Positions 1 to 59,835 of a DNA stretch of 59,835 nt are shown one piece after another. The stretch is from assembly GCA_947447995.1 (NCBI GenBank), contig CANFLQ010000006.1, forward strand, positions 1 through 59,835. Direction: 5' to 3'. The notes below the pieces were generated by a model. That model was not told the origin of the DNA. It did not search any database and worked only from the letters and a program-made list of their open reading frames with translations. A program made the translations under genes and the position numbers. Source of the DNA: Bacteroidota bacterium (GTDB lineage: Bacteria > Bacteroidota > Bacteroidia > 2-12-FULL-35-15). Position 1 is the first letter of the stretch. Every line of letters starts with the position of its first letter.

Positions 1-2
1 TA

Positions 3-116
3 ACTGCTTGCAGTACATTAAATTTAGGCATTGCAGCTGCAATATGTGAAAGAAAAGGCTTGGATAGCAAAAAATTGTTAATGATACATCAAGATGCATT
101 ACGATATAAAAAATGA
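3..116 (+). CDS. 3' end of an unidentified gene (partial, truncated by window start)
   Basis: Frame open from window start (TACSTLNLGIAAAICERKG...ALRYKK*); stop TGA 114-116 overlaps next ATG 113-115 (ATGA coupling). Confidence 0.5.
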   Translation, partial: TACSTLNLGIAAAICERKGLDSKKLLMIHQDALRYKK

Positions 117-638
117 GTAAAAAAATCATCATACCTGAAGAAAGAATTATAAACAGAATAGTTGTTTTAAGATCGGAGAAGGTAATGTTAGATGTTCATT
201 TGGCAGAACTTTATGGAGTAGAAAACAGATCATTAAAACAAGCTGTTAGAAATGGATTTATTTCCACCTGATTTTATGTTTAATTTAACCGCCGAAGAAA
301 TTGAATTGGTGGTATCACAAAATGTGATACCTTCTAAACAACACTTAGGAGGAGCTATTCCATTCGCTTTTACAGAAACCGGAATAGCAATGTTATCAAG
401 CGTGTTAAAAAGTAAAAGAGCAAAAGAAATGAATATCGCTATTATGCGGACTTTTGTAGCACTTAGAAAGATGGCTATAAACTATTCTGAAATAACAAGT
501 GCATTAGATGATATTAGAAAAAAAGTATCTGGTCATGACGAACAAATAAATTTGATTTTTGAGTATCTGAAACAATTCGAACAAACAAAACAAAATGAAG
601 TGTTTCAAAAAGATAGAATAAAAATAGGTTACAAATAA
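113..638 (+). pseudogene. ORF6N (KilA-N-like) DNA-binding domain protein, frameshifted
   Basis: 113-271 encodes MSKKIIIPEERIINRIVVLRSEKVMLDVHLAELYGVENRSLKQAVRN; the family continuation (MDLFPPDFMFNLT...PFAFTETGIAMLSSVLKS...IGY) is in another frame, 252-638. Shift near 250. Confidence 0.75.
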
Positions 639-703
639 ATCCAATCAAGCGTAGCAATAGCAGCACTAAGCATAGTGAGAATAAAAATTAAGATTTCGAA
701 ACA

Positions 704-1054
704 ATGGCAATTAAAATAACAGAAGAATGTATCAACTGCGGAGCTTGTGAACCGGAATGTCCGAACAATGCTATTTATGAAGGCGGTAACGAATGGCGCT
801 TTGCCGATGGAACAAGCATTAAAGGAATGTTCACATCAAAAAGTGGTTTAGCTACCGAAGCGGATGCTCCTCAAACTGCTGTATCTATGGACTTATACTA
901 CATTGTATCGGATAAATGTACGGAGTGTGTTGGTTTTCACGATGAACCTCAGTGCGCTGCCGTTTGTCCGGTTGATTGCTGTGTAGACGATGAAAATTGG
1001 AGAGAAAGCAAAGAAGAATTATTAGCTAAAAAAAGCACATTACACATAGAATAA
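704..1054 (+). CDS. 2x[4Fe-4S] ferredoxin (YfhL-like)
   Basis: [12 protein letters not shown] and [22 protein letters not shown] motifs. Confidence 0.95.
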
Positions 1055-1058
1055 ACCA

Positions 1059-1098
1059 TCTCACCCCAGCCTCTCTCCACTTGGAGAGGGGAGTGAGA
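1059..1098. repeat. REP-like palindrome, CTCTCC..GGAGAGG family, copy 1
   Basis: tctcaccccagcctctctcca-ct-tggagaggggagtgaga hairpin between ferredoxin and reductase. Confidence 0.75.
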
Positions 1099-1125
1099 AA
1101 AACATAACAATTAAGATTTAAAACC

Positions 1126-3231
1126 ATGCAAAGTTTCAGAACAGAACTCGAAAATCCGATTGTAGAAAAAGACATTATACAACTGGAAAAATCAATCCGC
1201 CTTTTTAGAGATGGGACCTTGGATTCAGAAAAATTCAGAAGCTTGCGTTTGGCAAGAGGTGTTTATGGACAACGTCAGCCAGGCGTACAAATGATCCGTA
1301 TCAAATTACCGTATGGAAAAATGTCGGTAAAACAGATGTTAAAAATTTCTGATGTTTCGGACGAATATGCAATTAAGAATTTACACTTAACTACCCGTCA
1401 GGATATCCAAATTCACTACGTAAGTTTAGAACGTACTCCTGAACTGTGGTCTGAGCTTGAAAAAGACAGCATCACCTTGCGTGAGGCTTGCGGCAATACA
1501 GTAAGAAATGTTACAGCATCTTACAACGCAGGAATCGACCCGAAAGAAGCGTTTGATGTTTGTCCGTATGCACATGCTGTGTTTGAATATTTTTTACGTA
1601 ACCCTATCTGTCAGGATATGGGACGTAAAATTAAAATTGCATTTTCTTCCAGTGAAACAGATACTGCACTTACGTTTATGCACGATTTTGGTTTTATTCC
1701 TCAAATTAAAACAGAGAATGGTGTGGAGGTACGCGGCTTTAAAACGCTTGTTGGTGGTGGATTAGGCAGTCAACCGATATTAGCCAAAGTAGCGTATGAA
1801 TTTTTACACGAAGATTTAATTATACCATTTATTGAAGCGTCGTTACGCGTATTCGACCGTCATGGCGAGCGTAACACACGTAGTAAAGCGCGTATGAAAT
1901 TTTTGATCAATAAAATTGGTTACGATGCTTTTATGGAATTGGTAGAAAAAGAAAAAACAGCCAATAAAGTAAAAACATATAAAATTGATTACAAAAACTA
2001 CAAACAAACTGAACCACCAACAAATGTTATAACTACACCGGTTGAAATAAAAGATAAAGCAGCTTATGACCTTTGGTTTGAGACCAGCGTATTTGAGCAA
2101 AAACAAAAAGGCTATTATGCCGTTTGTTTAAAAATTATTAATGGTGACCTTAAAACAGACAGAGCACGCAAACTTGCCGAAATAGTTAAGAAATACGCTG
2201 CCGACGATATCCGTGTAACGATCAACCAAGGCATGATGTTAAAATTTGTACCTACAGCGGCCTTGCCTAATATTTATGTAGAATTAGCGGAAATTGGTTT
2301 AGCGGAACCCGGTTTCGACAGAACATTTGACATTACCTCTTGTCCGGGTACCGACACCTGTAACCTTGGTATATCCAGCAGTACGGGAGCTACCGAAGCA
2401 CTTGAAAAAGTGATACGTAATGAGTATCCCGAAATGATACGTAACAACGATATAAAAATAAAATTAAGTGGTTGTATGAATGCCTGTGGGCAGCATTCAA
2501 TTGCCAACATTGGTTTCCATGGCAGTTCATTAAAAGTGGGTGCACTAACTGTACCGGCATTGCAAGTATTGATAGGTGGCGGTAACAGTGGCAACGGCGC
2601 AGGTCGTATGGCCGATAAAGTTATAAAAGTACCTAGTAAACGTGGTACAGATGCACTCCGAGTTATCTTAACTGATTATGAAAACAATGGTTTAGATGGA
2701 GAATATTTTAATAGTTATTACGACCGTGTTCAAGGAAAAGATCACTTCTACAATTTGTTAAAACCGTTAAAAGATTTAACCAACCTTACTCCTGATGAGT
2801 ACATTGATTGGGGACATTCGGAACAATTTGAAACAGCTATTGGTGTTGGAGAATGTGCCGGTGTAATGATAGACTTAGTTGCTACATTATTATTTGAAGC
2901 AGAAGAAAAATTAGAATGGGCCAAAGAAACCCTCGCTGCTGAAAAATTTGCAGATAGTATTTATCATACTTACAGTTTTTTTGTAAGTACAGCAAAAGCA
3001 TTATTGATTGATAAAGAAGTAATGTGCAATACACAAATCGGTATCATCAATGATTTTGATAAACATTATGTTTCAAAAGGGTTATTCACATTTGCACCCG
3101 ATTTTAAAACATTTATTTTAAGAATCAACGAGAATGAACCTACAAAACAATTTGCTGAAGCGTATTTGAATGATGCAATACAGTTTGTTCAAGCAGCAAA
3201 ACAATACAGAGAAAAATTACTACTAAAATAA
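1126..3231 (+). CDS. Ferredoxin-dependent sulfite/nitrite reductase hemoprotein with C-terminal HEPN-like helical domain
   Basis: LTTRQDIQ, ACGNTVRN, siroheme/Fe-S ligands SCPGTDTC and SGCMNACGQH; about 120-aa helical tail typical of Bacteroidota homologues. Confidence 0.9.
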   Translation: MQSFRTELENPIVEKDIIQLEKSIRLFRDGTLDSEKFRSLRLARGVYGQRQPGVQMIRIKLPYGKMSVKQMLKISDVSDEYAIKNLHLTTRQDIQIHYVSLERTPELWSELEKDSITLREACGNTVRNVTASYNAGIDPKEAFDVCPYAHAVFEYFLRNPICQDMGRKIKIAFSSSETDTALTFMHDFGFIPQIKTENGVEVRGFKTLVGGGLGSQPILAKVAYEFLHEDLIIPFIEASLRVFDRHGERNTRSKARMKFLINKIGYDAFMELVEKEKTANKVKTYKIDYKNYKQTEPPTNVITTPVEIKDKAAYDLWFETSVFEQKQKGYYAVCLKIINGDLKTDRARKLAEIVKKYAADDIRVTINQGMMLKFVPTAALPNIYVELAEIGLAEPGFDRTFDITSCPGTDTCNLGISSSTGATEALEKVIRNEYPEMIRNNDIKIKLSGCMNACGQHSIANIGFHGSSLKVGALTVPALQVLIGGGNSGNGAGRMADKVIKVPSKRGTDALRVILTDYENNGLDGEYFNSYYDRVQGKDHFYNLLKPLKDLTNLTPDEYIDWGHSEQFETAIGVGECAGVMIDLVATLLFEAEEKLEWAKETLAAEKFADSIYHTYSFFVSTAKALLIDKEVMCNTQIGIINDFDKHYVSKGLFTFAPDFKTFILRINENEPTKQFAEAYLNDAIQFVQAAKQYREKLLLK

Positions 3232-3244
3232 AAAAACAAACCAC

Positions 3245-3294
3245 AATAAAAAATAGACAATAGACAATTAATGTCCTTTGTCTATTTTTTTATT
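3245..3294 (+). terminator. Probable intrinsic terminator
   Basis: aaaaaatagacaa...ttgtctatttttt inverted repeat with T-run just after the reductase stop. Confidence 0.55.
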
Positions 3295-3325
3295 ACGCTA
3301 ATAAAATATTACTTTTAGTACGCAA

Positions 3326-3669
3326 CTATTAGCGTCCAAAATAAGCTAAAACAATGCTTAACTCCCTTCAAACATGCGTTTTAGTTGTTTAAACAAAAGC
3401 TCTATACGCCAACGCTTACGGTACAATAAGCTTATTTCTGAAGCCTCGAGATGAAAACAATTACTCAATAAAACAATTATATCTTGGTGCTTATCGCTCC
3501 ATACTACCGTTCGTCTCAATATAAACTTTTGAACTTCTCCACCACTATTTTTATACTTTTTTATAACCTCTTCATTTTTCAGTATTTCAAAATCTTTATC
3601 ATCGGGTAAATCACTTTCTGTAAGTATTATACTTATTTTACGTTCATTGGAAGCTCGTCCAATAAACAT
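3326..3669 (-). mobile_element. IS4-family transposase remnant (C-terminal DDE fragment)
   Basis: ORF 3358-3669 carries YRKRWRIELLFKQLK (YREK signature) preceded by LRRTVVWSDK...LLSN; no N-terminus; ctattagcgtccaaaa (3326-3341) may be a degenerate terminal IR. Confidence 0.8.
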
Positions 3670-3728
3670 ATTTGAACATGTGCTTTAATTCCTCCTTTAG
3701 ATTATGAAGGAATAATCGATTAAATGCA

Positions 3729-3765
3729 ACTTTAAACTTTCTAACTTCGAACTTAAAACTAAATT
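3729..3765. repeat. Degenerate heptamer tandem repeat (AACTTTA-like)
   Basis: actttaa-actttctaacttcga-acttaaa-actaaatt; same family as 42229-42334. Confidence 0.55.
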
Positions 3766-3832
3766 AAAATGAAACTCTTGCAAAAAGAAAACAATAAAAT
3801 TTCAACTTAATTGAAAAATTTACGGTAGGGAA
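3762..3832 (+). repeat. Direct-repeat copy of the argH 5' end (matches about 4199-4272)
   Basis: atgaaactcttgcaaaaagaaaacaataaaatttc-aacttaattgaaaaatttacggtagggaa vs atgaaactctggcaaaaagaaaacaataaaacttccaacttaattgaaaaatttacggtagggaa. Confidence 0.9.
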
Positions 3833-3848
3833 GGGTTTAATTTTTTAT

Positions 3849-3856
3849 TAACTTTG
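3849..3856 (+). promoter_or_regulatory. Bacteroidota sigma70 -7 element
   Basis: TAACTTTG matches TAnnTTTG, 4 nt before ATG 3861. Confidence 0.55.
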
Positions 3857-3860
3857 CATT

Positions 3861-4064
3861 ATGACAAATACAGCACTGAAAATAGAAATAAATACGCTGC
3901 CCAAAAATTTGCGACAAGAAGTTGCAGACTTTGTCCCATTTTTGAAAAGTAAATCCAAAGTGAATACTCAACTGAAAGAACGTGAATTTGGTTACTTTAG
4001 GGATAAAATAAAATTCGCTACCAATTTTGACGGGCCTTTAAATGAATTCAAGAATTATATGTAA
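3861..4064 (+). CDS. DUF2281-type antitoxin (VapB-like)
   Basis: LPKNLRQEVADFV..LKSK, REFG, NFDGPLNEFKNYM C-terminal motif; stop overlaps toxin remnant ATG (TAATG). Confidence 0.8.
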   Translation: MTNTALKIEINTLPKNLRQEVADFVPFLKSKSKVNTQLKEREFGYFRDKIKFATNFDGPLNEFKNYM

Positions 4065-4182
4065 TGGCTTTTCTACTTACACTCGAACACCTTCTTTCTC
4101 TTTCAAAATTTCAGAAAATTTGACAATAATAACTCGCAACAAAATTTTTAAGAAATATAAAGTTAAACAACAATGGTCATAA
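4064..4182 (+). pseudogene. PIN/VapC toxin remnant with large internal deletion
   Basis: Start MAFLL(D)SNTFF resembles PIN LLDTHTFLW; another frame ends ISENLTIITRNKIFKKYKVKQQWS*, a typical PIN C-terminus; only 119 nt remain. Confidence 0.7.
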
Positions 4183-4206
4183 AGATCGGAAAACCTTGAA
4201 TTAAAA

Positions 4207-5508
4207 ATGAAACTCTGGCAAAAAGAAAACAATAAAACTTCCAACTTAATTGAAAAATTTACGGTAGGGAAAGACAATGAATTAGATTTAGCTTTGGCTG
4301 AATTTGATGTTTTAGGTTCATTAGCACATACCGAAATGTTGGAGTCGATTGGTTTATTGACCAAAGAAGAGTTGACTGCTATTCATAAAGAATTAAAAAA
4401 CATCCTTACGGAGATTAAAGCCGGCAAATTTATTATTGAAGAAGGAGTAGAAGATATTCATTCTCAAATTGAATTGATGTTGACCAAACGCATTGGTGAA
4501 GCGGGAAAGAAAATACACAGCGGTCGTTCACGCAACGATCAGGTGTTGGTGGATATTAAATTGTATGTGCGTTATGAGTTGAAGGAAATTGTAAAATTGG
4601 TTTCCAACCTGTTCAATCAATTAATTGATTTAAGTGAAACTCATAAAGATAAATTATTGCCTGGTTATACGCATTTGCAAATAGCCATGCCATCGTCGTT
4701 TGGTTTGTGGTTTGGTGCTTATGCCGAAAGTTTGATGGACGATATGGAGTTGATTACTGCGGCATATAATGTTACCAATAAAAATCCATTAGGCTCTGGA
4801 GCAGGTTATGGCTCATCGTTTCCACTTAATCGCGAAATGACAACTAAATTATTGGAGTTCGAAACCATGAATTACAACGTGGTGTATGCTCAAATGACAC
4901 GCGGTAAAACCGAAAAAATTGCTGCAATGGCAATGGCTTCGGTTGCTGCAACGCTTTCTAAATTGGCGTACGACGTGTGTTTATATATGAACCAGAACTT
5001 TGCTTTTTTAACTTTTCCAGATAATTTAACTACTGGTAGCAGCATTATGCCACATAAAAAAAATCCAGATGTATTTGAATTGGTGCGTGGTAAATGCAAT
5101 GTTTTACAAGCATTGCCCAATACATTAACTTTACTTACTAACAATTTACCATCGGGTTATCACCGCGAAATGCAACTAACAAAAGAGTGTTTATTCCCTG
5201 CAATAGGTACTTTGAAGGACTGTTTAGAAATTACTTCTTTTATGTTGGAAAGTGTTCAGGTAAAATCGGACATCTTAAAAGATAAAAAATACGCATTAAT
5301 GTTTAGCGTAGAAGTAGTGAACGATCAGGTATTAAAAGGTGTTCCATTTCGCGAAGCATACAAAAGTGTTGGAAATGCGATAGAAAAAGGCAATTTTGAA
5401 GCTCCTGAAACAATTAACCATACGCATGAAGGCAGTATTGGTAATTTATGTAATCAGCATATAAGAGCGTTAATGGCCGAAAAGGTAAAGGTAATTTTAA
5501 ATTCTTAA
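4207..5508 (+). CDS. argH: Argininosuccinate lyase
   Basis: HSGRSRNDQ, PGYTHLQ, GSSIMPHKKNPD signature; MKLWQK start. Confidence 0.97.
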   Translation: MKLWQKENNKTSNLIEKFTVGKDNELDLALAEFDVLGSLAHTEMLESIGLLTKEELTAIHKELKNILTEIKAGKFIIEEGVEDIHSQIELMLTKRIGEAGKKIHSGRSRNDQVLVDIKLYVRYELKEIVKLVSNLFNQLIDLSETHKDKLLPGYTHLQIAMPSSFGLWFGAYAESLMDDMELITAAYNVTNKNPLGSGAGYGSSFPLNREMTTKLLEFETMNYNVVYAQMTRGKTEKIAAMAMASVAATLSKLAYDVCLYMNQNFAFLTFPDNLTTGSSIMPHKKNPDVFELVRGKCNVLQALPNTLTLLTNNLPSGYHREMQLTKECLFPAIGTLKDCLEITSFMLESVQVKSDILKDKKYALMFSVEVVNDQVLKGVPFREAYKSVGNAIEKGNFEAPETINHTHEGSIGNLCNQHIRALMAEKVKVILNS

Positions 5509-5522
5509 AACAAATGTTTGTT

Positions 5523-6278
5523 TTATCTATCCAGCCATTTTTTAAAATCAGTAACACGTTCCCTACTTACAATACAATCATCTTCTAGCAGTTCAGCTGT
5601 GTTTACCTTTAAACGATTGTTAAAGTAAGTACTTATTTTTTCAATGCTGTTGATGTGAATAATTACATTTCTATTGATTCTAAAAAAAAGATCAGGCATA
5701 ATTAAGCTTTCCAAATTATCTAACGTATAATCAACAGCATATCTTTTTCCGTTAGTTGTTGATAATAGTACAATTCTATCTTCACAAATAAAATGCATAA
5801 TGTCATCTGTTTTAATGGAAGCAATAGAGTCTCCCATTTTTACAATAAAACGATTTTTATATTGTTTCGTTGCCTGTTGGTAAACAGTGTTTAGGCTGTC
5901 GAGTATGTTTGTTTGATAGATGCTACTTAATTTGTTGTACTTAAGCAATGCACCTTTTAAATCATCTATTGTAATAGGTTTTAAAAGATAATCAACGCTG
6001 TTTAATGTAAATGCCCTTATTGCATATTCATTGTAAGCGGTAGTAAATATAACAGGCGCATCTATTTGGATTTTAGAAAAAATTTCAAAACTTAAACCAT
6101 CTGCTAAATGCACATCCACAAAAAACAAATCTGCTTTAATACCGCTTGATAGCACTTTTAAGCCTTTTTTTACAGAATCGATAATAGCAACAACTTCAAT
6201 AGAAGCATCAATTTTTTTTAATAAAAGCTCAAGATGTTCGGCAGATAGTTTTTCATCTTCAATGATTATTACCTTCAT
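5523..6278 (-). CDS. LytTR-family response regulator
   Basis: REC domain (IIEDE, FTTAY, DYLLKP) plus LytTR domain (FFRINR, VSRER). Confidence 0.95.
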   Translation of the reverse strand: MKVIIIEDEKLSAEHLELLLKKIDASIEVVAIIDSVKKGLKVLSSGIKADLFFVDVHLADGLSFEIFSKIQIDAPVIFTTAYNEYAIRAFTLNSVDYLLKPITIDDLKGALLKYNKLSSIYQTNILDSLNTVYQQATKQYKNRFIVKMGDSIASIKTDDIMHFICEDRIVLLSTTNGKRYAVDYTLDNLESLIMPDLFFRINRNVIIHINSIEKISTYFNNRLKVNTAELLEDDCIVSRERVTDFKKWLDR

Positions 6279-7294
6279 AGTGTATTTAATAAAGGGATTT
6301 TAACAATAAATGAATTGCTTGATTTAATAATTTCCATTTTTTTATTGGTGTAGTAGGCATATCTATCCTTAATATTTTGTAACCCTGTTTTTGAATGGGG
6401 TTCATTGTTGCTACGCAATTGAAGATTATTAGTAATAATTAACTCATTCGTATTTCCAGTAATCGAAATTTTTAACGGATAATCTTCCGATACTTCATTG
6501 TGTTTTATGGCGTTTTCCACCAACATTTGTAACGACATTGGTAAGATATAGTATGTTAACAGTTGGGGAGAAACATTAAAATCAAAAGCAATACTTTTAT
6601 CAAACCTAATTTGCAGCAAGTAAGTATACGATTTAATAAATGTTAACTCGTTATCTAATGTTACCAATTCATTGTTTCGATTATCCAATAAATATCTGTA
6701 CACTTTTGATAATTGGTTAATAAAATCAGCTGCTTTGCCCGCATCTTTATATACCAGCGAAGATAATATACTCATGTTGTTAAACAAAAAATGGGGATCA
6801 ATTTGATTTTTTAAATTTTGTAATTGAGCTTGAGCAGATTCGGTTTTGTATTTCTCAACCTCAATCAATGTGTTTTTCCAATTATAAAAAAATTGTGTAC
6901 TTATTTCAAATGTCATAATAATTATTGTGATTAATAAACCTATAATTAAGGAAGTAAACATTAATAAACCATCATTTTCGGTGGTTATTTGGCATACATA
7001 AATATGAAAACCCAACATGGGTAAATAAATAGCTAATACACTGTATGGCAGGCTGTACAATATGTGGATAAAAATACGCTTACATGGTTTTTCCACCCAA
7101 GGAAATTTTAAATTTATAAACGCATCAATTCTTAAATTACCTTCCCATACAAGTATGGTAATAATAATGGAAATGATAAAATCATATAGTTGTGAATGTG
7201 TATGCTTTTCAAACGGAACAATATAATTTAAAAGTAGGGAAACGCCTATCCCTACTAATAACATATATATAAATCTTTTCTTGTTATTTATCAT
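6275..7294 (-). CDS. LytS/YehU-type sensor histidine kinase
   Basis: N-terminal TM helices; LKNQIDPHFLFN, LVENAIKH, TGLQNI; ATGA overlap with regulator. Confidence 0.93.
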   Translation of the reverse strand: MINNKKRFIYMLLVGIGVSLLLNYIVPFEKHTHSQLYDFIISIIITILVWEGNLRIDAFINLKFPWVEKPCKRIFIHILYSLPYSVLAIYLPMLGFHIYVCQITTENDGLLMFTSLIIGLLITIIIMTFEISTQFFYNWKNTLIEVEKYKTESAQAQLQNLKNQIDPHFLFNNMSILSSLVYKDAGKAADFINQLSKVYRYLLDNRNNELVTLDNELTFIKSYTYLLQIRFDKSIAFDFNVSPQLLTYYILPMSLQMLVENAIKHNEVSEDYPLKISITGNTNELIITNNLQLRSNNEPHSKTGLQNIKDRYAYYTNKKMEIIKSSNSFIVKIPLLNTL

Positions 7295-7327
7295 TGTATC
7301 CTATAATGTATAAATAATTTTACCTAT

Positions 7328-9706
7328 TTAAAATTGTATTTTATAAATAAAATTAGGAAAAAAACCAATTTGATAAGCTGTGTTTATTTGATTTTTTACA
7401 GGGTTGTATCGTTGAGCAAACACATTTTTATTATTGGTTATGTTTTGTATATCAAAAGAGATTGATTGAGAGATTTTTCTTTTTTTACTATTGACTGTAA
7501 AAGATGTTTTAAGATCTAGTCTATAAAAATCAGGATTTCGTTCACTATAAGCATAGTCGTCTGATTTTGTTATTTGTTTTTGTGCTAACTGAGAAGCTGC
7601 TAAATCAATAGGCGTGTAATATCTACCCCCGGCTTGTGTCATTTTTACACCAAACGATAATACATTACGTTTTGCTTTGCCAACTTTAAATTCCTTGCCC
7701 ATTAAAATATTATAAACGTAATTTCCATTATATGCAGTGTTATGTTCTACACCATTACTACCCTTGTATTTAGATTGATAAAGCGTACCTGTTATTAAGG
7801 CGTAATAGCCTTTACTAAAAAATTTTTCTATTGTTATTTCTGCCCCATAATTGGTTCCTGTTCCGCCATTTACTAAGTTCCCTTGGGTATTCGGGCTAAA
7901 ACTTGAACCCGTATTTAACATAGAAAAGCTACTAGGAGCAATTGTTACAGGTATGTTTGATAAAAGTTGACAATAGATTTCTGTTTTTATTCTCCAATCT
8001 TTTATTGGCAAAATATCGTATCCTAAAACAAAGTGCTGACTTTTTGTAAAACCTAACTTTTTATTTGTTTGTTCATACGTACTGTCAGCCTTTAACGACC
8101 TATAAAAATACACATCCAACGGTTGCATTTGACTGTGCATGCCATACCCTGCGCTTAGTGCACTTTTTTCGGTAAGCTGATATTTTAATCCTACACGGGG
8201 TTCAATTGTAAATGAATTATTTAATGTTAATCCTTGACTGTGAATTCCTGTGTTTAAAGTTAACTTATCGTTAAAACGATATTTAAGTTGAGCGTATCCC
8301 TGAAGTAAGTTAGTGTAATCATTGTAATTCCAATACTGACTCCAAACATTGTTTGATTCTAAAATTTTTGCATTTAAGTTCAAATTAATTACCTCTTCAA
8401 TGGCGCCAATTTTTAAAAATAATTTAGAATTAGCTTTTAAATTGTATGAACTATTTATTGAATAATGGGATTGTGTGGCTGTATTTTCATGATCACGTTT
8501 TATAACTACTGGAATTATTTTTGAAACATCGTCTTCTAAAAAATGAGTGCCATTATACGTAACTCCAATTATGGTATTGATGTATGATTTTTCATTCACT
8601 TTAATAAAATGCTTTAATCCTCCTAGTGCTATATCACTTGTAAAATAGCTATCTTTCGTGGCGTCGGCAAACAAATCGGTTGAATCAATTTTGTTATGTA
8701 AAAATTCAATTTTACTTTTTGCAAATAAACCGAATAACGTAAATCGACCAATTTTTGTTGTTCCACCATTAATTTTAAATGATAAATCTTGATAAAATGG
8801 TGTTGCTGTGGTGCCAATGGGAATGCCTATTGCTTGAGCCACACCAGTGAATGAATAACGATAAGCAAACAAATATGACGAGCCTTTGTTTTTATTAATT
8901 GGTCCTTCCGTCATTGCCTCAAGCCCTGTTAATGCACCAAGTTGAAAGGTGTGCTCTGCTTTTTCGGAATTACCCGTTCTAAAGCCTAAATCAAAAACGC
9001 CTGCATTGGCATTGCCATATTCTGCTGGAAAAGCAGAAGTAAAAAAATCGGAATTTTTAATTACGTTTGTATTGATTGCACTTACAGGACCTCCCGTTGT
9101 TCCTATTGTAGCAAAATGATTGGGATTAGGAATGTTTAGTCCTTCAATTCTCCACAATACACCTGCTGGGGAGTTTCCTCTAATAACAATATCATTTCGT
9201 GAATCGTCAGGAGAACTCACGCCTGCAAAGTTTGCGGCCAATCGCGAAGGATCTGATCGTCCACCAGCATAACGATTCACTTCCTCCATAGAAAAAGAAC
9301 GGGCGCTAACGGTGGTCATTTCATTTTGGGTTTCATTTTTTTTACTTGCACTAATTTCTACTTCATTTAAGGTACTTACATTTTCTTCCATGCCTATATC
9401 CAATACAATTTCTTTACCAGCACTTACATCAATGTTGGGCATTACAATTTCTTTATATCCTATAAATGAAATTTTTAAATCATACCTGCCAGGATTTATT
9501 TCTAGAAGCTTAAACTTGCCATCTATATCTGATACCGCTCCTTTTAATGGATTTGAATTGATAATGGAAATATTAACACCAGGCAGTGTTGTTTGCGATT
9601 GTTTATCGATAATAGTGCCCCTAATAGTTTGCATGGGGCTTTGTGCCATTACTGTAATTGAAATAAAAAACAAGGCGAATAATGGGATAAATAGTGTTTT
9701 TTTCAT
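7328..9706 (-). CDS. TonB-dependent receptor with carboxypeptidase-regulatory-like N-terminal domain
   Basis: Signal peptide, IRGTIIDK...LPGVNI, plug (IVIRGNSP...IPNPNHF), beta-barrel ending YKIQF. Confidence 0.9.
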   Translation of the reverse strand: MKKTLFIPLFALFFISITVMAQSPMQTIRGTIIDKQSQTTLPGVNISIINSNPLKGAVSDIDGKFKLLEINPGRYDLKISFIGYKEIVMPNIDVSAGKEIVLDIGMEENVSTLNEVEISASKKNETQNEMTTVSARSFSMEEVNRYAGGRSDPSRLAANFAGVSSPDDSRNDIVIRGNSPAGVLWRIEGLNIPNPNHFATIGTTGGPVSAINTNVIKNSDFFTSAFPAEYGNANAGVFDLGFRTGNSEKAEHTFQLGALTGLEAMTEGPINKNKGSSYLFAYRYSFTGVAQAIGIPIGTTATPFYQDLSFKINGGTTKIGRFTLFGLFAKSKIEFLHNKIDSTDLFADATKDSYFTSDIALGGLKHFIKVNEKSYINTIIGVTYNGTHFLEDDVSKIIPVVIKRDHENTATQSHYSINSSYNLKANSKLFLKIGAIEEVINLNLNAKILESNNVWSQYWNYNDYTNLLQGYAQLKYRFNDKLTLNTGIHSQGLTLNNSFTIEPRVGLKYQLTEKSALSAGYGMHSQMQPLDVYFYRSLKADSTYEQTNKKLGFTKSQHFVLGYDILPIKDWRIKTEIYCQLLSNIPVTIAPSSFSMLNTGSSFSPNTQGNLVNGGTGTNYGAEITIEKFFSKGYYALITGTLYQSKYKGSNGVEHNTAYNGNYVYNILMGKEFKVGKAKRNVLSFGVKMTQAGGRYYTPIDLAASQLAQKQITKSDDYAYSERNPDFYRLDLKTSFTVNSKKRKISQSISFDIQNITNNKNVFAQRYNPVKNQINTAYQIGFFPNFIYKIQF

Positions 9707-9922
9707 ATCAAATTATAATTTATGATACAATATTAATTGTACGTTATAAAAATGAAAATATAAAAATGGCTGAGTTGTTGTTTTTAGATGTTAAACTGTA
9801 TTGAATTTTGTGGTTAATATTAATTTGCAGATAAATTAATGTATTTTGATTACCTATTTCCCCAATTGAAGAGCGATTTAATTGCAGCGCATTTAGGCAG
9901 TCCGTTTTGCTCCATTAAAATT

Positions 9923-9956
9923 AAAAAAACGATACGTAAAACGTGTAGTTTTTTTT
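9923..9956 (-). terminator. Possible terminator downstream of the UbiD-family gene
   Basis: aaaaaaacgatacgt-aaa-acgtgtagtttttttt imperfect hairpin with A/T tails. Confidence 0.4.
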
Positions 9957-9976
9957 GTGTTTTAGAAACTGGAATA

Positions 9977-11818
9977 TTAAATTATCTCATATAAAGATCC
10001 TCCTTTTACAGCAAGTGAATCAACAAACTTTTCCACTTTGGAATCTTTAATTAATGGAGGTGCGTGATGAGGTTTGATGCGTGCATCAATTATTAAGGAG
10101 CCGGTACAACCCCAATGTTTATTTTCTATAAAACTATTGACACCGTAAATATCGTGGGAAGGATTGCTTCGAGTAAACGTTACCCACAAAAAATTATTCA
10201 ATGTTTTGGCAACAAAATCGCTATCGTCACAAATAATAATTAATGGAAATGCTTTTAAAAATTCATGAGTTGTAGCAGAGAGTTGATCGAACTTTTCAAT
10301 TTCGGATTGTGCATTTTGTGCATTGGTAAACTTTGGCGCATTTACTGCAAGTATACCGGGCATAACCAGTTGAGGGTTTGAAAAATTTAGGGGCAATGAA
10401 AAATCACTTGTTAAATGTGTACCTAATTCTCGTTTTTTTTCGCCTGCTGCTGCAATCACTACCTTACTTCCGCTGTTCAAATCAGTTCCGGTATAATCTA
10501 AGGTATCAATGGTTGTACGTGTATAAAAATGCAGGTCTCTTGTAAAATCAATACGTTCCAACACATGCATAAAATAATCTGCTACAGCATGCGTAGTTAA
10601 CTTTGGATTGTCCTCTCCCGCAATAATAAAAAGGTATTTAGCCAAACTCAATTGTCCTTTACCCAGTATATGATTGGCAATGGTTAAAATTTCCTGAGGT
10701 TTTCTTTCCTTGCTATAAGGCGTATAACGCTCACTGCCAATGGCAAGCAATAGCGGATGCACTCCTGAAGCATCAACTGCGTGTACATCTTTTAATCCGG
10801 GTATTTCGTTAGGTATAGCATTGCCAGTTATTTCATGTATCAAAGCACCAAAGCTGGTATCTTCTTGTGGTGGCCTGCCAACAACTGTAAACGGCCATAT
10901 TGCATTGTTGCGGTGATACACTTTATGAACGCGCATCAAAGGGAAATTATGCTTTAAACTATAATATCCCAGATGATCACCAAAAGGACCTTCGGGTTTA
11001 TTTTCATCGGGATATACTTCGCCTGTTATTACAAAATCAGCATCAGATGCAATGCAAAAACCATCGCGATAGGTATACTGAATTCTTCTGTTGCCCAATG
11101 CTCCTGCAAAGGTGAGTTCGCTCATACCTTCGGGCAAAGGCATAACAGCACCCAAGGTAAGTGATGGCGGACCACCAACAAAAACGCTCACTTTGAGCGG
11201 AATATTTTTTGCATTTGATTTTGTTTGATGCACACCAATACCGCGGTGTAATTGATAATGTAAGCCAATTTCTTTATCTTTAATATATTCGTTACCACTT
11301 AATTGAATCCGGTACATTCCTAAATTGGAATTCATTACTCCCGGTTTATCAATATCCTCGCTATATACAAGTGGAAGGGTAACAAATGCACCACCATCAT
11401 TTGGCCAACATTTAATTTGTGGCAAGGATGAAATGGTTGTTATGTTTTGTAAAACAGGATTATTAAAATTTGATTTTTTTGGTAATGCCGAAAATGCAGT
11501 TAATCCTACATTGGCATATTTAAAAGGATGTTTAAGTGCTTCTAAAGGATCATTTTTTAGATCAATTAGTATTTTTATTTTTTCGATGGTATCTCTAAAA
11601 ATAAATTTACTTCTATCCAATGAACCATATAAATTAGATACTGCTTTAAATTTGCAGTCCTTTATGTTTTCAAATAAAATAGCGGGACCATTATTTTCAT
11701 ATACACGCAAATGGATGGCAGCCATTTCTAATTCAGAATTGACTTCCTCTTTAACACGTACCAAGTGTCCGTGTTTTTCTAAATCATCTATACATGCTTG
11801 TGTACTTTTATATCCCAT
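9977..11818 (-). CDS. UbiD-family prFMN-dependent decarboxylase (possibly menaquinone biosynthesis)
   Basis: NLGMYRIQ, EGPFGDHLGYY, VVGRPPQED, IDTLDY motifs. Confidence 0.88.
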   Translation of the reverse strand: MGYKSTQACIDDLEKHGHLVRVKEEVNSELEMAAIHLRVYENNGPAILFENIKDCKFKAVSNLYGSLDRSKFIFRDTIEKIKILIDLKNDPLEALKHPFKYANVGLTAFSALPKKSNFNNPVLQNITTISSLPQIKCWPNDGGAFVTLPLVYSEDIDKPGVMNSNLGMYRIQLSGNEYIKDKEIGLHYQLHRGIGVHQTKSNAKNIPLKVSVFVGGPPSLTLGAVMPLPEGMSELTFAGALGNRRIQYTYRDGFCIASDADFVITGEVYPDENKPEGPFGDHLGYYSLKHNFPLMRVHKVYHRNNAIWPFTVVGRPPQEDTSFGALIHEITGNAIPNEIPGLKDVHAVDASGVHPLLLAIGSERYTPYSKERKPQEILTIANHILGKGQLSLAKYLFIIAGEDNPKLTTHAVADYFMHVLERIDFTRDLHFYTRTTIDTLDYTGTDLNSGSKVVIAAAGEKKRELGTHLTSDFSLPLNFSNPQLVMPGILAVNAPKFTNAQNAQSEIEKFDQLSATTHEFLKAFPLIIICDDSDFVAKTLNNFLWVTFTRSNPSHDIYGVNSFIENKHWGCTGSLIIDARIKPHHAPPLIKDSKVEKFVDSLAVKGGSLYEII

Positions 11819-11833
11819 AAGACCTTAATCATT

Positions 11834-11889
11834 GCCCCTCTCCAAGCCTCATCCGCCTTCGGCACCTTCTCCAGTAGGAGAAGGGAAGC
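11834..11889. repeat. REP-like palindrome copy 2
   Basis: cctcatccgccttcggcaccttctcc-agta-ggagaagggaag (11847-11888) is 39/42 identical to the reverse complement of 33643-33684. Confidence 0.85.
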
Positions 11890-11916
11890 GGAATCAATTT
11901 ATTAGAGGGGTAAAAA

Positions 11917-12303
11917 TTATTTTGCAGCTTCAAACATTTCCTGCATGGCGCCTAAATAATAGGCATCCCAACCATCCGAAATACTGTTTACAAATTTTTC
12001 GGGAACATCTTCGTGCAACAAATCAACAACCGTTTTTTTATCAATTACTTTTATGGTGAATGTAACTTTAGATGGATCTTTCCATTGATCATAACACCAT
12101 TCCTGAACCAATTTTTTATTTTTTACAACTTCCAAATTAGATCCAAACATTTGTCCGCCCCACAACGAAAATGTATCACCAACGCCGGCCCCCATTTTTG
12201 CTTCATCACCCGACCAGTCCTGAATCAAATCAGGATTTACCAATGCTTCAAATACCTCTTCGGGTGTAGCATTCATCTCATACGATTTTTGAATTATTGG
12301 CAT
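11917..12303 (-). CDS. SRPBCC/AHSA1 (START-like) domain protein
   Basis: ATPEEVFEAL..PDLIQDW, KKLVQEW, GWDAYY; ATG 12303 preferred (ORF extends to 12336). Confidence 0.88.
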   Translation of the reverse strand: MPIIQKSYEMNATPEEVFEALVNPDLIQDWSGDEAKMGAGVGDTFSLWGGQMFGSNLEVVKNKKLVQEWCYDQWKDPSKVTFTIKVIDKKTVVDLLHEDVPEKFVNSISDGWDAYYLGAMQEMFEAAK

Positions 12304-12343
12304 ACTTTTAAAATATTTAATTAAATAATCATTCACTCAACTT

Positions 12344-13108
12344 TTATGCATTTACCATTCGTTGGCTTACTACTTCATACAAAATAATTCCCGTTGCCAC
12401 AGATACATTTAAGGAACCCATTTTACCTAACATGGGAATTTTTGCTTTTGCATCGGATTTTTGAAGGTACTCGTTAGAGATACCGTTTTCCTCCGAACCC
12501 ATAATGATGGCAGTAGGTACAGTAAAATCCATTTGAAAATAAAAATCGTTTGCTTTTTCGGTACAGGAAACAATTTGTAAGCCGCATTGTTTTAAAAAAT
12601 CGATGGTTGATTTTAAATTTTCTTCCCTGCACACAGGTATTTTATGCAATGCTCCTGTAGATGTTTTAATAGCATCGGCATTTATTTGTGCTGCGCCGTG
12701 AGTAGGAATAACAATAGCATTTACGCCCGAGCACTCCGCAGTACGAGCAATAGCACCAAAATTACGCACATCGGTAATTCTATCTAAAATTAATATCAAT
12801 GGATTTTTTCCAGCATCCATCAATTTTGGTAAAATATCTTTAATGTTGGAATAGCTAATTTCAGACAAATAACCAACAACGCCCTGATGATTTTTTGTAG
12901 TTAAACGGTTTAGCTTTTCCACAGGCACATATTGAAATGCAATGTTGTGTTGCTTCAACAAGCCCATTAATTCGCTGTTTAATTCGCTTTTCAAACCACT
13001 TTGAACAAACAGTTTGTCTACTTCTTTTCCGGCTCGAATAGCTTCAATAATTGGTCTTAATCCAAATATCAAACTATCCTCTTCTTTTTTTTGTTGTTTT
13101 GTTTGCAT
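12344..13108 (-). CDS. rlmB: 23S rRNA G2251 2'-O-methyltransferase (SpoU/TrmH)
   Basis: NHQGVV, LDRITDVRNFGAIAR, MGSEENG, IPMLG..GSLNVSVA. Confidence 0.95.
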   Translation of the reverse strand: MQTKQQKKEEDSLIFGLRPIIEAIRAGKEVDKLFVQSGLKSELNSELMGLLKQHNIAFQYVPVEKLNRLTTKNHQGVVGYLSEISYSNIKDILPKLMDAGKNPLILILDRITDVRNFGAIARTAECSGVNAIVIPTHGAAQINADAIKTSTGALHKIPVCREENLKSTIDFLKQCGLQIVSCTEKANDFYFQMDFTVPTAIIMGSEENGISNEYLQKSDAKAKIPMLGKMGSLNVSVATGIILYEVVSQRMVNA

Positions 13109-13162
13109 AATATTATTTTAATTCAATTTGTTGATTGATAAACTTTCCCTAACCTCTCACAC

Positions 13163-13187
13163 GTTCTCGACTCCGCTCGAACTGACA
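13163..13187. repeat. Short palindromic repeat (GTCAGTTCGAGCGGAGTCGAGAAC type), single copy
   Basis: gttctcgactccgctcgaactgaca, a GC-rich hairpin in the AT-rich spacer between rlmB and the GWxTD gene. Confidence 0.6.
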
Positions 13188-13211
13188 ACACACACTTGAT
13201 TACAAGAAAAT

Positions 13212-14474
13212 CTAATCCTGTGTAAACGCCCTGCCCTGCCTCCAGGCATCCACCGACATAAACCACGACTGCTTATAAAAAGCAGAACGCTCCAAAATAT
13301 AATCGTTATCCGTAAAAGGGTTATTCACTTTTACGAACGTGTAAGTAGTGGAATTTACATTATTCTCCTCTCCATAGGTCCATGTTTCGGTATGATCGGT
13401 ATGATAAATAAGGTTAGGTGAACCATAGATTAAAAAGATCATTCCCCGATCTGTTTTCCATCCTTCAATATAGGATGAAAAATAATTGTTTGCTTCCTGA
13501 ACACGACCATAATATTTTTTAATCAAACCTCTTGCCCTATCGTGATTGCCTGTATTGTTCAACCAAAATTTATCCAGTGCTGCTTTTTTATTTGGATTTG
13601 CAATAAGCTCATTATACTCAGCTCTGGAAGTAATATACCGCAATGGGGGAATCATATCTTCGGCTTTTTTAATGTCAGGAAAATTCCCTGAAAAATTATA
13701 TAACGTAAATCCATCATGGGAAGTGGAGTCATATTGAAAATGATAAAAACCTTTTTGGGTTGCCGCAAAATCAATCACCCCATCGGATGATAACTCCAGG
13801 ATAAATAAACTATCTTCACGATACTGAAACGGTTTTAATGTAAATTCTGAAAAGGGCGGAGCAGCTATAGGAAAATCACGGTTATAATAGCGAACATATA
13901 TTTTTGAAGGCGCTCTCACTTTATAAATAATTCTTAGCTTTTCGCCAAGCTTTGTATAATTATGAAACAAAGGCAAATCCGTTTCAGCGGATTTGACCAA
14001 AAAATTTTGACGATTTATTTCATTATCTTTTTGGATAAAAATGATTTTTATTATACTGTTATTTCTATTCAAATCATTTACGGTAACGTGCAGATAATAA
14101 TTATTGGTTTTTCTGGCAAAAAAATTAATTTTTCCAACGAGAAATTTATCAGCGTTATCGTTGTTTATATCTACCAATCTAAACGAAGATGTATCTGATA
14201 CACTCTTTGATTCATCATCCAATAATTGATATGATATGAGAACGTTGCAGGAAAAATTAATTCCATCGGTACGTGAATACAACAATTCCTTACTATTAAT
14301 TTTAAAATGTAATTCGGATATTATGTCACTCAGATGAAATATTTCAAATTCGGGATGTATTGTATTTACATCTTTTTTATAGGGTGATACTTTTGCACTG
14401 GAAACAGGCTTACGCGGTGTTGAACAGGACAGTACCATCAATATTATGGATAGATATAAAAGTAGTTTTTTCAT
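13212..14474 (-). CDS. GWxTD-domain lipoprotein
   Basis: Lipobox VLSC; YYGRVQEANNYF..EGWKTDRGMIFLIYGSP. Confidence 0.9.
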   Translation of the reverse strand: MKKLLLYLSIILMVLSCSTPRKPVSSAKVSPYKKDVNTIHPEFEIFHLSDIISELHFKINSKELLYSRTDGINFSCNVLISYQLLDDESKSVSDTSSFRLVDINNDNADKFLVGKINFFARKTNNYYLHVTVNDLNRNNSIIKIIFIQKDNEINRQNFLVKSAETDLPLFHNYTKLGEKLRIIYKVRAPSKIYVRYYNRDFPIAAPPFSEFTLKPFQYREDSLFILELSSDGVIDFAATQKGFYHFQYDSTSHDGFTLYNFSGNFPDIKKAEDMIPPLRYITSRAEYNELIANPNKKAALDKFWLNNTGNHDRARGLIKKYYGRVQEANNYFSSYIEGWKTDRGMIFLIYGSPNLIYHTDHTETWTYGEENNVNSTTYTFVKVNNPFTDNDYILERSAFYKQSWFMSVDAWRQGRAFTQD

Positions 14475-15895
14475 TACAGATCAGTATCTCCCATTAATTG
14501 AACAGATTCATCATTTTCTATGAATTTAGAAGATATGTGTTTGGTAGTTTTTGCTCCCAATTTCTCAATGTCTTGCGCTCTTTTTACTAAATTACCCGAA
14601 CCTTTGTGCAATTTATTTATTGCACTTTCATAAGATGTTTTTGATGAGTCGATGCTTTTGCCAATTTTATCCATATCTTCAATAAAACCGACAAATTTAT
14701 CATATAAAGCACCGCTTTGTTTTGCAATTTCTATGGCATTTTTTGTTTGGCGTTCCTGTTTCCAAACCGAAGCAATGGTGCGTAATGTTGCCAACAAGGT
14801 AGAAGGACTTACAATTACAATTTTTCTATCCCATGCAAAGTTAAACATCTCCTGATCGGCCTGAACAGCAATGCTAAACGATGATTCAATAGGAATAAAC
14901 AACAATACAAAATCAGGGGTATTAAAATCGGTAGAACTTTGATATTTTTTTTCGCTCAATAATTTTATATGACTTCTTACAGATATTAAATGTTCTTTTA
15001 CAAAACGCTCCCTGTCTTCATCATTTGCTGCATTTACACATGCTTCATACGCCAACAATGAAACTTTAGAATCAATAATAATGTGTTTATTATCGGGTAA
15101 CATAATCACTGCATCGGGCTGAATGCGTTTCCCTTCATCGTTATTGGTACTAAATTGCAAACGGTATTCCTGATCTTTTACCAAACCGGAACGTTCTAAA
15201 ATTTTCTCTAAAATAAGTTCGCCCCAATTGCCTTGCTTTTTATTTTCGCCTTTCAATGCTTTTGCCAGATTGTTGGCATCTTCACTTACTTGTTTATTTA
15301 GATCAATTAAATTCTTAATCTCTGTTTTTAAAGTAACACGTTCATCTGACTCTGCTTTATAAGCCTTTTCAACTTTATCTTCAAAGTCCTTTATTTTTTC
15401 TTTCAGAGGATTTAAAATACTATCGAGATTAATTTTATTTTGATCTGTAAATTTTTTAGATTTTTCATCCAATATTTTGTTGGCAATATTTTCAAACTCT
15501 GTAGTATATTTTTTATTGATGTTTTCAAGTTCCGATTTAAGTGTGTTGTATTTATCGTCCTGAGCACTAAACTTTTCAATTGATGCGGCAATACGCGATT
15601 CTGCTTTACTCAGCTTTTCTTTTTCAACATTTATTTCAGCAGCATATTTATCGCGTTCACGGTTTAAATCTTGATTTGATTGCTCTTTTGCATTTTTAAG
15701 TTCGGAGCTTAAACGTGCTACTTCTTTTTCGGTATTGTTTAAATTTGTTGCAAGTACCAATTTATCTTTTTCCAGCACCACAATTTTCGAATCCAATACA
15801 GAAGTATCTGGCGCAACATTTTGTTTTGATTTCAACATCAAAAATGCGATAACGCCACCAAAAATACAACCTACTACTATAAATAAAAACTCCAT
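14474..15895 (-). CDS. rmuC: DNA recombination protein RmuC
   Basis: N-terminal TM, coiled coil, QGNWGELILE, QPDAVI, IDSKVSL, PDFVLLFIPIE, SPSTL. Confidence 0.95.
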   Translation of the reverse strand: MEFLFIVVGCIFGGVIAFLMLKSKQNVAPDTSVLDSKIVVLEKDKLVLATNLNNTEKEVARLSSELKNAKEQSNQDLNRERDKYAAEINVEKEKLSKAESRIAASIEKFSAQDDKYNTLKSELENINKKYTTEFENIANKILDEKSKKFTDQNKINLDSILNPLKEKIKDFEDKVEKAYKAESDERVTLKTEIKNLIDLNKQVSEDANNLAKALKGENKKQGNWGELILEKILERSGLVKDQEYRLQFSTNNDEGKRIQPDAVIMLPDNKHIIIDSKVSLLAYEACVNAANDEDRERFVKEHLISVRSHIKLLSEKKYQSSTDFNTPDFVLLFIPIESSFSIAVQADQEMFNFAWDRKIVIVSPSTLLATLRTIASVWKQERQTKNAIEIAKQSGALYDKFVGFIEDMDKIGKSIDSSKTSYESAINKLHKGSGNLVKRAQDIEKLGAKTTKHISSKFIENDESVQLMGDTDL

Positions 15896-15979
15896 TGATA
15901 TTTAATTTTATCGAACGCTAATTTAAGGATTAATTTGCTTGTTTAGGTATAGGAATAGCAGTTTATCCAATTTAACAAA

Positions 15980-17713
15980 CTAAAAATAATTTACAATGCC
16001 GAAATGGATTTTTCCATCCCGCAACTGAATGGGATTATTGAATTGTTTACCCAACGCATAGTTAATAGAAAAAATACCTGCCTTGGTTTCAAAACTAACA
16101 CCTGTACCAAAACCATAAGGGGTATCTTTTACATAATTATTTACACTATTGTTCTCATACCAGGCACCATCGCCAAATATGTACAGATAGGAGTTTTGCT
16201 CTAGGATAAAACGATATTCTAATGTTAAAATAGAATACGAAGAAGCAAAAATAGATTCTTCATTAAAGCCTCTCAATGTTTTTAAGCCACCGATACGGTA
16301 CAACTCATTCTGAAAAATAGATTTCCCCTCTAAAAATGCTGCCTTTACTCCCACTTTAAATGTGCTTCTGCCAACGATTGGAATAAATAAACTTCCATCA
16401 AAATCGGCATTGTATTGTGTTGAATTAAGAATTAATTTTTCATACACTACCTGATTTAACTTCGGATTTTTATTGATGTGTTTTGTTCCAACACTAGCAT
16501 TTACAACAACCGAAAAACCTTTTCGGGGATTTAACCGATAATCCAGCTTTTCATATTTTAAACCTAAACCATACATATTATTGTTAACATCAGCATAAGT
16601 GGGCAATGTGGTAACATTTTCCAGTCCTTTTGTTGAAAGTAATGTAGATGTTTTATTGCTGTAAAATATCTTAAAATAGTTGCCGCCAAGCAACAAATAT
16701 TGCAAACCAATATTTTGATTTACATCCAAAAATGTAGTGTCTCTTTTATACAGTTTAAAATTATAATCGATACCAAAAGGGGAACGAAAAACAAAAGGGT
16801 AAACGAGTCGCAATTTCAGGTCTTGCGTTTGCGTTTGCAACCTGCGCCAATTCAAATCTATCAGTTCTCCTCTGCCCAAGCCGTTCTCCAACTTTAAATG
16901 AACATCACCGGTAAACAATATATTACCAGTTTTAGCATCGGGTAAAATACCAACAATACCATCAAACTGACTCGATTTTTTTTTATCAAGGTTTAAAATT
17001 AGCTTAGTATTTTTATTAGTAAAATTTACAATTGAAGGCTGCGTGGTTCGTAAAAAAGAAAGCTCTGCAATTCGGGTATTTACTTTTTTTAAGCGTGATT
17101 CATCATAAGGACTACCGGGTTTTATTCCCAAATAATTGTATAAATATACAGATGCTATTTTAGCAGACCCTTTTACAACAATACTATCAATTTTTCGTTC
17201 TTCGTTGCGTGTTAGTTTTAGTTGTGCATAAATATTATCTTTTGAAACAACAATGCTATCAAGTTTTACAGACGCAAACGGAAAACCATTGTTTTCAAAA
17301 TAAGTGATTAACTTTTCCTGAACCAATTTTACATCTTTAAAATAAACAGGTTTATTATTGTATAATTTTTCACGAAATCCTATTTCACTCAATACTCCTT
17401 CGTCTATATTTCCTTTTTTAAGATAGGCCCATTTGTATTGCTCTCCAATGTTCAAAAAAACTTTTTGAGTAATGGAGTCTTCAATTATACTGTCGTAAGT
17501 GGCGGCTAAATAAGCATTGTCATAACATGTTGATAAAACCTTTTGTAATTCTTTATCGCGTTCAGTTTTAAAAATAAATGTTTTTGAATATGAAATTTTT
17601 TTAAAAAAAACAGGATTATCAGCCGATTGAATTTCCAACACATATTTCTGTTGTGCGCTGAGGGAAGCACAAATAATGCAAAAAGTGAAAAACAAAACTG
17701 TTTGTAAACGCAT
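15980..17713 (-). CDS. Omp85/BamA-TamA family outer-membrane protein (POTRA + barrel)
   Basis: Signal peptide, ENNGFPFA POTRA, RIGGLKTLRGF loop-6 motif, C-terminal F. Confidence 0.88.
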   Translation of the reverse strand: MRLQTVLFFTFCIICASLSAQQKYVLEIQSADNPVFFKKISYSKTFIFKTERDKELQKVLSTCYDNAYLAATYDSIIEDSITQKVFLNIGEQYKWAYLKKGNIDEGVLSEIGFREKLYNNKPVYFKDVKLVQEKLITYFENNGFPFASVKLDSIVVSKDNIYAQLKLTRNEERKIDSIVVKGSAKIASVYLYNYLGIKPGSPYDESRLKKVNTRIAELSFLRTTQPSIVNFTNKNTKLILNLDKKKSSQFDGIVGILPDAKTGNILFTGDVHLKLENGLGRGELIDLNWRRLQTQTQDLKLRLVYPFVFRSPFGIDYNFKLYKRDTTFLDVNQNIGLQYLLLGGNYFKIFYSNKTSTLLSTKGLENVTTLPTYADVNNNMYGLGLKYEKLDYRLNPRKGFSVVVNASVGTKHINKNPKLNQVVYEKLILNSTQYNADFDGSLFIPIVGRSTFKVGVKAAFLEGKSIFQNELYRIGGLKTLRGFNEESIFASSYSILTLEYRFILEQNSYLYIFGDGAWYENNSVNNYVKDTPYGFGTGVSFETKAGIFSINYALGKQFNNPIQLRDGKIHFGIVNYF

Positions 17714-17719
17714 TGTGGA

Positions 17720-18012
17720 ATGGAACGCTGATTATTATGATTTTTAAGATAGGTTAAGAACTTAAATTATATTTACTAAACTCTGCAATAATAAATGAAC
17801 TTCTCTACACTAAAAATACAGAGATTAAAAAATAAAATAATGAAATTATTTCGTAGCAAATATTTAATCCAAAGCGTCATTGCGAGGAATGACGCCACCA
17901 ACCGAAATTTTGTAGAAACTGAAAGTCTTGTACCCAAGTGCGTAGTTTCAACTAACAAACTGAAACAATAATTCATTTTTTATCTAAAAGATCGTAATAA
18001 TCTGCGTTCTAT
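17720..18012. repeat. Long inverted-repeat element (GAACGC(A/T)GATT family) with nested short hairpin
   Basis: Arms 17720-17750 and 17982-18012 match 26/31; internal cgtcattgcgaggaatgacg at about 17875-17894. Confidence 0.75.
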
Positions 18013-18026
18013 CAAATCAATAAAAC

Positions 18027-20576
18027 TTAACGAATCTCTGCTCCTGCTTTTTCCTGATACGTTTTGATCAACTTTTCCATAATTTTCTCAATTTGCTTAT
18101 CTGTCAACGTTGCTGTATCATCTTGCAAAATAAAACTCAAAGCGTAGGATTTTTTTCCGGCAGGTAATTTATCACCTTCGTAAACATCAAACAAATTAAC
18201 GTTTTTTAACATGTTTTTTTCGGACTGATACGCCAGCTGCTCAAGCTGCTCAAACTGAATTGCTTTATCAATCAACAAAGCTAAATCGCGTTTTACTTCA
18301 GGAAACTTAGGCACTTCGGTATACGTTACAGTAGTTTGTTTTACCGCCTCAATAATTAAATCCCAATTAAAATCAGCGTAAAAAACTTCTTGTTTAATGT
18401 CCATTAATTTTAAAATAGACTTGGAAACAGCACCAAATTCTACCAATGCTTTTTTATTCCATGTAAAAGACAAACCGCTCGAAAAAATATCGCTATCTAC
18501 TTCTGTCAACTTTATATTTTTTATTCCCAATCGTTCCAAGACAGCATTTACAAAACCTTTTAACGTGTAAAAATTAACCGTTTCTTTTTTTGAACTCCAA
18601 TTTTCATCTTGTTTACTTCCGGTAAGGAATACAGATAAATGTTTTGTTTCGATATATTTATTGGTATCGCCGGCGTTTATTGCAATGTATGTTTTTCCAA
18701 ATTCATACAATTTCAAATCAGCATTTTTACGATTTTGATTGTAAGCAATCGTTTCTAATCCGCTAAATAAAAGTGTTTGACGCAATACATTCAAATCGCT
18801 GCTCAATGGATTCATCATTGTTACACTTCTATCCGCACTTAACGATTTTAGTTTGGTTGCATATTCACCCTTCGTTAACGACAAACACATCATTTCAGAA
18901 AAACCATTATTACTTAGTAATGCCGAAATAACATTTTGAACTTTTTCTTTATCAGGTTTTTCAGCATATTGAATGGATGAATTTAATGTTTCAGGAATCT
19001 CTACATTATTATAACCATAGATTCTCAACACTTCTTCAATTACATCCTGCTCGCGCTGAACGTCCACTTTAAATGGCGGAACAGAAAGCAATAAGGCATC
19101 GTGCCCTTCGTGTTCTATTTCAATATTTAATGATTTTAAAATATTTTTGATAATATCCTGATCAATTTCTTTACCAATCAAACGATCACATTTAGCAAAC
19201 GAAAACGGAACTTTAAAATTTTCTATTTTCTTTGGATAGACATCTACAATCTCTGACGAAATTTCTCCGCCGGCAATTTCTTTAATCAACACAGCTGCAC
19301 GTTTTAAGGCATAAACTGTTATGTTTGGATCTGTACCTCTTTCAAAACGAAAGGTTGCATCTGTTTTTAACGAATGGCGTTTGGATGTTTTACGAACCGA
19401 GGTTGAATTAAAATACGCACTTTCTAAAAAAATATTTTTTGTTAAAACAGTTACACCTGAATCAATTCCACCAAACACACCAGCAATACACATTCCACCT
19501 TCTGCATCACATATCATTAAATCCTCCGACGATAAATCACGTTCAACTCCATCCAATGTTTTAAATTTTGTTTTATCGGCTAATTTTTTAACGACCACTG
19601 TATTGCCTTTAATTTTATCTGCATCAAAGGCATGCATAGGCTGACCTAATTCATGCAACACGTAATTGGTAATATCTACTACATTGTTGATAGAACGTAC
19701 ACCAATAGCTTTTAGTCTGTTCTTCAACCATTCCGGAGATTCGGCAACAGTAATATTAGAGATTGTTAAACCTGAATAACGCGGACAAGCAACCGTATCT
19801 TCTATAACAACTTCAATTTTCAAATTATCCGAATCAACGGCAAATTTATCTATTGAAGGTAGAATCAATGTTTTTTTAATATTTTTTTTATCCGATGAAT
19901 TTACTTTGTTCACAGATTGTAAATCTGTGTTACTTTTTTGCACAGATTTAAAATCTGTGTTACCTTTCAAATCTGTGCTACAATTATAAACTGCAACCAA
20001 ATCGCGTGCAACCCCAACATGAGAAGCAGCATCCGCGCGATTAGGTGTTAAACCAATTTCAAATACTTCGTCATTTTCAATTTTAAAATATTCTTTTGCA
20101 GGTGTACCAATTTTTACATTGTCTTCAAGTACCATAATGCCTTCGTGTGATGTACCCAATCCAATTTCATCTTCGGCACATATCATTCCTTCCGAAAGTT
20201 GTCCGCGTATTTTTGATTTTTTAATTTCAAAAGGTTCTCCAACGGTTGGATACATTGTTGCTCCAATTGTAGCAACAATAACTGTTTGTCCCGCAGCTAC
20301 ATTACTTGCACCACAAACAATATTCAACAAAGTACCTGTTCCAACATCAACTGTGGTAACACTTAATCGGTCAGCATCCGGATGTTTCTCTTTTGTTATA
20401 ACCTTTCCAACAACCAATCCTTCTAAACCGCCTTTAATGGATTCAAAATTTTCGATGCTTTCTACTTCCAAACCGCAATCTGTTAATAATTTACCTGCAT
20501 CTTCTGCCGACAAATCAATACTTGTATTCAAATCAGAAGAAATATATTCCTTAAGCCAGTTATATGATATTTTCAT
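18027..20576 (-). CDS. pheT: Phenylalanine--tRNA ligase beta subunit
   Basis: MKISYNWL, tRNA-binding OB fold, LTPNRAD, RFERG, FDX-ACB domain (RDLA, FDVYEG, KSYAL); carries a repeat-derived insertion. Confidence 0.98.
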   Translation of the reverse strand: MKISYNWLKEYISSDLNTSIDLSAEDAGKLLTDCGLEVESIENFESIKGGLEGLVVGKVITKEKHPDADRLSVTTVDVGTGTLLNIVCGASNVAAGQTVIVATIGATMYPTVGEPFEIKKSKIRGQLSEGMICAEDEIGLGTSHEGIMVLEDNVKIGTPAKEYFKIENDEVFEIGLTPNRADAASHVGVARDLVAVYNCSTDLKGNTDFKSVQKSNTDLQSVNKVNSSDKKNIKKTLILPSIDKFAVDSDNLKIEVVIEDTVACPRYSGLTISNITVAESPEWLKNRLKAIGVRSINNVVDITNYVLHELGQPMHAFDADKIKGNTVVVKKLADKTKFKTLDGVERDLSSEDLMICDAEGGMCIAGVFGGIDSGVTVLTKNIFLESAYFNSTSVRKTSKRHSLKTDATFRFERGTDPNITVYALKRAAVLIKEIAGGEISSEIVDVYPKKIENFKVPFSFAKCDRLIGKEIDQDIIKNILKSLNIEIEHEGHDALLLSVPPFKVDVQREQDVIEEVLRIYGYNNVEIPETLNSSIQYAEKPDKEKVQNVISALLSNNGFSEMMCLSLTKGEYATKLKSLSADRSVTMMNPLSSDLNVLRQTLLFSGLETIAYNQNRKNADLKLYEFGKTYIAINAGDTNKYIETKHLSVFLTGSKQDENWSSKKETVNFYTLKGFVNAVLERLGIKNIKLTEVDSDIFSSGLSFTWNKKALVEFGAVSKSILKLMDIKQEVFYADFNWDLIIEAVKQTTVTYTEVPKFPEVKRDLALLIDKAIQFEQLEQLAYQSEKNMLKNVNLFDVYEGDKLPAGKKSYALSFILQDDTATLTDKQIEKIMEKLIKTYQEKAGAEIR
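19911..19977. repeat. Tandem palindromes CACAGATT-nnn-AATCTGTG inside pheT
   Basis: Units 19911-19929 and 19941-19959 (30-bp period) plus half unit 19969-19977. Confidence 0.85.
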
Positions 20577-20649
20577 TTTGTTTTGTTAGATAATTTTGTA
20601 AAAACGTCAGTGGTCAACAATAAATTAACTCCCCGCCAATTTAAGATAG

Positions 20650-20657
20650 CAAAAATA
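20650..20657 (-). promoter_or_regulatory. -7 promoter element for pheT
   Basis: TATTTTTG on minus strand. Confidence 0.45.
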
Positions 20658-20736
20658 AGAAAATTATCGCAAGGAAAACAATCAAATTTACAGTTTCAGA
20701 CAGGTCATTTTATAGCCTAAAACAATAATAAATACT

Positions 20737-20744
20737 TACTTTCG
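20737..20744 (+). promoter_or_regulatory. -7 promoter element for the MutS-like gene
   Basis: TACTTTCG(CA). Confidence 0.5.
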
Positions 20745-20794
20745 CAGGTATTAAGTTTACGATTGATTCTACCCAAAAATAATTGAATTGAATA

Positions 20795-22588
20795 ATGAAT
20801 AATTTACTTGAGTTTTACACCAACAAAATTGCTGATTTCAACAAACAAATTGAAGTTCAAAAAGGCAAAACCAATCTTATATTTTACAGCAGATTGTTTC
20901 TCTTCATTGCTGCTCTAGGGTTGTTTTTTTACTTTGTTGGCAATCATACAAGTATTGCAGTAACTACTGCTGCAATTACAATTGTAGCATTTCTGATATT
21001 ATTACGTTTAGAAATTACCTTCTCCAGAAAAATAACTTTTTTACAAAATTTAATAAAAGTAAATGAGGTTGAAATTGATTTATTAAAGGGCAATTATGAA
21101 AAACTAAACGAAGGAAAAGAGTTTATTGATAAACACCATAATTTTATTGCTGATCTGGATATTTTTGGCAGACGATCTATTTTTCAACTCCTGAACAGAA
21201 CATCTACTTATTCGGGGCGCACAAAACTTGCCAGATGGCTTACTGCCCCTTTCCTTGATAATAACGAAATTGTAAAACGACAAGAAGCGATAAAAAATCT
21301 TTCGGACAAACCGGAATGGTGCCAACACTTTATCGCATTGGGAATTACAAATAAAGAAGAAGCTGCTGATAAAGATGTGATACAGGATTGGTTAAACGAA
21401 CCAAATTATTTTTCTTCCACCATTTTAAAAATTGTTTCAGTTTTATTACCTGCACTTACTATTATTGCATTAGCACTATATTCATTTGGAATTACAGGTT
21501 CCTCAGCTTTCGCTATTTTGTTTTTTAGTCAATTGTTAATTGTTGGCACTCACACCAAAAAAATCAATCAGATACACAACCAATTGAGCAGAAAGTTTGA
21601 TTCTATTGAAAAATATCGCTCACTCATTTCATTAATTGAATCAGAACAATTAAATGCAACAATTTTAAACAACTTAAAAAATAATTTCAAAAACAGTAAA
21701 GAAGGCGCCAGCAACGATATTCAGAAATTAAAAAAACACGTAGATACCTTGGATGCAAGAATGAACATTGTTGTTGCCTTGTTATTGAACGGTATTTTAT
21801 TGTGGGACATTAACGTAATGCGCAACATCGAAAAATGGAGAACTGAACATAAATCCAATTTCTTAAAATGGATAGATGTAATTGGCGAATTTGATGCATT
21901 CATCAGCATTGCATTGTATGCTTACAACAATTCCAAGTACACTTATCCAGAAGTGTACAGCGACTCATTTATCATGCAAGCAGAAAATATAGGTCATCCC
22001 CTGATCAATAAAAACATACTTATAAAAAATGATTATCACATTGAAGGCTTACCAAAAATTGACCTGTTAACCGGCGCCAACATGGCTGGCAAAAGCACTT
22101 TTTTGAGAACCATTGGAGTGAACCTTACACTTGCAATGATTGGCGCTCCGGTATGCGCTTCAAAATTCAAATTTACTCCTATTTTATTATTTACAAGTTT
22201 GCGTACCAACGATTCGTTGCAGGAAAATGAATCCTTTTTTTATGCAGAGCTTAAACGTTTACAATTATTAATTCAACATTATAAAAACAAAGAACAGGTG
22301 TTTTTTTTATTGGATGAAATTTTAAAAGGCACAAATTCCAAAGACCAGCACGCAGGTTCGGAAGCCTTAATAGAAAAAATAATTAAACTTAACGGTTGTG
22401 GAATTGTTGCAACTCACGATGTGGAATTATCGAAACTTAATTTAACACATCCCAATACTATTCGTAATTTATGTTTTGAAATAATGATCAATAATGATAA
22501 ATTAAATTTTGATTACAAAATCAAAGAAGGAGTTTGCTCTACGATGAATGCCTCGTATTTAATGAAAAAAATGGAGATCACGGATTAA
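20795..22588 (+). CDS. Membrane-anchored MutS-related ATPase (domain III/V only)
   Basis: TM helices; TGANMAGKSTFLR Walker A, SFFYAEL, LLDEILKGTNS, ATHD; no mismatch-recognition domain. Confidence 0.9.
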   Translation: MNNLLEFYTNKIADFNKQIEVQKGKTNLIFYSRLFLFIAALGLFFYFVGNHTSIAVTTAAITIVAFLILLRLEITFSRKITFLQNLIKVNEVEIDLLKGNYEKLNEGKEFIDKHHNFIADLDIFGRRSIFQLLNRTSTYSGRTKLARWLTAPFLDNNEIVKRQEAIKNLSDKPEWCQHFIALGITNKEEAADKDVIQDWLNEPNYFSSTILKIVSVLLPALTIIALALYSFGITGSSAFAILFFSQLLIVGTHTKKINQIHNQLSRKFDSIEKYRSLISLIESEQLNATILNNLKNNFKNSKEGASNDIQKLKKHVDTLDARMNIVVALLLNGILLWDINVMRNIEKWRTEHKSNFLKWIDVIGEFDAFISIALYAYNNSKYTYPEVYSDSFIMQAENIGHPLINKNILIKNDYHIEGLPKIDLLTGANMAGKSTFLRTIGVNLTLAMIGAPVCASKFKFTPILLFTSLRTNDSLQENESFFYAELKRLQLLIQHYKNKEQVFFLLDEILKGTNSKDQHAGSEALIEKIIKLNGCGIVATHDVELSKLNLTHPNTIRNLCFEIMINNDKLNFDYKIKEGVCSTMNASYLMKKMEITD

Positions 22589-22744
22589 TGGAACGCAGAT
22601 AATTTAATAGAACACAGATTGGACGAATTAGGCGAATTCAAATGGATTTTTATTTTTTTGTAGCGTAATAATTTTGTTATTTCTAACCCTTCTTAATTTT
22701 TTATCTGTGCTAATCAGTCTAATTCGTCTAATCCGTGTTCCATT
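22587..22744. repeat. Inverted-repeat element (GAACACAGATT family) between convergent genes
   Basis: Arms 22606-22638 and 22712-22744 match 27/33; extra partial arm aatggaacgcagat at 22587-22600; related to 17720-18012. Confidence 0.8.
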
Positions 22745-22746
22745 TT

Positions 22747-24858
22747 TTATGAAATCCTGCTCCAATTAGTTTTATTGCTATTCATAGTGGCAAAATGATA
22801 GGCAATATTACTGTTTTCCGATTGTTCCAGATTAGGGTCTTCTGATAAAATTTCTATCACCATATTTCTTGCAGCGTGTAAAATTTGTCCGTCTTTCGCC
22901 AGGTCGGCAATGTTTAAATCAAGCACCCCACTTTGTATAGTACCTGCCATATCGCCCGGACCGCGTAATTTCATGTCTACGTCTGCAATTTCAAAACCAT
23001 CGTTGGTGCGCACCATTGTTTCCATGCGTAGTTTACCATCAGTACCCAATTTATGAGAGGTCATTAAAATACAATAAGATTGGTCTGCTCCTCGCCCAAC
23101 GCGCCCGCGCAACTGATGCAATTGTGACAAACCAAAACGCTCTGCACTTTCTATCACCATCACACTTGCATTGGGCACATTTACACCTACTTCAATAACA
23201 GTTGTTGCAACCATTATTTGTGTTTCACCTTTTACAAAACGTTGCATTTCATACTCCTTTGCATCCGCTTTCATTTGTCCATGCACAATGCTTACCTGAT
23301 AATCCGGCAAAGGAAAAACGCGGGTAATGCTTTCATAGCCATCTATTAAATCTTTATAATCCATTTTCTCGGATTCTTTGATTAATGGATACACTACATA
23401 TATTTGTCGACCTAACTCAATTTGTTCTTTCATAAAACCAAATACTCTGTCTCTGCTGCTATCATACCTATGAACAGTTTGTATTGGTTTACGTCCGGGA
23501 GGTAATTCATCAATTACACTCACATCCAAATCGCCGTACAAGGTCATTGCCAATGTGCGCGGAATAGGTGTTGCAGACATAATAAGCATGTGAGGAGCTT
23601 GTGTATTTTTATTCCACATTTTTGCACGTTGAGCAACACCAAAACGATGTTGCTCATCTATTACTACCAAGCCAATATTTTTAAACTGTACCACATCTTC
23701 CAGCAAAGCATGTGTACCAATCAAAATTTGCATCTCACCACTTTGCAATTGCTCGTGAATGATTCTACGTTGTTTTACTTTTTTTGAACCGGTGAGCAAA
23801 CCAACATTTATATTGAGAGGTTTTAACTGTTCTGAAATAGTTTCGTAATGCTGATTTGCCAATATTTCGGTAGGTGCCATCAAACATGCCTGAAATCCAT
23901 TATCCAAAGCAATAAGCATATTCATCAAGGCTACCATTGTTTTTCCACTCCCTACATCGCCTTGTAACAAACGGTTCATTTGTTTGCCCGAACACATATC
24001 CAAACGAATTTCCTTAATCACCCGTTTTTGTGCATTGGTCAATTCAAACATCAAATGATTGTTGTAAAAATCATTGAAATACCCACCAACTTTGGAAAAC
24101 ACAAAACCTTTATATGTTTTTTCTCTGATTCCTTTTTGCTTTAATAATTTTAACTGAATAAAAAACAACTCCTCAAACTTTAACCTAAACTCTGCCTTTT
24201 TAAGCATTTCAGGATTTTGAGGAAAATGAATTTGTTTGAAAGCTTCTTCACGGGAAATCAGGTGAAAGCGTTCTTTCACAGTATTGGAAAGTATTTCCGG
24301 GATATTATTTTTGATAAGCGCGGTCAGTGCTTTTTGCATACGAGCAATGCCCTTGGTATCAATACTTCTTACTTTTAACTTTTCGGTAGTATTGTAAACA
24401 GCCTGTAAAGCGCTTGCAAAGGTTGTGTTTTCATCACTTACCAATTCTATTTCGGGATGTGAAATATTAAATTTCCCGTTAAAATAAGTGGGCTTACCAA
24501 ATACAATGTATTCATTGGTAAAATGAGGTTTTATTTTTTCAGAAATCCATTTTGCTCCTTGAAACCAAACTAATTCTAACTTCCCCGATTCATCAGCAAA
24601 TGTGGCAACAAATCGCTGTGTGCGCTTAACGCCAACCATTTCTGTATTCACAATTTTACCACGCAATTGAACATAAGGCAAATCGGCATTTATTTCCTTT
24701 ACCTTATAAAATTTAGTACGATCAACGTATCTAAAAGGATAATAGGTAAGCAAATCGGTATACTTAAAAATACGCAATTCTTTCTTGAGCAGTTCAGCCT
24801 TTTGCGGACCAACGCTTTTAAGGTATTCGATAGGAGTATTTAAAAAATTACTTGACAT
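22747..24858 (-). CDS. recG: ATP-dependent DNA helicase RecG
   Basis: LLQGDVGSGKT, DEQHRFG, SATPIPRT, QLHQLRGRVGRG. Confidence 0.98.
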   Translation of the reverse strand: MSSNFLNTPIEYLKSVGPQKAELLKKELRIFKYTDLLTYYPFRYVDRTKFYKVKEINADLPYVQLRGKIVNTEMVGVKRTQRFVATFADESGKLELVWFQGAKWISEKIKPHFTNEYIVFGKPTYFNGKFNISHPEIELVSDENTTFASALQAVYNTTEKLKVRSIDTKGIARMQKALTALIKNNIPEILSNTVKERFHLISREEAFKQIHFPQNPEMLKKAEFRLKFEELFFIQLKLLKQKGIREKTYKGFVFSKVGGYFNDFYNNHLMFELTNAQKRVIKEIRLDMCSGKQMNRLLQGDVGSGKTMVALMNMLIALDNGFQACLMAPTEILANQHYETISEQLKPLNINVGLLTGSKKVKQRRIIHEQLQSGEMQILIGTHALLEDVVQFKNIGLVVIDEQHRFGVAQRAKMWNKNTQAPHMLIMSATPIPRTLAMTLYGDLDVSVIDELPPGRKPIQTVHRYDSSRDRVFGFMKEQIELGRQIYVVYPLIKESEKMDYKDLIDGYESITRVFPLPDYQVSIVHGQMKADAKEYEMQRFVKGETQIMVATTVIEVGVNVPNASVMVIESAERFGLSQLHQLRGRVGRGADQSYCILMTSHKLGTDGKLRMETMVRTNDGFEIADVDMKLRGPGDMAGTIQSGVLDLNIADLAKDGQILHAARNMVIEILSEDPNLEQSENSNIAYHFATMNSNKTNWSRIS

Positions 24859-24884
24859 AATGCGTCTGCGAATTTAACACAAAA

Positions 24885-24912
24885 AAACGTCCCGCAAAAT
24901 TACGGGACGTTT
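24885..24912 (-). terminator. Intrinsic terminator after the M4 peptidase, abutting the recG promoter
   Basis: aaacgtcccg-caaaatta-cgggacgttt with A7 tract (U-tract on minus strand). Confidence 0.75.
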
Positions 24913-24945
24913 AGAAGTTATTGCCGAATACCGTTTGTTTCAATA

Positions 24946-27495
24946 TTATTTATCAATTATTATTTTTTTACTGAAGAATTCATTTTCTGAATTAATTTGA
25001 ATAAAATAAATACCTGTTGATTGTTTAGTCAAATCAATATTCAACTGAGCTGAAGAATTGTTTTTTTGATTATAAATAACTTCACCCAACGTATTATAAA
25101 TTACAATGCTAAAAGCTGTATTGATAGATGATTTCAAAGTAAAATTCCCGTTGTTAGGATTTGGATAAATACCAAATGAAGACATTGAAAGATTTTCATT
25201 TATTCCTGTAATTAACGAATAATAAGATGCTTTCCAACCACTTTTATTAATGGTTTTATTGGACTTAAATTGCACATACAATATATTAGATCTAGAAGTA
25301 ACTGTTGGTGGTAAATTACCGCCCGACCATTTCAACAATAAAGGAGCAAATGAATTTTCTCCATCGTAAACAAGAACCGTATCATTATTTAATTCCGTAT
25401 CAAAGCTGAGGAAATCCAATACAATTTGAGTAGCATCGATTGGATTTATTACCCATTCGCAGTTCGAATTGTTGCTGTAATTATCACTTCCACTTCCATC
25501 TGTAAATGTATCACTGTTTGCAGAAAGATGAGTTGCTTTTTGGCAATAATAATGGGTATTTGCATCAATACCTACGGCATACCAAGCATTGCTTACAGCA
25601 GTATATTCTGTAGATGGATTTCCGTAAAGATCTTCTGCGGATTGTAATGAACCTACATACGCATCGTGATAAGTTGCCGCGGGTGTTAAATAAGTAGTAA
25701 GGTTTCTGTATGCAATTTGCATGGCCTTATCAATCCCAATGCCTGTTACAGAATAAGAGTTTCCTAAGTCATTTGTTCCGCTTCCACCTTGAGAAAGCAA
25801 ATAAAACCAAAAATTTTGAACCCCGCTATTGGTATGTACCCCACCTTCATCACCACTACTTTGGGTGGTATCTGCCCAATAGTCACCATAATAAGTATCC
25901 GGTTGCTGCCCAAGAAAATCAGCACTATTAGGATCTGACATGGAACGTATATAATAAGGAGAAATTAAAACAATGTTTTCTCCTATCGTCCAATTTGCGC
26001 TATTGCCTAACGCATCAAACTCAATGCAAGTACCAAAAATATCGGCAAACGATTCATTTAACGCTCCTGATTCACCTTGGTAATTTAAACCTCCGTTACC
26101 ATTATTATCTATCACCATGTGCGAAAACTCATGACCAACTACATCAAGACCAACAAAAGGGTTAAACACACTGTCGTCACCCATTCCATAAACCATTACG
26201 CTATAAGGAGGCGGCATAGCAAAAGCATTGTTCTGATCTCCCTCAACTGCCATCGTTCCATTTACATAATTTTTTATTACGCTTCCTAAACCATCATAAC
26301 TTTTTCGCCCAAATACATTCAAATAAAAATCATGTACTTTTTCTATTCCCCAATGAACGTCTAACGCAGGATTGTTTGATGTTTGAACAGTATAGTTTCC
26401 GTTGTTGCCATTACCTGCCCATGTTTTAGTTCCAATAGTTGTTGATATAGGATAACTACCTCCAAAATCATCACCATTAACCGCATCGTAATCCCATAGT
26501 TCAACTGTGTATGGCGGATGCGTCAAAAATATTTTAGGTTGAAAAGTTACAGGTGGAGGTGTATTTTCAATATAAATTGCATCATAAACTATTTGACCAG
26601 AACTGTCCTTTACAATAATATAAAAGTCAGGGGTTGCATCAACAACAACAGTATGCCACCACCCTTGAGCAACGGCAGAAATGGTAAATGATGCTAAATA
26701 AGGAGCACTTGTCCAATTATTATCTGCATCTATGATATCAGGACAATTAATAAAAACACTATTAATCGAATCTATATCTGCATTTGTGCCATCAAACGTT
26801 TGAATGTTTCTTCCGCTTTCCCGTAATCTGTATGTGCCTAAATCACTGTCTGTAATAATTGATTGAGTTCCACTATATAAAGTGTTTGCTGTACCACTTA
26901 TATCGGAATGGCTAATCAAATTAATCTTATTTATCACTTCACCCGTTAGCGCATCAATATATACATTACACATTACCAAAGGATTTAAAGCATCTATGCG
27001 AATTTTATATGATAATTTATATTCCGTAACATTTTCCTTTTTTTTCTGAACAATAACCAACTTTATCGGATATTGTTTCAAAAGTTCATGCTTTACATTC
27101 ATAAATTGTTTGGCGAGTATCAATGAATTTTCAGAAGAAATTTTGGGTATCGTTGGTATTTCCGAAAATTCGGCAGGTCTTCCATTCATTGAAACTACCT
27201 CGTTATTTTTAAGATGTACAAGAATATTACAATCCTCAATAGAAATATTTTTAAATTTCTGTTGATAATTCAAATGCGTAAAGCCCAAATTATCCCTTTT
27301 TTCGGATATTAAATTGACTGAATGCCCCACTTTCAGATTTAAAAATTCAACTAATTTTATTTCCACGTTTTGTCGGGAAATATTTTCTTGCTTACAATTA
27401 CGGTAAAATGCACCATTTGCATTTTGCCCAAAACTATCAACAACAAAACAACTTGTTACTAATAGTATAAATACTTTAAAATGATTTTTTTGCAT
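24946..27495 (-). CDS. M4 (thermolysin-family) metallopeptidase with FTP/PepSY propeptide, C2-like insertion, CUB domain and T9SS type A CTD
   Basis: NNAF, VGHEFSH, GALNESFADIF, GGVHTNSG; CUB (YSNNSNCEWVI..FDTE..VYDG); IYPNPNNG...GIYFIQI...KKIII. Confidence 0.93.
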   Translation of the reverse strand: MQKNHFKVFILLVTSCFVVDSFGQNANGAFYRNCKQENISRQNVEIKLVEFLNLKVGHSVNLISEKRDNLGFTHLNYQQKFKNISIEDCNILVHLKNNEVVSMNGRPAEFSEIPTIPKISSENSLILAKQFMNVKHELLKQYPIKLVIVQKKKENVTEYKLSYKIRIDALNPLVMCNVYIDALTGEVINKINLISHSDISGTANTLYSGTQSIITDSDLGTYRLRESGRNIQTFDGTNADIDSINSVFINCPDIIDADNNWTSAPYLASFTISAVAQGWWHTVVVDATPDFYIIVKDSSGQIVYDAIYIENTPPPVTFQPKIFLTHPPYTVELWDYDAVNGDDFGGSYPISTTIGTKTWAGNGNNGNYTVQTSNNPALDVHWGIEKVHDFYLNVFGRKSYDGLGSVIKNYVNGTMAVEGDQNNAFAMPPPYSVMVYGMGDDSVFNPFVGLDVVGHEFSHMVIDNNGNGGLNYQGESGALNESFADIFGTCIEFDALGNSANWTIGENIVLISPYYIRSMSDPNSADFLGQQPDTYYGDYWADTTQSSGDEGGVHTNSGVQNFWFYLLSQGGSGTNDLGNSYSVTGIGIDKAMQIAYRNLTTYLTPAATYHDAYVGSLQSAEDLYGNPSTEYTAVSNAWYAVGIDANTHYYCQKATHLSANSDTFTDGSGSDNYSNNSNCEWVINPIDATQIVLDFLSFDTELNNDTVLVYDGENSFAPLLLKWSGGNLPPTVTSRSNILYVQFKSNKTINKSGWKASYYSLITGINENLSMSSFGIYPNPNNGNFTLKSSINTAFSIVIYNTLGEVIYNQKNNSSAQLNIDLTKQSTGIYFIQINSENEFFSKKIIIDK

Positions 27496-27513
27496 TGAAA
27501 TTTTAATTAGGAA

Positions 27514-27909
27514 TTATTTAGTAAGTGCTATTAATTCATTATACAGTATCGTTGCCCGAGTATCAACTTTTGTTGAACCAAAGCCCCATACAATTTTTTG
27601 TTTGTTTTCTTTCGTTCTAATTTCTATAAATGAATATACATTTTCCGGCTCATTAAACTGATATGATTTTAACTGTTCTGCCTTTTCAAAAAGTTGTTTC
27701 ACCGTTTTTTTATCCACTTTTTTTATAAAACTAATTTGGTTTTTATCCACTTTATTTAGGTCGCCTTTCGCTGAAAGTGAATACATTTTTACCATGCCTG
27801 TAAATCCTCCCCCGTTTCCGAATGAAATAACTTCAATAGTGGTATGAATAGTTTTACTTGAAATGCAAGAACCGAATAAAAAAAACAATGTGAAAATTAA
27901 AAATCTCAT
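27514..27909 (-). CDS. Small lipoprotein, candidate emfourin-like M4 inhibitor
   Basis: Lipobox FGSC; ISFGNGGGFTG motif; 18 nt upstream of and co-oriented with the M4 peptidase. Confidence 0.6.
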   Translation of the reverse strand: MRFLIFTLFFLFGSCISSKTIHTTIEVISFGNGGGFTGMVKMYSLSAKGDLNKVDKNQISFIKKVDKKTVKQLFEKAEQLKSYQFNEPENVYSFIEIRTKENKQKIVWGFGSTKVDTRATILYNELIALTK

Positions 27910-27960
27910 TTAATTACCTCCTTTAAATAAAAGTACAAATTAATAATTTGTTTGCGAATG

Positions 27961-28015
27961 TAACATAAAAAAACGTCCTCTCACGTAAATACGAAAGAGG
28001 ACGTTTTTTATGTTA
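27961..28015 (-). terminator. Intrinsic terminator
   Basis: taacataaaaaaacgtcctct...agaggacgttttttatgtta long inverted repeat. Confidence 0.8.
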
Positions 28016-28026
28016 ACTTATTATTT

Positions 28027-28389
28027 TTATTTGGCCGGACTTGCTTTGTGTTTATTTTTAAAATTCTGCTTCATATCCGCCTTTTTTTGTTCATATTTTT
28101 GATACTGATCGGGAGTTAAAATTGCTTTGATATCCGCATCCGTTTTCTCCATTCTTGCCTTTTCTTCTTTCATTCTTGCTTCCCTTTCCTGCTCATGTTT
28201 CAAAAGCAATCCCTTCATTTTTGTTTGCTGATCAGCAGTTAAAACCAACTCCTTCGTCATTCGCTCCGTCATTTTTGATGCTCGTTCTTCAGGAGTTCTT
28301 TTTGGACCATTACCATCTTGAGGTGCTTGCGCCATCATATTTACCGAAGTTATCACAACAGTAAATAACATTAAAATTATTTTTTTCAT
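28027..28389 (-). CDS. Periplasmic helical protein (Spy/CpxP- or DUF4890-like)
   Basis: Signal peptide; TPEERA..MTKELVLTADQ and ILTPDQY (LTxxQ) motifs. Confidence 0.8.
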   Translation of the reverse strand: MKKIILMLFTVVITSVNMMAQAPQDGNGPKRTPEERASKMTERMTKELVLTADQQTKMKGLLLKHEQEREARMKEEKARMEKTDADIKAILTPDQYQKYEQKKADMKQNFKNKHKASPAK

Positions 28390-28505
28390 AGATTATATTT
28401 TTAGTTTTAATTATCGGAATATGTGATAACATATTGTGTGCCAAAAACAATTTGATAAAATAATACCGCTGTATAAAAGTAATTTTGACGTTTCAATTTA
28501 TTTTC

Positions 28506-28513
28506 TAATTTTG
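28506..28513 (+). promoter_or_regulatory. -7 promoter element for the methyltransferase
   Basis: TAATTTTG. Confidence 0.5.
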
Positions 28514-28526
28514 TAACCATTGTGTA

Positions 28527-29780
28527 ATGTTAAACAATATGGTTATGAAAGATTACTATACGCTCTCGGAAGCATCCGAGCTTCTAGGAAAAAGCAAGGA
28601 AACACTTAGAAGATGGGACAAAGAAGGCAAATTATCAGCTGTGCGCGAACCCATAAGTAATTATCGAGTATATAAGAAAGAACAGTTTGAACTGTTTACA
28701 AACTTTTTTGTACCAGATAAAAAAGAAATCGAATCGAATTACGAAAAAGCAGAAAATGAATATACTGTTTTGGAATTATTTGCCGGAGCAGGAGGCTTGG
28801 CTATTGGAATGGAAAAGGCTGGGATAAAATGTGTAGCTCTTAACGAATTAGATAAATGGGCATGTCAAACTTTAAGAAAAAACAGACCTAATTGGAATGT
28901 TTTAGAAGGAGATATTAAATCGTTTAGTTTTACCAAATATAAAAACAAGGTTGATATTGTTACGGGAGGTTTTCCCTGTCAAGCCTTTAGTTATGCAGGG
29001 AAAAAACTTGGACTAGCTGATGCTAGAGGTACCTTATTCTACGAATTTGCGAGGGCGGTAAAAGAAGTTAACCCACCAATTTGCATTGGAGAAAATGTAC
29101 GTGGATTGTTAAGCCACGAAAATGGAAAGACTCTACAAGGAATGATTTCTATTTTAGATGAAATTGGATATAATGTTGTTCCTGTTCAAGTTTTAAAAGC
29201 CATTAATTATAATGTTCCACAAAAAAGGGAACGATTGATTTTAGTTGGCGTAAGAAAGGATATAAAAATTTCCTATGAATACCCTAAACCATATAAAAAA
29301 ATTTATACCTTAAGTGATGCCTTAAAAAAGGGGGATTTATTTAATTGTAATGTGCCAAAATCCGAAGGCTCAAAATACCCAACAAGCAAAGTAAAAGTTT
29401 TGGATTTAGTACCACAAAAAGGTTATTGGAGAGACCTTCCAATAGAAATACAAAAAGCATTTATGGGGGGAAGCTATTATCTTGGAGGAGGGAAAACAGG
29501 AATAGCGCGCAGAATTGGTTGGGATGAGCCTTGTTTAACTTTAACATGTAGCCCGGCACAAAAACAAACTGAAAGATGTCATCCGGAAGAAACCCGACCA
29601 TTTACAGTCCGGGAATACGCCCGAATTCAAACATTTCCTGACAATTGGAAATTTGAAGGTTCCGTTGCTCAACAATACAAACAAATAGGCAATGCTGTTC
29701 CTGTAAACCTAGGTAAAGAAGTTGGTTATTCAATCATTAAATTTCTTAATAAATACTACTCCAAATTAAAATCTAAATAA
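28527..29780 (+). CDS. DNA (cytosine-5)-methyltransferase with N-terminal MerR-like HTH (Eco47II/Sau96I-like)
   Basis: ELFAGAGG, GGFPCQAFS, ENV, QKRER, QIGNAVP; SEASELLGKSKETLRRWD HTH; alternative start 28545. Confidence 0.95.
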   Translation: MLNNMVMKDYYTLSEASELLGKSKETLRRWDKEGKLSAVREPISNYRVYKKEQFELFTNFFVPDKKEIESNYEKAENEYTVLELFAGAGGLAIGMEKAGIKCVALNELDKWACQTLRKNRPNWNVLEGDIKSFSFTKYKNKVDIVTGGFPCQAFSYAGKKLGLADARGTLFYEFARAVKEVNPPICIGENVRGLLSHENGKTLQGMISILDEIGYNVVPVQVLKAINYNVPQKRERLILVGVRKDIKISYEYPKPYKKIYTLSDALKKGDLFNCNVPKSEGSKYPTSKVKVLDLVPQKGYWRDLPIEIQKAFMGGSYYLGGGKTGIARRIGWDEPCLTLTCSPAQKQTERCHPEETRPFTVREYARIQTFPDNWKFEGSVAQQYKQIGNAVPVNLGKEVGYSIIKFLNKYYSKLKSK

Positions 29781-30479
29781 TGGGGAACGTCGTATTTCAT
29801 CAGTAAGACTCTCGCAACCTTTTACAATAAAATCATTTGTATCTAAGTTATTAATACATTTATGTAAAGCTAAAACCAAACCATCATAAAAATTTGGAAA
29901 CCCTGTTATTCTATGCCAAAAATCACGTCCAATTATAACGGGATGAGTTTTATCTATCAACTTATAATGCATACTTAATTCTGAACTCTCTCCATAAAGA
30001 ACACCAACAATAAAGTCTGTATTATTAATTCCAACAAAAGCTTTATTTGTTCTTGCCAAATTAATTGTATTTGTAAACTTCCTAACAAGAGGTTTGACAT
30101 CTTCAGAATTAATGGTATTAGGACCAGATTTCAATTGACACCATTTTTTTCTATTATCAATTTTATCAAAGAACTCAATATCCATTCCTTTTATTAGCGA
30201 ACCGCTAGCAATATCAAGCTCAACAAACATACTTTGAATACGTGTCCCGAATGATGTGTTTATAGAAGTGCCCAAAACTCTCGGATAAAACAAAGCCTTA
30301 GCAACTCCCTCAGGACTATATTTATCTTCCAATACTTTTGATAGATATTTAACAACGATGGGATTTATATTGTATGACTTAAGTTTAGAATGAGTATTAA
30401 GCGAAGCTTTTATGTGATTTTGAAAAATATTTGTCTCAAAATAATCTACAATTTTTTTCGTAAGTTCTTTTTCAGTCAT
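29766..30479 (-). CDS. Type II restriction endonuclease (PD-(D/E)XK-like; Sau96I/PmeII-like)
   Basis: Convergent with the MTase (15-bp overlap); GTSINTSFG, GMDIEF, QLKSGPNTIN, GRDFW motifs. Confidence 0.82.
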   Translation of the reverse strand: MTEKELTKKIVDYFETNIFQNHIKASLNTHSKLKSYNINPIVVKYLSKVLEDKYSPEGVAKALFYPRVLGTSINTSFGTRIQSMFVELDIASGSLIKGMDIEFFDKIDNRKKWCQLKSGPNTINSEDVKPLVRKFTNTINLARTNKAFVGINNTDFIVGVLYGESSELSMHYKLIDKTHPVIIGRDFWHRITGFPNFYDGLVLALHKCINNLDTNDFIVKGCESLTDEIRRSPLFRF

Positions 30480-30603
30480 GTTATTTGTTTTTCCATTTAA
30501 TAAGTAGAAAGAAGTTATTCAAACAAAACTACAAAAATTACATCAACAGATTCAACATTGTTTTTACACACAATTCCCTTTATTTTAACTAGCTTTGAAC
30601 ACC

Positions 30604-31350
30604 ATGCAAACACGTATAAATAAATACATTTCTGAAACCGGATTTTGCTCCAGGCGGGAAGCCGATAAACTCATTGAACAAGGAAGAGTTACCATTAACG
30701 GACTAAAGCCCGAAATGGGAACAAAGGTAAATCCTGATGACAGCGTTGAGATTGATGGTAAACCTTTAAAAGCAAAACAAGCATTTATTTATTTAGCCTT
30801 CAACAAACCTGCTGGAATTACCAGCACAACCGACCTAAAAGACAAAGACAACATTATAGATTTTATAAATCACAAAGAACGTATATTTCCAATCGGCCGA
30901 CTAGACAAGCCTTCAGAAGGATTACTATTTTTAACCAATGATGGAGATATTGTAAATAAAATTTTACGCGCCGGTAATAATCACGAAAAAGAATATGTGG
31001 TAATGGTTGATAAAACAATCACTCCCGACTTCATCCATCAAATGAGTAATGGTGTAAATATTTTAGATACTATTACTCAAAAATGTTTTGTAGAACAAAT
31101 GGATAAAAATAAATTCAGAATTATCTTAACACAAGGCCTCAACCGACAAATAAGAAGAATGTGTGATGCCCTCGGATACAAGGTATACAAGCTAAAACGC
31201 ATCCGCATTATGAACATTACTTTGGATGGAATACCAAGTGGTAAATGGCGTTATTTAACAACGGATGAAATGAATACCATTAATAATTTAGTTGCCAATT
31301 CAGTAAAAACAGAAGAGGCTTCGTATTTGAATACCAACATGGAGGAGTAA
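30604..31350 (+). CDS. rluF: 23S rRNA pseudouridine synthase (RluF/RsuA family)
   Basis: S4 domain RINKYISE..CSRREAD; PIGRLDKPSEGL; QGLNRQIRRMC; ATG 30604. Confidence 0.92.
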   Translation: MQTRINKYISETGFCSRREADKLIEQGRVTINGLKPEMGTKVNPDDSVEIDGKPLKAKQAFIYLAFNKPAGITSTTDLKDKDNIIDFINHKERIFPIGRLDKPSEGLLFLTNDGDIVNKILRAGNNHEKEYVVMVDKTITPDFIHQMSNGVNILDTITQKCFVEQMDKNKFRIILTQGLNRQIRRMCDALGYKVYKLKRIRIMNITLDGIPSGKWRYLTTDEMNTINNLVANSVKTEEASYLNTNMEE

Positions 31351-31354
31351 AACA

Positions 31355-31390
31355 TTCCCCTCTCCACGTGGAGAGGGGTTAGGGGTGAGG
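31355..31390. repeat. REP-like palindrome copy 3
   Basis: cccctctcca-cg-tggagagggg-ttaggggtgagg. Confidence 0.85.
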
Positions 31391-31394
31391 TAAA

Positions 31395-32609
31395 ATGAAA
31401 AGATCAATCACAATCATCGGCGGCGGACCATCAGCACTAATGTTGGCGGCGCAATTGGATGAACAAAAGTTTGATATTACCATATATGAACGCAACGCAG
31501 CGCTTGGCAGAAAATTTTTAGTTGCCGGTGACGGCGGTTTTAATTTAACGCATTCCGAAAAAACAGAACAATTTATTTCGCGCTATACACCTGCTCCTTT
31601 TTTCAAGGAAATTATTTCTGCTTTTAATTCCGAAGATTTAAGAAAGTGGTTTAAATCAATAGGCATTGAAACATTTGTAGGCAGCAGCAAACGTGTTTTT
31701 CCTGTAAAAGAAATAAAACCGATTGATGTGCTTAATGCAATATTAAATGTAATAAAGCAAAAAAATATTTCCATAAAAACAAAACATATCTGGCAAGGTT
31801 GGAACAACAATCAACTTGTTTTTACAGATGCTTCTACTCCTGAAAACAAAGAATTACTTGTTAAATCGGACATTGTAGTTTTTGCATTGGGTGGAGCAAG
31901 CTGGAAAGTAACGGGTTCCGATGGAACATGGTCTGCTTTTTTCGCTGACAAAAAAATAAATATTATCCCCTTTCAGCCTTCCAACTGTGCATTTGAAATC
32001 AAATGGAATAAACCCTTTATTGATGTGGCAGAAGGTCAATCCTTAAAAAATATTTCACTTTTTTGCGATGGGTTAGAAAAAAAAGGAGAATTGGTTATCA
32101 CTAAATTTGGCTTGGAAGGTGGCGCCATATACGCATTGAGTCCGGCTATAAGAAAACAACTAAACGATAAAAAAAGTGCTCAATTATTTTTAGATTTAAA
32201 ACCTTCAATCGGTTTAGATGAAATAAAAAATAAATTAATTCATAAAGGAAATAAATCGCTGAGCAAACAATTGACCAGCGTGCTTAATATAAATGAGGTT
32301 CAACTGGCATTACTAAAAACTATTTTAACAAAAGATGAATTTACCAAACCTGAACTACTAGCAAAAAAAATAAAAACTTTACCACTAATTATTACCGACC
32401 TTGCTCATATAGATGATGCTATTTCAACTGTTGGAGGAATTGCACTAACAGAGATCGACGACAATTTTCAATTAAAAAAAATGCCTAATCACTACGTTAT
32501 TGGTGAAATGCTTGATTGGGATGCGCCTACGGGCGGTTATTTATTGCAAGGCTGTTTTAGTATGGGGTATGGTTTGGCAAATCGTTTAAATACTAGTTTG
32601 AATGATTAA
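31395..32609 (+). CDS. HI0933/BaiN-like FAD-dependent oxidoreductase
   Basis: IIGGGPS, GRKFLVAGDGGFNLTHSE, ALGGASW, GEMLDWDAPTGGYLLQ. Confidence 0.9.
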   Translation: MKRSITIIGGGPSALMLAAQLDEQKFDITIYERNAALGRKFLVAGDGGFNLTHSEKTEQFISRYTPAPFFKEIISAFNSEDLRKWFKSIGIETFVGSSKRVFPVKEIKPIDVLNAILNVIKQKNISIKTKHIWQGWNNNQLVFTDASTPENKELLVKSDIVVFALGGASWKVTGSDGTWSAFFADKKINIIPFQPSNCAFEIKWNKPFIDVAEGQSLKNISLFCDGLEKKGELVITKFGLEGGAIYALSPAIRKQLNDKKSAQLFLDLKPSIGLDEIKNKLIHKGNKSLSKQLTSVLNINEVQLALLKTILTKDEFTKPELLAKKIKTLPLIITDLAHIDDAISTVGGIALTEIDDNFQLKKMPNHYVIGEMLDWDAPTGGYLLQGCFSMGYGLANRLNTSLND

Positions 32610-32619
32610 ATTAAAACCT

Positions 32620-32627
32620 TAAATTTG
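32620..32627 (+). promoter_or_regulatory. -7 promoter element for pdhB
   Basis: TAAATTTG, 17 nt before ATG. Confidence 0.55.
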
Positions 32628-32644
32628 TTACAAATAAAAATAGT

Positions 32645-33628
32645 ATGAGAACAATTGAATTTCGTGAAGCCCTAAGAGAAGCCATGAGCGAAGAAATGCG
32701 CAAGGATGAAAAAGTATTTTTAATGGGCGAAGAAGTAGCACAATACAACGGCGCATATAAAGTAAGCAAGGGTATGTTAGATGAATTTGGTGAAAAACGT
32801 ATCATTGATACACCTATCTCCGAGCTTGGTTTTACAGGTATTGCCATTGGGGGTGCCATGAATGGCTTGCGACCAATTGTTGAATTTATGACCTTTAACT
32901 TTTCATTGGTTGGTATTGATCAAATCATTAACTCGGCAGCTAAAATGATGAGTATGAGTGGCGGACAATTTCCTATTCCTATTGTATTCAGAGGCGCTAC
33001 CGGCTCTGCCGGAATGCTTAGCTCGCAACATTCTCAATCGTTTGATAACTGGTATGCCAACTGTCCGGGCTTAAAAGTAATAGTGCCGTCAACACCTTAT
33101 GATGCTAAAGGTCTTTTAAAATCAGCCATTCGCGATAACGACCCTGTAATTTTCATGGAAAGTGAACAAATGTATGGCGATAAAGGTCTAGTACCCGAAG
33201 GCGAATATCTTATTCCTATTGGCCTTGCCGACATTAAACGTGAAGGTACGGACGTTACCATTGTGTCATTCGGAAAAATAATTAAACAAGCATTGGGTGC
33301 TGCCATTGAATTGGAAAAAGAAGGCATCAGTGCTGAAGTAATTGATTTACGAACCATTCGTCCTATTGATTATGATGCAGTTATCAATTCAGTAAAAAAA
33401 ACAAACCGTTTGGTAGTTGTTGAAGAGGCTTGGCCATTGGGCGCAATAGCCACTGAAATAGCTTTTAAAGTTCAAAAAGAAGCCTTTGATTATTTGGATG
33501 CGCCTATATTACGTGTAACAGCAGCCGACGTTCCATTGCCTTATGCTCCAACATTGATTGAAGAATCATTACCAAATGTTGCAAGAGTTATTAAAGCGGT
33601 GAAAGAAGTAATGTATTTGAAAAAGTAA
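32645..33628 (+). CDS. pdhB: Pyruvate dehydrogenase E1 beta
   Basis: MGEEV, DTPISE, EFMTFNF, QHSQ, DLRTIRP. Confidence 0.97.
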   Translation: MRTIEFREALREAMSEEMRKDEKVFLMGEEVAQYNGAYKVSKGMLDEFGEKRIIDTPISELGFTGIAIGGAMNGLRPIVEFMTFNFSLVGIDQIINSAAKMMSMSGGQFPIPIVFRGATGSAGMLSSQHSQSFDNWYANCPGLKVIVPSTPYDAKGLLKSAIRDNDPVIFMESEQMYGDKGLVPEGEYLIPIGLADIKREGTDVTIVSFGKIIKQALGAAIELEKEGISAEVIDLRTIRPIDYDAVINSVKKTNRLVVVEEAWPLGAIATEIAFKVQKEAFDYLDAPILRVTAADVPLPYAPTLIEESLPNVARVIKAVKEVMYLKK

Positions 33629-33642
33629 AAAATTGCTTTCCA

Positions 33643-33684
33643 CTTCCCTTCTCCAAATGGAGAAGGTGCCGAAGGCGGATTAGG
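33643..33684. repeat. REP-like palindrome copy 4 (between convergent pdhB and pdhC)
   Basis: cttcccttctcca-aa-tggagaaggtgccgaaggcggattagg. Confidence 0.85.
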
Positions 33685-34947
33685 TTATATCGAATACCCT
33701 CCCAACATCAATACTGGATTTTCCATATTGTGTTTTAATGTTTGTAAAAATGCAGCACCTGTTGCGCCATCCACTACTCTGTGATCGCAGGATAAGGTCA
33801 CTTTCATAACATTGCCCGGCACCACTTGTCCGTTTTTAATTACAGGAATTTGTTTAATTCCGCCAACAGCTAAAATACAAGCATCAGGAGGATTGATAAT
33901 AGCAGTAAATTCTTCTATCCCAAACATTCCTAAATTAGAAATGGTAAATGTGTTGCCTTCCCAATCGCTTGGTTGAAGCTTTTTATCTTTTGCTTTTGCC
34001 GCAAAATCACGAACCTCTGTTCCTATTTGTGTCAGTGTTTTTCCATCTGCAAATTTCACTACAGGCACTAATAATCCTTCTTCTACAGCAACAGCAACAC
34101 CAATATGAATGTGTTGATTGTAACGTATTTTATCACCCAACCAGGAAGCGTTTACTTTTGGATGCGCTCGCAATGACAATGATACCGCTTTAATCACCAA
34201 ATCATTAAACGAAATTTTTGTTGCTGCAACAGTATTAATGGCTTCTCGGGCTTTTATCATTTCGTCCATTTCAATTGCCATGGTCAAATAAAAGTGAGGC
34301 GCGGAAAATTTGCTTTCCGCCAACCGGCGTGCAATGGTTCTACGCATTTGCGAAACAGGTACTTCTGTAAAGCTTTCTACACCTACAAATTGAGGCATTG
34401 CACTGCCTTGCGATTTATAATTATCAATGTCACGTTTTACAATTCTTCCGTGATCACCACTACCTTTAAGTGCATTAACGCTAATTCCTTTTTCAGCTGC
34501 CAATCTTTTTGCAAGTGGCGAAATTTTTAAATGATCGTTATGATGAGATTCTGAAGCTGTTTCAACAACTGCATTTTGAGACACCGATTTACTCTCTACT
34601 TCTGATTTTATTTCTGCTACTACTTCTTTCACTTCAGCTTTTGCTAATGAAATATTGTCCGCATTTTTTTTCTTTCCTTCTTCAGCAATAATCGCTGATA
34701 CATCTTCGCCTGCACTACCCAATATAGCAAGTATGGAATCAACCGGTGCGGTTTTACCTTGCTCAACACCAATATATAATAACACCCCATCCTGAAACGA
34801 TTCAAATTCCATGGTTGCTTTATCGGTTTCAATATCAGCCAGCAAATCGCCCGACTTTACTTTATCACCAATTTTTTTATGCCATTTAGCCACAACTCCA
34901 TCGGTCATGGTATCACTCAATTTGGGCATTCTAATTATTTCAGCCAT
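33685..34947 (-). CDS. pdhC: Dihydrolipoamide acetyltransferase (E2), single lipoyl domain
   Basis: ETDKA lipoyl site, SPLAKRLA E3-binding, TISNLG, DHRVVDG. Confidence 0.96.
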   Translation of the reverse strand: MAEIIRMPKLSDTMTDGVVAKWHKKIGDKVKSGDLLADIETDKATMEFESFQDGVLLYIGVEQGKTAPVDSILAILGSAGEDVSAIIAEEGKKKNADNISLAKAEVKEVVAEIKSEVESKSVSQNAVVETASESHHNDHLKISPLAKRLAAEKGISVNALKGSGDHGRIVKRDIDNYKSQGSAMPQFVGVESFTEVPVSQMRRTIARRLAESKFSAPHFYLTMAIEMDEMIKAREAINTVAATKISFNDLVIKAVSLSLRAHPKVNASWLGDKIRYNQHIHIGVAVAVEEGLLVPVVKFADGKTLTQIGTEVRDFAAKAKDKKLQPSDWEGNTFTISNLGMFGIEEFTAIINPPDACILAVGGIKQIPVIKNGQVVPGNVMKVTLSCDHRVVDGATGAAFLQTLKHNMENPVLMLGGYSI

Positions 34948-34963
34948 AAATAGTTTAGCATTA

Positions 34964-35049
34964 GCCCCTCTCCTTCTCTCCCCGAAGGGGAGAGGGGTGT
35001 AGTTTATATTTTCTTCGTTCCCCTCCCCTTTGGGGAGGTTTGGAGGGGC
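34964..35049. repeat. REP-like doublet (inverted pair of hairpins), copies 5 and 6
   Basis: gcccctctccttctctcccc-gaa-ggggagagg ... cctcccc-ttt-ggggaggtttggaggggc. Confidence 0.8.
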
Positions 35050-35053
35050 TTAA

Positions 35054-36061
35054 TTATTCCCTAATAAAAGGGTAATCCGTTTGTGTATACACATCTTTGT
35101 ACAACTCATCCGCTGTTGGGTACGGAGATTCTTCTCCAAACTTAACCGATTCAGCAACAATCGCATTCACGCTTTTTTCAATGCTTTCCAATTCCAATTC
35201 AGTTGCCCACTTGTTTGTTTTTATAGTATTCAACACACTTTCAATAGGATCTTTTAGTTTGTATTCCTCCACCTCATCTTTAGTACGATAGGTTGATGCG
35301 TCGCTCATGGAATGCCCTTTATAACGATATGTTTTCATTTCCAACAAGGTTGGACCATTTCCTTTTCTCGCATTACCAACTGCGGATTCAATTGCTTCGT
35401 GAACTGTTTCACAATTCATACCATCCACTTGAAACGAAGGCATTTCATAAGCTGCACCTAATTTATAAAACTCATGCACGTTAGATGAACGCTCTACCGA
35501 AGTGCCCATAGCATACCCATTGTTCTCAATGATAAATATTACAGGTAGTTTCCAAAGCATTGCCATGTTAAACGCTTCGTGTAATGCACCTTGATGCGCT
35601 GCACCTTCGCCCATATAGCAAAGTGTTACATTATCTTTTTCGTTATATTTATCAGCAAATGCAATACCCGCACCTAAGGGAATTTGACCGCCCACAATAC
35701 CATGTCCGCCAAAAAAATTATACTCTTTTGAAAACAAGTGCATGGAACCGCCTTTGCCTTTAGAGCAACCGGTAACTTTTGCCATCAACTCAGCCATGAT
35801 GTATTTTGGATGCAATCCCCTGCCTATCGGGTGCGCGTGATCGCGATAGGCGGTAATCACTCTATCATCCCTACGCAGTACCGATTCTGAGCCTGCAACC
35901 AAGGCTTCTTGTCCTATGTAAAGATGACAAAAACCACGAATTTTTTGTTGCGTATACAGTTGTCCGGTTTTTTCTTCAAACTTTCTCATCAGCAACATAG
36001 ATTCATACCATTTAAGATAAATTTCTTTGCTGAATTTTTTTGTCGATTTTAATGTACCCAT
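35054..36061 (-). CDS. pdhA: Pyruvate dehydrogenase E1 alpha
   Basis: GFCHLYIGQE, GKGGSMH, GEGA...NN TPP motif, YRYKGHSMSD. Confidence 0.97.
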   Translation of the reverse strand: MGTLKSTKKFSKEIYLKWYESMLLMRKFEEKTGQLYTQQKIRGFCHLYIGQEALVAGSESVLRRDDRVITAYRDHAHPIGRGLHPKYIMAELMAKVTGCSKGKGGSMHLFSKEYNFFGGHGIVGGQIPLGAGIAFADKYNEKDNVTLCYMGEGAAHQGALHEAFNMAMLWKLPVIFIIENNGYAMGTSVERSSNVHEFYKLGAAYEMPSFQVDGMNCETVHEAIESAVGNARKGNGPTLLEMKTYRYKGHSMSDASTYRTKDEVEEYKLKDPIESVLNTIKTNKWATELELESIEKSVNAIVAESVKFGEESPYPTADELYKDVYTQTDYPFIRE

Positions 36062-36109
36062 AACAAACCTGTTAATTTATATGCTGTTTTTTACAAACTA
36101 CTACTCGCA

Positions 36110-36117
36110 CAAATTTA
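36110..36117 (-). promoter_or_regulatory. -7 promoter element for pdhA-pdhC
   Basis: TAAATTTG on minus strand. Confidence 0.55.
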
Positions 36118-36211
36118 TGATAAATTAACAGCAAAGCCAACCTTTTTAATTAAAAACACGTATTGTAAGTATGGGAAAGGAAACACCTCTCTTATCAACA
36201 ATATTTTATCT

Positions 36212-38776
36212 ATGAAACTTATATTTTCTATTCTTTTTTTATTTACAATTTACATTAACAATAATTTTGGTCAATCGAGTATAAATGCTGTTGTAACTGG
36301 CGGCACAATAGCTGGCAATCAAACAATATGTTGGGGAACTGCTCCATCTGCATTTACTGAAACCTTAACAGCTACAGGAAACAACTTAACGTATCAATGG
36401 CAAAATTCAAGCAATGGAACAATCTTTAGCGTTAACGGCTTGCCTAAAACTCAAATGTATAATGTACCCACAGGGCTCATCTCTACAACCTATTACAGAC
36501 GTATTGCTATATCAGTTAACAATGGCATTAAAGATAGCGCATATAGCAATATTATAAACATAGCGGTAATAAATAAACCTTCGGCAGCGGCAACAATAAC
36601 AGGGTTTTCAGATGTTTGTAATACTCAAACTGGAGTTTCTTATAATGTAAATGAAATTAAAGATGTAAGCGCCTATATATGGGAATATACTGGCATTGGC
36701 GCAATTGTTAAAGATTCATCTTATTCAACCTATATAGATTTTTCAACTTCTGCTACTTCAGGAATGTTAACTGTAATGGGAATAAATGTTTGCGGAAAAG
36801 GAGCGGTATCACCACCATATAGTATAACAGTATATCCTTTACCACAAAAGGCTGGCATTATTACAGGAACTTCAAGCGTTTGCCAAGGCGAAACAACCGT
36901 ATTTTATTCAACACCTACCTTAGCTAACACAGATAGTTATACTTGGGAATACACAGGAACTGGAGCTTACATTTCGGGGTCTACAAACTCTATTACCATT
37001 GATTTTTCACCCACTGCAACATCGGGTATTTTAACAGTTAAAGGTTTAAACCAATGTACTAATGGGAGTGTTTCTACCCCTTTTCCAATTACTGTAAACA
37101 ATACCCCACAAGGCAATTTTACTGGAAATTCAATATGTACAGGAGATATACGTAAAGGTCAACTTACACTTATAGCCCCGTCAAACGTAGACATTTACAA
37201 CATCGTTTATAACGACGGAATAACAAACAGAACTCAAAACAATGTAAAAAGCGGACAACCTTTTGATGTATACACACAACCGACTACTACTAATACGTAT
37301 AAACTAATTTCTATCACAAGCAATAACTGCAATCGTTCCAGCGGTTTCAGTAAAGATACAGCAATTATAAATATATCTTCTCAAGTTGCTGCAATTAACA
37401 TTCAACCTTCCAATGTATCCATTTGCAGAGGTTCCGATGCCTCCTTCTCAGTTTCTGCAAGCGGTGTTTATGCTTATCAATGGCAAGTGAGTACTAACAA
37501 TGGAACTAATTATTTACCGATAACTTCGGCAGGAATAAATCCAACATATTCAAACTACAATACAGCAACATTAAGCCTTTCTGGGAGTACTATATCAAAC
37601 AATGGCAACTTATACAAATGTTTTATTATTGCATCCTGCGGCGCTAATATTTTAAGTGATTCGGCAACATTAACAATTTATCAATTACCTGATAGTGCAG
37701 GTACAATAAATGGCTTAGAAAAAGTTTGTCAAAAACAAGATAGTGTAATTTATACTATCTCACCAATTAACAATTCGTCGGACTACGTTTGGACGTACTC
37801 TGGGACAGGTGCTACACTCAATGTTTCAACAAATACGGTTACCATTAATTTTTCAGAATATGCAACATCTGGCTACCTTATTGTGAAGGGAAAAACGCCC
37901 TATTGTAATGGCCCGGCTTCAACTAACCTGTTTATTACAGTAATTATTTCGCCTACGTCGGCAGGGTTAATAACTGGCACACGTGTTGTTTGTCAAAATC
38001 AAACTGCTGTTTCTTATAAAGTTCCTCTTTTTCATGGGAGTCACAGCACCGTTGACGAGCCCACATTTACTTGGGCTTACACAGGTACTGGCGCAAAAAT
38101 ATCTGGACCTACCGATCCCATGACGATTGATTTTTTGCCAACAGCAACGTCTGGAATACTAACGGTTATGAGAACCCAAGCTTGCGGAAATGGACAAATT
38201 TCCCCTAATTATACTATTACCGTTAATCCTGCTCCTGAAAAACCTTCGATAATAGTTGGTAGTGATACCGTTTGTCAACCAAGTAAAATTTTATATTCAA
38301 CCCCACCCATAATTGGCACAACAAAATATATTTGGAAATATACTGGAATAGCAACTATTACATCCGATTCTTCCAATTCAATATCAATGGACTTTTCAAC
38401 AACAGCAACTTCAGGCAATTTAACTGTTCAGTCTATAAATAACAGCTGCAAAGGACTTGTATCAAACAATTACCCCATACAATTAACTAAAGTATGCACA
38501 ACCGAAATTGAAGAAAATGAATTAACTAATCAAGTAGCTATTTTTCCAAACCCAAATAATGGTTTATTTAATTTGGTAATTAAAAACAGCACTTTCAATA
38601 GTTTATCCATCCATATTGTTGATATAATTGGTAAAGAGATTTTTACTTTATCTGATAAAATTACAGCAACAAATTATACTAAACAAATTGACCTTAGTGA
38701 TTTACCTAAAGGAATTTATTATGTAAGACTTTTAATAAACACTAAAACAAATACCTTTAAAATATGTTTATATTAA
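36212..38776 (+). CDS. T9SS type A cargo with repeated PKD-like/Ig domains
   Basis: Signal peptide; repeats AGxITG..VCQ..Y..YxWxYTGTGA..IDF..ATSGxLTV; CTD IFPNPNNG...KGIYYV. Confidence 0.85.
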   Translation: MKLIFSILFLFTIYINNNFGQSSINAVVTGGTIAGNQTICWGTAPSAFTETLTATGNNLTYQWQNSSNGTIFSVNGLPKTQMYNVPTGLISTTYYRRIAISVNNGIKDSAYSNIINIAVINKPSAAATITGFSDVCNTQTGVSYNVNEIKDVSAYIWEYTGIGAIVKDSSYSTYIDFSTSATSGMLTVMGINVCGKGAVSPPYSITVYPLPQKAGIITGTSSVCQGETTVFYSTPTLANTDSYTWEYTGTGAYISGSTNSITIDFSPTATSGILTVKGLNQCTNGSVSTPFPITVNNTPQGNFTGNSICTGDIRKGQLTLIAPSNVDIYNIVYNDGITNRTQNNVKSGQPFDVYTQPTTTNTYKLISITSNNCNRSSGFSKDTAIINISSQVAAINIQPSNVSICRGSDASFSVSASGVYAYQWQVSTNNGTNYLPITSAGINPTYSNYNTATLSLSGSTISNNGNLYKCFIIASCGANILSDSATLTIYQLPDSAGTINGLEKVCQKQDSVIYTISPINNSSDYVWTYSGTGATLNVSTNTVTINFSEYATSGYLIVKGKTPYCNGPASTNLFITVIISPTSAGLITGTRVVCQNQTAVSYKVPLFHGSHSTVDEPTFTWAYTGTGAKISGPTDPMTIDFLPTATSGILTVMRTQACGNGQISPNYTITVNPAPEKPSIIVGSDTVCQPSKILYSTPPIIGTTKYIWKYTGIATITSDSSNSISMDFSTTATSGNLTVQSINNSCKGLVSNNYPIQLTKVCTTEIEENELTNQVAIFPNPNNGLFNLVIKNSTFNSLSIHIVDIIGKEIFTLSDKITATNYTKQIDLSDLPKGIYYVRLLINTKTNTFKICLY

Positions 38777-39026
38777 TTCTATATTCAAAAAACTTAGTTT
38801 TTAGAACCTAAAAAATGCGAAAGAATGCTATCTGCCAAAGGCTTTATTATTCAATTAAATTTGGAATTTTAATTTATAAAACATATTTTTGTTTTTTTTA
38901 CTTTTTTACAAAGTAATTTTATCTTGTAAAACAGTTTAACGCTAAAAGATAAGTAGTTCAATTTTATCTCTAAACCCTTTCTTAAAAAGATATATAACCA
39001 ACAAATAATCCATTAACAAATTACCA

Positions 39027-42000
39027 ATGAAAAAACTTTATCTAGCATTATTAATCAGCATTGCAACATATAATTTATCAATTGCGCAGTGCACCCCTAA
39101 CTTTGAAGCTTCTCAAAATCCTATTTGCATAAGCGATTCTGTTTATTACACTAATCTTACAGTTGGAACAGTTTTAACTTACACTTGGAATTTTGGCTCA
39201 AATGCCACCCCTGCAACATACGTAGGAGAAAATCCTCCTAGAGTGGCTTACTCCACAGCTGGTACAAAAAACATAAGCTTAACAACCACTTGTTTTGCTT
39301 TAGGCTCCAATTGTATTGGAGCTAGCACTTTAGTAATACCCGGCTCTACCTTTACAATAACTACCACTTGCTTGCCTGTTTTTGGTGGTATAATTACTAC
39401 TACCAAAAGAACAACATCCGTTACCGTATTAGCTACCCCTATTCCTGCATTTACGTCTACTACTTCTGTTTGTGCAGGTGTTGCTATTGATTTTACATAT
39501 TCAGGTACAGTTGGCGCTACTTCTTATTCATGGAATTTTGGAACGGGGGCTTCGCCTAATACTTCTAATGATAAAGACCCCAAAGGCATTTTTTACAGCA
39601 CTTCAGGCACAAAAAATGTATCACTTACCGTTTCTAATGGAGCGTGCTCCCGTACCACTACTCAAATAATAACAATAAATCAAACACCTACGTCCAGTTT
39701 TTTTTCAACAGCACCTGCTTGTTCAACACAACCAGTTGATTTTACAAATACAGGAAATGGAACATCGTGGTCATGGAATTTTGGTGCAGGTGCAACACCT
39801 GGAACTTCGTCTACTAAAGATCAAGCAGGTGTTACTTATTCCTCACCTGGAGCTAAAACTGTAACGTTAACAAGCGCAATTGGAACTTGCAGTGTTACCG
39901 CAACTGAGGTTATAACAATTTACCCATCACCTACTGCAACGTTTACAACAACGGCTACTGCATGTACAAAAGCTAGCATTAATTTTACAAATACAGGAAG
40001 TACGGGTGGTAATTGGAGATATTCTTGGGATTTTGGTGCTGGTGCAACTCCTATATCGTCTTCAACAGAAAATCCTAAAGGAATTATTTATTCCACACCT
40101 GGATTAAAAACAATATTACTTACAGTATACAATTCAAATTGTATTACTACCACAACTCAAACAATAACTATAAATGCAACACCAACGGCTAATTTTATTT
40201 CTAATGCACCAGCTTGTACTGGAATACCTGTCGACTTTTTTAATACAGGCACAACAACTGGCGTAACATGGGCTTGGGATTTTGGATCTGGTGCAGCTCC
40301 TACAACTTCTACAACTCAAAATCAAGCAGGAGTTGTTTATTCAACATCTGGTGGAAAAATTATACAATTAGTAACTACAAATTCGGTAACAACATGTGCT
40401 GATACTATCAAACATGCAATTACAATTTACCAATCACCTAACGTTTTATTTGATATTGATACAGCAATATTATGTATGGGGCAAAAAGCTATTTTTACTA
40501 ATAAAGGCAGTACTGGAGCTAATTGGACGTACGTTTGGGATTTTGGTGCAGGCGCCCAACCTAATAGCTCAACTGCCGAAAATCCAGTTGGCATTTTTTA
40601 TAACTTTTCAGGTAAAAAAACAATTAAACTAACTGTATCCGACGATCATTGTAGCGCCACGTTAGTAAAAAAAGATACAATAACCGTTAATCCAACTCCT
40701 ACTGGTGGCTTTTCATCATCTGCACCACAATGTACCAACCTTCCTGTTGATTTTATAAGTACAGGAGATGGAACTGCATCTTATTGGAGTTTTGGAGTTA
40801 ATGCTAACCCTGCAACTTCAAATACCAAAGATCAGGCTGGAGTTATTTATTCCACACCAGGAGTAAAAATTGTAACGCTAGTTAGCTCAATTGGAACATG
40901 TAGCATTACTACAAACCAAGGAATTACTATTCACCAATCACCTATTGCCACGTTTACCTCCAATGAACCAAAATGTGTTGGCGATTCGGTAAGATTTAAA
41001 AATACAGGAAGCACAGGTGGTATGTGGACATATTTTTGGGACTTTGGACAAGATGCCTTACCGCAAACATCAACTGGCGAAAACCCATCAGGAGTAGCAT
41101 TTTCAACAGGTGGCACCAAAATTATAACCTTTACTATATTTGACGGATATTGTACTAAAACAGCTACTCAATCAATTACAATAAATGCACAGCCTATTGC
41201 TAAAGCAGGTAGAGATACAACTATTTGTGCTAATACAACCGTACAAATTGGTGCTGTTGCTACAGGTGGAACTTTGCCCTATACCTATTCTTGGTTTGCA
41301 CCAGTAACATTAAGCAACGGAACTATTGCTAACCCAGTTGCAACTCCTGTTGCACATATCACCCAATATATTGTAACAGTTACTGATAAAAACAAATGTG
41401 TAAATAAGGATACAATTATAGTAACAATGCTTGACCCAATTAAAGCGTATGCAGGTGTTGACGAAACAATTTGCCGATACGACAGTGTACAAATTGGTGT
41501 TGGATTAGTAGAGCAACAAATTTACAAATGGAAACCAGCGGCTGGATTAACTAGCACAATAAGCCCTAATCCAATTGCAAGCCCTGATTCTACTACAACG
41601 TATACTGTTACAGTTACTTATTCGGGTAAAGCTTGTAAAGCAGAAACAGATGAAGTAAAAATAACAGTTCACCAATTACCTTACATTGAAGCGGGAACAG
41701 TTCGTCACCAACCACGTCCAAACGATTCTACAACTATTGTTGATACCATAACAATTGGGGCAAGTGTTGAGTTAATTGCTATCGGTGGTTTGCAATACAA
41801 TTGGGTGCCTCCATATAGATTAGACAATGTTGGAATATATAATCCAAATGCTACACCCGATACCACAACAGCATATATAGTAACAGGTACCGATATTTAT
41901 GGTTGTAAAAACACCGATAGCGTAATTATTAAAGTGATAGCTCCTGCATTTTGGGTACCTACCGCATTCACACCTAATGGTAATGGAGAAAACGATGTAT

Positions 42001-42221
42001 TTTATGTAAGAGGAGCAGGAATTAAAAACTTTGAAATGGGAATATTTAATCGTTGGGGCGAACAAATTTTTATTACCAAAAGTATCGATTTAGGATGGGA
42101 TGGTAAACGCCCTATTAGTGGTGAAGAATTACCAGCAGGGGCTTATGTTTATTATGTAAAAGGTATACTTACAGATGGAACTTCTGTAAATTCAAAGGGA
42201 TTAATCAACCTGATTAGATAA
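39027..42221 (+). CDS. T9SS type B cargo, multi-PKD surface protein with gliding motility-associated CTD
   Basis: About 8 PKD repeats (W[DN]FGAGA.P...GVxYSTxGxK); CTD VPTAFTPNGNGENDVF, IFNRWG, GWDG, GAYVY, NLIR. Confidence 0.92.
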   Translation: MKKLYLALLISIATYNLSIAQCTPNFEASQNPICISDSVYYTNLTVGTVLTYTWNFGSNATPATYVGENPPRVAYSTAGTKNISLTTTCFALGSNCIGASTLVIPGSTFTITTTCLPVFGGIITTTKRTTSVTVLATPIPAFTSTTSVCAGVAIDFTYSGTVGATSYSWNFGTGASPNTSNDKDPKGIFYSTSGTKNVSLTVSNGACSRTTTQIITINQTPTSSFFSTAPACSTQPVDFTNTGNGTSWSWNFGAGATPGTSSTKDQAGVTYSSPGAKTVTLTSAIGTCSVTATEVITIYPSPTATFTTTATACTKASINFTNTGSTGGNWRYSWDFGAGATPISSSTENPKGIIYSTPGLKTILLTVYNSNCITTTTQTITINATPTANFISNAPACTGIPVDFFNTGTTTGVTWAWDFGSGAAPTTSTTQNQAGVVYSTSGGKIIQLVTTNSVTTCADTIKHAITIYQSPNVLFDIDTAILCMGQKAIFTNKGSTGANWTYVWDFGAGAQPNSSTAENPVGIFYNFSGKKTIKLTVSDDHCSATLVKKDTITVNPTPTGGFSSSAPQCTNLPVDFISTGDGTASYWSFGVNANPATSNTKDQAGVIYSTPGVKIVTLVSSIGTCSITTNQGITIHQSPIATFTSNEPKCVGDSVRFKNTGSTGGMWTYFWDFGQDALPQTSTGENPSGVAFSTGGTKIITFTIFDGYCTKTATQSITINAQPIAKAGRDTTICANTTVQIGAVATGGTLPYTYSWFAPVTLSNGTIANPVATPVAHITQYIVTVTDKNKCVNKDTIIVTMLDPIKAYAGVDETICRYDSVQIGVGLVEQQIYKWKPAAGLTSTISPNPIASPDSTTTYTVTVTYSGKACKAETDEVKITVHQLPYIEAGTVRHQPRPNDSTTIVDTITIGASVELIAIGGLQYNWVPPYRLDNVGIYNPNATPDTTTAYIVTGTDIYGCKNTDSVIIKVIAPAFWVPTAFTPNGNGENDVFYVRGAGIKNFEMGIFNRWGEQIFITKSIDLGWDGKRPISGEELPAGAYVYYVKGILTDGTSVNSKGLINLIR

Positions 42222-42228
42222 AATATTA

Positions 42229-42334
42229 AGTTCAAAGTTTAAAGTTAAATAGTTTAAAGTTCTGAGGGATTGCATCGACTTGAAACTAAAATGAACCAAC
42301 TTTAAACTTTGAACTAATTAACTTTAAACTATTT
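42229..42334. repeat. Inverted heptamer-repeat element (AAAGTTT / AAACTTT)
   Basis: Perfect 18-bp IR 42229-42246/42298-42315 and perfect 15-bp IR 42247-42261/42320-42334. Confidence 0.85.
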
Positions 42335-42341
42335 TAAAACT

Positions 42342-43385
42342 ATGAAAACAAAAATACACGCAATCTACTCAATGGCATGCTTATTATTAACATTATCTGC
42401 CGTTGCACAGGATGCTAGATTAACTCAATCGTATGCAAACCCCTTGCGAATAAATCCTGCAATAATGGGAGCCAATACCGATATGAAATTTATGCTGAAT
42501 TACAGAACTCAATGGGCATCAATTGACAAAGGATTTACAACCTATTCTTTTACAGGAATGTACCCCGTTTTTCTAAATAAAGGAAAAAGCAAACTGGATA
42601 TTGGAGTAAATGCTATGAATGATAAAGCTGGAGCTTTTAACACCTTAGACATGCAACTTGCAGTTGATTTTAGTAAAGAAATATCGCCAAACAATAACCT
42701 TTGTATTTCAATTATGGGTGGCTACGTTCAAAAATCACTTGATGTTAGCAAACTTACTTATGATAATCAATATGTTATGGGATCGTATAATGCAAATAAT
42801 CCTTCAAAAGAAGCTACTTTGGTGGATAATGTAGGTCACCCCGATTTAGGTTTTGGTTTTATGTGGTTTTTAAATCCTAGCCGTACCGAAGCTAAATTAA
42901 ATGCGTTTTTAGGTGTATCAGGATACCATTTGAATCAACCAAATGCTACGTTATTAGGAACTAGTGGTAAAATGCCAATGAGATTTAACTATCAGGGGGG
43001 AGTAAAAATTTTTGGTGACAACAAAATTGACTTTACTCCAAACATAAGAATCAATATGCAAAATGGTAACGTTGAAGCTGCGGCTGGTTTATATGCCGAT
43101 TATAATTTTAGCGACAATGCTAAACTTGTTATTGGATCATGGTACAGAAGAAATGATGCCATTGCATTTTTACTAGGGTTTGAGCACAAAAGCTTTACGG
43201 TTGGTTATAGCTATGATATGATTAACTCCAATTTGAATACTGTTACAACTGGCATTAATGCGCATGAAGTTACATTATCATACAAATTCAGCAGACTAGG
43301 TAAATCTAAAATAGCTTCCTTTGGTGGTGGTGATAATAGTTCCTCTGTACCATCGGTAAGAACAGGCCCTTTTGCTTCTTTTTAA
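42342..43385 (+). CDS. PorP/SprF-family T9SS barrel protein
   Basis: AQD..TQ...NPA, NYRTQW, HLNQP, GYSYD, HEVTLSY; directly follows a type B CTD cargo. Confidence 0.92.
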   Translation: MKTKIHAIYSMACLLLTLSAVAQDARLTQSYANPLRINPAIMGANTDMKFMLNYRTQWASIDKGFTTYSFTGMYPVFLNKGKSKLDIGVNAMNDKAGAFNTLDMQLAVDFSKEISPNNNLCISIMGGYVQKSLDVSKLTYDNQYVMGSYNANNPSKEATLVDNVGHPDLGFGFMWFLNPSRTEAKLNAFLGVSGYHLNQPNATLLGTSGKMPMRFNYQGGVKIFGDNKIDFTPNIRINMQNGNVEAAAGLYADYNFSDNAKLVIGSWYRRNDAIAFLLGFEHKSFTVGYSYDMINSNLNTVTTGINAHEVTLSYKFSRLGKSKIASFGGGDNSSSVPSVRTGPFASF

Positions 43386-43398
43386 AGTTCCATTTTAC

Positions 43399-43451
43399 TT
43401 ACAAAGCAAATCCCCAAATAAAGTGCATTTATTTGGGGATTTGCTTTGTAA
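43399..43451. terminator. Bidirectional terminator, perfect 24-bp stem
   Basis: ttacaaagcaaatccccaaataaa-gtgca-tttatttggggatttgctttgtaa between convergent genes. Confidence 0.85.
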
Positions 43452-43486
43452 AATTTGATTTCAGATAATGTACTTTATAAAACAAA

Positions 43487-44488
<1,002 letters not shown>

Positions 44489-44498
44489 TTATTTTTTA

Positions 44499-44506
44499 CA
44501 AAGATA
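44499..44506 (-). promoter_or_regulatory. -7 promoter element for gap
   Basis: TATCTTTG on minus strand. Confidence 0.55.
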
Positions 44507-44631
44507 GAATAGGATTTTGACTGTTAAACAGAAAATATCCGTACTTTGTTTCAGCTATTCATTGTTTATTGCAAACGATATGAAAATAACAAATAAAATG
44601 ATGAAATACGAAGAACCTTAACGCAAACAAA

Positions 44632-45258
44632 ATGATAAAAACTGTACATTATTTAAGTAAAGAAAGAATTGTTGCATTTAGTGACGGAGTAATTGCCATT
44701 ATTATTACCCTAATGATTTTGGATATTCACTTTCCAAAAATCACAAATACATTAACTGGAAATGAAATTTGGCTTGAATTATCAAAAATGCTACCTAGTA
44801 TATTTGCTTATATGGTTAGCTTTTATGGGTTGGGGGTATTTTGGGTAAACCACCATCACTTTTTTTTCATGGTAAAACACTCCGACAGAAATTTATTATG
44901 GCTAAATTTAAACTTGCTTTTTTGGCTTTCTCTTATCCCCTTGCCTACCTCCTATTTAGCCGAACATTACAATTCGCCTATTGCTACAACACTTTATGGA
45001 GCCATTATGTTTTTATGCCATACAAGTTTCGGGCTTCTTTTTTCTTATGCCTCAAAAAATGATTTAATAGTAAATAAATACAGTAAAAAAAGAATAAAAC
45101 AAATTATTCGGATGATTATTTTTAGTTGTATTTTATGGCTTATTGCTATTGCTGTTGGATATATTTCCACTTATTTTTCGTACGGATTAACGCTATTAAT
45201 TGCTCTCTTATATTTTTTACCTCAAAATATTGAAGTGGATGAAGAGGTTGCTAATTAG
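44632..45258 (+). CDS. TMEM175-family (DUF1211) potassium channel
   Basis: RIVAFSDGVIAIIITLMIL (FSD motif), FWVNHH, multiple TM helices. Confidence 0.92.
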   Translation: MIKTVHYLSKERIVAFSDGVIAIIITLMILDIHFPKITNTLTGNEIWLELSKMLPSIFAYMVSFYGLGVFWVNHHHFFFMVKHSDRNLLWLNLNLLFWLSLIPLPTSYLAEHYNSPIATTLYGAIMFLCHTSFGLLFSYASKNDLIVNKYSKKRIKQIIRMIIFSCILWLIAIAVGYISTYFSYGLTLLIALLYFLPQNIEVDEEVAN

Positions 45259-45282
45259 TGTTTTTACATGAAATTATTTGTT

Positions 45283-45290
45283 TACTTTCG
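45283..45290 (+). promoter_or_regulatory. -7 promoter element for the dlt-like operon
   Basis: TACTTTCG(CA), 14 nt before ATG 45305. Confidence 0.55.
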
Positions 45291-45304
45291 CAAAAAAATG
45301 CAGA

Positions 45305-45532
45305 ATGGATGATATTAAAAATTTTATTCAAAATGAAATAATGAACTTAGCTTTTATTAAAGTTGGATATGATGATTCAATAATTAAATCAAAGCTTTTA
45401 GATTCAATTTCGGTAATAGACCTACTGGTTTCTATTGAAGAAAAAATAGATAAAAAAATTCCTCAATACCTTATCAATGAGGATAATTTCGATTCCATTA
45501 ATGTTATTTGCGAAACATTAAAAAAACTATAA
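45305..45532 (+). CDS. dltC: D-alanyl carrier protein-like acyl carrier protein
   Basis: 75 aa; LLDSI phosphopantetheine Ser; ENFDS C-terminal motif; operon context. ATG 45305 preferred over TTG 45278. Confidence 0.8.
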   Translation: MDDIKNFIQNEIMNLAFIKVGYDDSIIKSKLLDSISVIDLLVSIEEKIDKKIPQYLINEDNFDSINVICETLKKL

Positions 45533-45541
45533 TACAGGTAA

Positions 45542-46720
45542 ATGAAAAAAATCATTCTCCTTTATTTATTTCCATTGTTTATTGCAATTGCAGTTTTCCT
45601 ATGTTTTAATGGCTCCTTGAGGACTGTTTTTTTTATGGAATCGAATTCTCCCAACGATTCTTCATTTCGTTTTTTGGAAAACTTTCGTGACAATGAGTTT
45701 TATGAAAATCAATTTTTAAGTAACAATGATAGCCTTGAGACTATTTTCCTTTTAGGTTCATCGGAACTTACAATTTCCACGGCAGGGATACCTTATAATT
45801 TTATTACGGATCATTTTAAAACCAAATTAAAAGGAATTGGACATGCCGGCAATCAATGTTTTTCAATCTACTCTCAATTGCTCGCCAATGAAAACAAGAT
45901 AAAAAACGCTCCAATCGTTATCATATTATCTCCCGTATGGTTTCAGGATAATAATGCAAAAGGGACATCCTCCTCTTTATTTTTAGAGTTTAATTCACCT
46001 CGATTTTTAAATAATATAATACACAGTACCCCCGATACTTTTAAAGAATACGAGACACGACGCATTTCAGATTTTTACGAAGAAATAAGTAATGCAAGTT
46101 TAAATTTAAAAACATTGCATTTTGAATATCAAGCCTCTAAAAGCCCATTACATAAATATTTTTACACACCAATCATTGCAATAGACAAGCTTTTGGCAGG
46201 ATTACAAAAAACAAATAACAATTTAGTTAAAGTTGGGCCATTTATCAGGAAACCAATTATATCTGAACCTATAAATATTAACTGGGATAGCTTATACGTA
46301 TTAAGTAAACAAGAACAAATTAATAAGTCGACCAACAACAAATGGTATATTGACAATGCTTATTACTCCGAATATATCAAAGGCAAAACCAGTACCGTTA
46401 CAATAGTTAAAGAAGAGGATAATCAGGAATTGAAAGATTTTAAGATGTTGATGAAACTCCTTAAAGCAAAACAAGTCAATGTTTCTTTTATCATTATTCC
46501 ATTAAATCCTTTTTATTATACCAATTCCAAGGAATTAAGCCCAATTATAAATTCATTAGAAAAAGAGATAATAGATAATAAATTTCCTTTCCTAAATTTT
46601 TGGAATGCCGACTCCACTACTTTTGACAATGGTGTATTGAGAGACATTATGCATTTGAGTGATTATGGATGGTATAAAGCAGATAAATTTATAATTGAAA
46701 CATATAAACTGTCGAAATGA
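45542..46720 (+). CDS. dltD: DltD-like SGNH aminoacyl transferase
   Basis: N-terminal TM anchor; LGSSEL catalytic Ser, IILSPVWF, DIMHL..YGW (DxxH). Confidence 0.88.
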   Translation: MKKIILLYLFPLFIAIAVFLCFNGSLRTVFFMESNSPNDSSFRFLENFRDNEFYENQFLSNNDSLETIFLLGSSELTISTAGIPYNFITDHFKTKLKGIGHAGNQCFSIYSQLLANENKIKNAPIVIILSPVWFQDNNAKGTSSSLFLEFNSPRFLNNIIHSTPDTFKEYETRRISDFYEEISNASLNLKTLHFEYQASKSPLHKYFYTPIIAIDKLLAGLQKTNNNLVKVGPFIRKPIISEPININWDSLYVLSKQEQINKSTNNKWYIDNAYYSEYIKGKTSTVTIVKEEDNQELKDFKMLMKLLKAKQVNVSFIIIPLNPFYYTNSKELSPIINSLEKEIIDNKFPFLNFWNADSTTFDNGVLRDIMHLSDYGWYKADKFIIETYKLSK

Positions 46721-46866
46721 AACTAAATAATGTAAATAGATTTTTTTTGAACACACTATTATACACGATGATTGTATTGTCACTTTATTTTTTGTACAGC
46801 CCATTAAACAATCATCCTAAAAATAAAACAGGTTCATTGGTTCAATTTGTATATCAACAATTTTAA
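46717..46866 (+). CDS. dltX: DltX-like small membrane protein (not in ORF track)
   Basis: 49 aa MKLNNVNRFFLNTLLYTMIVLSLYFLYSPLNNHPKNKTGSLVQFVYQQF; one TM; C-terminal F-x-Y-x-x-F; ATGA overlap with dltD; ends 2 nt before dltB. Confidence 0.88.
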   Translation: MKLNNVNRFFLNTLLYTMIVLSLYFLYSPLNNHPKNKTGSLVQFVYQQF

Positions 46867-46868
46867 TT

Positions 46869-48029
46869 ATGCTACCATTTAGTTGCTTTGAATTTTTCAT
46901 ACTAATGGCTATTTTCATTACGATTCTAGGCATATCAAAGTATTTTGTAAAATCAGATTACTATAAATATGTATTGGCAATATTAAATGCGTTGTTTATA
47001 GGTATTATCTATCCCAAGCCATATCATTTTATTTTTCTCATTTTATTTTCATACACCTTCACACATCTTATAACAGATGTATTTAAAATAAAAACAAAGA
47101 TTTGGGGTATTTTAATTTTGTTATTGCCAATGCTATTGGTGAAGTTGGATATTAAATTTGATTTTTATCCTTTTAAGTTAAACGATGCTATTTCCTTTGC
47201 AGGTCTTTCTTATGCCAGCTTCCGTATTATAGGTTATTATATGGATAAAGCTCCCGGCGAAAAAATGCCAGATTTTATAAGCTATTTTAACTTTTTATCA
47301 TTTACACCTACTTTGTTAATTGGTCCTATCGATAGATTTGCACGTTTTAAAGATTCGCAGAACAATGGTTTTTCATCTATTAATTCAGAAAATTTTATTA
47401 TTGGCTGGAATACTTTTGTAAAAGGGCTTGCCTTTAAATACATTGTTGCTGAAGTAATAGACCGATATTGGTTAAATCTATATCCTGAAACAAGTAAAGA
47501 GTTGTTACATATAGCAAATACCATGTATGCTTATTATTTTTATTTATTCTTTGATTTTGCAGGCTATTCATTTATGGCTTTAGGTATCGGAAAAATGATG
47601 GGGATAAATGTTCCTCTGAACTTTAAAAATCCATTCATTGCTGTTAATCCTCAAGATTTTTGGAGAAGATTTCACATCAGTTTGGGTGATTGGCTAAAAG
47701 ATTATTTTTTCAATCCTTTGTATATGTTTCTTACCAGAAAAAAGAGCCTCAAAAAATATCCTGTTACAAGGCAAAATATCGCCTTGGTACTAACATTTTT
47801 ATTAATGGGATGCTGGAATGGATTTAAGTTAAATTATATATTGAGCGGTTTACTATTCGGGGTATTTTCTGCAGTTCACAACACATACGTTGTTCAATGC
47901 AAAAAGAAAGGAAAGGATGTAGTTTTTGGCAACTTAAACACTCAAACTACAAAGGTAATAAGCATTTTTATTATGTTTAATTTAGCAGCTTTTGCTTTAT
48001 ATATTTTTAGCGGACGCTGTCCTATTTAG
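46869..48029 (+). CDS. dltB: DltB-like MBOAT acyltransferase
   Basis: GLSYASFR, GPIDRF.RF, YLFFDFAGYS, NFKNPF, FWRRFHISLGDW, MGCWNG, IFSG. Confidence 0.9.
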   Translation: MLPFSCFEFFILMAIFITILGISKYFVKSDYYKYVLAILNALFIGIIYPKPYHFIFLILFSYTFTHLITDVFKIKTKIWGILILLLPMLLVKLDIKFDFYPFKLNDAISFAGLSYASFRIIGYYMDKAPGEKMPDFISYFNFLSFTPTLLIGPIDRFARFKDSQNNGFSSINSENFIIGWNTFVKGLAFKYIVAEVIDRYWLNLYPETSKELLHIANTMYAYYFYLFFDFAGYSFMALGIGKMMGINVPLNFKNPFIAVNPQDFWRRFHISLGDWLKDYFFNPLYMFLTRKKSLKKYPVTRQNIALVLTFLLMGCWNGFKLNYILSGLLFGVFSAVHNTYVVQCKKKGKDVVFGNLNTQTTKVISIFIMFNLAAFALYIFSGRCPI

Positions 48030-48035
48030 TAATTT

Positions 48036-49550
48036 ATGAAATACGATTTTAGAACAAAAAAATTTACAGAAACAGAAGTTTCTCCTGATAAACTTGCGGT
48101 AGTTGGCAGCGAACAGGAGATTGATTGGACTACACTTAAAAACAAAACAGAAAATCTTGTTACTATTTTTAAGGATTTAAATATTCCCAATGGTCATCCC
48201 GTTATTATTTATGGTCATAAAGAACATTTATATCCGGTGGTTATTTTGGCATGTATGCACTCCAACACAACCTATATACCTATTGATAAAATTTATCCAC
48301 TTGAACGAGTTAAAAAAATCATTGAGATAACTGGCTCTCAACTATTGATTAACTGTTCAGACAACACTCTTGATCTTAAAATCCCTGTTGTTATCAATAC
48401 AGAGTTAAAAGTAAATATTAATTACACTCCAAATTTTACGGGTCGCATATATGGTAACGCCTCCGACCCACTGCAATACATCATGTTTACATCTGGTTCT
48501 ACTGGCGAGCCTAAAGGAGTTCAAATTACCTTAAATTCTATTTTAACATATTTGGATTGGGTTAAAAAAGATTTTGGATTTTGCTCCGATGATGTGTTTA
48601 TGAATCAAGCACCATTTACATTTGATGTATCGCTTTGCGATGTGCTTAATTCTTTTTCACAAGGAGGAACATTGGTATTAACATCCACCGATATAGTAAA
48701 GGATCAGGAAGTATTTTTCAAGAGATTAACCCAATATAAATGTAGCGTTTGGACATCAACACCATCATTTGCGTATTTATTTTTGAGGCATCCCAACTTT
48801 AACTCAGAAAATATTTCATCCATAAAAACCTTTTTATTTATAGGCGAAGAGTTGCCAAATAGAACTTGTGCTTTATTAAAAAAATCCTTTACTAATAGCA
48901 GAATCCTCAATGCGTACGGACCAACCGAAGCAACCATTGTTACTACATTAATAGAAATAACCGATGAGGTTATTAAAAACTACCCTACGTTACCTATTGG
49001 TTACCACATGGAAGGTTCTCAGATATTAATTGACAAGAAAAATCCGGAGAATCAGGAAGGTGAATTGGTTATTGTAGGTGATCATGTATCTATAGGTTAT
49101 TTAAATAATCCAGAGCTAAATAGCAATAAATTTTTTATTCATGAAAACAAAAGAGCATTTAGAACGGGTGATTTAGGCTATTATAAAAATGATTTACTGT
49201 TTTGTATCGGACGAAACGACGATCAAGTAAAAATGCACGGGTTCAGAATTGAGCTCAATGAAATAAGCAATGTTATATGCAAAAATAATTTGATATCAGA
49301 TGCAGTTACCATTGCTTTGAGAAGAAACAATGAAGTAAAAAAAATAATAAGTTTTGTAATCTTAAAAAACACTACTGAACAAGATATTTTAAATTCCGAA
49401 CTAACCCAATTTTTGGAAAAACGGATACCTTATTATATGATTCCAGGGGATATTGTAACAGTGAATGATTTTCCATATAGCGCAGCCCATAAAATTGATA
49501 AGAACAAATTAATTGCTGATTATTTAAAGAATATGTTACAGGATAAATAA
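48036..49550 (+). CDS. dltA: DltA-like stand-alone amino-acid adenylation enzyme
   Basis: 504 aa; PVIIYGHK, YIMFTSGSTGEPKGVQI, NQAPFTFDVS, WTSTPSF, NAYGPTEAT, RTGD, QVKMHGFRIEL, KID. Confidence 0.9.
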   Translation: MKYDFRTKKFTETEVSPDKLAVVGSEQEIDWTTLKNKTENLVTIFKDLNIPNGHPVIIYGHKEHLYPVVILACMHSNTTYIPIDKIYPLERVKKIIEITGSQLLINCSDNTLDLKIPVVINTELKVNINYTPNFTGRIYGNASDPLQYIMFTSGSTGEPKGVQITLNSILTYLDWVKKDFGFCSDDVFMNQAPFTFDVSLCDVLNSFSQGGTLVLTSTDIVKDQEVFFKRLTQYKCSVWTSTPSFAYLFLRHPNFNSENISSIKTFLFIGEELPNRTCALLKKSFTNSRILNAYGPTEATIVTTLIEITDEVIKNYPTLPIGYHMEGSQILIDKKNPENQEGELVIVGDHVSIGYLNNPELNSNKFFIHENKRAFRTGDLGYYKNDLLFCIGRNDDQVKMHGFRIELNEISNVICKNNLISDAVTIALRRNNEVKKIISFVILKNTTEQDILNSELTQFLEKRIPYYMIPGDIVTVNDFPYSAAHKIDKNKLIADYLKNMLQDK

Positions 49551-49582
49551 GAAATGTGCGCTTAAAACTGCTTGCTATTTTT

Positions 49583-50182
49583 TCATTCCACCTTAATTAC
49601 TTTCTCTGTCAACAGTAATAAATTTTCATCAGAAAATACAGAAATTAAATAGCTGCCAGATTTCAAATCCGCGATTGAAATTATATTCTCTGTTGTTTTA
49701 ATTGTTTTACAAACTTTACCATTCAAATCAGTAATCACAATATTTTTTATTCCGTTGATAGGAACAGTTAATTCGTCATTAGTTGGATTTGGATAAAGTT
49801 TCAGGCTGTTATTCAAGTGCAAATTTTCTATAACTGAAGTAGTACTATTTTTAATTATTTGTCTCGAAAGCATTTTACGAGTGCCTAGCTTCAGTGCAAC
49901 TATATAAATCCCATCAATTAAAGAATCAGGATAAAAATGAACAGAATAATTACCTGCTGAAATTAAAGAATCCTTAATAATAGCCTTTACTACCTCTCCC
50001 CATCTATTATAAATAGTAAGTGAAACAATCTCATTATTAGCAAGTCCATAATAAATATCAGTCTCCGTAACAAATGGATTTGGAGTAATTTTTAAACTAT
50101 CCAAATTTTGAGAATAACTATTTGTAAACGATGAAATGAAAATGGCTATTGCAAAAGTTGTAAAAATTGTTTGTGTTTTCAT
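49583..50182 (-). CDS. Small T9SS cargo made of two CTD-like beta-sandwiches
   Basis: Signal peptide; ITPNPF..IYNRWG..GIYIV and LYPNPT..TDLNG..GSYLI..KVIK. Confidence 0.8.
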   Translation of the reverse strand: MKTQTIFTTFAIAIFISSFTNSYSQNLDSLKITPNPFVTETDIYYGLANNEIVSLTIYNRWGEVVKAIIKDSLISAGNYSVHFYPDSLIDGIYIVALKLGTRKMLSRQIIKNSTTSVIENLHLNNSLKLYPNPTNDELTVPINGIKNIVITDLNGKVCKTIKTTENIISIADLKSGSYLISVFSDENLLLLTEKVIKVE

Positions 50183-50263
50183 TTACGGTGTAAAATTAAA
50201 TTGAGAGTTGAATCACAAGCAAGCTTTTATGAAAAAATATAATGCAATATCTTAATCGGGCAT

Positions 50264-51190
50264 CTAAAATAAATGCTTCTCAGCATGATAGGAGGAGCGT
50301 ACTAATGGACCACTTTCAACAAAACGGAATCCTTTTTCAAGTCCGACAGTTTTATATTTTGCAAACACATCAGGATGAATAAATGCCTGCACAGGCAAAT
50401 GTTTTGGAGAAGGCTGAAGATATTGTCCCAAAGTTAAAACATCGCAACCTACCGCTCTTAAATCATTCATCGATTCAATTACTTCCTCTTCCGTTTCGCC
50501 CAAACCAAGCATTAAACCTGATTTAGTTTTTAAACCCGCTTCTTTTAAGCGTTTTAATACTTCTAAACTTCTATCGTATTTAGCCTGAATACGCACCTCT
50601 TTGGTAAGACGGCGAACGGTCTCTAAATTATGCGAAACAATATCAGGTTGCGCATCAATAAGGCGTTGAAGGTTATCCCAGTTGCCTTGAAAATCGGGAA
50701 TCAAGGTTTCAAATTTTGTTTGTGGGCTCACTCTTCTGATGGCATTGATGGTTTCTACCCAAATAGTAGAACCTCCATCTTTCAAATCATCGCGATCAAC
50801 GGAAGTAATTACACAATGTTTTACATTCATTAGCAATACCGATTGTGCAACACGTTCAGGCTCCTGTAAATCAACAGCCTTAGGTTTACCGGTTGCTACA
50901 TTGCAAAATCCGCAAGAGCGTGTACAAATATTCCCTAAAATCATAAATGTAGCAGTGCCTGCACCCCAACATTCGCCTTTATTTGGGCAATTGCCGCTTT
51001 CGCAGATGGTATGCAATTTATGGGTGGATACCATTTCACTCACTTTTGCGTATTCTTTTCCGGTAGGGAGTTTTACCCTTAACCAATCAGGTCGTCGCTG
51101 CCCCTCTCTTAATCTCTCCCCTGAAGGGAGAGGAGACGGGTGAGTTTCGTTGGTATTTTCAGTTGTTAATGGATTCGTATTTGTGGACAT
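50264..51190 (-). CDS. lipA: Lipoyl synthase
   Basis: [34 protein letters not shown]; ATG 51190 (TTG 51196 alternative). Confidence 0.97.
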
Positions 51191-51252
51191 TTTCAATTTT
51201 TCTTTTTAGTAGCTTCCCCCTCTCCAAATGGAGAGGGGATAAAGGGGTGAGG
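51100..51252. repeat. REP-like doublet, copies 7 and 8; one copy inside lipA
   Basis: 51100-51140 ..tctccc-ctgaa-gggagagg (in frame) and 51213-51252 cccctctcca-aa-tggagagggg-ataaaggggtgagg. Confidence 0.8.
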
Positions 51253-51254
51253 TC

Positions 51255-52019
51255 TTAAAACCATTTTTTACCCCAAATCATTTTTATGTATAACGAAACG
51301 TACACATTTTGTTTTTTGTTGAATGCCATTATTTCCAATGCTTTGGGATATATATCCGCTACAACACCAGTTTCTATTGCTTTTATTGCATCGTAACGAT
51401 CGGCATATTCAAAACTCAATGCTAATTTTGCATAACCAGCCGGAATCACTTTTGTACCACCTATGCCTTTAAAAAAGGGAGCTTTACCAAAAATATCATC
51501 CTGATTATTGATAGTCGGATCGTATCTTTGTGCTGTAGGTACCGATAAAGTGTTGCTATTTTTTATTTCTAAATAAACCGGCTTTGCAAAAGCTAATGTG
51601 CCGCCTAAAAATGTTGAATATCTGATCTCCACATTTTTTTTCTCGCTTTTTTGAAATAGTATATTTTGAAAACCAACACCTCCGCGAAGCAATAAAATAG
51701 AATTTACTTTGCCATACACATACCCTTGAGAGCTTTGATAATAGGAATTTACCGTTTTTACTTCCTTAGGATGTTTGTAGTTTTGTAATTCCACTTCCAA
51801 CATTCTTTTTCGATCCACATTTACCTGCCTGCCTGCTCTAAAAGCCAAACCTATACCACCCGCCGAATGTACAAACGCTCCGAAACTAGCTTCGTTACGG
51901 TAAATTACTTTTAAATCTTCCCCTCTTTCCAAGCGCGATGCTGCATCATTGATTTCCTGTGAAAAAACGCCAAAAGAAAATAAGCAAATTAAAATAAAAG
52001 TGATTATGGTTTTGTTCAT
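51255..52019 (-). CDS. Hypothetical outer-membrane beta-barrel-like protein
   Basis: Signal peptide, amphipathic strands, C-terminal WGKKWF. Confidence 0.65.
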   Translation of the reverse strand: MNKTIITFILICLFSFGVFSQEINDAASRLERGEDLKVIYRNEASFGAFVHSAGGIGLAFRAGRQVNVDRKRMLEVELQNYKHPKEVKTVNSYYQSSQGYVYGKVNSILLLRGGVGFQNILFQKSEKKNVEIRYSTFLGGTLAFAKPVYLEIKNSNTLSVPTAQRYDPTINNQDDIFGKAPFFKGIGGTKVIPAGYAKLALSFEYADRYDAIKAIETGVVADIYPKALEIMAFNKKQNVYVSLYIKMIWGKKWF

Positions 52020-52135
52020 TTCATTATCTTTTGTTACACAAATGTATTAATTTTATAACGCATTTTAATCATATTTGCAAAAGGCTACACATCGTCTGTT
52101 TATTTTAATTTGACCAACTTCAATAAATTAAATCT

Positions 52136-52540
52136 ATGAAAACATCTAAAATTGCTTATCTGGGAAACCTAAGAACTGAAGCAGTTCATTTACAATCGGG
52201 CATTAAAATAATTACCGACGCACCAACGGATAACAATGGAAAAGGGGAAGCTTTTTCTCCTACCGATTTGATGTCGACCTCCCTAGGCTCATGTATGCTC
52301 ACCATTATGGGAATTGTTGCGCAACGTCACGAAATTAATATTGAAGGCACTACAATTGACATCACTAAAATAATGGAAGCTAATCCACGAAGAGTAAGCG
52401 AAATTATTGTAGAATTTCAAATGCCCAAAAACAATTATTCAGAAAAGGATAAACAACTGCTGGAGAATGCCGCCAAAACTTGTCCGGTTGCACAAAGTTT
52501 AAAAGTGGAACTAAAACAAACTGTTATTTTTAATTATTAA
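52136..52540 (+). CDS. OsmC/Ohr-family (YhfA-like) protein
   Basis: TDAP.DNNG.G..FSPTDL...LGSC and CPV cysteines. Confidence 0.92.
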   Translation: MKTSKIAYLGNLRTEAVHLQSGIKIITDAPTDNNGKGEAFSPTDLMSTSLGSCMLTIMGIVAQRHEINIEGTTIDITKIMEANPRRVSEIIVEFQMPKNNYSEKDKQLLENAAKTCPVAQSLKVELKQTVIFNY

Positions 52541-52745
52541 ATCAATTTCACAATTGTGAGAGTAAGAAACTACTTTAAAAAGTAGTTAAATAAAGTAGAC
52601 ATATACAACCTTTTTAAGGTTTATTACGTCTAGTTAATTGCAATCGTAACTTTAAAAGTTAGCCATAATCTTACTTTAGAAACAGATTGCTAATTTATAT
52701 AGGCCTTAACTATTTGATTAACATTTAACTTTTTTTCTAGATTTA

Positions 52746-53375
52746 ATGAATATGAATCGCACCCTAAAACACGCCCCTTCACTTTCTGAAGCCTTTAAAA
52801 ATAGGATGAATAAGATTCTTGTAGATGTCCAAATTTCTGAAAAGGAAGCGAAACAAATTATTTCCTATTTTAAACTTGTAACACTTGAAAAAGATGAAGT
52901 ATTTTGCAAAAAGGGGCAAGTAAATATCAAATTAGGCATTCTTTTAAGCGGTTTAATGTATGCAACCTATGAGACAAAAAAAAAAAGTGATGAAGTATCC
53001 CGTTTTTTCTATCCTCCCGAAAATTTTATTGTTACAGATTTTGAGAGTTTTAAAAAATCAACATCTGCCAACGAAACAATTATAGTTATTGAAAAAAGTG
53101 AACTTTTGGTTATCAACTATGTTGATATGAAAAAGTTATATAAAACCGTTCCTAAAATGAATTATATAGCCAGGGAACTTGCTGAATTAAACTATATAAG
53201 AGCCATGCATCGGATTTACGATTTGCAGGTTTTAAATGCTGAAGAAAGAGTGAAAAATTTTTTTAGAGATCATCCTAGCTTTTACAACAGAGTTGGGAAA
53301 CAAGAAATTAGTTCGTACTTGGGCATGAATCGTAACCTAATCAGCAAATATTTTAAACCAGAAAAAAAGATCTAA
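52746..53375 (+). CDS. Crp/Fnr-family transcriptional regulator
   Basis: cNMP-binding-like domain, AEER, C-terminal HTH ISSYLGMNRNLIS. Confidence 0.9.
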   Translation: MNMNRTLKHAPSLSEAFKNRMNKILVDVQISEKEAKQIISYFKLVTLEKDEVFCKKGQVNIKLGILLSGLMYATYETKKKSDEVSRFFYPPENFIVTDFESFKKSTSANETIIVIEKSELLVINYVDMKKLYKTVPKMNYIARELAELNYIRAMHRIYDLQVLNAEERVKNFFRDHPSFYNRVGKQEISSYLGMNRNLISKYFKPEKKI

Positions 53376-53503
53376 TTTTGAAATAAAATTGGAACTATTA
53401 ATTAAAATAATTAAATTGCGGTATTCATTTTGGTGATTTGTGGACTAACTTAATTTTAATTACAGCTAGATTCCAAAAGTATTAAAAAATAAAAACAATT
53501 TTC

Positions 53504-56500
53504 ATGAAGCTATATAAGTCTATACTCACACTTAGTCTATTGCTAGGTTATATTAACTCCTACGCTCAAACACCCACGCTTAGTTGGGTAAAACAATTGG
53601 GTGGAGCAGAATCGGAGTATGGAAATTCTATAGCAGTTCACACCAATGGTGATGTATACTCTACTGGTTTTTTTACAGGTGCAGTTGATTTTAACCTTGG
53701 GGGAACTGGAGGAAAGGCTATGCTTACTGCAGACAGTTCTGATATATTTATTTGTAAACATGATTCGCTAGGTATTTTAAAATGGGCACGAAGAATGGGT
53801 GGATCGTCAAGTAAAGATGCTGGTTATGCTATTGCATTAGATATAAATGGCAACGCATATATTACAGGTTTGTTTAAAGATGCTGCCAGTTTTAACAATG
53901 CAGGAGTAGGAAGTGGTTATACTGTAGGAAATGCAGTTAATTTAACAGCAGTAGGAGGGACAGATGTTTTTGTTGCAAAATTTAATCCAGCAGGTACATT
54001 ACAATGGGCAAAAAAAATGGGCGGAGCAAAAGACGATGCAGGTTATGCAATTGCACTTGATAAAACAGGTGATGTATATCTTACAGGCTGGTTTTCCGAC
54101 AAAGCCAACCTAGATCCTAACGGAACCCTTAATTTTACAGCTATGGGACTATCAACTCCACCCAATAGCTACCCTACTGATATTTTTGTTGCCAAAATAA
54201 AGGCTGACGGTACTACAGGCTGGGCAAAACAAATGGGTGGCGGCGGCTATGATTTTGGTTTTGGTATTAAAGTTGACGCAAATAAAAACGTGTATACAAC
54301 AGGCGGATTTCAAGATAATAACAGTACCTCCCCTCATACAGACTTTGACCCTGGATCTGGAAACATTAAATTAAGTTCTGCTGGAGGAGCCGATATATTT
54401 ATATCCAAACTCGATTCCACTGGGGCTATTGGCACATCGGGCTGGGCAAAAAGAATGGGCGGAGGAGCTGACGATATTGGAACGGGTATTACACTTGACA
54501 AATCTGGAAATATATTAACAACAGGCTTTTTTGAAGCAACCGCCGACTTTGATCCAAATCCTAACGTAACCAAAAACCTAAGCGCTTCTGGCTCAAATAA
54601 ATATTTTGATATTTTTATTTCAAAATTAAACTCCTCAGGTGATTATGTTTGGGCTAATGTGTTAGGTGGTAGTGGCGACGATATTAGCTTTTCAATTGCT
54701 GTTGACACAAGCGATAATATTTATACAACTGGTGGATTTCAAAATACAGTAAACTTTGTTGACGCTACTAATGGGGCAAGTACAGCAAAAAACTTCACAT
54801 CTCCAGGAACAGACCTTTATGATATATTTATATCTAAAACCTCGGCCTCAGGAGCTTATGTATGGACACAACAATATGGAGGAACAAATAACGATGCCGG
54901 ACAAGCTATTACTGTTGATGTAAACGGTTCGGTATACGTAACAGGAGCATTTAAAAAAACGGTTGATTTTGACCCAACTTCTGCCACTAAAAATTTAGTG
55001 GCAGACAGCTCCGATACTTTTATTTTAAAACTTAGCCAACCAATACCTTGCGTTGCTACAACGCCTACATTAACTATTACCAACACCTGCGGAAGTTCTA
55101 CACTAAAGGCTCCTACCTCTACTGGCACTTATTTATGGAGCCCTGGAGGTCAAACAACCAATGCTATTACTGTTACCCAAGCAGGCACTTATTCTGTTAC
55201 AATTACTAAAAACGGCTGCGTTAGCAATTCAGGTGTAGGAACAGCTGCGCCAAAAACAATACCTGCAAAACCAACTGTAACAGTAAGCAATGATTGTGGT
55301 AACTCCACACTTACCTCTAGTTCAACTACAGGATCTTATTTATGGAGTTATAATAACTCCACAATTAAGTCCATTGCCGTTACTTCTGCTGGATCTTATT
55401 CTGTTACCATAACAGAAAACAGTTGTACAAGTGCATACGCTGTAGGAACAGCTACACCCAAAGCTGTGCCAGCAACACCTAGCATTACAGTATTAAATGG
55501 GTGCGGTAATTCAACTTTAACTTCAAGCACAACAACTGGAACTTATTTATGGAGTCCTGGAGGATCAACAAGCCAAGCTATAACGGCAACTACATCTGCA
55601 ACATATTCTATAACAGTTACTGAAAATGGATGTCCGAGTGCTGTAAAAACTGCAACTTCAGCTCCAAATGCTATCCCTTCCGCTCCAAGTGTAACAAGTC
55701 CAATTAGCTATTGTCAAAGTTCAACAGCATCCCAATTAACAGCAACTGGAACATCTTTATTATGGTATACCGCCGCAACAGGAGGAACAGGCAGTACAAC
55801 TGCTCCTACCCCAACTACAACCACAGTTGGTCAGCAAAATTATTATGTTAGTCAAACTGTAAATACCTGTATAAGTACAAGAGCCTTAATTACTGTAAAT
55901 ATTACCTCTAACACATCTATTCCAACTGTAACATCCCCAGTTAATTACTGTTTAAATAACACTGCAATTCCATTAACAGCAGAAGGAAGCAGTTTATTAT
56001 GGTATACAACCGCTAGTGGTGGAACTGGAAGCAATACGGCTCCTACACCAACTACTAGTGCAGTTGGTACTATTTCTTATTATGTAAGTCAAACCCAATG
56101 CGGTGAAGGGCCAAGATCACAAATAGATGTAATAACAAATGCAATTCCCGCTGCCCCATCAATTACATCAATTGACAGCTGTGGTAATTCAACTTTAACT
56201 GCAAATAATTTTATTGGATCATTATTGTGGAGTACTATTGAAAAAAGCACTTCGATAACAGTTACCAATGCCGCTACCTATTCGGTAACGCAAACTGTTA
56301 ATGGATGTATAAGTCCCAATGGTACTGGCATTGCTGCACCAATAGCAATACCTGCTGCACCAGTTATTACAAGTCCAGTTGTGTTGTGCCAAAATTCAAC
56401 GGCAAGTCCTTTAACAGCAACTGGAGCTTCATTATTATGGTATAGCACTACAACTGGAGGAACAGGCAGCGCAACAGCTATTACACCATCAACAGCTACG

Positions 56501-57535
56501 GTTAGTGCAATTAATTATTTTGTGAGCCAAACCGTAAATACTTGCGAAAGTCCGAAAGCCTCAATCACTGTAAGCATAACAGCTACTCCAGCCTCACCAG
56601 TGGTTATGAGTCCAAAAAACTATTGTCAAAATGCAACTGCAACACAATTAACAGCAACTGGGGCTAACCTATTATGGTACATTGCTGCAACAGGAGGAAC
56701 AGGAAGCTCCACCGCACCAACCCCTTCCACAGCAACAGTTAACACTATGAACTATTACGTAAGCCAAACTGTTGGTAATTGCGAAAGTACCAGAGCAATT
56801 ATTACTGTTAATATTTCTGCAAATACTCCTACTCCAACAGTTACCACCCCTGTAAACTATTGTAAAAATAGTATTGCTAATCCATTAACAGCAAATGGAA
56901 CTAACTTATTGTGGTATACAGTTGCAACAGGCGAAACAGGTAGCTCTATTGCTCCTACACCATCAACAACAGTATCGGCATCTTATTATGTAAGCCAAAC
57001 TATTTGTAGCGAAAGTCCAAGAGCAGAAATTACGGTTAATGTAAATGCAATTCCAACAATAACAGTTAATTCTTTAACAATATGTGCAGGGCAAACAGCT
57101 ACTTTAATTGCAAGTGGAGGAACTAGCTACCATTGGTCAAACAATGCAACAACCCAATCTATTTCTTTTGTTTCAACTACTGCAACTTCTTACACAGTTA
57201 CAGGAACAACTTCTGGATGTTCAAATTCTGCAGTTGCTAAAGTAACAATGTGTTCGGGAGTAGGTATTTCTGAATATACAAATTCACAAAATATTTCTGT
57301 GTATCCTAATCCTAATAGCGGAGAATTCACAATTTCAATAATAAATACAAATACCAATATTCTAAAAATTGGAGTAATTGATGTTTTAGGACAAGATATA
57401 TATTCAAAAACCTTAAACAATAACAGTATAGATTTTAGTGCCCAAATAAAACTTGAAGATATATCAAGCGGTATTTATTATTTGCAAATTAATACTGGAT
57501 TAGAACTTATCATCAAAAAAATAATCATTCAATAA
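53504..57535 (+). CDS. T9SS type A cargo: SBBP beta-propeller plus Ig-like repeats
   Basis: About 7 repeats WAK.MGG...D.G..IA.D..GNxY.TG.F; 5 repeats LTA.G..LLWY....GGTGS..APTP; CTD VYPNPNSG...KKIIIQ. Confidence 0.9.
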   Translation: MKLYKSILTLSLLLGYINSYAQTPTLSWVKQLGGAESEYGNSIAVHTNGDVYSTGFFTGAVDFNLGGTGGKAMLTADSSDIFICKHDSLGILKWARRMGGSSSKDAGYAIALDINGNAYITGLFKDAASFNNAGVGSGYTVGNAVNLTAVGGTDVFVAKFNPAGTLQWAKKMGGAKDDAGYAIALDKTGDVYLTGWFSDKANLDPNGTLNFTAMGLSTPPNSYPTDIFVAKIKADGTTGWAKQMGGGGYDFGFGIKVDANKNVYTTGGFQDNNSTSPHTDFDPGSGNIKLSSAGGADIFISKLDSTGAIGTSGWAKRMGGGADDIGTGITLDKSGNILTTGFFEATADFDPNPNVTKNLSASGSNKYFDIFISKLNSSGDYVWANVLGGSGDDISFSIAVDTSDNIYTTGGFQNTVNFVDATNGASTAKNFTSPGTDLYDIFISKTSASGAYVWTQQYGGTNNDAGQAITVDVNGSVYVTGAFKKTVDFDPTSATKNLVADSSDTFILKLSQPIPCVATTPTLTITNTCGSSTLKAPTSTGTYLWSPGGQTTNAITVTQAGTYSVTITKNGCVSNSGVGTAAPKTIPAKPTVTVSNDCGNSTLTSSSTTGSYLWSYNNSTIKSIAVTSAGSYSVTITENSCTSAYAVGTATPKAVPATPSITVLNGCGNSTLTSSTTTGTYLWSPGGSTSQAITATTSATYSITVTENGCPSAVKTATSAPNAIPSAPSVTSPISYCQSSTASQLTATGTSLLWYTAATGGTGSTTAPTPTTTTVGQQNYYVSQTVNTCISTRALITVNITSNTSIPTVTSPVNYCLNNTAIPLTAEGSSLLWYTTASGGTGSNTAPTPTTSAVGTISYYVSQTQCGEGPRSQIDVITNAIPAAPSITSIDSCGNSTLTANNFIGSLLWSTIEKSTSITVTNAATYSVTQTVNGCISPNGTGIAAPIAIPAAPVITSPVVLCQNSTASPLTATGASLLWYSTTTGGTGSATAITPSTATVSAINYFVSQTVNTCESPKASITVSITATPASPVVMSPKNYCQNATATQLTATGANLLWYIAATGGTGSSTAPTPSTATVNTMNYYVSQTVGNCESTRAIITVNISANTPTPTVTTPVNYCKNSIANPLTANGTNLLWYTVATGETGSSIAPTPSTTVSASYYVSQTICSESPRAEITVNVNAIPTITVNSLTICAGQTATLIASGGTSYHWSNNATTQSISFVSTTATSYTVTGTTSGCSNSAVAKVTMCSGVGISEYTNSQNISVYPNPNSGEFTISIINTNTNILKIGVIDVLGQDIYSKTLNNNSIDFSAQIKLEDISSGIYYLQINTGLELIIKKIIIQ

Positions 57536-57537
57536 AA

Positions 57538-57737
57538 TAGACTTTATATAAGTTAAGCAATTATAGCCTTTTTATTTGTGATTACATAGTTCGTCATTGC
57601 GAGCGAAAGCGAAGCAATCTCATACGTGGTAGTCATTCTGAACTTGATTCAGAATCTGTATTTGAGATTGCTTCGGGCGAAAAGCCCTCGCAATGACGAG
57701 CTAAACTAAAATAACATTTTAACTTATATAAAGTATA
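57538..57737. mobile_element. Nested MITE/RPE-like palindromic element
   Basis: Outer IR 18/19 (57538-57556/57719-57737); inner cgtcattgcgag..gaagcaatctc / gagattgcttc..ctcgcaatgacg (57592-57698); innermost gtcattctgaacttgattcagaatct. Confidence 0.75.
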
Positions 57738-57895
57738 ATATATACCTTAAAAACACAGAGCCCACATTTAAAAAGAATAAATAGTTTTATATTTTAAAAC
57801 AACAACATTATGCAACATAAATTGCATACATTATATTTAATATAGAATAAATTTGATTTAATTAATCTTCACAAAAAATAATAAACCTCACAGCC

Positions 57896-59835
57896 ATGAA
57901 AATCAAACATCATTTACTTTTAGTTTTTAGTTTTATAACTACTCTTGTTATTTCTCAAACAGGTGCAGAAATAGACCGTACCCTAACAATTAGCGGCAAC
58001 AGTTATAAGTATAGAATTTATGTTCCTAAATCTTACGATGGAACTAAACCTGTTCCTTTACTTTTTAATATACATGGTTTTACTGGTAGCAATACTCAAC
58101 AAGAGAGTTTTGGAGATTTTAGAAAAATTGCAGATACCGCTAACTTTATTATTATTCATCCAGATGCTAAAAACGGCTCTGCAAGTTGGGATGTTTTGAA
58201 TGGTACCGCATCCACTAGTAATGGCGATAGAAAAGCATTGCTTACTATGTTGGATACCATGGAAGCCAGGTATAATATTAATAAATGTAAAGTGTATACA
58301 ACAGGATTTAGCCAAGGAGCATTTATGAGTTGTTATTTGGTTAGTAATCTAGATGCTCTTGGCTCACCTCCTCGATTTGCAGCTGCAGCCCCTGTTGCTG
58401 GAAATTATGGAACAACGGCTATTTATAATGCAAAAAACCCACAAAACCCCGTACCTTTAATGATAATTCATGGCACCTCGGACAATATAATCAGCTATAC
58501 AGGAACGGGCATTACCACATCTACTCACGTGGATACTGTAATTAAATGGTGGCGAGGATATGACGGGTGCACAACACCGTACCCAAGTACTGCTACTACT
58601 TTACCAAATGTAAATACAGGTGATGGCAGCACTGTTGACCATTTTGTTTATTCAGGAGGTAATAGAGGGAGTTCAGTAGAACTGTACAGAGTAGTAGGTG
58701 GTGGACATTCATGGCCTGGAGCTTCAGCCAACTCAATAGGAGTAGGAAACAGAAATTTGGACTTTGATGCCAGTTTAGTGATTTGGCAATTTTTAAGTAA
58801 ATATTGTTTACCTAAGCTTACATCTACATCTTGTACAGAAACACCTACCATTTCTTCTCAAACAAATAACAGCACTGTATGTAGCGGAATAGCCACAACA
58901 TTTTCAGTTACGGCAAGCGGATGCGAAGGAACAGCATTAACATACCAATGGCAAGTTAACCCAGGTACAGGATTTTCAGATTTAGCAAATAATACAACTT
59001 ATAGTGGAGTTAACACCAACATTTTATCAATAGCATCAGCTACAGCAGGTTTAAATAGTTATAAATACCGTTGCTTTGTTACAAGCTGTTGCAATACAGC
59101 TTATTCTGTAAATTCAATACTTACAATTGATAATTGCTGTATTAAACCCACAATAACAGACTCTAAACCCGGTTCAAGATGTGGAACAGGTATCGTAACT
59201 TTATCTGCAACAGCATCCGCAGGAACTATTAATTGGTACAATGCTATAACAGGAGGAACTTCAATAGCATCTGGCACTAGCTTTACAACACCTAGTATTT
59301 CTTCAACAACCACTTATTATGTGGATGCAACAAATAACGGATGCACAACAAGTTCTAGAACAGCAGTAATAGCAACTATTTCAGCCGCACCAACAGCTAC
59401 TATTAGCGGAAGTACAACAATATGTTCAGGTGCTTCTGCTATCTTAACTATTGCTTTAACAGGTAAAGCACCATGGGCTTTTACTTATGGGTCAGCAACT
59501 GTTAATACTCCTCTTACAGCAATTACCACACCCACTTATACAACATCTGTAACTCCTGGAACATATACTTTAGCATCCGTTTCAGATGCAAATTGTGCTG
59601 GTACTGTTAGCGGAACTGCAACCATTACCGAAAATAAAGCGATTACAATTACAAATAAAACAAACGCATGTAATGGTAGCAATACCGAATATACTGTAGA
59701 ATTTGATATTGTAGGCGGAAATGCTGGAAGCTATACTGTTAATGGCAACACAACTGGAATAATTAATAATCATTACAAAGGTAATGCCTTGGCAGCGGGA
59801 ACAACTTATTCCTTAACTGTTAGCGATTTATACAA
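57896..59835 (+). CDS. Secreted PHB-depolymerase/LpqC-type serine esterase with Ig-like stalk (partial, runs off window)
   Basis: ATG 57896, signal peptide, IYVP..PLLFNIHG, GFSQG nucleophile, IHGTSD, GGGHSWPG, then YQWQ / INWY Ig-like repeats; no stop before window end. Confidence 0.87.
   Translation, partial: MKIKHHLLLVFSFITTLVISQTGAEIDRTLTISGNSYKYRIYVPKSYDGTKPVPLLFNIHGFTGSNTQQESFGDFRKIADTANFIIIHPDAKNGSASWDVLNGTASTSNGDRKALLTMLDTMEARYNINKCKVYTTGFSQGAFMSCYLVSNLDALGSPPRFAAAAPVAGNYGTTAIYNAKNPQNPVPLMIIHGTSDNIISYTGTGITTSTHVDTVIKWWRGYDGCTTPYPSTATTLPNVNTGDGSTVDHFVYSGGNRGSSVELYRVVGGGHSWPGASANSIGVGNRNLDFDASLVIWQFLSKYCLPKLTSTSCTETPTISSQTNNSTVCSGIATTFSVTASGCEGTALTYQWQVNPGTGFSDLANNTTYSGVNTNILSIASATAGLNSYKYRCFVTSCCNTAYSVNSILTIDNCCIKPTITDSKPGSRCGTGIVTLSATASAGTINWYNAITGGTSIASGTSFTTPSISSTTTYYVDATNNGCTTSSRTAVIATISAAPTATISGSTTICSGASAILTIALTGKAPWAFTYGSATVNTPLTAITTPTYTTSVTPGTYTLASVSDANCAGTVSGTATITENKAITITNKTNACNGSNTEYTVEFDIVGGNAGSYTVNGNTTGIINNHYKGNALAAGTTYSLTVSDLY

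What the first reader, a model, noticed from the sequence alone, without database searches (positions are those of the whole stretch)
45283..49550. Complete rearranged dlt-like aminoacylation operon (C-D-X-B-A) in a Bacteroidota diderm
Seen: five tightly coupled genes (gaps 9, -4, 2 and 6 nt) behind their own -7 promoter, encoding a carrier protein, an SGNH transferase, a small membrane protein, an MBOAT and an adenylation enzyme. Known: DltXABCD D-alanylates lipoteichoic acid in Firmicutes; related systems in Dickeya/Pectobacterium (dlt), Bordetella (dra) and Vibrio (almEFG) modify the Gram-negative envelope. Inference: no teichoic-acid acceptor is expected in this phylum, the order differs from XABCD, and two key residues are altered. 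This may be an uncharacterised pathway adding an amino acid to LPS/lipid A, an anionic glycan or another periplasm-facing lipid. Best candidate for a new system in this window.
Basis: partly seen in the sequence, partly recalled or inferred. Interest (0 to 1): 0.88.

Follow-up and report, generated by a model that had tools for sequence, protein, structure and literature searches.

The report
Gram-negative-type Dlt operon in Bacteroidota
A freshwater Bacteroidota bacterium carries a complete five-gene Dlt-type system for attaching an amino acid to its envelope; it belongs to the same little-studied Gram-negative branch as the Bordetella and Dickeya systems, whose membrane enzyme lacks the histidine thought to be universal in its family.

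Summary
Five co-oriented genes at 45305-49550, with gaps of 9, -4, 2 and 6 nt, match DltC, DltD, DltX, DltB and DltA.

Both altered key residues are real:
- DltB has Asn317 where the MBOAT catalytic His336 sits.
- DltA has Ile269 where Bacillus DltA has the enantiomer-selecting Cys269.

Neither change, nor the gene order, is peculiar to this window.
- The Asn marks one monophyletic DltB clade: 45 of 156 tips, support 0.998. It includes Bordetella pertussis, Dickeya and Photorhabdus.
- An Enterobacter cloacae plasmid carries D-X-B-A-C, the same D-X-B-A core, with a microprotein ending FEYQKF and Ile269 in DltA.
- Eight close Bacteroidota operons and one divergent one (G146) keep C-D-X-B-A with unrelated flanks.
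- The operon is rare: 3 of 24 congeners and 1 full-length DltD in 400 phylum genomes.

So this is a Bacteroidota member of the known but poorly characterised Gram-negative Dlt/Dra family, not a new system. The acceptor and the amino acid remain unknown. No TagF-type gene was found. One LtaS/MdoB-like gene exists but occurs in all 24 congeners.

The parts
45283..45290 (+). Candidate Bacteroidota -7 promoter box, TACTTTCG, 22 nt before the dltC ATG
   Evidence: Sequence. It has one mismatch to TAnnTTTG (consensus recalled). Seven of 8 relatives have a perfect box within 110 nt upstream of dltC, against about 5.5% chance per locus. Function not shown.
45305..45532 (+). dltC-like aminoacyl carrier protein, 75 aa; phosphopantetheine Ser34 in LLDS
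   Evidence: NCBIfam DltC NF003464, 4.7e-06, 26.5 bits, below the cut-off of 68. A clade profile hits the S. thermophilus D-alanyl carrier protein at 2.4e-06, second after another small carrier protein. Ser34 is invariant in 9 of 9 sequences.
45542..46720 (+). dltD-like SGNH-type transferase, 392 aa, with a hydrophobic N-terminal anchor; GSSE (Ser73/74) and D368-x-x-H371
   Evidence: PF04914, 2.8e-46, full length; TIGR04092, 127 bits, below the cut-off of 150. PDB DltD 6o93, 2.3e-10, with GSSEL and DxxHL aligned. Residue numbers.
46717..46866 (+). dltX-like membrane microprotein, 49 aa, ending F44-V-Y46-Q-Q-F49 (the FXYXXF acyl-shuttle motif)
   Evidence: PF12459, 5.7e-04, 19.8 bits, below the cut-off of 25. 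F44, Y46, Q47 and F49 are invariant in 10 of 10 Bacteroidota copies. Motif definition comes from PMC12148441 passages. The Enterobacter plasmid counterpart ends FEYQKF. Complex prediction with DltB gave weak support: 0.48 against a best control of 0.00.
46869..48029 (+). dltB-like MBOAT, 386 aa; His269 (equivalent to St His289) kept, Asn317 in place of catalytic His336
   Evidence: TIGR04091, 3.3e-72, positions 2-379 of 380, 243.8 bits, below the cut-off of 375. PDB DltB 8jem and 6bug at about 6e-38, with GFWHG aligned to GCWNG. H269, W316, N317 and G318 are invariant in 21 of 21 sequences. The Asn clade is monophyletic with support 0.998.
48036..49550 (+). dltA-like stand-alone adenylation enzyme, 504 aa; pocket D197, V198, C201, I269, T297, I301; A10 Lys486
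   Evidence: NF003417 DltA, 5e-134, 447.6 bits, below the cut-off of 476; the best NRPS model scores 1.2e-62. Alignment to B. cereus DltA 3fcc is gapless over the pocket. Residue numbers and clade variation.

Best explanation
This is a functional Gram-negative-type (Dra-like) Dlt aminoacyl-transfer operon in a freshwater Bacteroidota bacterium.

Inferred mechanism, by homology to the reconstituted Firmicute pathway:
1. DltA adenylates a small amino acid, most likely D-alanine, and loads it as a thioester on the phosphopantetheine of DltC Ser34.
2. DltC docks on the cytoplasmic face of the MBOAT DltB.
3. DltB passes the aminoacyl group through the membrane to Tyr46 in the C-terminal FVYQQF of the microprotein DltX.
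4. DltX hands it to the active-site Ser (GSSE) of the membrane-anchored periplasmic DltD.
5. DltD esterifies a hydroxyl on an acceptor facing the periplasm or destined for the outer membrane. That acceptor is not a classical TagF-made teichoic acid.

In this whole clade DltB works without the canonical His336. I infer that the retained His269 (equivalent to His289) acts as the base and that Asn317 is its hydrogen-bonding partner.

Shown here: gene content, residues, clade membership, conservation and distribution. Inferred: every chemical step, the amino acid and the acceptor.
For: - All five components are present and match Dlt models best. PDB sequence matches go to DltB, DltD and DltA, and to DltC among the top carrier proteins.
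- Catalytic features are retained: DltC Ser34, DltX FXYXXF, DltD GSSE plus DxxH, DltB His269, and the DltA P-loop, Asp197, Thr297 and Lys486.
- The operon is under conservation. Eight close Bacteroidota operons share C-D-X-B-A, with DltB 67-76%, DltA 61-73% (8 full-length) and DltD 43-62% identical to the window. G146 is more distant, at 45%, 40% and 30%. Flanks are unrelated.
- The Asn-type DltB clade has 45 tips, no His-bearing tip inside and support 0.998. It holds Bordetella pertussis, Dickeya and Photorhabdus; 117 of 120 listed homologues show W-N-G.
- A Dickeya dltB mutant is polymyxin-sensitive (PMC3544676 passages). The B. pertussis dra locus is cited as incorporating D-alanine into the outer membrane (PMC9858536 and PMC4448142 passages). 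So Asn-type DltB functions in vivo.
- The Enterobacter plasmid has the same D-X-B-A core, with the 4-nt D/X overlap.
- The host encodes an alanine racemase domain and an ACPS-type phosphopantetheinyl transferase.
- Contigs from other studies bridge both operon borders.
Against: - None of the four NCBIfam Dlt models that matched reaches its curated cut-off, and no NCBIfam model matched DltX.
- The histidine called universal and required in MBOATs is absent.
- The DltA methyl pocket differs at three positions from the D-Ala pocket of Bacillus: L198V, M201C, C269I. D-alanine is therefore not assured.
- In Bacteroidota operon G146, DltA keeps Cys269, so the pocket change is not tied to the Asn-type DltB.
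- I have no expression data.
- No acceptor gene is linked to the operon.
- D-alanine incorporation in Bordetella is known to me only from citing passages and a title. The primary paper was not held, and I could not see the Bordetella DltA residue at position 269.
Confidence: 0.72

Rival explanations
1. The machinery is the same, but the amino acid is not D-alanine. The remodelled DltA pocket (V198, C201, I/M269) selects another small amino acid, such as glycine, D-serine or another small D-amino acid.
For: Three of the pocket residues named for B. cereus DltA differ. V198 and C201 occur in all 9 operons of the window's subclade; position 269 is Ile in 2 and Met in 7. Cys269 is the residue reported to enforce enantiomer choice (PMC8972799 passage).
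Against: Asp197 and Thr297, which bind the amino group, are kept. The summed side-chain bulk of the three pocket residues is similar (my estimate, not a tool result), so the substrate should still be small. All 120 Enterobacterales DltA examined also have Ile269, Dickeya included. The related Bordetella locus is cited as a D-alanine system.
Confidence: 0.25
2. The acceptor is a glycerophosphate-bearing polymer or substituent made by the host's LtaS/MdoB-like enzyme. In that case the system is chemically a true teichoic-acid-like D-alanylation inside a diderm.
For: The genome has one 621-aa protein with a hydrophobic, apparently membrane-spanning N-terminal part (by eye) and a sulfatase-fold domain. 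Its best NCBIfam matches are lipoteichoic acid synthase (8.4e-16) and phosphoglycerol transferase I (7.4e-12). Its PDB matches include LtaS ectodomains.
Against: Its scores are far below the curated cut-offs (57.6 against 970 bits). Homologues occur in 24 of 24 congeners, while dlt occurs in 3 of 24, so there is no co-occurrence. It is unlinked to the operon. No TagF-type gene was found in the host or in 24 congeners.
Confidence: 0.15
3. The operon is a decaying or inactive acquisition, because DltB has lost its catalytic histidine.
For: His336 is reported as required in DltB and PatA (PMC12148441 passages). The operon is rare and patchy. It is somewhat more AT-rich than its surroundings (GC 0.29-0.30 against about 0.34).
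Against: All five frames are intact. Asn317 is invariant across 21 diverse sequences, and 117 of 120 Proteobacterial homologues have it. The clade includes genes with mutant phenotypes. Ten Bacteroidota operons keep all the motifs.
Confidence: 0.04
4. It is an AlgI/AlgJ- or PatA/PatB-type polysaccharide O-acetylation system, or part of an NRPS pathway, rather than Dlt.
For: MBOAT and SGNH pairs also acetylate alginate, cellulose and peptidoglycan. The adenylation enzyme also matches NRPS A-domains: LgrA by summed score, and NRPS models.
Against: The only strong NCBIfam hit for the MBOAT is DltB, full length. The acetylating MBOATs carry the FXYXXF motif on their own C-terminus and have no carrier protein. 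Here the motif is on a separate microprotein, and an adenylation enzyme plus carrier are encoded alongside. The DltA models outscore the NRPS models by more than 200 bits. Over the pocket region DltA structures rank first. The operon holds only the five Dlt-type genes; no condensation or thioesterase domain appeared in the Pfam scans of these five, the TMEM175 gene and seven other flanking genes.
Confidence: 0.02

Closest known systems
Gram-negative Dlt/Dra systems: the Bordetella pertussis dra locus (BP2987-BP2991), Dickeya dadantii dltBAC plus dltD, Photorhabdus, and Enterobacterales chromosomal or plasmid dlt clusters
   Same: DltB falls in the same Asn-type (W-N-G) clade. The D-X-B-A core order with a 4-nt D/X overlap, a microprotein ending FxYQ(Q/K)F, and Ile at DltA position 269 are all shared with the Enterobacter cloacae plasmid cluster. 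The host is a diderm with no known teichoic acid. The acceptor is likewise unidentified in Dickeya.
   Different: The phylum differs. dltC sits at the front (C-D-X-B-A) rather than at the end (D-X-B-A-C). The DltA pocket has V198 and C201 rather than L198 and I201. Identity to the Enterobacter proteins is only 34% (DltB), 40% (DltA) and 23% (DltD). The source is an uncultured lake organism, with no phenotype data.
Firmicute DltXABCD (S. thermophilus, B. subtilis, S. aureus, Listeria): D-alanylation of lipoteichoic acid
   Same: The five protein families are the same, and so are the carrier Ser, the DltX FXYXXF Tyr, the DltD Ser/His/Asp, the DltB His289 equivalent and the DltA core motifs.
   Different: The order is X-A-B-C-D in Listeria. 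DltB His336 is Asn and DltA Cys269 is Ile. No NCBIfam equivalog cut-off is reached. No TagF-type teichoic acid gene was found in the host.
PatA/PatB, AlgI/AlgJ and WssH/WssI MBOAT-SGNH O-acetylation systems
   Same: All pair an MBOAT with an SGNH protein and use an acyl-Tyr shuttle motif.
   Different: Those systems use acetyl-CoA, have no adenylation enzyme or carrier protein, and carry FXYXXF on the MBOAT's own C-terminus. The window's DltB ends ...IFSGRCPI, and the motif lies on a separate 49-aa protein.

Membership tests
Dlt pathway, Firmicute type (DltXABCD) | All five components (A, B, C, D, X) encoded together | tested here: met
   each ORF's best or only specific family match is the corresponding Dlt model.
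Dlt pathway, Firmicute type (DltXABCD) | Scores reach the curated NCBIfam equivalog or subfamily cut-offs | tested here: not met
   DltA 447.6 against 476, DltB 243.8 against 375, DltD 127.1 against 150, DltC 26.5 against 68. DltX has no NCBIfam hit and scores 19.8 against 25 in Pfam.
Dlt pathway, Firmicute type (DltXABCD) | Invariant catalytic His of the MBOAT (St DltB His336) | tested here: not met
   GFWHG aligns with GCWNG, so the residue is Asn317. It is invariant in 21 of 21 clade sequences.
Dlt pathway, Firmicute type (DltXABCD) | Second active-site His (St DltB His289) | tested here: met
   RRFHISL, with His269 invariant.
Dlt pathway, Firmicute type (DltXABCD) | DltX C-terminal FXYXXF acyl-shuttle motif with an invariant Tyr | tested here: met
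   FVYQQF at the C-terminus. F44, Y46 and F49 are invariant in 10 of 10 copies. Motif definition from PMC12148441.
Dlt pathway, Firmicute type (DltXABCD) | DltD catalytic Ser plus Asp/His | tested here: met
   GSSEL and DIMHL align with the same motifs of PDB DltD 6o93. They are conserved in 10 of 10 operons.
Dlt pathway, Firmicute type (DltXABCD) | DltA Cys269, the D/L enantiomer selector | tested here: not met
   FLFCGE against FLFIGE. In the window's subclade of 9 operons (window included) it is Ile in 2 and Met in 7; only G146 keeps Cys.
Dlt pathway, Firmicute type (DltXABCD) | Gene order X-A-B-C-D | tested here: not met
   The window is C-D-X-B-A. The Listeria record is X-A-B-C-D.
Dlt pathway, Firmicute type (DltXABCD) | The host makes a teichoic acid acceptor | tested here: inconclusive
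   PF04464 (TagF type) was not found in the host (94% complete) or in 24 congeners. One distant LtaS/MdoB-like protein is present.
Dlt pathway, Firmicute type (DltXABCD) | D-alanine is the transferred residue | not testable with these tools
   Only pocket residues could be compared.
Gram-negative Dlt/Dra type (Bordetella dra, Dickeya/Enterobacterales dlt) | DltB belongs to the Asn-type (W-N-G) clade | tested here: met
   45 of 156 tips form one clade with support 0.998 and no His tip inside. The window, 8 close relatives, G146, B. pertussis, B. avium, Dickeya, Photorhabdus and the Enterobacter plasmid all fall in it.
Gram-negative Dlt/Dra type (Bordetella dra, Dickeya/Enterobacterales dlt) | D-X-B-A core gene order with a DltX-like microprotein between D and B | tested here: met
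   Enterobacter plasmid L101 reads DltD, 40-aa ORF (FEYQKF), MBOAT, AMP-binding, ACP. I saw only this one Proteobacterial locus. The order in Bordetella was not seen.
Gram-negative Dlt/Dra type (Bordetella dra, Dickeya/Enterobacterales dlt) | Confers resistance to cationic peptides, or adds D-Ala to an outer-membrane component | not testable with these tools
   Known only for Dickeya and Bordetella (citing passages).
MBOAT-SGNH O-acetyltransferases (PatAB, AlgIJ, WssHI) | FXYXXF on the MBOAT's own C-terminus, and no carrier protein or adenylation enzyme | tested here: not met
   The MBOAT is 386 aa and ends IFSGRCPI. The motif is on a separate ORF, and DltA and DltC are present. Criterion.
NRPS assembly line | Adenylation domain embedded with condensation or thioesterase domains | tested here: not met
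   The enzyme is a stand-alone 504-aa protein with only AMP-binding and AMP-binding_C domains. DltA models outscore NRPS models.

The most novel reading that the evidence does not exclude
The Dlt systems of diderms (Bacteroidota and Proteobacteria together) form one ancient, laterally mobile lineage. This lineage runs MBOAT chemistry without the supposedly universal catalytic histidine: the dyad is reversed (His at the first position, Asn at the second), the opposite of the Asn/His pair in eukaryotic MBOATs. It also delivers the amino acid to a non-teichoic acceptor, possibly an outer-membrane protein or lipoprotein rather than LPS. In the window's Bacteroidota subclade the remodelled DltA pocket may in addition load something other than D-alanine.
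Probability: 0.3. Interest if true: 0.72.

Novelty: new member of a known kind. Interest (0 to 1): 0.5.

Why it matters
What the Dlt machinery modifies in bacteria without teichoic acids has been open since at least 2013. The Dickeya paper says the substrate 'remains to be identified'.

This window extends that family to a second diderm phylum. Compared with the Enterobacter cluster and the named Proteobacterial DltBs, the lineage shows these shared marks:
- the D-X-B-A gene order (seen in one Proteobacterial locus),
- a DltX microprotein ending FxYQ(Q/K)F,
- Ile or Met at DltA position 269 in most members (G146 keeps Cys),

The last point bears on the current mechanistic model of bacterial MBOAT-SGNH acyl transfer. 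It offers natural variants for testing which residue activates the shuttle tyrosine.

The practical value of this particular locus is limited. It comes from an uncultured lake organism and I have no expression data.

Tried and rejected
I obtained taxon names from the search for homologous proteins on P0150 instead.
- The one metagenome-contig scan used a generic MBOAT pattern and returned only MBOATs of about 30% identity. It gave nothing on the Asn clade.
- The ESM Atlas returned only Bacillota DltB clusters and told nothing about the range of the clade.
- The sigma-70 promoter and terminator scan was no better than shuffles.
- Flank comparison of 6 loci found no conserved neighbour. Pfam on 10 flanking ORFs gave unrelated functions; one was a GT2 glycosyltransferase.
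- No RNA holder was listed for the stretch, so nothing can be said about expression.
- Complex prediction of DltB with the 49-aa protein gave weak support. The median score was 0.48 (runs 0.47-0.56) and the best of 3 controls was 0.00. Runs agreed in at least 45% of contacts, and partner pLDDT was at least 66. The tool's calibration: the mark was reached by 58 of 80 solved complexes and 2 of 110 mismatched pairs, but at 0.60 or under by only 7 of those 80 and by both mismatches. I used my own alignments, so these counts hold only roughly.
- The three roughly 600-aa MBOATs of the Asn clade show no Pfam domain in their extra C-terminal part.
- The primary papers on the Bordetella dra locus (PMC3811601) and on the DltX mechanism (PMC10664464) were not held. 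What I say of them rests on citing passages and reference lists. Supplements were closed and might list Gram-negative Dlt homologues.
- Searches for a Bacteroidota Dlt study and for a report of the His-to-Asn change found none. The library lacks most subscription journals.
- Considered and rejected: AlgI/PatA-type acetylation, NRPS, pseudogenised operon and chimeric contig (see rivals).

Full report
**Observation**

The carrier gene most likely starts at the ATG at 45305 (75 aa), because the relatives' proteins begin at the same place.

Pfam and NCBIfam assign each ORF to the matching Dlt family:
- DltD: PF04914, 2.8e-46; TIGR04092, 127.1 bits.
- DltB: TIGR04091, 3.3e-72, over positions 2-379 of 380.
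- DltA: NF003417, 5e-134. The best NRPS model scores 1.2e-62.
- DltC: NF003464, 4.7e-06.
- The 49-aa ORF: PF12459 (DltX), 5.7e-04.

No NCBIfam cut-off is reached, and the DltX match is below Pfam's (19.8 against 25 bits). These are therefore divergent members.

Sequence searches of solved structures agree:
- DltB of S. thermophilus, about 6e-38.
- DltD, 2.3e-10.
- B. cereus DltA, 7.4e-100, first over the pocket region.
- The S. thermophilus D-alanyl carrier protein ranks second for a profile of the carrier.

**Host and contig**

The same contig carries a PKD/CHU_C type IX secretion cargo, PorP/SprF and a Por_Secre_tail protein. The closest DltD relatives come from records titled Bacteroidota, Bacteroidales, Bacteroidia and Sphingobacteriaceae MAGs, or are named Fluviicola sp..

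The stretch is held by lake and freshwater metagenome runs of several studies. Contigs from two studies other than the possible source bridge both operon borders with 0-6 differences: X2 records 3 and 4, and X6 records 25 and 29. A chimeric join is therefore excluded at both ends.

**Residues**

Against S. thermophilus DltB, the window has GCWNG where the structure has GFWHG, so the catalytic His336 is Asn317. His289 is kept as His269. Passages of PMC12148441 and PMC11035591 call this His universally conserved or invariant in MBOATs and required in DltB.

Against B. cereus DltA, the alignment over the pocket is gapless:
- Asp197 and Thr297 are kept.
- Leu198 becomes Val.
- Met201 becomes Cys.
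- Cys269 becomes Ile.
- Val301 becomes Ile.

PMC8972799 names Leu, Met and Cys as the methyl cavity and Cys as the enantiomer selector; its passage numbers them one lower, as Leu197, Met200 and Cys268.

The other catalytic features are intact:
- DltD keeps GSSE (Ser73/74) and D368-x-x-H371.
- DltC keeps Ser34.
- The 49-aa protein ends FVYQQF, an exact FXYXXF acyl-shuttle motif as defined.

These are presumably the 'two altered key residues' of the finding, and both are real.

**Relatives in Bacteroidota**

DltD (PF04914) is single-copy in the host. Its distribution is sparse:
- 3 of 24 other species of the genus.
- 0 of 16 genomes from other families of the class.
- In an even draw of 400 other genomes of the phylum, only one further full-length copy, G146. 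Three other hits were short or weak.

The big protein collection still holds 186 homologues at E ≤ 0.001, of which the best 120 were listed. These have 44-62% identity apart from the window's own protein. Several are named DltD by NCBI or JGI in Bacteroidota MAGs.

Eight close operons (L002-L004 and L009-L013, the first three extended as L098-L100) and the divergent G146 all read C-D-X-B-A. G146 has a 52-aa ORF ending FIYQQF.

Identities to the window are 67-76% for DltB, 61-73% for full-length DltA and 43-62% for DltD. G146 stands at 45%, 40% and 30%.

Only the operon genes are shared among six loci; DltX falls below that script's 70-aa limit but is present in every operon. The neighbours have unrelated functions. 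The operon therefore behaves as a self-contained cassette.

A perfect TAnnTTTG lies within 110 nt upstream of dltC in 7 of 8 relatives, against about 5.5% expected per locus. The window's own box, TACTTTCG at 45283-45290, has one mismatch. The consensus itself is recalled, not taken from a call.

**The wider clade**

Among the best 150 representatives (50% clusters) of 19,359 DltB-like hits, 34 have Asn, 112 His, 1 Trp, 1 Arg and 2 a gap at this column.

In a FastTree of 156 sequences (280 trimmed columns, midpoint root), the Asn sequences and the one Trp sequence form one clade of 45 tips. Support is 0.998 and no His tip lies inside.

A search with a distant member, P0150, named that part of the clade: Photorhabdus, Dickeya, Buttiauxella, Kosakonia, Bordetella pertussis, B. 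bronchiseptica, B. avium, B. holmesii, Achromobacter, Candidimonas and Janthinobacterium. Of the 120 listed proteins, 117 show W-N-G.

So the missing histidine is the hallmark of the Gram-negative Dlt/Dra lineage, not a quirk of this window. Members of that lineage work in vivo:
- A Dickeya dltB mutant is polymyxin-sensitive, and the authors state that the substrate is unidentified (PMC3544676 passages).
- The B. pertussis dra locus, BP2987-BP2991, is cited as required for incorporating D-alanine into the outer membrane. [quoted passage not shown] The paper itself was not held.

**Gene order**

An Enterobacter cloacae IncFIB/IncHI1A plasmid, and a Klebsiella electrica plasmid with the same DltB hit, carry the Dickeya-type cluster between IS elements. 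The order is DltD, a 40-aa hypothetical overlapping DltD by 4 nt and ending FEYQKF, MBOAT, AMP-binding protein, and acyl carrier protein.

The D-X-B-A core and the D/X overlap are the same as in the window. Only dltC has moved from the end to the front. A Listeria record shows the Firmicute order X-A-B-C-D.

The Enterobacter DltA also has Ile at 269, as do all 120 Enterobacterales homologues examined, Dickeya and Pectobacterium included. Their other pocket residues are Leu198 and Ile201, not Val and Cys. Within Bacteroidota, G146 keeps Leu198 and Cys269. The V198/C201/(I,M)269 pocket is therefore specific to the window's subclade.

**Acceptor**

No TagF-type glycerophosphotransferase (PF04464) was found in the host (94% complete) or in 24 congeners.

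The host has two sulfatase-fold hits. One is a 621-aa membrane protein whose best NCBIfam matches are LtaS (57.6 bits, cut-off 970) and phosphoglycerol transferase I. Its PDB matches include LtaS ectodomains and Vibrio VP1736. Homologues occur in 24 of 24 congeners and in 10 of 16 other genomes of the class. It does not track the dlt operon, so it remains only a possible supplier of a glycerophosphate acceptor.

An alanine racemase domain and an ACPS-type transferase are present.

**Mechanism**

By homology with the reconstituted Firmicute pathway, I infer the following chain: DltA loads a small amino acid on DltC Ser34. DltB moves it to DltX Tyr46. DltD takes it on its Ser and esterifies a periplasm-facing acceptor.

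Because His269 is the only invariant His in 21 clade sequences, I propose that it acts as the base, with Asn317 as its partner. This reverses the Asn/His pair listed for eukaryotic MBOATs. That is inference only.

The complex prediction for DltB with the microprotein gave weak support: 0.48, best control 0.00.

**Novelty**

I found no study of a Bacteroidota Dlt system and no report of the His-to-Asn change in the held library. One paper lists dltA-D in a Parabacteroides distasonis genome table, and pipelines already name the relatives DltD.

I file the locus as a new member of the known Gram-negative Dlt/Dra kind. The lineage-wide features are of moderate mechanistic interest.

Noticed in passing
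G000:C128, = L095:697-2562 (+): A 621-aa LtaS/MdoB-like protein with a hydrophobic, apparently membrane-spanning N-terminal part (by eye) and a sulfatase-fold domain. The best PDB match is Vibrio VP1736 (1.1e-42), and LtaS ectodomains score about 5e-12. Homologues occur in 24 of 24 congeners. Its function in Bacteroidota is unknown.
   Followed up: partly
L101 (Enterobacter cloacae plasmid NZ_CP071862, 140188-144240 of the record): A Dickeya-type dlt cluster (D-X-B-A-C) sits between IS1, IS903B and IS26 copies on a conjugative IncFIB/IncHI1A plasmid. The same DltB, at 84% identity to the Dickeya protein, is on a Klebsiella electrica plasmid. The Gram-negative dlt cassette is therefore plasmid-mobile.
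   Followed up: partly
Proteins P0132, P0137 and P0138: Three members of the Asn-type DltB clade are about 600 aa long, with a C-terminal extension of roughly 220 aa and no Pfam match there. P0137 has Trp at the Asn/His position.
   Followed up: partly
window 45316: One contig of run X2 matches the window from 45316 onward but carries unrelated sequence before it. This point is right at the start of dltC, so a co-occurring relative may hold the operon in another context (table 7).
   Followed up: no
window 44632-45258 (+): A TMEM175-family potassium channel homologue (PF06736, 1.7e-27) ends 46 nt upstream of dltC on the same strand. It is not found next to the operon in any relative.
   Followed up: partly
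window 39027-43385 and 49583-50182: Type IX secretion genes flank the operon: a 1064-aa PKD-repeat protein with a CHU_C sorting domain, PorP/SprF, and a 199-aa Por_Secre_tail protein.
   Followed up: no
G000:C72:12292-12960 (-): The alanine racemase domain lies in an 873-aa open frame, which suggests a fusion protein.
   Followed up: no
window 44001-48000: GC content is 0.29-0.30 over the operon, against about 0.34 across the window. This fits either membrane-protein coding or lateral origin.
   Followed up: no
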